A DNA stretch of 64,000 bases from Lama guanicoe. Its lineage: Eukaryota. Below the pieces are notes generated by a model. It was not told the DNA's origin, searched no databases, and worked only from the letters and a program-made list of their open reading frames with translations. Shown one piece after another: positions 1 to 64,000 of the stretch. Each line of letters starts with the position of its first letter. The first letter of the stretch is position 1. The position numbers and the translations under genes are program-made. The stretch spans positions 939,320 to 1,003,319 of the forward strand of contig MU053810.1 in NCBI GenBank assembly GCA_013239625.1, read 5' to 3'.

Positions 1-1690
1 GTCAAGAAAAAGAAATTAAAAGCATAAAGATTAGAAAGGAGGAAATCTGTTGTTGATTTTGCTTGATATAACTGTCTACATGAAAAAAATTTCAATCTAA
101 CAACATATTACAAATTATTAGATCTAAAGGCAAGGTTAGCAAGATGACTGGATGCAAGGTCAGTATAAACAAATGAATTATGTCTTCATTCACCAGCAAA
201 TAGTTTTTTAAGCACCTTTTATAGTAGCAACAAAAACTGTAAAATTCATAAAAATGAATCTAACAAAAGGTGCAAGATAGATAGTTATAAAACTTCATAA
301 AACATATTGAAGAAGCCTCCAAAAATGGAGAGTTATGCCAAATTCAGGAATGAGGAGGCAATATCATTAATAATTCAGTTTTTCCCAATCTGTTTACAGA
401 GTCCATGCAAGGCCAGTAAATATCTCAGCAGGGTTATTCATGGAGTTTGACAAACTGATTTTCTCATTTGTAAGGGAGAACAAAGGGTCAAGAAAAGTCA
501 AAACACTACAAAAAAAAAAAAGAAGAATGAAGATGCACTTGCCTTACCGTATGTCAAGACTCTTTTAGAGCTATAGTAACTCTGACACTGTGGTGTTCGT
601 GCAGACATGAGCAAACTGAATAATGAAAAAAAAATTGACTAGAAATAGAACCTGCATATTTGGAACTTGATATTTCGCAGAGATGACAAAGCAGATCCAT
701 AGAGGAGGAGACACTATTTCATAAAGGAGGTTAGGACTGGTTATGATATGAAAACATAGAATAAATTGAGTCCTCACATTGCACAGGATTAAAAATTCAA
801 CCCCTAAAGGTTGAAGACAGAAATATGAAAAGGGAAGTGTTAAAACTGTTAGGAGGAAATCTAAGGAAATGCTCTTCTGGCTTTGATGTTAGAAAGGCTT
901 TGTTTTTTGCTTTCTCATTTCTTTCTTTTGAGGGGGGGAACTAGATTTGTTTGTTTGTTTGTTTTTTAATGAAGATGCTGGGACTGAACCCAGGACCTCA
1001 TGCATGCTAAGCATGTGCTCTATCACTTGAGCTATAGCCTCCGCTTCTTAAGACAAAGAAAAAGCCAACCAGCAGAGAAATCATAGGTACATTTGTTACA
1101 TTAAAATTAAGAATTTCTTTTGACTAAAAACACCTTGAAAAGCCTGAAAAGGGTGGTTACTCCTAGGAAAAAACATTTGTATTATGAATACCTGACTAAG
1201 TACTAGTAACCAGATTCATTAACTACTACAAATCAGAAGAAAAACACAAAACAACAGAACATATAAATGGGAAAAAAAGTATGAATAACTATTTTGCAGG
1301 AGAAACTCATGCTGGGAACAGTTGTGAAGGCTGACAGTTGCCAGTGCTAAAGATACGGATTCGCTGGTTGCTTTATATATTACTGGTGGCTTATATGCTG
1401 TTAGTAAAACTACTTAAAAATATTGTCTGTTCTATTTTAATCACTTACCATATAATGCAGCAACTCCAATCCTAACTATATATTCAAAAGAAAATTTTAC
1501 TCACATGCTCCAGGAGAAATACAAAGTAATCTTCTTATATTTAAGAGCAAAAAATTGGGGAAAAAACTAATTTTTCATCAAATAGTGACAAATTGTGTTT
1601 ATCACTGCTTCCACTAGTGAATATTTCAGCTATAAATAACAGTGTAGATAAAATCTGTAGTATAGTTTTGAAAGAAAAAAATCAAGTCTC
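1..1690 (+). mobile_element. Old degenerate L1 (ORF2 3' part and 3' end)
   Basis: Begins with RQEKEIKSIKIRKEE-like ORF2 sequence. A-rich strand bias and typical L1M motifs further on. No intact ORF. Confidence 0.75.
905..1043 (-). mobile_element. tRNA-derived SINE (camelid Vic-1-like), nested in L1
   Basis: Reverse complement ggaggctatagctcaagtgatagagcacatgcttagcatgcatgaggtcctgggttcagtccc has A-box/B-box, followed by an (AAAC)n tail. Confidence 0.8.
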
Positions 1691-1894
1691 AGAAAACTAG
1701 GTACTGGATATAAAATTACTTAGTAGCCTGTGGGGCAATTTGTAACTTTTGCACTGTGTAGACTGAAGGGGAAAATCAGAGGGATTAACAGGTAAGAAAT
1801 GCATCAACCGAGCCATGGTCTTACTCCCTGCTGATACCAGCTACTCTGCGAGATGGACATTTCCTCCCTTTATGAACACTAGACTAAGTGACAT

Positions 1895-2103
1895 CAGTGG
1901 TGCACTGATAAATGTTTAACAGTTTTAACAATTGAATTTCCAAGAAAATAAAACAAAACCCCGATTTGTAGCATTTTCTGACTTCTGAGTTGTAAATTTC
2001 AGAAATCAGCCAATTTCAAGCTACCATTGTGAATTTACAAAGGAGGGCTTGGGAAGAGACGTGCACCTTTGAGCTCTTATGAGTCAGTCTCAGTGTACCA
2101 CCG
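1895..2103 (-). mobile_element. MER63-like hAT non-autonomous DNA transposon
   Basis: Terminal inverted repeats cagtggtgcactg / cagtgtaccaccg. Internal atttcaagctacc and gggaagagacgtgcac motifs. Confidence 0.7.
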
Positions 2104-3719
2104 CCTGTGTTAGTATCTTCCTGTGACGGTTGAGAGACTCGACTGAGGGTTCAAAGATCAGTGGGATGACCTCTTTGGATTTTCTGTCCTTATGATTCTC
2201 TACCTTCAAGTCTGAGGACCTTTATCTAGTAGGTAATACAGACCAGCACACATTCTGATTTCAAATTTATTTGTCTTCCTTAACTGCAACTATTGAAATC
2301 TAAAATAATCATTTCCATTGTAATTTCCAAGATTGAGTTTTCAACAGCAAAGAGAACAATTAGTTCCCCCAAATAGTCAACCATGTGAAAAGAGAACATC
2401 CAAGTTTAATAACTGGTCCACTGCAGCTTAGATAAGAACCACCTACTGACTGATTACTTTAAAATGAAAGTCACTATCAATGTTGTTTTTGATTCTTTTA
2501 TCTCTTATAACACTAACTCAGCCCTTATCCTCATTTTGATCTTCCCTGTGGTTATAGTTAGTGCTGTGGATTATTAGGCCAAGGTTCAGACACAAGGAAC
2601 AAAGATAAGGCAACATAAATTTGAACTTTGATCTGTTGCTGCTTCTTGGTGATAAAAATTGAGTTTCACTAAGAGGCGAGTAAATGACACCAGGCCAAAA
2701 GAAGAAAAAAAAAAAAAGGCATGTTCAGTGGGAGGGAGAAAGGATAAAAGAAAGCTATTAAGAAACAGTCAGGAGCTATGAAGAAACTTTAAGAAATCAT
2801 GTTACAACCATTTCAGCCAAAGGATTCTTTCCTTGCATCTCTTAACAGTTAATATTTCAAAGTATATCTAGACTGTATGCAAAGTAGCTATTTTAACTTT
2901 TACAAGTAAGTAGTTTGGTAAAAAGGAAGGATAGCGTATTTGAAATTCTATGTTACTTTTTACTGAAAATTAAGATATTGAGTATTTTCTTCCTCTTCCT
3001 CTTATATCCCCCATTAGCATGGGCAATTGGGAAAGAGTCAGAGCAGGTGTTCAGATGGATTTGGGGACTCAATTTAAAGATTCTAATAGTTTGGTAACAC
3101 TCTCTAATCCTAAAATAGAAAGTTAAGAAAAAATATCTTTATTATGGAGAGGATTGAAAGACTTCAGAGTTTGTACTTGGCCTTCTATTTCTAGTTTCAG
3201 GTATCTTATTGATTTTATCTTCAGTCTAGATTTAGAAGGAAGACTGCTCCAGAAGCCCCTCCCAAATAAGCTTTCAAATCCAGCTTAGTTTCCAATCTGT
3301 GAATGCAATATCATGCAAACCTCATTTTAGCCTCAAGCACCCAGAATCTGCCACTTTAGAGAAGCCTGAAAATTTTAACCTATGTCCAATTTTTGACATG
3401 AAATGAACCATTAATACAGAAAGAGAGCAAATGGCATCTAAAAAGCTGGAATGAGACGGTATGTTACCTATTCACCAATATAATATGCATTTTTCTAGTT
3501 TTCTTAAAATGGAGTTGGAATATGAAATAGTGAAAAGTAAAACCTGTCTCATTCAACCTTAATAGTAGCAGAGAGGAATAACTAAAAGATGACTGTGAAA
3601 TCTTTGAGGGAAATAAATTTAGAATAAATAAAATATTGGCCTACATTGTGAATAACAAAACAAGGACTTTATGAATGTTGTAGAAGGGGTTCAAAAAAGT
3701 CATCAATAGGGGATAAAAT

Positions 3720-4362
3720 CAATCCTCATGATTCACAGATACCATATTTGCAAATTAACCTACTTGCTAAAGTCTGTTTGTAACCCCCAAATCAACGCTC
3801 ACTATGCCTTTGCAGTCATTTGCTGGAATGCAAAGCAGTGAGATATTTGAGTTGCCTGAAGCTCATGTTCTCAACTGAAGTTGAACAGGTGATGCTCTGC
3901 CTTCTTGCTTCTGCTCTCATACTGTAAACTAATGTCCTTTTCATGGTCTATTTGGTACCATGTTTCATTCCATGGCACTAATCATCAGGGAAGTGCAAAT
4001 GAAAACCACTCCTGTTAGGATGACTGTTAGAAGAAAAGAAATCAGAAAAGACAACAAATGTTGGCAAGGATGTGAAGAAAGTGGAACCCTTGTGCACTAT
4101 CGGTGGAAATGCAAAATGGTGCAGCTGCTATGGAATGGTATGGACTCTCCACATTTTTGTGCTTTTTGTTGGTGACTTGGTTGTTTAAAATGGACCCCAA
4201 GCATAGTGCTGACAGCCTGCCTGCTGTACCCAAGTACAAGACAGCAGTGGTGTGCCTTATGGGGGAAACGTGTGTTAGGAGAGCTTCATTCAGGCATGAG
4301 TTCTCGTGTTAATGACTCGCCTGTTGGCTCTGAGTTCGATGTTAATGGATCTACAATATATG
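3720..4362 (+). mobile_element. Tigger4 (Zombi)-like fragment interrupted by an L1 piece (about 3966-4147)
   Basis: Recalled Tigger4 motifs (tttgtaacccccaaatcaa; ttgtgctttttgttggtga; ttcaggcatgagtt) flank an L1 ORF2 C-terminal fragment. Confidence 0.7.
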
Positions 4363-4589
4363 TAACAACACTATGTATGTATACGTATGTATATACATAT
4401 ACATATACAAAGTTTCTCCTTGAGTAATGGGGCAAATTGGAAGTCATAGTTAGGGAGAAAATGAATGAAAAGAGCAGATGGGGACATTAATAAATGACTT
4501 TTCCTTTTGCCCTTGAGTAGCTATTTTTCTCTGGGAAGAATAGTCCTGTTTTCTTCTAATCATACAGTCCTCTCTGCCTAGAAAAAAAT

Positions 4590-5410
4590 CTCCCTGTGCT
4601 CTCCTTTACACTTATTTTACTTCTGATCACCTAATGTGTGGGCTTTTTCCACACATCAACCAATCTTTCAGTACTAGCTGGGTATCCTATAGTTTGACTC
4701 ATTTCTGACACTGCCGACTGGAGTTAGCGTCAGATCACACAAGGTAAGAGCTTAGTGTCACAGACTACCCTCACTCCTGATGCCAACTGAAGTCTCAGGT
4801 TGTCACCTGTACTTCTGACCGGCTGGCTATAAACTGGAGGTTTTAGGAATCCTGGATTTGATAATGTTCTAGAGCAGCTCATGGAACTCAAGGAAACCCT
4901 TATAGTTTACCAGTTTATTATAATAAAGGATACAAATGAGCAGCCACATGAAAAGAGACATAAGCTAAGGTCTGAAAAGTTTCCAAACATGAGAACTTCT
5001 GTCCCCATGGAGTTGGGGTGTGCCGCCTCCTGCCATGTGGACTTATTCCCTAACCTGACGGCTCTTTGAACGCCTACTTTGGGGACTTGTATGGAGGCTT
5101 CATTACGTAGGCATGATCAGTTACTAACTCAATTTCTTGGCCTCTCCCCACTCTAGAAATGGGGGGGAAGAGAGCTGAAAGTTCCAAACTTTTAATCATG
5201 GCTTGATCTTTCTGATGACCAGTCCTCTTCCAAGAGCCCCCTGAGAGTCTCCTCAGTGGGACAAAAGATGCTTCTTACACCAAGGAAATGCCAAGAGATA
5301 CAGGAGCTCTGTGTCAGACACTCCTATCACTCAGGAAATTGTAAGGGTTTTAGGAGCTCTATGTTAGGAAACAGGATCAAAGACCAAATATTCGTAGGAA
5401 CTGGGGCAGA
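4590..5410 (-). mobile_element. MER21-like LTR
   Basis: Motifs gttagcgtcagatc, caggttgtcacctgtacttctgacc and ccagtttattataataaaggatac. Confidence 0.65.
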
Positions 5411-6168
5411 ATCTTATGTACTGAGGTGGTAGACCTGTAACTCAGTCTTGACCCCTCTGAGCACCGCATTTCACTGGCCAGAGGGATCAGTTTAATGATG
5501 GACCTGAAGCCAATCAGAGCCAAGGGCATGTACTAGGAATCCTTCCTGACCTTATGGAGAGTTTGATGTGGACCCTATAAAGGCTCACTCAGCATAGGAT
5601 ATTACCAAGGAGATGCTCAAATACTACTTCAATATTAGCTTTTACTTTTTTTTTTTGGTTGCTTGATTTTCTTTTTAATGTTGAAAATCTTTCAAATAAA
5701 ATCTAGTTCTTCTCATCTCACCTCAGAATATTTTGACTACAAATATACATCAGATGCAGTTTCACTGTGTTTTAAAAATTCATTTCTGTTCTGAGAGAAA
5801 AAAATGCTGGCATCTCCATTCATTAAGTTAAAATATGTTGATTCAGCCATAAACTGTATGGGCAAAAATCAAATGATCTTGTCTATAATATTGCATTAGT
5901 TGTCTCAGTGGGAAGGTTCAGATATAATTGCTCTTGAGTTCTAAGATGCTTTATATATGAAAGTTGAAGCTTCCAACTTCACAATGATACTGACAAAATC
6001 AAATTTATATAACCCAAATTGTTATCAGATATAACAAATATGAAACCATTAATCAAGTGAAAACATATTTGAAAAAAATTGGTCATCAACTTGAGTAATT
6101 CTGCTGAACTTCATGACAAGGAAGAAGAGTTAATGTGAAATCCCAAATCCATCATGAATTACAAAAAA

Positions 6169-6295
6169 TTTAATGAACTTAAATGTTTGTATTATTTAAT
6201 GAATCATGGACCAAATGTCTCACTGGACATTTTAATGAAATTAAATGTTTGTATTATTTAATGAATCATAGTCCAAACATCCCATTGGACATTTT
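6169..6295 (+). repeat. Two-copy 62-bp tandem duplication
   Basis: ttaaatgtttgtattatttaatgaatcat at 6179 and 6241. Confidence 0.85.
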
Positions 6296-6424
6296 GGACA
6301 GGACCAAACTTCAAGGAACTTTTTGGTGTGGACAGATGTCTCAGATAGGACCAAATACTGAAGATCTTTTGTTATAGATCAAATGCTTCAGTGAATGTTT
6401 TGGACAGGATCAAATGTCCTCAAA

Positions 6425-6745
6425 GGGTTCTAGGACCCACCTTGAGTACCAAAATTTGCAGATGCTTAAGTCCCTTATATAAAATGCCATGGTACTTGTA
6501 TATACCTTTAGCACATCCTCCCATATACTTTAAACGAACTCTAGATTAATTATAATACCTAATATAAAGCAAAGGCTACATAAATAGTTGTAAATGGAAT
6601 ATAAATGGTATATAAATAGTGTTGGCACGCAGCAAATTCAAGTTTTGATTTCTGGAACTTTTTGGAATTTATTTTTATAATATTTTTAATGCATGGTTTG
6701 TTGAATGTGTGGATGTGAAATCTTCGGATATGGAGGGCCAACTAT
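6425..6745. mobile_element. MER2-like (Tigger-family) MITE
   Basis: gatgcttaagtcccttatataaaatg ... ggatatggagggccaactata terminal motif. Confidence 0.75.
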
Positions 6746-8156
6746 ATCTTACAGTTTTGTCAATTATACCTCAAAAAAGCTGAAAAAAAAACCTTGAAAC
6801 TTGTGTACCATAAAAGATTTCATATGTAACTATACCAAATTGGTTCTGCTTTTTCAACTTTAGTATCTGTTAGGAGAATGTGATATATAACATTAGGTAA
6901 TCTTCCTGGTAAGGTCTCTGCTGTATATTTCAGTTACCAATCAAGACGATTTAATCAATACATCTAGCTTTTATTTGATAAAGTTGACAAGCAGACCTGT
7001 GCCTTCGAGAGACATTTTGTAAATTTGACCTTTAATGTGAAAAAGCAAATCATGCTGCTCTGATTGTGGAGTTCACCTTGTCATAAACCAGTCAGGGATC
7101 TCGCGATAGCATTAGTTTTTAGCTCAGAATTCATTTTCAAAAATATAACTCTATAAATTCAGAAAAAGAAAAATGTCTTTAAAGTCATTTGGAAAATATG
7201 GGCAAGTACAGAAAATGAGAACAATCTGGTATCCCAGGAAGCCATCTCTTTCTTAAATGGTGACTCTACCACAAAATTCACAGACATTCATCAGCCTTTA
7301 AGGATATGCTGCTTCTTAAAGGCGGTAATGCAGAGATGAAGATTAGCTGCATGACACAAGTAATAATCTAAGGATGATGCTGAGATGGCTCTTGAAAACA
7401 ACCTATTCATTCAGCAAACGTGAACTCTAGAAAACAGCTCAAAAATGAGTTCAATACTTTTTCTTTGCACGCTCATAATTCTCCACCAGCAAGGTGAAAT
7501 GAATTGTGTCTGTGGACCCTTAAGACTCAGAGAATAAACAGAATCGGGAGAGGACACCAATAATTTGCTCCAGTTTCTCATTTTAGAAGGAATTAAGCTC
7601 ACTTGAAATAAAATGAAAACCTTGGAAAGAACTTGAAGCATTTAAATTGTTTCCCCTACTTTCTTTTATTTAAATTAAAAATTTTAATCAAAGAAATAGC
7701 TGGACATAATTTAAAAGTCAAATAGTAACAAAAGGATTATAATTTTAAAAAGCAGTCCCTTGTCCCAGCCCTCTGATAATATTGTTACTATAATAATATT
7801 GATAATATGTGAATATTGTTGATAAATGAACTATACTGCATCGATGATAATATTTGCTTTGATGTACAATTTTTTTTTCTTGAAAGTTTTTTGGGGTTTT
7901 TTTTTTTTTTTTTTTTTTTAGCCTAGTAAAACTCTTCTCAATATAATCAAACACACCTTGAGAAAGGTTGCTTCGAAAGCAAAGTTTTTGTGACCTCATG
8001 TGTTTGAAAATATCCTTATTTTCCCCTTACCTTTGACTGAGTGTTCAGTGTTAGATAGAATTCTAGGTTAAAATTTTTACTTTGTGATTCCAGAGCACTG
8101 ATACAATTGCTTTTCCCTTCTAAGGTTCCAGCTGAGAAGTCTCATGCCATTCTTCC

Positions 8157-8158
<2 letters not shown>

Positions 8159-8196
<38 letters not shown>
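8159..8196. repeat. (TG)n microsatellite
   Basis: Direct observation. Confidence 0.95.
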
Positions 8197-8197
<1 letters not shown>

Positions 8198-8249
8198 TCT
8201 AAAGACTTGTGGGACCTTTTAAATATCTATGGTATTCTGAAAATTTGTT

Positions 8250-11200
8250 CCTGTTTGTTTGTTTGTTTATTTACTTGAAGTACAGTTAATTACAATGTGT
8301 CAATCTCTGGGGTACAGCACAATGTCCCAGTCATGCATATACATACATATAATCATTTTCATATTTTGTTCCTTTTTTTTTAGTTCACGATCACCTCACA
8401 GACTTATCTTTGTGTATGTGTGTGTTGTGTGTGTAATGAGAACTTTTAAGATTTATTCTCTTAACAACTTTCAAGTGTACAGGATTGTTCATATAAGATT
8501 GTTAACTATTGTCACTATGCTGTATGATAGATCCCCAAACCTTATTCTTCTTATAACTGAAAGTTTGTCCCTTTAGACCACTTTCACCCATACCTCCCCC
8601 CTTGACAACCAGTAGTCTAATCTCTGTTTGTGTGAGTTCTGTTTTTTAGATTCCATGTTTGGGTGAGATCACAAATTGTTTGTCTTTGTCTGAATTATTT
8701 CACTTAGCATAATGCCCTTAAGTTTCCCCTATGTTGATGCAAATGGCAGGATTTCCTTCTTTCTAGTGGCTGAGTAATATTCCACTGAGTGTGTGTGAGT
8801 CTTGACCCATTATCCATCTACGGATGCTTAGGTGGTTCTTGTGTCATGGCTGTTATAAATAATGCTACATGCGGGATGCAGGTATCTCTTAGGGTTAATA
8901 TTTTCCTTTCCTTTGGATAAATACCCAGAAGTGGGATTGCTGGACCAGAAAACAGTTACATTTTCATTTTTTTGAGGAATACATAATACTGTTTTCTGTA
9001 GCGGCTGCAACAATTTACATTCCCACCAACAGTGCATAACTGTTCCCTTTTGTCTACATCCTCTCCAACACCTGTTATTCCTTGTCTTTTTGATAATAAC
9101 CTGTCTAACTAGTGTGTGGTGATATCTCATTGTGGTTTTGATTTGTGTTTCCCTGATAATTGGTGATAATTCCCTGATGATGAACATCTTTTTATGGACC
9201 TGTAGGCCATTTGTAGGTCTTCTTTGGAAAAAGTGTCTATTCAGGTCCTTTGCCCATTTAAAAAATTGGATTATGTATTTTTTCTATTGGGTTGTGTTTG
9301 TTCCATATATATTTTGAATATTAACCCTTTATCAGATATATGGCTTGCAAATATTTTCTCCTATCTGTAAGTTGCAAGTTTTTCCTTTGTGTTTACCATG
9401 AGGCTTACATTAAGTATCTTATAGTTATAATGTCCTGTTTTAAGCTGACAGTAACTTAAATTTGATGGCATACAGAAACTTTAAACAATATTTCTTCTTC
9501 CTTGCACTTTAGGAAATTGATGTTACAATCTACATCTTTTTTACATTGTGCATATAATAACAAATTATTGTTGCTATAGTTATTTTTATTATGTTTGTTT
9601 TTTAATTTTTAAACTGGAATTTTAAGTGATTTACATACCACAATTACAATATTAGAGAACCTGGCTTTGACTGCATTTACCTTTACTGATGAATTTTGCA
9701 CATTTATATGTTTTTACAATGTTCAGTAGCATCCTTTCATTTCAGGCTGTTGAACACCCTTGTAAGGCAGGTGCAGTGGTGATAAATGTTCTCAGATTTT
9801 ATTTGTTTGGCAAAGTCTTTATTTCTCCTTTATTTCTGAAGGACATCTTTTCCAGAAAAAGAATTCATGGTTGAGGTTTGTTTTGTTTTGTTTTGAGTAC
9901 ATCTTTTCACCCTCTCCTGGCTTGCAAAGTTACCACTGAGAAGCCACTGATCATTTTATGGAGGCCCCCCCACCCCCTTGTATGTAGCAAGTCACTTTTC
10001 TCTTGCTGCTTTCAAAATTTGGCTTTTGACTAATTATAATGTATCTCAATGTAGAATTTTTCTGGTTCAACCTATTTGTGATCTTTTGAGCCTCATGAAT
10101 CTGAGTGTCCATTTCTCTCTCCAAGTTTGGGAAATCTTCATTCATTATGTATTTAAATAGACTGACCATCTCTTTCTCGTTTCTTTTTCCAGGATTCCCA
10201 TAATGCACATATTGTTACTTGGTTATGTCCCATCAATCCCATAGGTTTTCTTTATTCTTTTTCTTTCTTTCTTTCTTTCTTTTTATTTTCTTTTGCTCCT
10301 CTGCATAATTTCAAATGATCTGTCTTTCAGTTTACTGACTCTCTTTTTTGTTGAGTCTGTTGTTGAAATTCTTTAGTTCAGTCACTGTATTCTTCATCTC
10401 TAGAGTTTTTGTTTGCTTTTGATGATTTCTATTTCTTTGTTTAAATTCTCATTTTGTTCATGCACTGTTTTCCTAACTTTGTTTAGTTTTTTTGTGTGTT
10501 CTGTAGTTCACTGAACTTCTTGAAGAGAATTATTCTGAATTCTTTTTCAGTAGATAGATCTTTATTTCTTTAGGGTCAGTTTTTGAGGGTTTATTAGTTA
10601 TCTTTGGTGGTGTGATGTTTACCTGATTTTCATGATCTTTTGTCTCTACATTGGTATCTGCATTTCAGTAAGTGGTTCCCCGCACCCCAGACTTTATAGG
10701 TTCATTTCAGCAGAGAAAGACCCTCACCATTAACTCAGCTTGGGGTACTGGTTTGTTTACCTAGTAACACCTATGGGCAGGTGAGTCTTGCTATTTGAGT
10801 ATCTAGTTGGACAAGGCCACAGCCTGTGCTCTGATTTCAAGGGAGGAGTGCTGCTAGCTGGGCTCTGTGGTTGGGTGGGCCTGCTAGCTGGCCTGTGTTT
10901 TCAAGTAGGCCTGTTGCGTGGGCTCTCTGATTGGGCAGGGCTGCTGGCTACGTTCTGTCATCGAGTGGGGCCGCTAACTGGGCTCTGAAGTCATCTCTGG
11001 TCAGGCAGGGTTGCAGGCTGTGTTATGTAGCAAGGTGGTGCCTGTAGTTGGATTCCACAATTGGGCAGGGCTGTGGGCCATGCTCCACATTTGCTCTTGA
11101 GTAGAGGCCTTAGGCTGTTTTCCTTGACTGGATTGCATTGGTTGGACTCCATGTGCAGGCAGGGATGTACATCAGACTTCATGGTCAGATAGGATATCAG

Positions 11201-11440
11201 GCTATGCCACAAAGTTGGGCAGGGCTAGAATCTGGGCTTTGTGATCAAGTAGACCATATGTTGAGTTCTGCCTTTGGCTGAGGTCACTGGTCTGGCTCTC
11301 TGATTGGGGAGGGGCTTCAAATGAACCCCGCTGTTGATTGAGTCTGGATATTGTGTTTAGCAATCAGGCAGGGCAGTATCCTGGTCTCCACTGCTTGGTA
11401 GCATTGTAGGCTGGGTTCTGCATCTGGGTGGTACCACTGT
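8250..11440 (-). mobile_element. Cluster of L1 fragments (3' ends, ORF2 C-terminus, ORF1 and 5' region)
   Basis: ORF 8828-9187 ([19 protein letters not shown]) is ORF2-like. ORF 9951-10208 (NEDFPNLEREMDTQIHEAQK) is ORF1-like. GC-richer 5'-type sequence at about 10780-11440. Confidence 0.8.
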
Positions 11441-14400
11441 CACTCTGAGCTCAGAATGAAAACAATATGGGGGAGATCCACACAGTAACAGGCATGTAAC
11501 AGAAGTGAGAAATGACCTTTCATTGTAAGTCATGGAGATCTTAGGTAGTTTGTTGCCATTATGTAACTTAATATGAGCTGAGTGATGCAGAGTTCTTCTG
11601 TTTTATTGCCTAGATGTAGTCTGGAAGTATGGCCCTTTTTATTTTCATACATTTTAGCTCCTTTTTGTAAAGTAGAAGCTAAATAAATATTTTGATTGAA
11701 TTAATCCTTTGTAAAGTGAGTATATCTTTTTTTTTTAATGGATTGGTTCTAAATAAGAGAAAACTGCCTCAGACTGGCCTAAATTCTCATAGGAGAGTTC
11801 CCTGGTTCACATATCAGGAAGAGTACAAAAGTGAAAAGGTCTTTGAGTCTGGTTTGACATAGTGGCTCATTCAATTCATCATGGATCAAGTTCATGTATA
11901 TCTCTCCAGCCTGCCTTTGACAATGTCAGCTTTATTCTCATTTTTCCTTATTTAACTGATGATGCTGCCAGCCATCCCCAGGGCTACATGCTTTCTTGTG
12001 AACACTAGGAAGAGAGATGGCCCTTCTAGGAGTTCTCTCACCGAGTGGCTAAACATCTTTTTTAGACTCGACAGTAAATTCTTGCACGTTAGTGACAGAA
12101 AGTGAGTCACTCATCCTTTTCTGAACTAATAACTATAACCTTATTAACCCAAACCTCAGATACAGATTGAACATCTTGAACCAGGCATGGAGGTATGGTT
12201 AAACCATTCCTAAAGGACAAGGGGTCGTGAGTTGGTCCAAAGCAATTAATAGTTAAATATGCTGGACAAAATTACAATGAACACTGTGTGTTAATGCAGG
12301 GTTTTCACCAGTTCCTGTATGTAAGTATGTGATACATTGTGCCAGACGATGTGTGTTTTGATTTTTGCTGAATATTCCTGTGCATTTAGCATAACCCAAG
12401 AGAAGCTGGTAATTGAAAAGTTATGATCTGGCAAGCACACATCCAGTTTCACATAGCCACTAGATTCATCCCGTCTAGTTCTGAAAATTATCATCAGACT
12501 AGCTCCTTACCACACTTCACATGATCAATTATACCTCATCTTTGATATCTTTCCAGATTTTATGCTTTCTCCTTTTCCTTCCCTCCCTCTCTCTGATAAA
12601 TCAATATAGATACATAATCTGTTTATATCTATTTATTTATTTACATTCTGTTCAACTTTGTGTGACTTCTTTTCTCTTCTTTTTTTTTTCATAAGCACTA
12701 AATTCATCGTGTTTTCTTGACAATATCTTCAGGTTTACCAAGATTCATTTAGGCTTATTTTAGTATTTTTTCTAGTAACTGTTACTGGATGTTTGGATCA
12801 TGAAAATCCATTTAAAACCTTGATTTTTCTTCTTCCTTATTTAGCTAATTTTCAGACAGAGATAGTCTAAAGATTTTACTGAGATACTATTTCACTTTGA
12901 ATAATTTATAATTAATGTGATTTTTTCGGTTGCACTAGATGACTGATCATTTATTTCATGTCTGAGTTTTATATTTCAAAGTAGAATTTTAATGGGCATT
13001 AAATCAATTAGAATACATTTGACCATCATCGCAGATTAACTGTATGTGGAGATCTAAACTGTTTTTTCTTTTGATAAATGTGCACTGATAAATACAACCC
13101 TGAGAAATGCTGAAATTCTCATTAAAATGAGGGAAAATATTACAATGAAAATTTTCCTACTCTGTTATATAAAGTAGGCCCTTTAATGCATCCTAGGTTT
13201 TGAAAACTTCCTGTTGGTAACAAACTAAAGTATTATAATCCAGCAGTTTTTTAGTGAAAATGTCTATGCAGTATTTAAAATAAATCAATCTGTAATGAAT
13301 ACTTGCATTTTAAATAAAAAGTATTTGTTGTAAGGGAGTTGCATTTAATTTTCCAATCACAATGCTGTAAACTACTTCAGTTGGCTTTGTTCCACTTTTC
13401 AACCCTTAGTTGGTTCACAGTGAATTCATCAGGAAGATGCTCAGGGGAAATCAAAGATAGAGAAACCCTTCTGCAGAGTTCAGCAGCAAAGAGGTGGAGA
13501 AAGAACAGCAGTTCGAGTGCTTGGCTAAAGATGAAGTTTTTGAGTGATGCAGGCATATATTTTTTGGTTTTAATCAGGACCAGAGCCAGGCTGGTTAAAA
13601 GGAGGCATTTGTCTACAGTGGGGAATAGGGGATTTGCCCTGTTGTCTGAAAGTCTTTTATTAGATTTTTCTTCCAGGGACTGAGAGAGGAGAGAGTGCAC
13701 ATATCTTAAAGGTGTAATAGGGAAAGCAATTACTTTTGATTAGGCAGAACTCAGTTTGAATCCCATTCACATCTCTGAGTAGTCCTGTAATCTCTGGGCA
13801 GATTATCTCACCAATTTCAGACTCAGCGTCACCATTGAAACCAATGTTTTCTTCACTGGGGAGTGGGGTGAATAATGTTAAATGAATTAACATGTGCATA
13901 AATGATCAGACACCATGGTAGGGGTTGGGTGAGTGCCTGGGTCCCTATCTTTCTTCTTCTCTTAGTCACTCTTTCTCTACTCTTTCCCCCACAGAAGGAA
14001 GTGGGAGGGTTCTGGAGATTAACGTAACCACTTATGGTTTAGTTGAGGACTGGCTTACAGTGGGACAACTCTTTCTAAAATGCACCGTAAAACACGGAAG
14101 GTGTCTGGTTTCTCGCACATCAGGGTGCAGCCACTTCACATCACAAAATGGTTTTAGGAATTAGGCAAATAATTATACACACCCTGTGCCATGCGTACTA
14201 TACAAGGAAGAAGCATTCTGGAGTCAGAGACATCTGAATTTATAGATCCCTAGTCCCAGAGTCAGGGTAAAGCTCTTTATCTTCTCTGGGTTCCAGTTTC
14301 CTCTTTGAATTGCAGTCTAAAAAAATGTGTGTGAGAGATGATAAGCGTGAATTTCTGCAGCACAGAGCTTGGCACTTAGTAGGCTCTCAGTGGATTTTGC

Positions 14401-15389
14401 ATCTTGGGGTCCCATTATCACAAATAAAGTGGAGCTGATTGAACTGTGTCAAATATTAATCCAGTAGCTGTCAGCTGAAAGAATTAAAAAGTTGGCTGCG
14501 TGCAGGTCTTGCTTGGTGCCTCCGTGAGTTACAGCTGTCACTGATAATTGCTTAACAGCTCAGTTAACACAGCCACAAGTTGTTGCTTTCAGACAACTTG
14601 TATATTTGGGAAGAGATTTTGAATCATTTCAGAGAATGTACCTGAATTTCAATTCATTCTAAAAGGAGTCTCAAGCTCTTTGATGACCTTGGATTTAAAC
14701 TTTTCTTGAAATTATTTGATGTAACCTGCTCTCTCTTTTTTAAAAAACGTTTCTAGGGAATAGAATGAATCATCTTGACAGTCCAAACACACAGTGGCAA
14801 TTGTATTACATGTTCCATCAGTCAGGAAAGCAATAAGAGTTTATTGCTGCACTTAAAATATCTAATGCAAGACATAACCACTAAATTAGTTTCAAATGTT
14901 TTAAATTCCAACCATATGAAATATGGTTGGCCATGCTTAAAAAACTCAGCTGCTGCCAGCAACTGATATATAAATTTAACAGTGGGGACCAAGTTTGGGG
15001 ATTATAGGTGAAGTGGTTTAAATATGCATATAGAAAGAGCATTAGCGATGGCTGTGAAATTAGCTTTGGCCATGGCGTGGCTTACTGAAGGTTAGGGCCT
15101 GTAGCAGGGCTTAATACCTCCCTCTTCTTCCAGGACCTAATATTCATTAGCTCTCATGAATAGTTATACTTTGGAGGAGAAACTTGCAGCCAAGACCGCA
15201 ATTGCTTCAAACTTTACATGATTACTCCCGTTGATTTCCTATTTGCAGTTTCCGAGGTATAAGCCTGGATCTTTCAGTTTAGGTAGGTGCTCAGTCCTGC
15301 TCTGACAAGACCTGCATTTAGGGAGTCAGAGTTTGGGGGAATGGAATAAAAAATTTTTTAATTCATGTGCTCCTGTTCATCATTTATGG

Positions 15390-15472
15390 ATTTAATGGAG
15401 GCACTGGGGATTGAACCCAGGATTTTGTGCATGCTACGCACATACTCTACCACTGAGCCAAACCCTTCCCCC
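15390..15472 (-). mobile_element. tRNA-derived SINE (Vic-1-like)
   Basis: Reverse complement ggggaagggtttggctcagtggtagagtatgtgcgtagcatgcacaaaatcctgggttcaatccccagtgcctcca. Confidence 0.8.
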
Positions 15473-15559
15473 AAATCTGTACAATTTCTGACAAAAATAT
15501 ACACCTAAGTGTGGCACACCTTTCTCATGACATGAAACATTAGCATATGATTATGTGTC

Positions 15560-16680
15560 TAATTGTGCTTTCTATGTATTAATCCTGCTTGGGACTGGGT
15601 GAGTTCCTTGGTACTAGAAGTTGACATTATTCATCAAATTTGGGGAATTGTTGTCCATTATTTTTCATTTTTGAGAGTTTCTATTTGCACATCCTCAGGC
15701 TTAGAGATTCTTTCCTCAGCCTCGTCCAGTTTACTAATGAGCCTATTAAAGGGATTTTAAAAAGTGTGTTATGTCGTTTTGCATCTCTAGCACTTCTTTT
15801 TGATTCTTTCGTAGAATCTATCACTCTTACATTTCCCATCTGCTCTTGCATGTTGTTTACTTTTTCCATGAGAGTGCTTAGCGTATTAATCACAGTTGTT
15901 TTGATACACAGTCTGGTTATTCTAACATTTGTGCCACATCTGACTCTAGTTCTGATGCTTGTTGGTTTTTTCAGGCTGTGGGTTGTTTTCTGTTTCTTGT
16001 TTTGTTGTTGTTGTTTGCCTTTTAGTATGCCTTTTAATTTTTTTCCTAATAGCCAGATACGATGTATTGGGTAAAAAGAACTGCAGTAAATAAGCTGTTA
16101 GTAATGTGGTGGTAAGGTATGGGGGTAGGAGAGGCATCTTATGACCCTCTGATTAGGTCTTAGTCTTTCAGTGACCCTGTGCTGCTGGATTGTGAACTTT
16201 ACAAGTGCTTCTTAGGTATCCTCCCTCCCTTAGGTGGTGGAGAATGGCCAACAGGCATGGGAGTTGGGTATTTCCCCTTACTGTCAGGCTGGTTTGACTC
16301 TAAAAAACCCTAATATGTTAAAAATAGTTTCTTCTTTTTATACAAATACATCTTATTGTTTTAAATAGAATAAAAGAAGAGGCAGAAAATATTTGCATAT
16401 ATAAAATCCTAGCTTATAAATGGAGTGAAATAGTTTCTAATAAAATAGTCTCTCTTGAGGGCAGACCTTGTTAAGAACAAGACGCTCTGGCAGATTTCAG
16501 AATAATTACTTTTTCCCTTCCTCTCCCAGAAGCCCAAAGAGATTTTTCTCTCATCTTCACTGGGAGAGCTCGGTAGAGCTCCAGGAGGTAAAAGTGACCA
16601 AAGTGTGAGCCCCTCTCCCTTTACTGGATCCCGCTGGAGTTTTTAACTCTTAGGCTTGTCCATGCTGAGGCTCTAGCAAC
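15560..16680 (-). mobile_element. Old L1 ORF1/5' fragment
   Basis: ORF 15681-15893 (MINTLSTLMEKVNNMQEQMGNV) resembles the L1M ORF1 coiled coil. Confidence 0.7.
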
Positions 16681-17919
16681 TTCAGAATAAGGCAGGGAAG
16701 GACAGGTAGACCAGGACTAGGTTGATAGGAATTTAGATTTTATTTCAGATATGATTGGATGTTCTTAGAAGTTTTTCATCAGAAGTGACGGGATCTGATT
16801 TACAATTTTAAAAGGGTTTTCCGATCACTTTATGGAGACAGGAATGTGGTATGATGAGTGGGACAGATGTAGAAGTTGGGGAACCAGCTAGGGGGTTGTT
16901 GCATCTTTCAAATGAGAGCTGATATGGTCTGAAAGTCAGTGATGCAGCTGTCTCTGTTTTGAAACCAGCCTAGGATATTCCCAGAGAAGGGGAAAGCAGA
17001 AGGGGCAAAATTTAGACCATTCAGTCTAGATTATTGCCCTCTGAAGGCAATAGATCATTGACTCTCCACTCTAAGCCCCTGGAATAAATATTATGTGCCA
17101 GAAAGCAATGCCTTTATATTTAGCTTTATTTTTATTACCTCTCTAGTCCTGCCAAGAGAACTGTCACTTTCTAGACCTGTATCATATTTCTCAATTCTGT
17201 ACTTCGACACATGACATTTCTTCCCATTTGAAATTTATTTTCTTTGTACATTTAAACATTTGTTTTTGAGATCTCATTCACATGCTCCTGAGGACCTTTT
17301 TTCCTTCCTCTCACTTCTGGTGCCATTTTATTATTATATTTTCCAAGGTGTATGCTATATGTTAGTTTACACTGTGCTATTTCCTATTGTCAAGTATTAT
17401 GAACAGTCTGAGGATTTATCCTAATTGCATGCTAACAAGTTAGCAATTCGCAATGTCAAGGGTCCTGGCAGAGGACATGAAAGTCCTGGGTCAGAGACAA
17501 AGGACTTGGGTACCTGTGACATAGCAGACAGCATGAGCTTTGTGTTTTGTTGGTTCATCTCGCTCCCCGATTCCCATGGGAGTGACACAGAGAAGCCCAG
17601 GTGGATGTTGTGGACTCAGGGGCTTTATGTCACAGTTGAGGAACCCCAAACTCACAAATCTGAATATATTTTTAATGGGCTACAAGTAAGTCTTCTACAC
17701 TCTCTCTCTTTGAACAGGGACATTGTATTTTTAGATTGGACAATCAACAAACCTGCCCTCTATTCTATCTTCCAACCTGATCACTCTACAAATCCATCTT
17801 TGAAAAGATAGTCTGAAACAAAATGGCACGTGTCTCTGCTCACAACATGTGCGGAGTCATGAGTGAGCCTGGGTGAATTTTCTCCCGATGTCATTAGTGC
17901 AAAGACCAAGCTCCACGTG

Positions 17920-18293
17920 TGCTAGTATAGACTGAATGTTTGTGTCCCCTCCAGATTCATATGGTGAAATTCTAACTCCCAAAGTGTTACTGTGAGGAAT
18001 GTTGAGAGGTAATTCGGACATGAGGGCACCGCCCTCATGAATGGGGTTAGTGCCTTATAAAAAGAGACTCAATAGAACTGAGAGCTTGCTTCCTCTCTCT
18101 GCTGTCTGCCGGTTGAGAACACAGCAAGCAGACAGCCATCTGCAAACTAAGAAGGGTGTCTTCACTTAGAACGTGAGCATGCCAGCACCCTCGTCTCTGA
18201 CATCAGCCTCCAAAACCGTAAGAAATAAATGTCTGTTGCTGAAGCCACCCAGTCTAAGGCATTTTTGTTACAGCAACCCAACCTGACAAAGAC
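17920..18293 (+). mobile_element. MLT1A-like MaLR solo LTR
   Basis: tg...gactgaatgtttgtgtccc start; gccctcatgaatggg; agaaataaat...aagccacccagtcta; ends aagaca. Confidence 0.85.
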
Positions 18294-21200
18294 ACATGCT
18301 TATGTCACCATATCCCTAACACAGGGCCTATATGCTAGTGGCCCGAGAAATATGAATTGAGTAAATTTTTAAAAACTTGATTACATTGCCTCTAACAGCT
18401 GTCTACATATACCCAGATCCTACCATTATAGATTAATACCAACTTAGTATGTGAGTATATATATATATATTTTTTTAAACTTTGTTTTTTTTTAAAGCTT
18501 TTCACTTTACTTGCAACACACCTTATGATTTAGCTATCTGAAAAGGTTAAGCAAACTGTGACAGGTGATTTCAAAACGGATCTGTATTTCTAGAATGGTA
18601 GCTGTAATTCTTTAAATGCCAAGGCTAAAACAGCACCATGATTGTTTTGTATAAAGGTGACCTTTATCACACTGAAGAAAGAGGGAATAGATTTTTCTGT
18701 TACCTGGTGTAAAAGGTTTACGATAATCCAGCAGTAAGTTCTTTGATATGTCTAAGTTAAATTAATGATAGGTTAAGATATAGTAAGAGTAACAATAGTT
18801 TTCAAGCAGAAAATTAGGTCACACTATCTGAAAAGCATAAACATACTTCTCGGGACAGAAGGACTGGAAAATTTAGGGAAGTATGAACAGATGCACACGG
18901 GTCTACATGATTTTAAGGTGCATCACTAATTCCATTTCGTGGGTTATTTGTTTCACAAAGCCCCTTGAAGATAATGAAATTTATCTATAGATTTAGATAT
19001 AAATAATATAAACATAAACATGTTTTACTATAAATGATGACATATAAGGAGTACTTGGTCGTTGTATTTTTATTTTTTAATTAGTTTTGTTTTTATCAAA
19101 GTAATATATGCACTTATTAAAATGCCAAGCTTACCCAAAGTAAGAGAGGTTTGCCACCCTAATCCCCTCCAACCCTTAGTCTCTTTAAGCAAAGGCAATA
19201 ACTTTTAACTCTCTTGCTATTTTTTTCTGTCATTTACATCCATATTTTAAAACAACATGCAAATGTTATTTCTTAATGATTGATTTTAGACTTTAGTTAC
19301 TTCCTGTTATGGTAGTTGACAACATGTCTCTCTTAGACTGCCTTACTCATTTCCCATCACACCCACTGTCTTGATGAACTGTCTTTGGTTTTTACTTATG
19401 CCAGCAGTCAGTGCTCACCTTCCCATGTGAACATTGTTGATGGCCTTCTTTCTGGCACAACCTTTTGTTTTTCTTCTGGAATCAATGGTGTCTCTGTCTC
19501 TTCTCTTTTTCCTCTTCCTCCTTAGAAATCCTGTCTCTTGAATCCTGTCTTCCTCTCTTGTTGTTTTTTTTTTCCTACCTTGTTCTGTTCTAGCACATTC
19601 TACTGTAGCTTACTATGGAAAAGAGCATCCATGATACATTTTCTTCAGTCCTTGCAAGCTCTGAAATCTCTTCATTTTAAACTTATAACTTGATTGACAG
19701 TTTGGATTCAAAATTCTATGTTGAAAGTGATTTTCCCTCAAAATTTTGATATGACCAATTCATTGCTTCCATATCCCCGTTGTTGCAGCTGAGAAATCCA
19801 GGCCCATTTTGATTCTTTGTTATGTAACATGTATTTTCTTACATGAATATATAGCCAAATACAATTTTATGTATAATATATGTATGAACATACATCATAT
19901 ATAAAAATGTTTCATTCTGAAATATTTTAAAAACTATGGAAAAGTCATAGAAATAGTACAAATAATTCTTGTACATCCCTCACTCAGATTCTAGATTTTT
20001 TAAATTATTTTCTTAGACATTTACTCTATTTTTCCTAATTTTTTTTTTTTTTTGGAACACCTGTTAGTGGGATATTGGATATCCTGGGTCAATGCTCAAA
20101 TTTTCTTTTCTCTTCCATTTTCCTGTTTTGGTGTTTTTCATCCACTTCCTGGTAGATTTTGTTTTATCTTTTATCACCTCTATTACTTTCTTATTTCAGT
20201 TAGTTAAATTTTTTTTTAATTCCAAGGATTTTCTGGTTCTTTGACTGTTTCTTTGCTCTAGCAATCTGTTCTTACTGTTGTTTATCAGATGTGCTATCTT
20301 AATATCGTCGCTTATTTCCCTAATGTTATTTTTTTATATCTTCTGTTACTATGTTATTAGCTATTTCTAAAAAAGGTATCTCTGCTTGTTTGAGTTGATC
20401 TGTCTGTTTCAAGTGAGAGGCTGTATCTGTTAGGATCCTGGCAGGTAATAGCTGGCTCACTTAGGAAGAGATGTTTGCGGGGTTAAGGGTGAACAACAAG
20501 GGATGGTGAAAAAGCAGAAGTTTATAGCAGCAAAGAGCAGTTACTGCCCCTTGCCCCAAAGGGCTATGGAGGGAGACATTACTGGGACCTGGAGAGAGCA
20601 CTGGTTAGTCATAGCTGGAGGAGAGGGTTGCCTAAAAGTTGTTACTAAAAAAAAAAATCATTACTATATTTTTTTTCTTGAGCTCGATATATATTTTTTT
20701 CTCATTAAAGGTTCAAAACCAAAAGCAATTTCTCTTTGCAGCAAATATACATTAAAATAGAGTCTCTGTACAGCCAAGGGCTCTGGGCCCTGGCTTGCCC
20801 CATGTCCCTGCCCCCTCCCTGGCCAAACCCAAAAATAAATACAGCGTTATTGCTCTGCAGGGCATAGAGGCAGTGCGCTCCCTGCCCCCTGAAGAGGCTG
20901 GGGGGGGAGCTGATGGGGGAGTCCTGGCCACCCCAGGGGTCCAGGGGCTGGAGCCTGCTTGGAGTTACTGCTTCAAGGGAGGGCAGTAATGCCCAATGCA
21001 AATGATGAGGAGAGGAGCGAAGGGAGCGGGGGCTTTGCTCTCCAAATCCCACTCTTCCAGAGAGGAAGTCAGATTAAGCAGCAGCAAAAGCATCACCCAC
21101 TGGGAGACTGGCTTCCACCCCCTTCCCTCCCCGAGATCAGGCTTCTGCCCCCTCCCACGTCCCCTGCCGCCCCCTATGGCTTCCGCAAGGCCACCTACAC

Positions 21201-21559
21201 TCTCGGGGCACGTTATGGCTTGCGAGGGGCAGCACTGTGCCCAGAGCCTGGACACGCACATTCCCAGCTTCTAACACCCTCTAGGATGGGGGAGGGGAGG
21301 GCATAGGGCCTGCTCCCAGGGGCTGATGGTGTTGCCCTGGCCCTGCCAGCAGGCTGTGGCACTGCCCAGACCCCGGCTCTGCCCATTCGGGGCTGACTCC
21401 ATTGTGGGAGGGTCCTGCCAGCACCCCCACCCGTGCCCACCCCTTGCCTCAGTCCATCATGGCCTGGAGCATCTCCAAGAACAGTTTGTGCATGGGCACC
21501 TTTCCCTCCAGCTTCACTGCATAGAAATGGGCCAGCACTTTGCCCGCTCTCTGGCGAAG

Positions 21560-22470
21560 GAGCGGTAACGTGAGCAGCAGCCTGCCTGCCCGCCGCCGCT
21601 CAGCACCCGCTCCGGGCCCGCGCGCCAGCTTCAGACTCCAGCCGGGCTTCGTGTAGAGCTGCTCGCAGCCGCTCCGCAGAGGGTAGCCACGGCCGGGAGG
21701 CGTCCGTCAGGGCCCGCTGGGTCGGGCGCGGCACACAGCTTCTCGGGCTCAACCACCGGCAGGTGGGACACCAGTGCACTCACTGGGGCTGCCTTCCGAG
21801 GGCCTCCCGCCACTGCCAGAGGACCAGCGGGGAAGGGGCCCGGGACGGGCAGTGGGTCCACCTCGGGCCGCCGCTTGTACCTCTGTCGCCCACCCCGGAC
21901 ACGGTCCGGACGTACCCCTCCTTGGGCACGCCCAGCCGCAGGCACCTGGTGAAGCGACAGGCCTGGCGGGCCTCGCGTCCCCGCTGGGTGATCTCGCACT
22001 CGGAGGCCGGACGGCTGTGCCGGATGCTCCCCTGGATGGGCCTCTTGAAGAAGGCTTTGCAGGCCTCACAGGATGCCACCCCACAGTGGCAGCCGGAGGC
22101 CACACCCCCACAGACCAGGCGGAGGCGTCTGGGCAGGGAGCTGAGCGCCAGCTTCCCGCCACCCTGCTCGCCAGGCCCAGGCCCCACCCTCCTCCTCTTC
22201 GTGGCCTGGGAGGCGGCGGGTGGGAGCTGGGCCAGGGGCCTCAGTCTCCGGGAACCCTGTGGGCTGTCAGGGCTGGCCGGCTCTGCCTTGACGTAGAGAG
22301 GCTCAACGCNNNNNNNNNNNNNNNNNNNNNNNNNNNNNNNNNNNNNNNCTCCGGCAGGGCGGGCGGGCGGGCATGGGGGCCGAGCGGCCAGGAGAGCCGG
22401 GGTGGGCTGGGCTCCTCCGCCGCCGCCGAGATGCGTCCCCTCCCTCCTTGGCGCCCCGGCGGCTTGTAGG
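21560..22470. promoter_or_regulatory. CpG-island-like GC-rich segment (within ESRRA retrocopy)
   Basis: Dense CpG and very high GC by eye against AT-rich, CpG-poor flanks. Regulatory activity not shown. Confidence 0.6.
22310..22348. other. Assembly gap (39 N)
   Basis: Run of N inside the GC-rich ESRRA retrocopy, covering the expected start-codon region. Confidence 1.
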
Positions 22471-24679
22471 ACACGAAAACCTACTATATTGTCTAATAAG
22501 GGAATGCTGCTACTGATACAGCCTGCAGCCCAGCAGAGAGGGAGATTTGACTCCACCTGCCGTCTCTGGCTGATGTCTCCCCCCAGTCACCGAATCCACA
22601 CGGGAGACAGAATTCAGGAGCCTGGGAGGTGGTCTCCAGGTCGCGGCCTCCTGGGTCACACCGCAGTGTAGAGCAGGAAGCGGGTGGCTCTGGAGAGGGT
22701 TCTAGAGGGACAAGTGGCAAGTATCTAGCACTAAGCCTCCTTAAAATCTTAATGATCCTTCGCTTTGCACTTGCCTAGAAATTCATGAGTCTGAACACTA
22801 TATGGTACAATGAAAAAATACTGCTTTGTAGTTACCCTATAGGTGGCTCATCATTGTATAGTGTTTTGGTCACTTCTTTGTCATTTAAAACGAGGAGTGG
22901 TGTTACTGTTTCTAACATGGCCTTCTATACCTGGTGGGGATATATGTACATTCATCACCTCTTGTTCTGCTCATTCTCTGGCAACAGTGCTCATATACTG
23001 AAATTGCAAAGCAGGGGAGGGAAAGAAAGGAAGGGGATGAATTACCCACCCTTCAGTGATTGAGAGTTGGCTGCACCAGACGCGACCAAAAGAAATCTGC
23101 CCCGTGTCCATTTGAATCAAACATATTTATAACTCAGTCCTTTACGTTTGTAACTTAACAACTGAATTAGTTCCATTTAACTGACAGCAGATGGTGTGTG
23201 ATTATTGCCTTCCTAAAAATAATAATTAAAAAAAGCCCGTCAATACTTGTTAAATATGGATTAAGCCAAGGGTTACTGCGACTGCTTGGGTTTTCATTAA
23301 TACAGTTCATTCCATCTGAATTTGGCAATTAAAATGTGTGGAAATCACACAGATTACACATGCATTGTGCATCTTGGCATCTCCGCTTCAAAATGAAGAA
23401 GTTGCAGAGTGTATTCCTCCTGGAAATGGAACTTATTTTTGCTATTTAAGTTAGAAAATAAAATTGTCCCTGTGTAGACATAGGCGGTAGTTTGCATATT
23501 TTAAGAGTGATTATGTTGCTAGGATGCTGTCCTCCAGCTCGGGGGCCGAGGAGGGTTTGCAGCCTGTGCATCTGGCCCGCATCCTCTCCGGTGGAAAGGA
23601 AGGCAGCTCCAGGCTACGGCAAACACGGACTCGCTTACCATCCAAGCAGCAGCTTGAATGTAAATGATATCTTCAACTCTTTAGAAACTGTAACCATGTT
23701 TTCTTTAAAGGTAAATTATTATCCAGCAGGTGTGTCATCCAGTTCAGAAGAATCGAAGTTCCTTTTTAAAACTGACTCTTTGGGTTGAAACTGTAGTAAC
23801 TGTCCTATCGTTTGGACATTTTCAAGATGAAATGGATGTTTGATGGACTGAAACCTGGTGCACTGTATGTTGTAGGAAAAACAATGCAAGTCATTTTTTC
23901 TCAGCCTTGAGGGATTTTGTGTGTGAGTGTGTGTGTGTGTGTGTTTAATGAGAGTTGACTTTTTAGAGAGTTTGGTTGTTACTGTTTTCAGGACTTTGCC
24001 TCGCCTTTCATCTTCATGATGTTTTTTCGGGAAATCTCTGTTTCAGGCGTGGAGCAGGGGTGGTCCGCACTGAAGCTCCCTTTCCTCCCTCCAGGGCTCA
24101 ATTGATCTTTCTGCTCAGTGGATCCATCACTTCCTGCTCAGCTCCTGAGAGATCATCACTCATTTTTCCTCCTGACTGGCTGAGATGCCTCTTTCTTCAA
24201 TTTAGAAAAACAACTTTTGCCAGTGATTTATTTTTTTAAAGAAAGTTTTTAGAAGGAGTGTGTGTGGTCTGTTAACACCCTGAGGTTCAAGAACAGAATA
24301 GGACATATCGGAATGGGAACAGATACAGAAAAAAATACAGGACGGCTGTAAAGGCAGATGAACTTTGTAATTTGAAGGAAATTTCCAAAGAAGCAGGACA
24401 GAAATCCCCATGGTCCCTCATCTAAAGCTGGTCTGACACAAATTAGGGAACATAATACGTTGAACTGTATATAGTTTTTGTAGAAAATCAGCAACTGCAT
24501 ATCAGCAACTTTATTTGATACAACATGATAGTTTAAATTTTTTTTTTAATTAGAATGAACAGGCCTTGGTAACTTACTGTTTTTGGTGGTGAAACAGGAA
24601 GGAGTTAAGTGACTTTGATCAATGTTGATCTTTGGTATTTATCTTGGATTTAAATTCATGGTCATTAACATCAATAAAG

Positions 24680-24925
24680 ACAATAGCTAACGCATAATAA
24701 CATTGTTTCAGGCACAATTCTATGCTGTGTATGTATCTCTTTATCTTTCTCTTTATTCATCTATCTAATCATTGACTCCTCTAGTCTTTGAGAAAGTATT
24801 ATTATTATTCTTGTTTTACGGAGGGTCAGAGAGGGGTTAGCTAATTCGCCCAAATCATGTAGGTGAAAGCTGGTGGAAGCCAGGTTCTCACTTATGCTCT
24901 CTGGCTCCAGAGTCCGGCCCCTAAG
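24680..24925 (-). mobile_element. MIR SINE remnant
   Basis: caatagctaac ... attattattcttgttttac ... ggtcagagaggggttagctaattcgcccaaatca ... ctggctccagagtc core. Confidence 0.6.
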
Positions 24926-25099
24926 CCCCATGTCGTCTCCCAGTGGGCTCTGAATCCCACCCCCATCATATACTTGTCCCTGGTGCACTTCATCTCTCCT
25001 CCTCTCCAGTGGGACTATTTAAACATCTCTCTCCTGGAGCCTCCAGTACCTCCTCTCCTATGCGCATTCTCAGCTCATGACTGCTTTCTAGATCGCTAA

Positions 25100-26235
25100 G
25101 AAAACCGAAGTAATCCGAAGAGAATTTGTGTATGCTCCAGCACTGTTAACACCCTGCCCTCCTAAATCCGCATCTGTGTTTATACTCTGCCACCTCTCCA
25201 GTGACTGTGGATCAGCTGTCCCACTTCAACTGGCCCCGGACACTACAGGACGCCCGCCTTGATCCACACAGCGACACTCCTGCGACAGGTTGCTGCTCTT
25301 TGGCATCGTTAATTTGACCTTTCTTCTGGGTTAGTCTCAAAGACATACAAGCATGTTTTCATTTCTCTCTTCTTAAAAAAAAGAAGCTATTACCTCACAC
25401 CTTTTTAAAAATATATTTTTTTATTGAAGTACAGTCAATTCACAATGTTGTGTCAATTTCTGGTGTACAGCACAATGCTTCAGTCACATAGGAACATGTA
25501 TTCGTTCTCATATTCTTTTCACCATGTTACTACAAGATACTGGATATGGTTCCCTGTGCTATACAGTATAAACTTGTTGTTTATCTATTTTATATATATA
25601 TACTCACAGACATAGAAAACAAACTTATGGTCACCAGAGAGGGAAGAGGATGGGAAGAGATAGATTGAGAGTTTGAGATTTGCAGATACTAACCTCATAC
25701 CTTTTTTTTTTCAGTTGCTCTCTCACTTTCTTCCCCACTATGATAAAACTCTCAGAAAGAGTTACCTATAATCACTTCCCCAAATGCCTCTCCTCCCCAT
25801 TCAGTTTTGAACTCTGAGTAAGCGCTTGTCTGCAGCTCCCGACAAAGTCACCAGTGACTTCCGCACTGGGGCCGTATCCCTCGGTTCCTTCTTTTCTCAG
25901 TCGATGTCTCCGCTGCATTTGGCGTCTTGAGTTCCTGCTTTGATTCAGTTTCTGGAAGGCCACGCTGTCCTGGCTTTCTCCCTGCCTTCCCGCTTGTTGC
26001 CTCTCTGCCACTTTTGTTCCTTATCTTTCTGACCTTGAAACGCTGGAGTGGTCCAGGATTCAGTTTCTTTTTCTCTTTACACTAACCTCAGGGCTTCCAT
26101 CCTTTCTCATGCCTTTCAATATTGTTTGTATCAGCTTTTCTCGGGGGCCGTTTCAGATCCCATTGGACTACCTTTTGTTTCAGCTCTGCATTGCCTTCAA
26201 CCTGCACATCTGCATCTTTTGTTTTGGGCTCCCTG
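25100..26235 (+). mobile_element. L2 remnant
   Basis: aaagtcaccagtgacttcc ... gcatttggcg ... tcctggctttctcc, typical of the L2 3' region. Confidence 0.55.
25407..25691 (-). mobile_element. Short L1 3' end with 5' inversion, inserted in an L2
   Basis: 25407-25600 is the L1 3' terminus on the minus strand; 25601-25691 is the adjacent upstream L1 segment in plus orientation. TSD acctca(c/t)accttttt at 25392-25406 and 25692-25706. Confidence 0.8.
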
Positions 26236-26237
26236 CA

Positions 26238-26549
26238 TGCCGTAGACTGTGTCCTCATAAAATTCATATGTTGAAACCAAATCCCCAAGATCTGGGAGAT
26301 GAACAGGTCATGGTGAGTGAAGTTGGTGCCCTTATAAAGAAGACCTCAGATGGCTTCCTTATCTCTTCTTCATGTGAGGGCACGGAGACCATGGCTGCCT
26401 GTGGACCAGGAAATGAGCCCTCACCGGACACTCAATGTGCCGACACGTTTGGCTTGGACCTCTCAGCCTCTGGAAGTAGGAGAAATAAGTTCTGATCGTA
26501 AGCCACCCAGTCTAGTGTTTTGTTACGGAAGTCCAAATGGACTGAGACA
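26238..26549 (+). mobile_element. MLT1A-like MaLR solo LTR
   Basis: aaattcatatgttgaa; gcccttataaaga; agaaataagttctg...aagccacccagtcta; ends gagaca. Confidence 0.8.
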
Positions 26550-29414
26550 TCGCCACCTGGAGACCTCTCTGCTTGTGGGACCCACCCCCATTTGTGCAAC
26601 CCGGGCTTAACACCACCAGGGCATGAGGTCCAGCAGATAAATTCTCTCCTCTTTTCCACTTTTTGGTTCTCCTATCATGGCCAATTTTGCTATTCCATCC
26701 CCTGGAGCTTTAGTTTTCATTACTACTTCACAATTCTTCTAAGAAAGGGAGCAAGCAACGAATATCCTTCCCCTTTTCCTGTCAATACTCTGAACATAGC
26801 CTTGACAAAAATCCATCTCTTCATTGGATTCCAGAGCCGTCCACAACAACACTGTCATACGATCTTACTTCAGGTCAGATGCTCTGTATCTATCTACTGC
26901 ATTAAATTGTACTTGCTGTATACCTTTGGATTGTCTCATAAGCAATTTCTCCCTTTCTGTAATGTACCCGCACATAATAAATGAGGGCTTTATTTTCCTT
27001 TACTAATTTTACTCCCTACTTTCTGGCGAAACAGTTACAGTTATCTCGCCTTCCATCTAGGTGCTATTCCAACTTCTAAAAATGATTTGATCTTCTCTTT
27101 ACCTTAGTCTGTGAATCTTTCTAATTTCTCCCAGCCCTCCTTGCTTTTGTTAATCACCTGCCTCGAACATACCTTTCTGTGTCTTGCGGTGAAAGTCTCT
27201 GACCTGTACTTTCTCACCCCAACCCCATATCATACACGTCTTATGTTCTCTGACTCAGAACTACAGTTGAATAAAATCCAAAGACCTCTGAACACAAGCC
27301 TTTAAAAGGCTGAAGCAAAAGTAGCTCAAAAGAGAGAAGAGAATGGTGAATGGCGTGAGAAACACCAGATGTGTCTTTGTTTGCCACTAAAGAGCAAAAA
27401 CAGAAGGAAAAAAAAAACACCTTTATTTTCACTCAGACATCTTCCTGTTCTCTTTCAAACTTTGGCAGCTCCCTTCCATGAAGTTTTGTACTAATAGCAA
27501 GCAGCCTGTCCTCTGGCTCCATTCCTCCCACTCCTACCTCTGCATTCTCGCTGAAGGATAAAGGGCGAAGGGCAAGTACAAAAGCAAATGTCAAGAAATC
27601 ATGCATCACTAAGATTCAGTCAAAACATTCGGCGTATCTCAGGTCTGATTTGTTTGTGTCGCTTCTGCCTTTAAGCTTCCAATGCCGGGTCTTTGGGGTG
27701 TCATCTGGAGGGATGCAAGTTCTGGTCATTTTTAGGTAACAGAAGTAGCGTGATCCAAGTTCCACTTTTGTTCTAAACACAAACACATATGGACTCCCAC
27801 GCAGTCAGTTTTCTTTTTTATAATCACGTATTTCCTGAACTGGTCACCTTCACGTCAGACTGCCCATCCTCGTTGCCATCTTGTTCGTACTACTTTCATC
27901 ATTCCGTGATCTAATTCCTTCTCTCTGTGATCATTATTATTTGGTGCCACTCTTCTCTCGCTGTCTTTGTCAAAAGCTGGCTCCCCAAACATTACAACAA
28001 AAGCTTTTGATAAGACAGATTTGTCGCTGAATTTATTGCTTACCACCGCAAGGGGGAAGGCCACCTCGTCTATTGAGTATACAATAGCATCGTGTCTAAA
28101 AAAGCCAATGAATTGGAAATTGGAAATTTGGGTGAAGGCAGGTCTTTCAGTGCAAGGACTTGGGTAACAATCATGATATAATAGTTCAGGCTGATTAGAC
28201 ACAGCAAGGTGAAGATTTTGAGGCAGAAATTCAAAGAATCTTATGGTGCAAACCCAAGACAGTCCTGGAAGAGTCACGCATTGCTAATGAAGACAGTAGA
28301 AGATGGTAGAGCCGTGTTAAGGAAGAGGGTAGGATGTGGCTCTGATTTGGACACCCAGGCTGAGTGATGGGGTTGACAGTTTTGGTTCTCACCGTCAACC
28401 TCCTATATATCCTTGGAGAACTAAAGTGCCTAAAAATAAATGTGCTTTTTCTGACAGCCTCATCATGAACAGAAAGATTATTTTCTATCCAGAAGTGGAA
28501 TTGCTGGGTTAATTTTTTTTGGATACAGATTGAAAATGTTTTTTTTAAAGCTCAGTATAAGACATTAAATTAGGAACCTGATTCTGTCATCTGAATTATT
28601 CGCTATTCTACACAGCTTCTAGTTATTGGGAAAATGTCTTCAGAAGTCCCTCAACCAAGCCATTGGTGAGGTCGAAGCAGAGGACAGTAGTGTGCAGTTA
28701 ATTACCTACCTGCTTTCACTTTGTCATCATGTATTTTGGAATTATTGGCAACTTTTTTTTTAACAAGCACTGAATTGTAAATAACTGGAATTACATCAAA
28801 CACACATTTTCCCAGAGAAATCCCAGTAACATCAGAGGTTACTGAAGAAGCAGATGAAAACAGAGCTGCTTTCTTTCTTAATGGCTCACATACTTTCTTT
28901 GAACTATTCTAAAATCATTTCCTGGATAGGTATCAAATCCGAGCCTGCAATTTGCAGAGTCCCCGTTGCTTATTCTCTGTGAATACTTTCCCTGTGAGCT
29001 CACTCTGTTGTGCACTGGGATACATTGATGAAGAAGATCTTAACCCTGTCTGTTCTACCGGGGAGCAGACACATGGACCATTACAATGCACTCTGATAAT
29101 TGGCATGGAATTCATATGAGGCAGGGTTTCACTTGTGTGGTGGCTGTATTCAGGAATCTACCAGCCTTGAGACTTGGCACAGATGACTGACTGGGATGTC
29201 TTCCTTGGGTTGTCCCAAGGAAGATCTGAACTGGTTTAGGGGCACTAAGTATGTTGCTGCCATCTACCAGATGGGTGCAGAGCTAAACTTATGGATGAAT
29301 GGAAGTCTTAGACTTACATGGAGTGAACAGAAAAGTAAAAGTATAGACTGATCCATTTTAATTAAAAAAAAACTCACAGTGATAGTGGTTCTGAATTCTA
29401 CGACCAGAGTCCAT

Positions 29415-29915
29415 GCATACCTTGGAGATGTAGATTCAGTTTGAGAGCACTGCTATAAAGTTATTATCGCAATAAAGTGAGTCAGATGAATTTTTTGGTT
29501 TCCCAGTGTGGAAGATATGTTTATATAATATTATAGTCTATTGAGTATACAATAGCATCGTGTCTAAAAAAGCCAATGAATATACCTTTACTAAAAAAAA
29601 AAAAGACTTCATTGCTAAAAAGGTCTAACCATCATCTGAGCCTTCAGTGAGTTGTAATCTTTTTCTAATAGTAACTTCCAAGAGCAGTGATCACAGACCA
29701 CCATAACAAATGTAATAGTAACAACAGCATTTAAAATATTGTGAGATTTACCAAAATGTGACAGAGACACGAAGTGAGCAAATGTTGTTGGAAAAATGGT
29801 GCTGATAAACTTGCTTGACCCAGGGTTGCCAGGAACCTTCATTATATTAAAAAAAAAATTTGCAGTATTTGCAAACTGCAGTAAAGCAAAGGGCAATAAA
29901 ACAAGGTCTCCCCAT
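29415..29915 (+). mobile_element. Internally deleted Tigger1 derivative
   Basis: cataccttggagat start; atcatctgagccttcag; aaaatgtgacagagacacgaagtgagc; gcaataaaacaagg end. Confidence 0.8.
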
Positions 29916-30539
29916 ATGGATTTTCTGTTTGAGTTAAACAAATGGGACAGATAAGGAAAGTGAAAACATTTTGATATTAAGAGAACTGTTCAAACGTCCC
30001 ATTTCAGAACCCAGATTTTCAGTACTAACAGACTTTCCCTATCGCAATAATTATTCTTTCTTTAGATTAGGTTTTATATCGTGCTTTTAGCTGCATTATG
30101 TAACGTGAAAGTTTAAACTTATTCTATCTTTTTGTTTTAAAATTTATTTATTAATATTTGATAAGTGTTAAAAATTACACAAGGTAAGAGAAGATTATCC
30201 ATAATCTATCATTTGGAGGAAATACTGAAAGATAGAAATGAGAATCTCACTTCTGCCCATGATACCACCTGAAGGGGTGGCAGCTACTTATAGTCTTGTT
30301 AATATCCTTCTGAATGAAGCGTTCTTTGTCTCAGTTCCGGACGAATTCTGAATATGGGTTGAGTCCATTACAATACATCCTTTACAGAATAAATTTGTAT
30401 GCGCTTCTTGGAGTATTTACTGTTATTCCCATGAAGCTGGGACAAGGCCTTAATTAGCTCTTTGTGCCTTGGCGGCCCTGCCCATAACTAGACTTAAACC
30501 CCAGCCTACCCTGGCTGTGGATGGGCTGGGCTTGATAAA

Positions 30540-31310
30540 AGAAATTATGCACCATAGAAGTTGCAAGAATCAGGTGTATGTGTACACCATCCAGAGCCTA
30601 AGGAGAACCCCAGGGCTGGATTGTGAGGGTACCAGGAGGTTAGGCTGAATTAGCAATAATTCATGGACTTGGGAGAACTTCTTCACAGCACAGGATTTTA
30701 AACCCCAGTAAAGAGTCCAGGGGATGAGGGGGAACTCATTTCTGGATGGCTCTTATAAGCCTAGAGAAAGTGATGGGCAGAGGCAAGTGAAGTGGATGTG
30801 CCTGAGTTTTCTGGGCAGAGGGTAGAGCTGAGGGACACACACTAGAGGCAAGTGGGGAAGCCCGGAGGATCCATCATGAACCAAGACCATGAGGGGGATG
30901 CGCTGGTGAACTTGACACCAGCATCACCAAGTTCAGTGGTGACTCTGCTCAGTAGGCTAGAGCTTTTGATAGGATAGGTGGTCAAAGAATTGGGCTCATA
31001 AGAATCCAGGGGGATGATGGGGCCTTGGATCAGGTGGTGGGTTCTAATTGCCAGAAGCCAGGAGGCTGTAACTCAGGATCATAATGATCCTCAAGGTCAG
31101 AGGGGCAGCCAAATGGCCTTGACCCACAGGGAGTTGTGGATATGGTTATCAGCGTTTGGCATCCTAAGGGGAACCACAGATGCACAACCATTGAAGGGGC
31201 TGCTTCACATTTACCAGTAGAAAAGGGGAAAATGGAGAAGCAGAAGGTTGAGGGCTGCTAGCCCGACAAGCTTGCTCAGTTCTTGGACTCATGCCAAATT
31301 TCTTGGTGTC
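30540..31310 (+). mobile_element. Degenerate ERVL/MaLR internal (gag-like) fragment
   Basis: ORF 31014-31220 has LTHRELWIWLSAFGILRGTTDAQPLKGLLHIYQ, resembling the ERVL gag motif LTRRDLWRWLINHGVPRSEIDGQPT. Confidence 0.6.
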
Positions 31311-31314
31311 AATA

Positions 31315-32945
31315 GGCTCTATTTTTTAGAGGAATTTTAGGTTTACAGAGAATTGTACATTGCACAGGAAGTACAGAGAGTTCTGACATAGCCCCTCTCC
31401 CCTGCCCCACCCCTACAGTTTCTCCGGTTGTTTGCATCCTGCATTGGTCTGGTATGTTTGTTACAATTGATGGACCAACACTGACATTATTATTAGCTAA
31501 GATCTGTGGTCTACATTAGGGTTCACTTTGTTGTGCAGGTCTGTGGGTTTTAACAAATGTGTAACATCACATATCTACTGTTACAGCAGCACATAGAGCA
31601 ATTTCAACACCCTAAAAATTCTGTGCCCATCAGTTACTTCTTTCTTTGGAAACCCTGGCAACTACTTATCTTTTCACTATCTCTATAGTTTTGCCTTTAC
31701 TAAAATGCCAAGCAGTTGGAATCAAGCAATGTATAGCTTTCAGACATATGTCTTTTACTTAGAATAAGCATTTAATTTCCTCTGTGTTTTCATAGCTTAT
31801 TTCCTCTTATCACTAAAATGCTATTCCATTGTATGGATGTATTACAATTTGTTTATTTGTTCAACTATTGAAGGACATCTTGATAATTTCCAGTTTTGGG
31901 TGATTATAAATAAAGTGCTATAAATATTTATGTGAACACGTTGTGGATACAGTTTTCAAACAATTTGGCTAAATACCAAGGAGTGTGACTGCAGGATCAC
32001 AAGGTAGAGTATGTTTAGTTTTGTAAGAAACTGCTAAACTGTCTTCCAAAGTGACTGTACCATTTTGCATTACCATCAACAGGAGATGCGGGTCCTGCTT
32101 TTTTTGGGATTTTTGCCATTTTAATAAGAGTGTAGTATCGTATCATTGTTTTAACATGCGATTCCCTGAACACATTATGTTGAGCATCTTTTCATATGCT
32201 TATTTGCCATCTGTATATCTGTTTAGTTGAGGTATCTGTTCACATTTTTTGCTCATTAAATTTTTTTTTCTAGCTTTTGGAGATACAATTGACATACAAC
32301 TGTGCAAATTGAAGGTGTACAACTGTGTTGCTTTGATACACTTACTATTGAAAAATGATCACCACCATAGTGTAGGCCAACACCTCTGTTCCATCATATA
32401 TCATTTATTTTTTGTGGTGAGAACATTTAAGATCCATTCTTAACAACTTTCAAGTATTATTAATGCAGCCTTATTAAGCACAATCACCATGTTGTACATC
32501 AGATCACAATAATTTATTCATTTTTTAAGTGGAAGTTTGTACACTTTGATCAATTTCTCCCCGTCTCCCCCTTTCCAGTCCCTGGTAACCACCATTGTAC
32601 TCCCTATTTCTATGAACTCACCTTTTTTAGATTCTACATGTAAGTTATGTACAGTACTTGTCTTTGTCTGTCTGGCTTACTTAGCACAATGCTCTCAAGG
32701 TCCATCCATGTCATCACAAATGGCACCATTTCCTTCTTTCTCATGGCTGAGTAGCACTCCATTGTGTACATATACCACATCTTCTTTATCCATTTATCTG
32801 TTGACAGATGCTTGGGTTACTTCTATATCTTGACTGCTGTAAACAATGTTGCAATGAAAATGGAATCCAGATATGTTTTCAATATCCTGTTTTCATTTCC
32901 TATTGGATATATTCTCAGAAATGGGATTATGGGATCATATTGTAT
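31315..32945 (-). mobile_element. Two L1 3'-end fragments (older L1MC-like, then younger at about 32260-32945)
   Basis: Antisense L1 3'UTR motifs (ttttaggtttacag, tattccattgtatggatg, gtggtgagaacatttaagatc). Confidence 0.75.
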
Positions 32946-33934
32946 AGTCATTTTTTTCTATCTTGAGTTCTAATCCAAGTTGCATCATTTAACAGTCATG
33001 TGATCTTGGACAACTGAGTAATATTTATCTTCAAGGAGAAGTAGGGAACAGTGCACGGTGTGTTTTGGACATGATGAGACGATGTGTATAATGCACCCAG
33101 TCTGGCGTTAGGGCGCTGAATCTGTAAGACTTTTCCCCCTTCCTCAATAAACCAGATAAAAACAAGCCTGGTTGCTATCATTACCAGGTTATTTTCTTCC
33201 CCTTTTGGCATATGTAGAGAAAAAGTGATAAAGAAATTACTAGTTGAATATAATTTTATCTTTTGGCAACAAAATAAAATCTTGGTTTATAAAATATTAC
33301 ACTACTGGACTGTACTGATTTACTTTGGTTGCCACCACTCCAATTCATTTCTTGTCTAAATGATGAATGACACTTGAAACAGTATAAGGTAATGTTATTT
33401 TTAGTAGGCAGTAGCAGTTAATAAAGGAGTTTCCCAGCTGAAACTCGGCAATAAACAGCCCTGACAGCAATGAAATACGTGGGTTTTTTTTTTCTAAATG
33501 GAAACTAGTGAACATTTAAAATGTTACAGCACCTGAATTCAGAATCAGGATATAAAAGTGACATGTTTCTATGTTTGCATGCCTCTTTACACTCTTCTTT
33601 CCCTCTCTTCTTCTTTCATTCTCTCAGTTTTACTTTCTCCTTTCTCTTTCTTCCTCCCTTAAAAACTAAAACCTGAAATGAGTTTTGACATGATACAATC
33701 CTCTACTCATTTAGTGTGGGGGGTGGGCTGAGTGCCTGGCCAGTGTAACACAAAATTGCAACTTCAAAACCTAAAGGGCCTTTTAAAACAGCACGAGACT
33801 TATAAATGGAAAAGGCATATTGAATGCAAGAACTATATTTCTTTTATGTAGTGGCATTTTAAAATTTCAGATCTTGCATTTGTTTACATGTGCCGAGTGA
33901 AAGTTGAAATAATCATGAACCCCTTCATAGGTTA

Positions 33935-34731
33935 CATTCAATTAGCAGCTACTTACTGAGCAATATTATCTGCCAGCAACGTTGCTAGTGACTGGGAGTG
34001 CAGATAGTGAGAAAGTCACAATCCATCTGCAGTCTTACAGGCTAGTGGAGGAACCACTGAAATAAACAGGCAGCAACCACACCCCATAGAGCTACCATCA
34101 GTGAGAACAGAAGGCTGTGAGAGCAGGAGTGAAATTTAACTCAGCCTGGGGGAATAAGCCAAGATACTTTGGAGATAGTCCTCGAAGCTAGAAGATAGAG
34201 AGTAATTTGTGTTAATCTGGTGATTGGGGTGGGGAAGGGATCTCAGTTCTGGAGTCAACAGGTGGCATGTTCAGAAAGCTGTCAGTGTAAGAGTGGAGTC
34301 AGGCTGCAGCTGAGAATGTAAGGGAAGGGATCATCAGCAGTGAATCTCAGAAGGTAAACTGTGTTTGCGAATTCATGCAAAGGACTGTGGCATTTATACT
34401 TATTGCAGTTGGAGATATGCAGGCGTGGCTTTATGCTTTAAAATGATCACTCTGCTTGAAGAATGGAAAATGAGTTGTGGGGAGGGTTCAGGGTGTTGCT
34501 GAGATGAGAACTGACATCTACATAAAATGCCTAAGACTTGATGATTGATGGGTTGAGTGGGTGAGAGAATAGTCCAGGACCAACATATGGGTTCCTGGCT
34601 TGGGAAGATGGACAGAAGAAGGTGCCTTCATTGAAATATAGAATATGGGAGTAAAGGCTGGTTGGCTGGGTTGGGGAAAGAAAGATGAGGTTCATTTCTG
34701 ATTCAAATAGACATGCCAGTTAGTCTGTCTA

Positions 34732-34771
<40 letters not shown>

Positions 34772-34990
34772 GTGTGCACTCAGGAAGGAGACATAAGATA
34801 CAGGTTTGATAGCATGTCATATCAGGACTTCAGATATAGATTTGAGAGATAGCAATGTAATTGATAATACCTGAAACCATGAGCATGAAGAGAAAGCCTA
34901 GAAAAAGTACAATCTGAGCAGAGAAGGACTAACTCTAAGAGTTCTAACATAGAACTCTAAGGACAATCAACATTTAAGAGACATCCAAAG
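33935..34990 (-). mobile_element. L2 remnant containing (TG)n at about 34738-34768
   Basis: cattca...tactgagca...gccagc antisense 3' end; aaatgatcactctg; ggttcctggcttggg. Confidence 0.55.
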
Positions 34991-36304
34991 AGAAGTAGGC
35001 AACAGATTACTTACTTACAAAGCAGAGAGGTAAGGGTAATAAATATTTCTGAACTGGAATGATTCACAGAGCAATAAAATGCTAGATTGTTTTCAATGTT
35101 AGGGCCAAATTATGGATCTTCCTCCTAGAATCCTGAATCCTGAATATCTTAGAACTTGATATTTTTTTTTAATTGGGTCTTTTTTTCTTAGGATATGTGA
35201 AAAATCTTGCTTTCCTTATATCTTCTTTAAATGTGGAGATGCATCATCTGTCCTTGATCTATGGTTCTTTCTACTCTACATTCTCCAATTGCTTCTTGCA
35301 GTCTTCTGATGTCTTCATCTCTGACTGTTAAATTGCCAAAATTAAAAGAAAGTAGTGGAATAGAACTTTAATTTATGCCTTTAAGAAATCAAATATAAGG
35401 GAATATTTTGGATATTCAACCTTCATATAATTTCTATAATTATTCAGCACCACAGAATTTTATTATGTATAATATAAAGCACATGTTCTGAACTTTAGAA
35501 TACCGTTCATTCTGAATATGCATCCTGAGAGCATATGCTTCACTTGTAAAATCAAATTAAGATGAATTGGCAGGAGAATCCATGTCCTACAGAAGAAGGA
35601 ACACTTCACTCAGCCACAGTATATTTGAATTTCAGTTTCTAACACCAAATTACTGTGTTTTCTCATAAATATCCCTTAACTTTCTTGGGTCCAATTTATG
35701 TGATTTGGAAAATAATGATCTCCAATTTCCCTTCAGCTTTTAAAATCCTGTGGTTCTCAGTTTATCTAAACAAACAATGCAAAGTTTCTGTTTAGTGACA
35801 GAGGACAAGAAGCATTTCATTCTCAAAAAACAATTCTAATAACTGGGACTGAAATATTTGAATAAGTTTTTGTAACAATAATGTTAAAAGTGACATGAAC
35901 ATGATTAAGTAAGCATAGGAATTAACATAGAGCATTTTCATGTTACTTATAACTTTATTTTGGTTTCCCCTCCATTTAAGTGCCTGCCCTTTGCTTTCAA
36001 AATTTTATTGCAGGAGATAGCATGATCATAAGGGCTTCAATTGTTTAAGCCTGATGTACACATAAGGCAATAAACAGCCATGCTTAGCTAGATAGAGAGA
36101 TGGTGCAATTGCTCAGGTTAAATATTTTCTAAAGACACTCCTCTGAAAGAGTAAATGGACTGCCTTAGACCCATTTGCTCAGACTTGCAGATAGTTACCA
36201 ATAGTTTCCATTCCTAAGAGGCAAACCTGGAACTGGAAGAATAGAGAAAAGAAACAAAATGTTTCCAACTTCGGACCCAGCCATTACGATGGCCTGATCT
36301 CTAG

Positions 36305-36598
<294 letters not shown>

Positions 36599-37347
36599 TA
36601 GATACCTGGCCCGGCACGGAAGCCATTCATATGCTTTTGGTGTCAATCGGAAAGTAAAATATTCTTTTAAATGAAGTGACAGATCCACAAAGTAATGAAA
36701 TGGCTTCAGATGGCTAAGATTCTAACTGGATGGAATGCATTTTGAATGAGGTTTTACTGATTATAAAGGAGTGAGATGCAGAAAGGAAGCTTTCAATGGT
36801 ATATTAGTGAATCAAGATTCAAAAGAAGTTTATTATTGCAGCCTTAAAATGCAGCGATGGAAATTGTGAGCTTAAGTTGGAATTCAGTTTGGAAATACTT
36901 TAAATGAATTTTAGATTGGGTGAGAAGACTTTATTTTTGCTTATAGGATGCTACCACCAAGTGAGTTGGTACCTACCGTACACAGCACAATCTCTGACTT
37001 GGATCCTTTGATTTGAGGGTAGGGGCGTTAGCAAAAGCTTCAGAGAGTGTACAATAACATTGACTTAATTATCTGGAGGTGCTAAGTCTAGCATTTTAGA
37101 GCAATTGACTCAAACGTATTTTCTGTTTTGTATTCAGATGCAATATTAATCAGTGCTTCCAGAACTCTTTTCTTCTCCTACGTGAGGTTCTACATGTTTG
37201 ATTTTGCTATTTTTGGCCTTTTATTCACATATTCAGTTGTTATGATGTTAAAACAAGAAAAGTGATGACTGAAAAATTTCTTCTGTCTAGAAGGAACCAG
37301 GTGAATGATGTTTCTCCCGTAGTTTGGGGTGGCCATCATGCTGTTAG

Positions 37348-37700
37348 GAACGATTTGTTCTTTTTCTTCAGGATTGCTTTGGCAATTCTGGGTCTTTTAT
37401 GGTTCCATATAAATTTGAGGGTTATTTGTTCCACCTTTGTGGAAAACATTGTGGGCAATTTGGTAGGGATCCGATTAAATCTGCAGATTGCTTTGGGTAC
37501 TATGGTGATTTTTAACTGTATTATTTCTTCCAATCCAAGATCATGGGATATCTTTCCATTTCTTTAAATCATCTTCAGTTTTCGTTATCGATGTTTCATC
37601 GTTCTCAGAATATAAGCCTTTCACCTCCTTGGTCAGGTTTATTCCTGTTTGGTGTGATTTTGAAACGGATTGTTTTTTCCCTTTCCCTTTCTGACAACTC
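37348..37700 (-). mobile_element. L1 ORF2 internal fragment
   Basis: ORF 37336-37533 has [15 protein letters not shown]...[22 protein letters not shown]. Confidence 0.85.
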
Positions 37701-40700
37701 ATTGTCGAATACAAAACACATCCAAAGACAGGGATTCATTTGTATCTGTCCAGTTTCCCCAGAGAGGCTACACGTGGATGGACTGCCCTTTCTCCGGCCT
37801 GTCGGGGAGTAGTCCTTGCTGTTCTTTGGTGAGCAGCAAGGAGGAACCACTGCGTGGTTTGACAAGAAGTGCAAAGTCCCTTCCATTATTAGTCGCTACG
37901 AAGCTTCCTTTCGCACGGTTGCTGTGATAACACGCATGGTCCTGCTTCAGGGAAAAGGTTAATGTGAAAAAAGGAGAGAGCCGCTGAGTGGGAAAGGTCT
38001 CGGCTGCATGGAAGATTCTAATAATGCCAGCCTTAGAGGAAAGTGAAGGAACAGGTCTGCCAAATAAACAGATTTCATTTTAAATGTTAGCACTGGGAGA
38101 TCACCTTTTGACTTTTCATTTTCATTTCTGAGAAGTTTCCACTTTGGTATTTTATTTAAAATGTGGACCGTAACCTGTAGATAAAATTGAGAATCGTTCT
38201 AAAGCATTTCTTTGGTGCACCCACTAGGGGGAAACAATTGTGAAGGAATATTGATGGCCAAGCAATTTCTCTCTTGAAAATCTGTGATGCTCAACTTACA
38301 AGATTTTTTTTTCCCCCAAAGCTAACCTTATAATGATGCTAAAGTCATTTTGGAAAAAAAAATTCTGTGACCCTCTTTGATGGCTAAATGGTGTGACCTT
38401 TAAAGAAACAGATAAATATGTTGACTTTTTAAAATGAAATTGGCATAGTGGAAGTTGAGTTTCAGATGCAACTGATTCTATTAATTTTTTTTGAGAATTT
38501 TCTCATTTTACATGATGAACCTGTTTTTCAGAATTTTTGAACATTTTTTAAACTCAGTATTTTTAAAAGATTTAGGTTTAGAAAGACTAGATCTTCACAA
38601 TGGAATAAATTCTATATACATACAATATTGAACACAATGAACCGGGAGCAAAAAAATAATTCTGAGGTGTAACAACTGTTTGATTCTAGTGTTGACAAGA
38701 ATCTTTCTTCATTAGAACTTATTGATATCCTGAGCCAGGAAATAAATGTGGGTATGTTTTAATCATGTGTCTAGTGTTGCATTGTCTGTTTCTGTGTGGA
38801 TCCCAATTGCCTGGTCTTCCTCATCCTATTAAGGACAGCAATAGTCTAGCTTCTCTTCCAGCATTTGCTCCAAATTCTTTGATGTGCAAAGGCTTTACTC
38901 TGTTTTATTTTTACTTAACAATTAAGAGAGTAATATTACACTTGTTACTGTCATTCAGTCCAAGTCAACCATAAGATTATAGAAACTGTACTTATTCATA
39001 CGGTGTTGAGATATGTCCGATGAAGTGGGTGCATCTCTACCACTGGAGTATTGCCAGAAAATGTTCTCAATTACTTTAGCATTCCTGAAGTTGGTATTCA
39101 AGTTCACTGTTACATGTGTTTATTTTTAGAGCTAAATTTATTGGGACTCAAAAGGGAAAAATATATTATTATTCTGACAATTTCTCTCCTACCTCGATGT
39201 CATGTTTAAGAATTTTTCCATTTGGCCTAGTATTTTTGTAAGGAAATAGGAATATATTTTTATGCTTTGCTTTGATAGAATATATCATAAAGTTTTGAAG
39301 CTTTACCTAACTTCTTTTGTAAACTTTATTGGCTTTTGGAATGAGGATTTTTGCAGAAGGTATTTACTTCATATAAATCTAAATTAATATATGAAATGTG
39401 TGAAAATTACCTTAAAGGTGCATTCTCAAAATCTGAGAGGTGACAGTGTTTAATCAAATGGTATTAAACATTGTTTCTGCAGTAGGATGACAAATGTCAA
39501 CTACTTTTAAAAGAATTGTAAATGTTAAGTACTTTTAAAAGAATTGTAAAAGTTCACTGAAGTACTTGAAGATAAGCATTAAGAGAATGAAAAATGAGAT
39601 TTCATGTGTAATATGTATCTTACCACTACATTGGATACAAAATATTTTAAGCATATTTTTATGAAACAACTAAAAATTCTATTCACCGTAGCAAGATTTT
39701 AATTCAGAATTCAATGTCTGTTTCTCTTCACATTCCAATTATAACAGCTCTAACTTTCCTAGAGGCAATGGTCAGAAAGGGGTCATATACAAGGAAATAA
39801 TTAAAGAAAAAAAAGAGTTATTAAGGTTTCACGATTTGTCACCAAAGGGATCTACCCTGAAGATTCTGAAAGTGCCAAAGCAGGCTCGTATGATGTGCAG
39901 TTAGAATGTGATGCTGTCCCTACAAGTTTGTTCAGAAGGAGCAAGAACCCCGGAGGGGAGTCACTACATGCAGCACCCATGTGGTCTAAAGGATGGAGGG
40001 AAAAGGAAAAGGGAGACCAGAGGGAGAAAGGACTGTTGAAGATGGACTCTGAATGGCCTGGAAGGTCATTTGATAAGAAAAGTAAACACCTGTATGTAGC
40101 ATGTCCTCATGCTATCTCATAATAAGTTTTTTTGTTTGTTTGTTTTTGTTTTTTCTGGTAATGAAACAATCTTCAAGGTCTTCTGGACACTGAAGGCATA
40201 ACTGTGGAGTCCTCCAGAACGTACAGCCTTGCGGTCGAGCTGGCAAGTCACAGCCTGGGGATCCTGCCCCGGTGGCCGCTGGTGGGGACGAGGCAAACAG
40301 TGAGATTATGAAGATTCGTCTTCTTAATTCTGAAAGTTGGAACTCAGGTCCTAACTTCTAGGAAGGCCCAGAGAAATCTTTATTTCTCTTGGGTTGGATA
40401 AAATAATTTGGTTTCAAAAGGGATCAGATTCTCATTCTAGGATTCCAGTCCCTAAAATGACCAAAGAGGATTCTGGTTTCTAGGTCCATAAGGCTTATTA
40501 CACAAAAACATGGAAAATGTTCACAGACTCTAAGTCTCTGCCTACATGGGTGCCATGGTTTGGAGTCCCAGGACATTTACCCTGATTTCACGAAACAACT
40601 GAAGCACACTGAATCAAGTGCTCAATGAAAAACAGCAAAATATCTGTTTTGTTTATTGCATTGGGCAGACCTGTTAGTACCATTTTGCATTAATGTTTCT

Positions 40701-41000
40701 GTAGATCTTTTGAATTAATAGTGACTAGAGACTCAGACCAGGAGTTTCCATCCTACCATGTTTGACACGTGAATAACTCGAAACTTTAGAAACCTAGTTT
40801 CATAATGACAGTTTTGTTACTGTTTGTAACACTGAAAAAATTTAGGGGATATTATAAAATATATCAAATATTTCTAAATAAAATGACACATTAGTTACTG
40901 ATATTAGAATATGTACTTAAATCTCTTTCATACTGTTTCCTTTCCATAAAATTTGGGTGTAGGCAGGTTCATTTATCTTTATCTAATTGTCAACCAAATA

Positions 41001-41175
41001 CAGTTGACCTTTGAACTACGCAGGTTTGAACTGCCTAAACCACTTATACATGGGTATTTTTCAAGAGTAAATATTGTAGTATGAAAGGGCCTGTGCTTGG
41101 TTGAATCTGCTGATATGGAGGGCTGACTATAAATTATATGAAAATTAAGCCTTGCTGTTATCCAGGGATTAACTG
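41001..41175 (+). mobile_element. MER8/Tigger2-like MITE
   Basis: ta|cagttgacctttgaac ... cagggattaactg|ta terminal inverted repeats with TA flanks. Confidence 0.75.
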
Positions 41176-44100
41176 TAATTAATTAACTGTAATTAACTGT
41201 AATTTCAGATCTGAAATCTGTAACAGATTTGTTCAGATCTGATTTGCACAAACTGCAGAATACTTCTGTTGAGGTGAACCAGCGAAGGAGAGAACTATGA
41301 GAATAGAATAGAAAAAATCCTGTAGAATGGAATGGAATAGAAAAATCAGATCAAATGGAGAGCAGTACAAGTGTTTACAAAGATGGAATAAAACCTGAGC
41401 CCACAGAACTGCACACTGGTTTTGGTGTTAAAGATGAAATGTCTGTGAGATATGCCTAAAAATAATGGGAGGAGGCAAAACCAGAGTGGGTTAAAGATAA
41501 GCCTTAGGGAGTCAAGAATGCTGGAGTCACCAACTCCAGAAGGCTTGGAGTATTTCAACCAAAAAAATGCATATCTTGGTATGCAAAGAAAATGAATTTA
41601 CAAACTCCTTGTTGAAACTTGCTGATGGAGAGTTTGAACATTTTCCAATGAGCAAGGGATAACAAATAAAAATTAGAAGTACCCACTTAATTTGCATGAC
41701 TGTTTAGAATTTTGTCACTTTGTTTTAATTCAAATAAACATATTTATAAGGGCTTTTATTGTTTAATGCTAACTTTCTCTTTCTACCACCAATATTCTTC
41801 TTGTAAGAGAGATGATCTTAATCTTGCTCTGCAGGATGGACTTTAGAGACACCTTGAACTGGGGTTTTTTTTGTGTGTGTGTATGTGTCTATTAGATTTC
41901 TTCAGCTGTTTTGAAAGCAATCTTCATAAAATACTTTTCATGTCAAATAACGCTGTCGGGAACTTTTCACTCTCAGCAGTTGCTGGAAGACTGGGGTGCT
42001 ATTGTCCACAGTGATGTAACATAAATCATTTTCCTGAATAGAGTTTGATGTCTCGAGTTGTTCCGCCGTTGCGGACTGTGTTTGTTCATAATGGGCAATG
42101 GAAATGTGAAAGAAAAGAGGCATACTGTCCTTTCATCTCTGAGTGACATTACACACAAATAGCAGTGCTTCTTGCCTGTGAAAACCTGAAGGTGACAGAC
42201 TAAAGAAGCACTCTCAGTGCATTCTGAAAATTGCCTGGATGGCGAATCTTTCTCACAAGGGAGAAGCTAAAACTTTACTGGAATTTTTTTTTTCATGATC
42301 TCATTTCTATTAACTTTTGAAGGTTTACAGCAGTTAGAGTATTTTTGCTTCTATGTATGAAGGTTAAAAAAAATCTTTTTTTTTTGCATAAAATACTAGA
42401 GCAACCAGTTTCATCATCGAGTAAAAGTAAAAACTGGGGTTCTCTTAAATTAGTCCAGAGTGGCATTTATGGACTTAGTGTTTGGAATTTTATTTTGACC
42501 CAGCTTACAGGGTTTCTATTGTGATTTTGACAAAGGATGTCATGTAACAATTAGGGTAAACTCATTGGAGTCATGCCTTTATGAAGCAATGCTGTCCGTC
42601 TAAGAGCTGCCAACAGTATCTTTAATATTTTGAGGGAAGTCATGAGAAAACAAAATAACAGCAACATTAGGGCAGGAAATTTACCTGGTTCTCCCCATTT
42701 TCTAAAAGACTGTGTGGCACAGAGTGTCAATAAATACTAGATAGACTGATTGATTATTGGCTTACCAACAGGCTGAATTTTCATCTGCACTATTTCTTTT
42801 TTCCTTGGAATTGGATAGAACTACTCAATCTTGAGATGCACTTTGGTTTTGTTTTGTGGCTTAAGTGTGCCACTTGGCATAATCCAAGAAGGACATTCAT
42901 TTTGTGAGCTCCCTTTGAAAATATCAGACACTTAGTAATGGATGTCAAATGGTCAGCTGTTTCTTCCACAAGGAAAGTGTCTTCTAAAGCCAATCTATGT
43001 ATAGGTAGAATTCCTACCATCTTTGTCATCCTTTTTGCCTTTTCTGTTTGTCCGTAACCATCCTTTCTATGTGTACATGTTGCCACTAAAGATTTGGCTA
43101 GGAATCCTGAGAGAAGGCTTGCATTGTGTTGTCTAAGTTACCAAATTAATGAAGGCAAAGACTTTGAATCACAGCTTTTAAGTAAGTTTCAACCAAAGAA
43201 GTAAGAATAGAATATAATGTTCTGCACTACCCAGAAATAATTGTGGCTTTCAAGTGAATACGTATTAAAATGCTTGATTGGATTTAGTAGAAAAAATTTA
43301 CTTACTTTGAGAGAAATTGAAAGCCTGTTAAGGAAAAAAACAGTGACAGGACTTCATTTGTTCCTGAATTAGTTTACTTGATGGAAGGTTTCTCTCTACA
43401 GGAGAGAGAACTTTCTATTAAAGGACCTGAATTCACCATTAGAAAGACTAGTGAAAAGTCATAAGATCTTTTGGCCAGGATGTGACTCTGAAGTAGAGAC
43501 TTGTATGTAAACAGCCATGCAGCATCCATGGTACCGGGTGAAAACCGCTGCAGGTAGGATGAATGCCACACGCTGTCAGTATTTCTGCAGAAATTACCAA
43601 TTACAAACACTTGGAGAATTTCTTTGAAGTTTACCAAACTAAAATATGGTTTGGAAATCTTTTTCTCATTGAGATAGATACCATCAATGACATAATTCTT
43701 TCCAAAGATAATGCTCAGTGGCTTGAGATTAAAGACAACTGTATGACAAAATTCCAACCTAAGTAATACTGGGTAATTCTGGTGTGAGATATGGAAGTTC
43801 TAAGTCCAGTTGCTATCATATTCCTTTCTGAGTTAAGATTTTTCCTGGTTTTGTCTTAATGGGAATATTAAAATTGATTCGATGTGAAAGATAAACATTT
43901 CTCTGATAAAAACTACTTACTGGTTTCAAATTGCCGGCCAAATAATAACACCCTTTCATGGAAATTCACTTCTGAGAATAATTAAATTTTACTCTCATTT
44001 AATTGGAGTATTTTGAATTCACTTCATCCTTTGCCAGAAATGGCCATTAAATTTTACATTAAAATGATAGTAGAGGAGATCCTTCTTTGTGAAAATGTTT

Positions 44101-44189
44101 TTATACGTTATCTACATGAAGGAAAGCATTTTCTAAACAGTAAAATGTATATGTAAATTTTTGTGACTAAATAATACGTAGCTTTCCTC

Positions 44190-46375
44190 AAAAAGAAAAG
44201 GAGATAAAAACACTTAACAATCTTGCAATAGAAGAAAATTACCTTAACATGCTAAAGGTTGTATACAAGAAACGCACTGCTAACATCATATTCAGGTGAC
44301 AGACTAAAAGCTTTTTCTTTAAGACCTGGAATGAGACAAAATGCTCTCTTTTTATCACTTCTGTCGATATAATACTGGAAGTCTCTGCCAAAAGCAATTA
44401 GAAAAGAAAAATGAATAAAAGCCATGGAAATTGGAAATGAACAAATAAAATTACCTCTCTTCACAGAAAATGTGATCTTAAATGTACAACATCCTAGAAA
44501 GTCCATGAAAAAATTTTAGAACAAATAAATTCTTCAGAGTTGCAGGAAAAAAGATCAATACACAAAATCTGTTGCACTTCTATACACCAACAATGAATAA
44601 TCTCAAAAGGAAATTAAGAAAAAAATTCCATTAACAATAGCATCAAACAGTATAAAATATTTAGGAGTAAACATAACGAAGGAGATGAAAGACATGTGGA
44701 AAACTAAAAATTGTTGCTAAGAGAAATTAAAGATAAATAAATGAAAGACATCTCATGTTCACGGATTGGAAGAATTAATATTGCTTACATGTCATTACTA
44801 CTCAAAGCAATCTATAGATTCAATGTAATCCTCAAAATACCAAGAATATTTTTTGCAGGAATAGTAAAATCCATTCTAGAATGCATATGGAATCCCAAAG
44901 GACCCCAAACAAGTGAAACAATCTTAAAAAAGAACCACGTTATAGCCCTCACACTTCCTGATTTCAAAATTTATTACAAAGCTACAGTAATTAAAAGACT
45001 ATGGAAATGGCATAAAGACAGACATATAGACCAACAGAATAAACTAAAGAGCCTAGAAATAAACTCTCTCTTAGATGGTCAGATGATTTTTAACAAGGGT
45101 GCCAAGATCATTCAACAGGGGAGAGGACCATCTTTTCAACAAAGTGTTGCAAAAACTGGTTATCTACATGCAGAAAGATTAAACTTCGACCAAGGCCTTA
45201 CAGTATATATAAAATTAACTCAAAATGGGTTAAAGACCTAAATGTAAGATCTAAATGTACAAAACTCTTAAAAGAAACACAGGGGAAAATCTTCACAATA
45301 CTGGATTTGGCTATGATTTCTTGGCACTCACAGGCAAGACACGAAAAACTAGATAAATTAGAGCTCATCAAAATGAAAAACTTTTGTGTATCAAAAGACA
45401 CTGTCAGTTTGATACAACATTGTAAAATGATTATAAATCAATAAAAAATGTTAAAAAAAAAGACACTGTCAGAATGAAAAGTCAGTCCATGGAATGGAAG
45501 AAGATATTTGCAAATCATATGTGTAAGACATTGACATGCAGAATATATAAAGAGCTCTTACAACTGAACAACAAAAACAACCTGATAAAAAAATTCACAA
45601 AGACTCTACATAAACATTTCTCCAAAGAAGATATACAGATGTCTAATAAACACATGAAAAGTTCAACATTAATATTCATAAAATGTAAATCAAGGCCATA
45701 ATGAGGTATCACCTCGCACTCACTGGGATGTCTATTATAAACAAAATCAGAGAAAATGGCAAATGTTGGCAAAGATATTGAGCAATTGGAACATTTGCAC
45801 ATTGTTGATGGGAATGTAAAACCTCTTAGTTTCTGTGTAAATGTCATGGCAATACTGTAAAATGTTAATTATCATATGATACGGACATTTGAATCTGGAG
45901 ATATATCAAAAAGAAATGAAAGCAGGGACTCCAACAGATATTTGTACACCCATATTCATAACAGCATTATTCCCAAAAGCTAAAAGGTAGAAACAAGCCA
46001 GGCATCCTGTAGCAGATGAATGAATAAAATGTTACAGATACATACAATGGAGTATTACTCAGCTTTGAAAAGGGAAGAAGTTCTGACACATGCTACAGCA
46101 TGGATGAAGCTTGAGGACATTATACTAAGTGAACTAAGCCAGTCACAAAAGGACAATGATTCCATTTGTATGTGGTACCTAGAGTGGTCAAATTCACAGA
46201 AATAGAAAGTAGATCAGTGGTTGCCAAGGGCTGAAGGGACGGTGGGAGGGTTTCAGTTGGGGAAAATGAAAAAGTTCTGAAGTTGGATGATGGTGATGCT
46301 TGCATAACAGTGTGAATGTGTTTATTACCACAAAGCTATACATTTAAAAATGATAAATGTTATGTATGTTTTGGG
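44190..46375 (+). mobile_element. 5'-truncated L1 (ORF2 C-terminal half + 3'UTR)
   Basis: ORFs 44741-45241 (KDISCSRIGRINI...LPDFKIYYKATVIK..WHKDRHIDQ), 45474-45701 and 46020-46205 are ORF2 pieces broken by stops and frameshifts. Confidence 0.9.
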
Positions 46376-46464
46376 TCAGTTTTCTGGAAAGAGCAGGACT
46401 TATCTTTAAGGAAAGACTTATAACTGTGCCTCACAGAGCTTTCAGGAGGAAAAGAAATGTACAT

Positions 46465-46670
46465 TATTAATTATTAATATTATATTAAAATAATATATAC
46501 CATAATTATATTGTGATATTAATAATTATAACCATATTAATCATAATCAATATCATATTGTATATAATAGTAATTATATAATAAATAATAATATATTATA
46601 GTATTATAATATATTATAACATTATATTATATTAATATATTAATGTTTAATATATTAATTAATGAATTAT
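46465..46670. repeat. AT-rich low-complexity tract
   Basis: Nearly pure A/T (tat/att/aat repeats). Confidence 0.9.
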
Positions 46671-48204
46671 TAGGCCCAGGCAAAATTGTGAAATAGCTTG
46701 CTTTTAGTACTTCTACCTCTCTCTTTTTAGATTTTTCCCTAATTCTTATATTTTCTTTGTCTTGTAAGAACTTTATATCGTGGTGATCGACCCTTACCAT
46801 ACTTTACTGAGTTTATCCTGAGTTCTGCAATCAATTTCTGTGTCGTTACCATGTTTAAAACTTTCTTCTATCTCTGCCCATTTTCTCAGAAGCTTGTCCT
46901 ATGTTAACTATCACTTGAGGATATAATTTAATATTTTTCTCCAATTAAGGTGTTAATGATTGAATCTATGAATGAATCTGCAGTGAATTTTTAATGATAG
47001 AATCTGGCATGGCAGAAGCCAATTCAGGAGATAATTGGGGCTTCCGATCAACCTCAAATCACAGCATGGAGACAGTTCTCCCTTGTTGACTACAGTGTTT
47101 CTGACCTTTGGGATCGCAAAACTGAAAACAAAATGATGAGTTTCATAAGTTCAAAAAGCCCAGGAAACATGGATTCTACTGATAAGTTTCTGCGTAACAC
47201 GCCTCATTGTTCCCTGGCCTGCCTACAGCACCACTTGGTAGCAGGGAAACCTCCAGGGAGGCCGATTTTAGCATAGCAAGTTCTATCAGATTTGAATGTA
47301 AATGTGTGGCCTATGAAATTAAAAGGCAAATCAACCATGATTCAGGACAAATCATTCAAATGGTTTAAAATACACAATTCTCTATTGGGAGCAAATGAAT
47401 ACTTCAAAAATTTTCTGGTGCCTTTTTGAATAATCCAGCAGTTATTAGAAGCTCATGATTGCTTTTTTAAAAATAAGAATTAGTTGGAAAATGTATGCTC
47501 ATTAGATTCATTTTGTAACAAAAAGAACCCCTGTTGAGACTATTCGGAAGTAAAAATGTTTTATTTAGCTATTTTTCTAGGTCTAATACTTCCAGAACAC
47601 ATCATCATTATCCTTGTGTATAAAAGAGAACAAAGAACATTGGAAACAGACCTCAACTAAGTAATTGTAATGCAAGGTCTCTTGTTATTTAAAAACTGTT
47701 TGACACCTATGTGAGAATGTGTGTAAATCTCATAAATTTCGCAAAATATAATGATAAGAATAATTTAGAATATTTAGTAATCACAAATAGATGATTGCAA
47801 ATATTGCTGAGAACCAAAAGAGACTTGAAAACAGATACATATTTATGCAGGTACATTCATAGCTAGTTAAGTGACATGCACACATTTATATACAAATAAC
47901 TATATAATTTAGTTCATTTTCTGTTCAGCCAGATTCCCTGGACCAGTAGGGGTCCATGAGGTAATGACTGGGATATTCTGACTGTTCTAAGTATTTCAAA
48001 GGCCTTAAGGCAATTGTCAGTTTCACCGTGGTACAACTCATAGACTAATCAAGTTTCTTAGCTTTTAGATAGAATGACATCAATTCTGCCTGGAAATACA
48101 TTTCCTCAGGCTAACTAGAAACTCTGATGGACCTCTAATTCTGGATCTTTGGTGAAAATGGGTCAGTGGATTCAAAATGAGACATTAGAAGAGAACTTTA
48201 AGAA

Positions 48205-48410
48205 TTCATGTTCTGGAGTCAAAAAAACCCCCAAAACACGGGTTCGAATCTTGGTCCCTACACTTACTAGCTGTTTTATCCCAGGGGCATTACTTAATGT
48301 CTCCAACACCATCGTCCAGGTTTCTTCATAAAGAAAATGCCTGCTTTATGAGGTTGCTGTAAGGAATAAATAGAGTGCAGTGGAACGCCTAGGACAGAAC
48401 TAAGATGCCC
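48205..48410 (+). mobile_element. MIR SINE remnant
   Basis: tctggagtca...gggttcgaatcttggtccctacacttactagctg...gaggttgctgtaagg. Confidence 0.65.
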
Positions 48411-48935
48411 ATTAATATTACAGAACTCAGCTGCTTTGTAAAACATTTCAAAATAAGGAATCCAGGACTAAAATTAATAAAATAAGCCATCAGTGGTCAT
48501 AAAGCAGGTTTAGCTAATGTCATTTAAAAGCATCATTTCTAAATCAGCTTTCAGTGCTCACATGGACGATCTCAAGAACCTGTGCCAGATGGACTATTAC
48601 TAAATAATATTTTGCCCAAAATCTGATTGAATAAAAATTATGCTTTTGTGACTAGGTTGCCAGGCCCTGTCTAGCTGTTAACCAGCACATTTATTCCCAC
48701 CGTAGCTAATACAACCAGTTAGGACAAAAACAAACTTGTCAAAGGAGAATCTCCACAGTTACTAAGAACTACAACCCAAGTATGGTACATTTGCAGTTGA
48801 ATTAATCTATTTTTTAAAGAGTGACATTTGCAGATGTTGGATGATGGAATAAAGTCCTCCCTGGATGGTTATTGTGAAGAACCAAGTGTCCAAGTCCTTC
48901 TGCTTCTCCCAGACCTCTTAGATAGCTTATACCAA

Positions 48936-49022
48936 GAAAGATAGAAAGAAAGGAAGAAAGGAAGAGAAAGAAAGAAAGGAAGGAAGGAAGGAAGGAAGGA
49001 AGGAAGGAAGGAAGGAAGAAAA
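48936..49022. repeat. (GAAA)/(GGAA)n purine microsatellite
   Basis: Direct observation. Confidence 0.95.
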
Positions 49023-49539
49023 GCCAGAAAATGCCTTTGTTGTGGTAAAAGCACCAAGAATTTCAAGAACATTGAGATTCAACAGGAAGGTGCTATGCTT
49101 AATTCCAGGGGTCCATCCCAGCCATGGGTGGTTGAGTTTCCATCAGAGGGTCCTCTCTGAATGGGTCAGCCCAAATCTGAAACTCTCATATGCCTGAATG
49201 GCTGGAACATTGAGGTGGATTTGAAGATGTCCCTTTAATAATAAGCCCTCATATGTTATGGTGCCTAAGAGTTATATTTTTACACACATTATGCCATTAG
49301 ATCCTCATAGTAATCATTTGAAGGAGACAGGGCAGGATGTCATTGTTGTAATTTTACAAGTGAAAAAACGGCTTGCTGCCTTCAGTAAATAGAGACAAGA
49401 CCAGTATTGGGTCCTCAGTTTTCTGACCTTCTGTGGCTTTCTTTCTGTTGGGCCATACTGGACCATTCAAATGTTACATGCAAAAAGGCTTTGCATTGAT
49501 AAAGTAGACTTAAAATGTGAAAAATCATCTTGATGTTAA

Positions 49540-49821
<282 letters not shown>

Positions 49822-50194
49822 TAATAATAGTGATGCATCTGTTATAACTACAATTAAATGTTAAAGTATGTGTATTTCCCTAGAGATAATTTTAAGTAAG
49901 CAGATATTGTGCCTTCAGACATTAGGTGCTTGAAATGCTTGTGGAAAAACAGTCATGCTGGAATTCCATTCAAAAATCCTGATTTCATGAATATTAATAC
50001 AATTTTGATTAACTTACACTTGAAATAATTTCTCGGTGTTCCAGAATAATATTTTTGATCAGGAAGTCAATGCCTTGTGAAGTTTTCAGAGCTAAGTTTG
50101 AAAACCTATCAGAACATTAACAACATCACTCTGTCAGTGTTTGAAGTCTACGAAACCTAGGGGCAGAGTGATTAAGATGTAGTATTGATTTGCT

Positions 50195-51360
50195 GTTTAC
50201 TGTTCTCATTTTGATCATTCTGTGAGGTGTGTTGTGGTACCTCATTGTAATTTGAACTTGAATTTTCCTGATGACTTGATATTGATCCATTTTGCATAGG
50301 TTATTGGCTATTAATGTACCTTCTTTTATGAATTTTCTGCTCATATTTTGTCTAATTTTTATTGGACTACTTGTCTTTCATGAATTAGTTGTACTTTTTT
50401 TTTTAAATTTTGGAGTAGTTTTAGATTCACCAAAGAACTGAGCAGACGTCACAGGGATTTCCCATATGTCCCCTTCCCTGATGTACACACAGCCTTGTCC
50501 ACTATGAAAATCTCACACCAGATGGCTGCATTTGTCACAATCAGTGAACCTACATGGATACATCACTATCACCCGAAGTCCGTAGTTTATATTGGGGTTC
50601 ATTCTTGGTGTTATATGTTCTCTGGATTTGGACAAATGTATAAAAACATGTCTCCACCACTATATTCTCATACAGTCAGTTTCACTGCTGTAAAAATCCT
50701 CTGTGCTTTGCCTGTTCATCTCTTCATCTCTCCCTGCCTGCTAACCCCTGGAAACCACTGAGGCTTTTAGTCTCAACGGAGTTTTGCCTTTTTCAGTGTC
50801 ATATGGTTAGGATCATATGATATGTAGCCTTTTCAGATTGACTTCTTCCACTTAGTATCATGCATTTTCATTTCCTCCATGTATTTTCAAGGCTTGATAG
50901 ATCATTTCTTTTTAGTGGTGAATAATATTCCATTGCCTGGATGTACCATAGTATATCCATTCACCTGCAGAAGGAACTCTTGGCTATTTCTAACAGTTTG
51001 GCAACTATGAATAAAGCTGCCATAAACATCCAGGTGCTGATTTTTGTGTGAACATGAGTTTTCAACTCTTTTGTGTAAATACTAAGGAGCATGCTTGTTG
51101 AATTGTACGGTGAAAGTCTGTTTAGTTTTGTAAGAAACTGCTAAACAGTCTTCCAAAGTGGCTGTACCATTTTGATTTCCACTAGCAATGAAAGAGAGCT
51201 CTTTGCACCAGTTTTTATGTGTCATATATTCCGATTCTTTGTAAGAATTATGGTTATTTTTTCCAAGTCTGTGCAATATGTATTCATCTTATTGATATTT
51301 TTAATGAATAGAAGCCTTTAATTTTTATGAGACCCACTTTCTCTGTTTTACTATGCCAAA
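50195..51360 (-). mobile_element. Old L1 fragments (L1MC-like 3'UTR nested in L1 ORF2 end)
   Basis: Antisense ORF2 motif (IRKIQVQITMRYHNTP) and 3'UTR motifs (catcactatcacccgaagtcc). Confidence 0.7.
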
Positions 51361-51389
51361 TTTGTTGAGATGAAGGTTGTTCTTAATAG

Positions 51390-53010
51390 TTAATTATTCC
51401 TGGACAGCAGTGTGTAAGAGAATGAAATCAGAATGTTCTCTGACAGCATATACAAAAATAAACTTAAAATGCATTAAAGGCCTAAATGTAAGACCAGAAA
51501 CTATAAAACTCCTGGAGGAAAACATACACAGAACAATCTTTGACAAAAATCACAGCAATATCTTTTTGGATCTGTCTCCTAAGGCAAGGAAGTAAAAGCC
51601 AAAATAATCAAATGGGACCTAACTAAACTAAACAGCTTTTGCACAGCAATGGAAGCCATTGACAAAATGAAAAGACAGTCTGCAGAATGGAATAAAATAT
51701 TTGCAAGGGATGTGACCGGCAAGGAGTTAATATCCAAAACCAGCTCATATAACTCAACATCAAAATACAAACAACCTAAGACACAGAAAACAAACTTATA
51801 GTTACTGAAGGGGAAAGGGAGAGGGGAGGGATAAATTAGGGATTTGGGATTAACAGATACACACTATTATATATAAAATAGATAAATAACAAGGACTTAG
51901 TGTATATAGCACAGGGAACTATATTCAATATCTTATAATAACTTAAAATGGAAAAGAATATAAAAAAGAATATGTGTGTGTGTGTGTATAAAACTGAATC
52001 ACTTTGCTGTACACCCAAAACATTGTAAATCAACTATACTTCAATAAAAGATTTTTTAAAAAGAAGAGATACACACTAAAAAACAAACAATTTGATTTTA
52101 AAATGGGCAGAAGAACTGAATAGATATTTTTCCAAAGAGGAAATGCAGATGGCTAACAGGCACATAAAAACATGCTTAACATCGCTAATCATCAGGGAAA
52201 TGCAGATTAAAACCACAATTAGCTATCTCATCACACCTGTCAGAATGACTATCATCAAAAAGCACACAAATAACAAATGTTGGCAAACAAATATGGGAAA
52301 AAGGAAAACCCTCTGCACTGTTGGTGGGAATATAAATTTCTGTAGCCACAGTGAAAAACAGTATGGAGGTTTCTCAAAAAACTAAAAATAGAACTACCAT
52401 ATGACCCAGCAATTCTACTCTTGAGTATATATCTTAAAAAAACCCCAAACACTAATTCAAATATATACTTGCATCCCAATGTTCAGAGCAGCATTATTTA
52501 CAATTGCTAAGATATGGAAGCAACTTCAGTGTCCATCAACAGATGAATGAATAAAGAAGGTTTGGTATATATACACAATGGAATACTACTCAGCCATAAA
52601 AAAGAATGAAATGTTGCCATTTGCAGCAACATGGATAGACTTGGAGGGTATTATGCTAACTGAAATAAGTCAGACAGAGAAAGACAAATACTGTATGATA
52701 TTGCTTATATATGGAATCAAAAATGCAACAAACTAGTGAATATAACAAAATAAAAAAAGAGAAACAGACTCAGATAAAGAAAACAAATTAGTGGAGAGAG
52801 GGAAGGGAGAGGGGCAATAAGGAGATAGGGGATTAAGAGATACAAACTATTAGGTGAAAAACAATCTACAAATATATATTGTACAACACAGAATATAGCT
52901 AATATTTTATAATACTGTAAATGGAGCATAACCATTAAAAATTGGGAAACAGTGTATTTCTCTGTACCTTAAATAGTATTGTATGTCAGCTATATTTCAA
53001 TTAAAAATAT
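51390..53010 (+). mobile_element. L1 3' portion with a younger L1 3' end nested at about 51778-52065
   Basis: ORF2 pieces YTKINLKCIKGLNVRPETIKLLEENI and [21 protein letters not shown]. Two 3'UTR/poly(A) ends. Confidence 0.85.
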
Positions 53011-53119
53011 GTTATCCTTTCAATGACTGTAGAATGTGTCACAATAATCCCTCTATTTGATTTTTATCTCCTCTCTTTTCCTCTCTACTCCTCTTCAACT
53101 TAGGATTTTCTTTGGGCTT

Positions 53120-53156
<37 letters not shown>

Positions 53157-54092
53157 GGTTGTATTTTTTTTTCTTCTTTTTTTGTTTTTTTTTTTTATTT
53201 AGGTGGAAACTTTGGTTCACCAATTTTGATATTTATTATTCAGTTCACATATTTTCTAATTCCCCTTGTGACTAACTCCTTGATACATGGATTATTTAGA
53301 AGTATGTTGTTGAATTGCCAAATATTTGTGGGTTTTCTACATATCATTATTGACTTCTAATTTAATTACATTTTGGTGTAATACATTCTTTTATTTCAAT
53401 CTTTTAAATATTTTTGAGACTTATGCTACAGTGTATAATCTGTCTTGGTGAAAATACCATTTGAATTTGAAAAGGATGTGTATTCTGCATGTATTGGATA
53501 TAGTGGTCTGTAACTAACAATTAGGTTAAGGTAATAAAACAGTGTGTAAGTCTTAACCAATTTCTTGATTAGTTGTTCTGTCAACTGCTGACAGAGGGAT
53601 GTGAAAATCTCTTACAATGTGCATGAATCTATTTGCCCTTCATAACTGTCAATTTTTTTATATTTTGAAGCTCTACTATGAGGTGTAAATGCATATTTTT
53701 ATGCCTTCCTGATATATTGACCCTTTATTATTATGGAGTGTTCTTTCTTATCTCTTCTCATAAAATTTATGCTAAAGTCTATTAAATCTGATATTGATAT
53801 TTTATTTTTATTTTCTTTTATTTTCTTATGATGTTTTTATGATATACTTTTTTCTATCATTTATTTTCAACTTGTCTATACTCAAAGCTGTCTATTGTAG
53901 ACAGCATGTAGGTGAATCTTACTTTTATATCCATTCTGATGATTCTTTTCATTGGAGTGTTTATTTAATATAATGTAATTATTGATGTTGTTAGATTTAT
54001 TCTTTGTTTTCTGATTAAGCATTTTGTTTTAATCCTGTTTTCCTTTTCCACATTCTATTTAAGTATTTTTAAAATTCTATTTGAATTGGCTT

Positions 54093-56066
<1,974 letters not shown>

Positions 56067-58179
56067 AACTGGCTTGTAAGTTATATGTCTTCACATTTGA
56101 TTTTAGTGGTTAGTCTGTGGCATATTTCTTCACTCTTTACAGTCTGCTTAAAATTGATCTTGCAAAACTATACTTTTAATATAGAAAACTTCAAAAAGCA
56201 TAGGTCACTTACCCTTTCTCATGGTCCTTTATTTTATATAGTGATCCTATGCAGTACATCTATAACCTATGTAACATATCTCACAAGTCAGTATTATAAT
56301 TTTATCTTTAAACATTAAGAAAAATAAATATTTTATGTTTATTACTTGCAATAAGCTTCATTCCCTCTGACTATCTGAGTTTTTCTTTAGTATCATTTCT
56401 TTCTAGCTCAAAAAATTTCCTGTATTTCAGGTCTTCTAATGATAAATTAAGTATGTTAGTTTTCCTTCTCTGAAAATGTCTTTATTTTCCCTTCATTCTT
56501 GAAACATTCTGATTGGATAAAGAATTTTTCATGGACGTATTTTTTTCTTTTTGTGCATTAAGGATATTATTTCACTGTCTTCTGGCCTCCCTACTTGCCA
56601 TGTGACACTCACAGTTATTAAAATTATTGTTTTGCTGTATTTAATAAATCTTTATTTTTTGATGTTTTCAAGATTTGATCTTTTATGTTGGCTTTCAGTC
56701 ACTGGGTTATGATGTACTATGAGATTTTGAAAAATATTAATTGGGTTAATAAGCTTCATGAATGTGACATTATGTTTTCCTACCAATCTTAGAACGTGTT
56801 CCACTCTGATTTGTTCAGATTTTTTTCTGTCTCGTTCTCTTCATCCTCTCCTTCTTGGACGTCAGTACGTTAGACAGCAGGTCTTGTCACATTGAGGGGC
56901 TTCTATTTTGCTTGTGTTTTCTCTTTTTTTATGTTGAACAATTGCAATTAATCTGTCTGCAAGCCCTGTGACTTTTTCTCTTTTGTCATGTTTACTATGC
57001 TTATAAGCCTATCCAATGACTTTTAAAAATTCAGATACTGTGTACAATTTTTCATTTGACTGTTTTAAAATTATGTTAATATCTCTACGATTTATTATCT
57101 TTATTCATTATGAACATATTGTTCTTTGCTTCATTGAGCATAAATATAACTGTAGTTTAAAAATCTGCATACTCTCAGAATTGATTTCTGTTGACTATCT
57201 TTTCCCACAGTACGATCAAAACCCTCTTCTTTTGTCTGTCAAATAATCTTGAATTATGTCTTTGACATTCTAAATTTAATACTGTGGAGTCTTTGGATTC
57301 TGTTACATTCTTTAAGAGTGAGTTTGTGATTTTTTTTTTAAGTATATGATTAACTTGCTTAGGTTCAAATTGAAAACTGTTTTGTTTGTTGTGGGCAGCA
57401 GTTCAAATATCAATTCAGTTCTTTTAGTTTTAGTTACTAGAAGTGCTCTCTGCATATGGATGTTTCAATGTTAGACAGCGACTTAGGTAGAGTTTTTTTC
57501 ATTAAACATGGGCCACCCCTTTTCCTGGCTTTCTTCTTTTTAGAATTATTCCCTTTATTTATGGTGGACCTTGATGTCCCTGGCTCCTTTCCATGACTCT
57601 TCAGGCTAAGGAGATGAGGAACGTTTCAATCAGAGTTTTAGCCACACAAGCCAGCTGGAACTGTAGCCTAAATTCAGGCCAAACCCTGAGGGAATCTAAC
57701 TTCTTCTGATTCCTTCCTCAAAGTTTCTGTTACCATAAAAATTTGTCCTTTTAGTTTTTCTTTAAATCCTCCTGTGTTTCCAGCTTTTACATTTTTCTTC
57801 TTCCTTTTTTTTAATATAAGCATTATTTTTATCATTGGTTTTTCTAACACCAGCATGTTCTAAACTGCTCTATGCTGCCCTACTGAAGGTCCATAGGAAC
57901 CATAATCCAATCCTTAATCCCTGGCAGGCTGCGTTATTTAGACAGGGGGTTGGATTATTTTATTAAGAAGAAACAGGAAAAGACAAAGAATGGAAAAAAA
58001 TCTCACATTCTTACTCTCTAGATCTAGTTTTTGCAAACTTTATAGTCATTAATATCTGTTCATTTTGAAATCAGTGAAAAATAAATTTTTTTATGTATTA
58101 TTTCAAAACCTTTTTATTGAGCATATACACTATTCCACACACTATTCAAAAGAATTTCATAAGATGTCTTTTGTAAGAC

Positions 58180-59360
58180 ATCATTCTCATCATTTCTTAG
58201 TTCTTTAGACATAGTTTCCATTAGTTCGTTGAAATATTTAAAATAGCTAATTTAAAGTCTTTTTTTCAGTAGGTCCAATGTCTGGGCTTCCTCAGAGACA
58301 CTTTCTGTTGATTACTTTTTTCCTGTATTTGAGTCACATTTTCTTGTTTCTTCGAATTTCTCACAATTTCTTTTGAAACACAGACACTTAAAACAATTTA
58401 ATGGGGCAAATGTGGAAATCTGATTCCCCTCACTTTCACAGTTTGTTGTTGTAGTTTGTTATGTTTGCTGTATTTTAGTTTAATGACTTTTCTGGAATAA
58501 TTCTGTGAAGTCTTGATTCTTGTCATGTGTGGCCATTGAATTGTCTGCTTGGTCAGCTTAGTGGTCAGTAAACGCTTGGAAAGTTTCTTAAATGCCTGGA
58601 ACTAGTAAATCTCCCAGTGTTTGTTGAGGGACTCTGCTGTGGTACACTTTCAGTATTCACTGAGACATTTGCCAGCTCTGTCTTACTCTTTCTTGCCTGC
58701 TTCAACAGAGTCTCAACGTCAGCCAGAGATGAGCTCTTGGTGCCTTTTCAGGTTTTTCCAGAGCACGTGCATAGCTCTGTGCATGCTCGCGTGCCTGTAG
58801 GTTTGCAGGAACGTGTTGGAACATTTCTAAGCTCTTGTGGGACATCTCCGTCCGCAGTTTTGCTTTAAGCTTTTTGTTTAGTTTGTTGTTGGCCCCAGAT
58901 GTTATATACTGCCTCAGGCCACTGTAAAGGTAAAACCTGCCAGTAATTGTTTTCAACACATGCCTGCTGTGCAGAGGCTAGTTGCTTTGGGCTATTTCAG
59001 ACAGCCTTATAAGTGGTGTCTTTCAGGAAACATCAGACTTGTCAAATAACGATAATTATTTGGTAATGAGGCTTGGAAGAGTTCTAACTCTGTTCTGCTC
59101 ATTCCTGTGGTGGCTGTGGTACATCAGGAATGTGGACTGCTATTTTTTTAATTTGCTGTGGAGCTGGAGAGAGTAGGCAGTGGGAATACGGAAAAACCCC
59201 CAAAAACCCTGAAATTCATTTTTTTTTAACTGAGATTGAGTTATGTATTGGTTAAAAGCCCTCCGGTTTACCATTAGGTTTGCTATGATTACTTTCATTG
59301 CTCTTATGGAGAAGACTTTTAGTGGTTTTCACGTTGACATTTTTGTTACTATCATCCTCC
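58180..59360 (-). mobile_element. Old L1 5'/ORF1-region fragment
   Basis: taggtccaatgtctgggcttcctcagagaca and downstream L1M-like motifs. Confidence 0.55.
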
Positions 59361-59806
59361 TGTTTATTGTATGTTTTATGGTTTCCTAAAGTGACTCACC
59401 TAGCCTTTTATCACTGAAGCAGACTTAAATTGATACAGCAGCATTTATGTACAAGTTGTGAGCAATTATAAGAGGTTACTGTTTGAGGGTATCCTTTAAG
59501 ACGTACAGTTTTAGCAAATACGTGGTTATGTTGAGCTTGTTAGATTAATGAACAAGTATGAGGCAAAACTTGTGATTCAGTGGAAATGGACTTAAGTAAA
59601 CAGAAATTACCAACTTGAAGCAACTTGCATCGAAGACTGCTACTTCCTCTGTGTTATCTGAACTGAGCCATATTCCTGTCATAGAGGGACACGCTTTCAC
59701 TTTTCCAAAAGTTTTGACGTTTTAAACTTTGCTTCAGGCCTTGGACCTTGCCATGATGATGCCTTCCTGCAACCTGATTTTTTGGGGGATATTATCTCAC
59801 TGTTAA

Positions 59807-60346
59807 TGTTACTGAACTCAGGTTTGGGTGCTCACCGTTCAAAAATCCATACTCAAGAGAGTCAATGTTGATAGGAAGGAAAGTTGCTTTTAATCAGAGG
59901 GCCAGTAGTCCGGGGAAACGGTGGACTCAGTGGCTTCCAGAGACCATCTCCAAAGATTCTGCTCAGCCGTGAAAGTTTTAAAGGGAAAATAATTGCAGTT
60001 AATCATAGAGATAGGGAGTTAGAGTCATTGCCATCCCAGTCTGTGTGCAGGCTTGTCGATTTCTTGTGATCTTTTCTTTAAATGCTGTCTTACCCCCACA
60101 GTTTGTTTGTGAGATCACTGAAGGGGCAGGCAGGGAAGAAATCTGGTCACCTATTTATTATTCTTCATTCCTACTTCTTTGCTCTATGGAGAAAACCAAC
60201 AAGTTAGGCAAGGTATTTTGTGATCAATAGGTTTGAAAAGCATAGGGGCACCTGATTTAAAAGCTAGTTATAGTGTAGCTTTGCTAAAGTAACAAGGCAG
60301 AAGAGATTTCCTGCTCAGGGCAGTTTGCTCCAGAGAGCTGCTTACA
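59807..60346 (-). mobile_element. ERV solo LTR (class I-like)
   Basis: TG...CA termini (tgtta/ttaca). 4-bp TSD ttaa at 59803-06 and 60347-50. ATTAAA poly(A) signal on minus near 59890. 540 bp long. Confidence 0.75.
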
Positions 60347-62828
60347 TTAACATACTCAGATTTTTTTTTTTGCATTGCTTTGAGCTCATTGATTACTCTG
60401 CATCATGCAATAGGATTTATGTTTCTCCTGCCCACATTCATTCCTGTTAATCACTTAGAACTGGGGAAATGGGGGAAACACAGGACTGCCTATCAATAGT
60501 TGAAGAAAGTGAGACTGAAAAAATCTAACTTCTCTTTTACAAGGATCAAGGTTGGTGGAATTCACTGCCAAAGTTATTGAATTTAGCCCTCAAAACTTAA
60601 TTCATGGTTTCGGTAGCTTTCACATTTTATATACTTTGTATTTTTTGTCATCAATCTTAGTTTACGTTGGGATTTGACTCTGTGGCTTACCCAGCAACTG
60701 AGAGTGTAATGTAAACATTTAAAATTATAAATGAAATCCTGTGTTCTTACTTTGTACTTTTAACAGTTAAAACTTTATCACAAGATTATTTTAAATATGT
60801 TTTAAAGATATACTGTGTGGTGGCTTATACAGATGTAGGCATAAAAATGAGAACATATGAATCATATAAACAAACTGAAATGAATATGGCCGAGATTCAC
60901 AGGAGACATGATGACGATTGTGTGTGTGTGATATGATATTACCAGGCTCCTTCTAGGAGCAAGAAGGGTGTGTGGAGAGAACATTGGATGTATTTTTTTT
61001 ATCACCTTTGTAAATCTCTTCCTGATGGTCAGAACCAGCAGTAGGAGTGGGTATCAGATGAGGGAATGGGCATGTGGGAAAAACTTAAGCTGCCAAGGAT
61101 CTGCTTCATTTTTTATACTCACAGATGGGATGATTAAAGTTCTAGGGAAAGCAAGAGAACTTTCCCTAAGATGATTCTCTCTAAGGAACATCTCCAACTT
61201 TAAATGAAGGAAATTCTATATACTAACAGGGAGCAGAGTAAAATTGAGTGTGCATTAAAAAAATGCTTGCTATTGTCACTAAGTTGGAATTAAAAGTAAT
61301 ACACAGATATTGCTGTTGGGTGCATTTTCAACGCTTTTTTTTTCCCCATGAAAAGAAATCTTATTACTAGAGCAGATGCCAAAGGATCTTAAATTGTTTC
61401 TGAATTTAAAACTTTACTTTTTCCAATAACCTGAAGGTTAACCTTTATTTAATTGTTGACAAAGTACAGAAAAATTGAGTGTCATAAAATGTACCAAATG
61501 ACATGGTTTATAAAACCCGTAGCTGAAATATTTATGATTTTATTGAAAATAATATTTTGTTATTTGATAGCTTAATGTAGCAATCTGATGTTTAAGACCA
61601 AACTTTCAAAAATAAATATGACTGATTTAAATAATTTCCTTGACAAATACAAGTAATTTTTCCTGTATGTATCACAAATGCTTTTTAGTAGCTGAATATT
61701 TATAAACAACAGTTTCTGGCCTGTTGAATACTATTACCATTTGTATTGCTAATATTATCACTTAAACCTCAAGCAGTGTACCCGTATAGCTCATTTTTGT
61801 CATTTGATTATTCACTTGCTAAATGTCTGCTTTCCCTGCTGACTATAACGAAAGAGCAAACTAATGATAGTCCACTTGTGCCCCCATGGTACCAGCTCTT
61901 CATGCAAGTTATGTTTGTATAAGTACCCCAGGTAGTAGATTCTCAGACAATTTTCTGTTTTTGCAGGGATTTCATTATGCCTCTGACCATGTAAGCAATC
62001 ATTAAATGTCTTTTTTTCCTCCTCAATTAGGGTAAAATTTTGGAATAGGTATATGGAAGAAGAGGTTTCTTTAGATTTCATAATTTGACTACTGATTCTT
62101 TCAATAATGTGACAATTAAGTTTGATTTCTAAGACAGCTTTCAAATATCACTAACGTGGCTAGCTATCCTGTCATAATCATCATTGTTATTTTTTTCATT
62201 CTTTCGGCCCAATAGTGGCAAACCAAATAGAGTAGCAGGAAACAGCGGTTCCCAGATTATACACTATAATGTTATCAAGCATCACAAAAAATCTATGAAA
62301 GTCCAGGGAATGTCCCACATTTATCTTATTGGCTTCTAAACTGTAACAGTCCCCTGGCACAGTCTGTTCTCCAGCATACAGGAGAGAATCAGAGCTCAGT
62401 ATTGTTTTCCAGAATTCTGGGCAAAGCTGGGACCATTTGATCCAATTCTTTGTGGAGAAAAGCAGAACAAAATATCATCTCTTTTGAATTCTTCATTGAA
62501 GCTTATTTTGGTGAGCAGTCCCAATATGATGTTTTCCCTGGATACCATCTTTGCAGGGTTAGAACTTTGTCTGTTACATGCGATAAATTAAGTTGTGAAC
62601 TGTAGCCCATAGCAGTGTTATAGGGGTACATTCACAATTAGTTATTTCTCTTGGGAGTATAAGGAAGTCACAATGTCACTCAGACCATCTGCAAAAAAAG
62701 CAAATGATGGGGTTAAATGTTTCATTCTATAAACAAAAATATATTGACCTAATGTGGATATAGGCCTGAATTATTGCCTGGCATATTGAACAGGTTTAGC
62801 AGTGCTTGCTCTGAATCTAACACACTGA

Positions 62829-63226
<398 letters not shown>

Positions 63227-63444
63227 TGATAAAGAACAGATGTTTAGGTGAGTTAGAAGCAGGTTGACTTATCATCTCAATTATCTGAGGAATGAGGAAC
63301 TTGCCAGGGTTTTCAAGGGCTGAACCCAGACAGTTCGAGGAAATTGGGGCACCCAGTCATCCTAAAAGGCAGTTTCAAACAGTTTTAAATTTATGGATCA
63401 AAAGTAAAGTTCATATATATTAAGATATATTGATATATCAGTTA

Positions 63445-64000
63445 AATATATTTTTATTGGGTTATAGTCATTTTACAATGTTGTGTCAAATTCCAGCGTG
63501 TAGAGCACAATTTTTCAGTTATACATGAACATAGACGTATATTCTTTGTCACTTGTTTTTTTTTTTGCTCTGAGCTACCACAAGATCTTGTATATATTTC
63601 CCTGTGCTATACAGTTTACCCAATACCATTTGCTGAAGAGACTGTCTTTATTCCGTTGTATATTCTTGCCTCCTTTGCCAAAGATTAGTTGGCCAAAAGT
63701 TTATGGATTCATTTCTGGGCTCTCTATTCTGTTCCATTGATCTATATGTCTGTTTTTGTACCAATACCATGCTGTTTTGATTAGTATTGTCTGAAGTCTG
63801 GGAGAGTTATTCCTCCAGCCTCTTTCTTTCTCTTCAGTAATGCTTTGACAATTCTAGGTCTTTAGTGCTTCCATATAAATTTTATTATGATTTGTTCTAG
63901 TTCTGTGAAATATGTCCTGGGTAATTTGATAGGGATTGCATTTAATCTATAGATTGCTTTGGGCAGTGTGACCATTTTAACAACATTGATTCTTCCAATC
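63445..64000 (-). mobile_element. Lineage-specific L1 3' end joined to ORF2 sequence; runs off window
   Basis: tttttattgggttatagtcattttacaatgttgtgtc 3' terminus, followed by antisense ORF2 (gaagagactgtc, gtaccaataccatgctgttttg, gggattgcatt). Confidence 0.85.

Follow-up and report, generated by a model that had tools for sequence, protein, structure and literature searches.

An ESRRA retrocopy in the guanaco genome with an apparent lasting fixation bias towards G/C, and the possible part of its landing place

Where do PRDM9-independent recombination hotspots come from in mammals that carry PRDM9, and is it the sequence or the place that makes them? A dead gene copy bears on this question, and dead retrocopies have the merit that their starting sequence is known from the parent, that no protein constrains them and that they have many insertion sites, which makes them a direct read-out of fixation bias. 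The stretch of DNA analysed, called the window hereafter, comprises 64,000 nucleotides of a Lama guanicoe contig (MU053810.1, positions 939,320 to 1,003,319 of the forward strand; C1724 below). The first-pass annotation had quoted from it a translation, which is present on the minus strand, and had read the locus as an ESRRA retrocopy altered almost exclusively from A/T to G/C, the footprint of a gene-conversion hotspot seeded by an imported CpG island. How much of this stands, and what part might the place have?

The ESRRA copy and its core

A search of the same genome found the seven-exon ESRRA parent (L001) on contig C3434. Its exon-7 peptide is identical to a PDB ERR1 chain over 85 of 85 residues and its DNA-binding domain reads as do the aligned PDB chains (solved human or mouse ERR1), so the amino-acid differences arose in the copy. 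The copy itself (20662..22490, minus strand) extends from 5'UTR to poly(A) remnant and matches L001 exon by exon without introns, exons 2-5 and 7 abutting; a short A run beyond the parent's 3' end is what is left of the poly(A), and a 9-bp target-site duplication (a shared 9-mer at 20662 and 22482) brackets the whole. Frameshifts, a deletion of about 350 nt and the replacement of three cysteines of the DNA-binding domain by arginine have cost it its coding capacity. It is a processed pseudogene, an L1-mediated retrocopy with every one of these hallmarks, and in this the earlier reading was right.

From its 5' end the copy consists of a remnant of parent exon 1 (5'UTR; 22349..22478, minus strand) with two deletions, the only piece of CpG island to have been imported; an assembly gap of 39 Ns (22310..22348) that hides the start codon and the join of exons 1 and 2; a core (21560..22309, minus strand) covering parent exons 2-5 and the first portion of the exon-7 part, CpG-island-like now (GC 0.72, CpG o/e 0.64); and a 3'UTR (20675..21446, minus strand) whose changes are balanced and which serves as internal control. 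Within the core the deletion junction, at 21676..21680 (minus strand; placed from overlapping alignments to exon 5 and exon 7), has short microhomology and marks the loss of the end of exon 5, exon 6 and the start of exon 7. Some peculiarities may be recorded here. About 97 bases of the copy's 3'UTR (21157-21253) are missing from the parent assembly at a G-rich spot (L001 1703-1711), by deletion in the parent or by an assembly flaw; a small separate contig (L003) equals the copy at 455 of 456 bases; and an old LTR-like remnant, which we take to be of MLT1 type, seems to have been split by the insertion (20420-20655 and 22490-22735), with 7 CpG in the half at the copy's 5' end and 1 in the other.

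With the same-genome parent as reference, and W>S standing for A/T>G/C and S>W for G/C>A/T, the core has W>S changes at 50 of 256 A/T sites and S>W at 2 of 494 G/C sites (Fisher p 1e-22; GC* 0.98), with 2 W>W and 6 S>S changes in the neutral classes. The amino-acid changes listed by the first-pass annotation (V70A, K76R, C79R, C115R, C131R, D84G, Y89C, Y91C, T106P, Y113H, K125Q, K129E, M144V, L145P and, further on, F172V, N194S and H220R) are all real and all W>S relative to the parent, which does not itself carry these bases. At 0-fold sites of the core the counts are 36/180 against 0/291, and at 4-fold sites W>S stands at 11/54, a rate equal to that at 0-fold or non-synonymous sites, so that decay of the parent contributes little. 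Would the excess survive the counting of synonymous and UTR sites? At synonymous sites of the copy it does (13 W>S, 2 S>W); in the 3'UTR (12/280 vs 12/388) and in the exon-1 remnant (4 vs 4), both unpolarised, there is none. The excess is a local peak that fades in the 3'UTR.

CpGs were said to have been kept or gained, and over the aligned core 33 CpG in the parent (o/e 0.41) have become 63 in the copy (o/e 0.64): the parent core is no island and the copy's core became one in place. The exon-1 piece went from o/e 0.91 in the parent to 0.82 in the copy. Upstream of the copy CpG is also raised (22736..28500; o/e 0.38 vs 0.17-0.23 in the rest of the window). Per kilobase, values of 0.32-0.48 are found there and at 36500-38500, vs about 0.2 elsewhere, and to judge from these ratios germline methylation may be lower upstream of the copy and at the start of the host gene considered below.

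Camelus orthologues and the reality of the changes

The copy borders an N gap, and consensus errors there, decay of the parent, or A-to-I editing of the template RNA might between them be thought to have produced the pattern. This is scarcely credible, given the parent's match to solved ERR1 chains, the equality of 0-fold and 4-fold rates, and what the dromedary shows. A dromedary record annotated as ERR1 (P0002) is the orthologous copy, so the insertion is older than the split of the window's lineage from Camelus; camelids have been apart for more than 11 million years according to a passage of PMC13751797. Common to the window and dromedary copies are the deletion of one codon and, among amino-acid changes, 8 of W>S and 3 of G>C type. 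In the three-way split of 150 core codons, which deals in amino-acid changes and has one ambiguous codon at the start of the dromedary model, 16 W>S and 1 W>W fall to the window lineage, 3 W>S with 1 W>W and 1 S>S to the dromedary, and S>W is 0 on the shared, window and dromedary branches alike; the 32 codons outside the core contain 2 S>W on the dromedary side. Bias was thus fivefold stronger in the window lineage than in the dromedary (16 vs 3 W>S, p 0.004), and it acted before and after the lineages split, three branches in all, so that it is to be called long-lived.

Word shares add a further, indirect check. Of the 24 runs listed, 14, which come from 6 studies and carry 4 organism labels, contain 0.74-0.84 of the sampled words, more than the 0.63 of 31-mers that are free of any core W>S site; this surplus, together with the changes common to window and dromedary, argues against consensus error. 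For the 16 changes private to the window lineage the run word shares alone, an indirect measure, speak against error. RNA runs had word shares of 0.05-0.14, which have no bearing on expression. A hyper-edited retrocopy was also considered and rejected: per site T>C is as frequent as A>G, and changes were added on separate branches, so the dismissal of ADAR editing of the template in the first-pass annotation holds.

Dead copies of this sort stand as proteins in Camelus databases (P0002, P0097, P0104 and P0105, under the names ERR1, PACSIN3 and p20-like). There is a warning in this, for such copies can pass for fast-evolving genes, and both of those in the window are annotated as dromedary proteins.

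Further copies, controls and the matter of place

The second GC-rich block of the window, 33 kb from the ESRRA copy, is a PACSIN3 retrocopy (54100..56061, minus strand; parent L005) with FCH and SH3 domains. Its peak at 55080-55660 has W>S at 50/197 vs S>W at 5/379, and within it the bin at 55300 has 23 of 67 A/T sites changed W>S with 0 in reverse; the rest of the coding sequence is near balance (11/238 vs 7/382). The accession of its dromedary orthologue (P0097) is next to that of the ESRRA orthologue, on the same 26.3-Mb contig. Retrocopies of ARHGDIA and POP7, both with the W>S signature, were found in this genome 0.27 Mb apart on contig C3427; they had been pre-selected, and the clustering is accordingly not that of an unbiased survey. 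The W>S peaks of the ESRRA, PACSIN3 and ARHGDIA copies are about 600-800 bp wide. Over whole coding sequences the 0-fold counts of W>S, non-CpG S>W and CpG S>W are 36/218, 0/275 and 0/40 for ESRRA; 44/339, 4/353 and 4/71 for PACSIN3; 33/210, 0/139 and 1/31 for ARHGDIA; and 15/126, 2/99 and 1/36 for POP7, which taken alone has no significant deficit of S>W (2 seen vs 1.9 expected).

On the Camelus side the POP7 copy, compared with that of the wild camel over 121 codons, has 10 W>S and 0 S>W shared and only 1 W>S with 2 S>W on the Camelus branch; PACSIN3 outside its peak has 3 W>S and 5 S>W there, the skipping of three frameshifted blocks having left only 34 core codons in its three-way comparison. 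For ESRRA, POP7 and the outer part of PACSIN3, then, the bias on the Camelus branch is weak or absent. A smaller population size may account for it, gBGC (GC-biased gene conversion) being reported to scale with population size, or a fading hotspot may.

How do retrocopies fare elsewhere? Twenty-six controls were gathered by family search, namely 2 copies of KRT7, 3 of KRT18, 12 of RPS2 and 9 of actin, where the keratin (KRT7, KRT18) and RPS2 names are those we presume for the families. They were drawn from 12 of 15 non-parent RPS2 matches and 7 of 21 filament matches; L053, L055 and L056, for which there was no parent, were left out, and 4 of the 12 RPS2 copies (identity at least 0.976) are too young to judge. 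An intact old actin retrogene (L006) and further actin-related loci were left out. The 0-fold control set is actin only, that of RPS2 and the keratins being all-site and unpolarised. The nine actin copies amount to about 5 independent insertions: L007, L008, L013 and L017, and likewise L011 and L018, share flanks over 3-4 kb and so were duplicated after insertion. As observations in their own right, L008 still has its frame open and in one of its bins 7 W>S changes face 0 S>W, and in the gamma-actin-like parent (L020) the first 363 coding bases lie in one exon (867-1229) where the beta-actin-like parent has an intron, from intron loss or as an assembly effect.

In none of the 20 aged control copies on other contigs, many of them CpG-richer, is there a W>S peak. 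Their all-site GC* is 0.23-0.60 and their loss of parental CpG 9-37%; the four affected copies have 0.82-0.91 and 3-7%. Pooled at 0-fold sites, the affected copies have W>S at 128/893 and non-CpG S>W at 6/866; the nine actin copies have 137/3385 and 124/2429, with CpG S>W at 167/750. Scaled by W>W plus S>S changes, 54 W>S would be expected in the four copies vs 128 seen and 66 non-CpG S>W vs 6 seen, the latter expectation being too high if hotspots raise S>S mutation; a cautious clock, at half the 3'UTR rate, still expects about 8 S>W in the ESRRA core vs 2 seen.

An imported island as the cause is not borne out in the form proposed, and the idea of one as seed is only partly right. The parent core stands at o/e 0.41, the exon-1 piece, which was an island, has no excess, and CpG-denser imports elsewhere (actin, RPS2, KRT18) decay. 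Actin parents (0.70) are CpG-richer than ESRRA (0.39) or PACSIN3 (0.52), and in RPS2 and KRT18 copies the decay is steep at the CpG-dense 5' ends (2 vs 21, 4 vs 22, 2 vs 20). What seems to decide the fate of a retrocopy is its landing place, a factor that the first-pass annotation did not foresee.

What can be said of the place? A probable first coding exon of a host gene, an open frame with a signal-peptide-like and an LDLa-like stretch by motif match, lies at 36305..36598 (plus strand). An exon with the first part of a MAM domain (Pfam PF00629, E 1e-5) follows at 49648..49785 (plus strand), and a candidate for a later MAM part at 63029..63190 (plus strand; PF00629, E 0.013, below the curated cut-off). 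More MAM exons of the host are found on C1724 at 1.07-1.30 Mb. This many-MAM gene is presumably MALRD1; an exact look-up of two of its exons gave no match. Some 14 kb separate the probable first coding exon from the ESRRA copy, which is upstream of it and head to head with it, and the PACSIN3 copy is within the intron before the 63029..63190 candidate. A dense run of CUB exons occurs at the end of C3427 and on C2405; one CUB exon of C2405 is cubilin, and cubilin is also the best match of an exon of C3427. We take cubilin and MALRD1 to be about 2 Mb apart on human 10p, and from this human gene order we infer that C3427 adjoins C1724, an adjacency for which no supporting paper was found. In passages of PMC6598621 alpaca chromosome 35 corresponds to human 10p, which is also listed for chromosome 16; PMC6371769 yielded no passage on chromosome 35. 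The wild-camel POP7 copy is on a 27.7-Mb contig, and since that contig and the 26.3-Mb dromedary contig come from different assemblies, one chromosome for all four copies is not proven. By these comparisons the four affected copies probably share one small chromosome, in a stretch of about 3 Mb out of a genome of 2050 Mb. In this putative 3-Mb AT-rich 10p-homologous stretch, 4 of 4 GC-rich retrocopies examined have a W>S peak. Two controls sit 2.6 Mb (L052) and 3.4 Mb (L051) further along C1724 and are weak or flat: L052, KRT7-like (3.58 Mb), has GC* 0.67 and L051, KRT18-like (4.39 Mb), GC* 0.48, each with 12% CpG loss. Their intermediate values suggest that the effect fades with distance.

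With a host gene so near, selection for G/C or CpG content, the copies having become promoters or enhancers, comes to mind: the ESRRA copy is upstream of the host's first exon with the CpG-raised stretch between, and a passage of PMC11323403 gives an adaptive reading of retrogenes that are GC-rich at the 5' end. However, in four copies that are unrelated and frameshifted about one fifth of A/T sites changed regardless of codon position and CpG context; acting base by base, selection would need to be strong, and the bias nearly stops on the Camelus branch. We regard such selection as highly improbable.

Gene conversion, kinds of hotspot and kindred systems

Mutation bias is another matter, for unmethylated or transcribed islands have peculiarities of their own: aberrant TDG repair turning TpG/CpA into CpG (within the power of TDG, in a passage of PMC4041421), hypermutation at start sites (reported for human ones in a passage of PMC13712754) and error-prone synthesis at A/T. 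Core transitions are about twice as frequent at TpG/CpA over all sites (24/118 vs 15/138, p 0.04; in the cores also 24/81 vs 15/116, p 0.006). There is besides a skew of G>C over C>G, 26/1034 vs 8/869 overall (p 0.009): S>S changes are mostly sense-strand G>C in the ESRRA core (7 vs 1) and in PACSIN3 54500-55740 (16 vs 5), and actin controls are without it (17 vs 18 at 0-fold sites). Damage to single-stranded DNA could be its source. Against this, the context effect is gone at pooled 0-fold sites (43/334 vs 57/559, p 0.23), so aberrant TDG repair is not the main cause; W>S transversions are raised as well (28/893 in affected copies vs 25/3385 in controls); the Pol-eta-like WA/TW context is not enriched in the ESRRA core (9/54 vs 30/202); W>W plus S>S changes are barely raised (8/750 in that core, 4/668 in its 3'UTR); and a mutation bias would leave non-CpG S>W changes in place. 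It is very unlikely as the main explanation.

Strands are equal, A>G occurring at 85/659 sites (12.9%) and T>C at 58/488 (11.9%; p 0.65), with no switch between the two seen around peak centres in what are small numbers. With W>S raised, transversions included, and non-CpG S>W nearly absent, the gBGC-like fixation pattern proposed at the outset is what the copies display. ESRRA mRNA was reverse-transcribed and inserted in AT-rich DNA before the split from Camelus. The near absence of reverse changes implies that the bias was on for most of the copy's life, and the substitutions point to an apparent fixation bias towards G/C. Its time-averaged strength B is estimated at about 3-5, from W>S coming to 2.8 times what the clock predicts and to about 4.5 times the rate of the 3'UTR. 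A bias that is long-lived and has G/C>A/T changes removed speaks for gBGC rather than for mutation bias or editing, and gBGC of one kind or the other, PRDM9-independent or PRDM9-led, is on this pattern very probably the cause.

Which kind? Known PRDM9 motifs are frequently GC-rich. Should this part of a small chromosome be AT-rich and subject to much recombination, GC-rich inserts might have offered the best matches to one PRDM9 allele after another and been struck repeatedly. In the PRDM9 candidate of this genome (L037) the SSXRD, PR/SET and last exons are open and the 5 zinc fingers, arrayed in tandem, vary at contact residues, and PRDM9 looks intact over its SSXRD, PR/SET and zinc-finger exons; the sharp difference in bias strength between lineages is also what episodic hotspots would give. 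However, passages of PMC13186367 and of PMC12290510 describe PRDM9 hotspots as short-lived, and 6 non-CpG S>W changes vs 66 expected require a bias on for most of the life of the copies and over several branches; moreover, GC-rich retrocopies elsewhere show nothing alike. We hold PRDM9-led conversion to be unlikely. Hotspots at hypomethylated islands are stable, and active in many PRDM9-bearing mammals, according to passages of PMC11161765; the long life of the bias makes a PRDM9-independent hotspot the most likely kind.

The probable state of affairs is therefore that, in a domain of a small chromosome which is permissive and poor in islands, GC-rich inserts act as PRDM9-independent hotspots. 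A GC-rich insert would be unmethylated and open in meiotic cells and would receive double-strand breaks; these breaks would be repaired with a G/C bias, the hotspot being centred on the insert; conversion would add CpGs, so that the insert remained island-like; and the place, not the imported sequence alone, would permit all this. In ESRRA 0 of 40 CpG were lost vs 13 expected, a retention that does not by itself demonstrate low methylation, since CpG>TpG changes are purged by strong gBGC as well. The copy works like a PRDM9-independent hotspot and is to be counted as a candidate for that class.

Among known systems the closest are the default hotspots at hypomethylated CpG islands (Joseph et al. 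2024, PMC11161765), where a narrow, long-lived GC* peak likewise goes with a working-looking PRDM9. The islands of that study are old ones at promoters, with orthology to hotspots of mouse and dog, whereas the sites here are new, made by mRNA insertion and clustered; camel, alpaca and retrocopies are not mentioned in its main text, though a species list may stand elsewhere, and Camelus, Vicugna and Lama do not occur in four of its supplementary files. Dog CpG islands, with W>S of 0.26 vs 0.06 genome-wide (Berglund et al., PMC4350167), are alike in a rate of about 0.2-0.26 per site, several-fold over background, and in that gBGC builds new intergenic islands; dogs differ in having no PRDM9, and the passages of that paper make no mention of retrocopies. 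In mouse Fxy in the pseudoautosomal region a new place similarly brought rapid W>S fixation that wrecks a conserved protein (passages of PMC12290510), but Fxy works as a gene and lies in a wide zone of obligate crossover, whereas here there are peaks of less than 1 kb on dead inserts with AT-rich flanks. The imprint-type retrocopy islands of RB1 (Rademacher et al. 2014, PMC4122923) also became islands from mRNA insertions, with the landing site setting their fate; in passages of that paper those islands are kept and have methylation effects, and neither gene conversion nor recombination is mentioned, whereas here the CpGs were gained by W>S fixation bias. Synthetic CpG islands in gene deserts (Wachter et al. 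2014, PMC4204011) show that GC/CpG-rich inserts can take on island chromatin by themselves; they are engineered and in stem cells, with no recombination read-out, and here sequence content alone does not separate affected from unaffected copies. Literature searches covering mainly journals without subscription listed no account of retrocopies driven W>S, either in camelids or in clusters. The ESRRA copy by itself is a clean example of a known process; what is new is the clustering and the difference between lineages.

A bolder proposal can be offered tentatively. A megabase AT-rich domain of camelid chromosome 35 might turn any GC-rich insert into a lasting PRDM9-independent hotspot, where the same insert would elsewhere be methylated and decay; the island built by conversion would then sustain the hotspot, and the strength of the domain would differ between Old World and other camelids. 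If affected copies do cluster in one domain, a survey of retrocopies would make a cheap map of hotspot-permissive DNA in species that lack recombination maps, and, if the domain reading is true, retrocopies would be natural reporter transgenes that map the birthplaces of new default hotspots.
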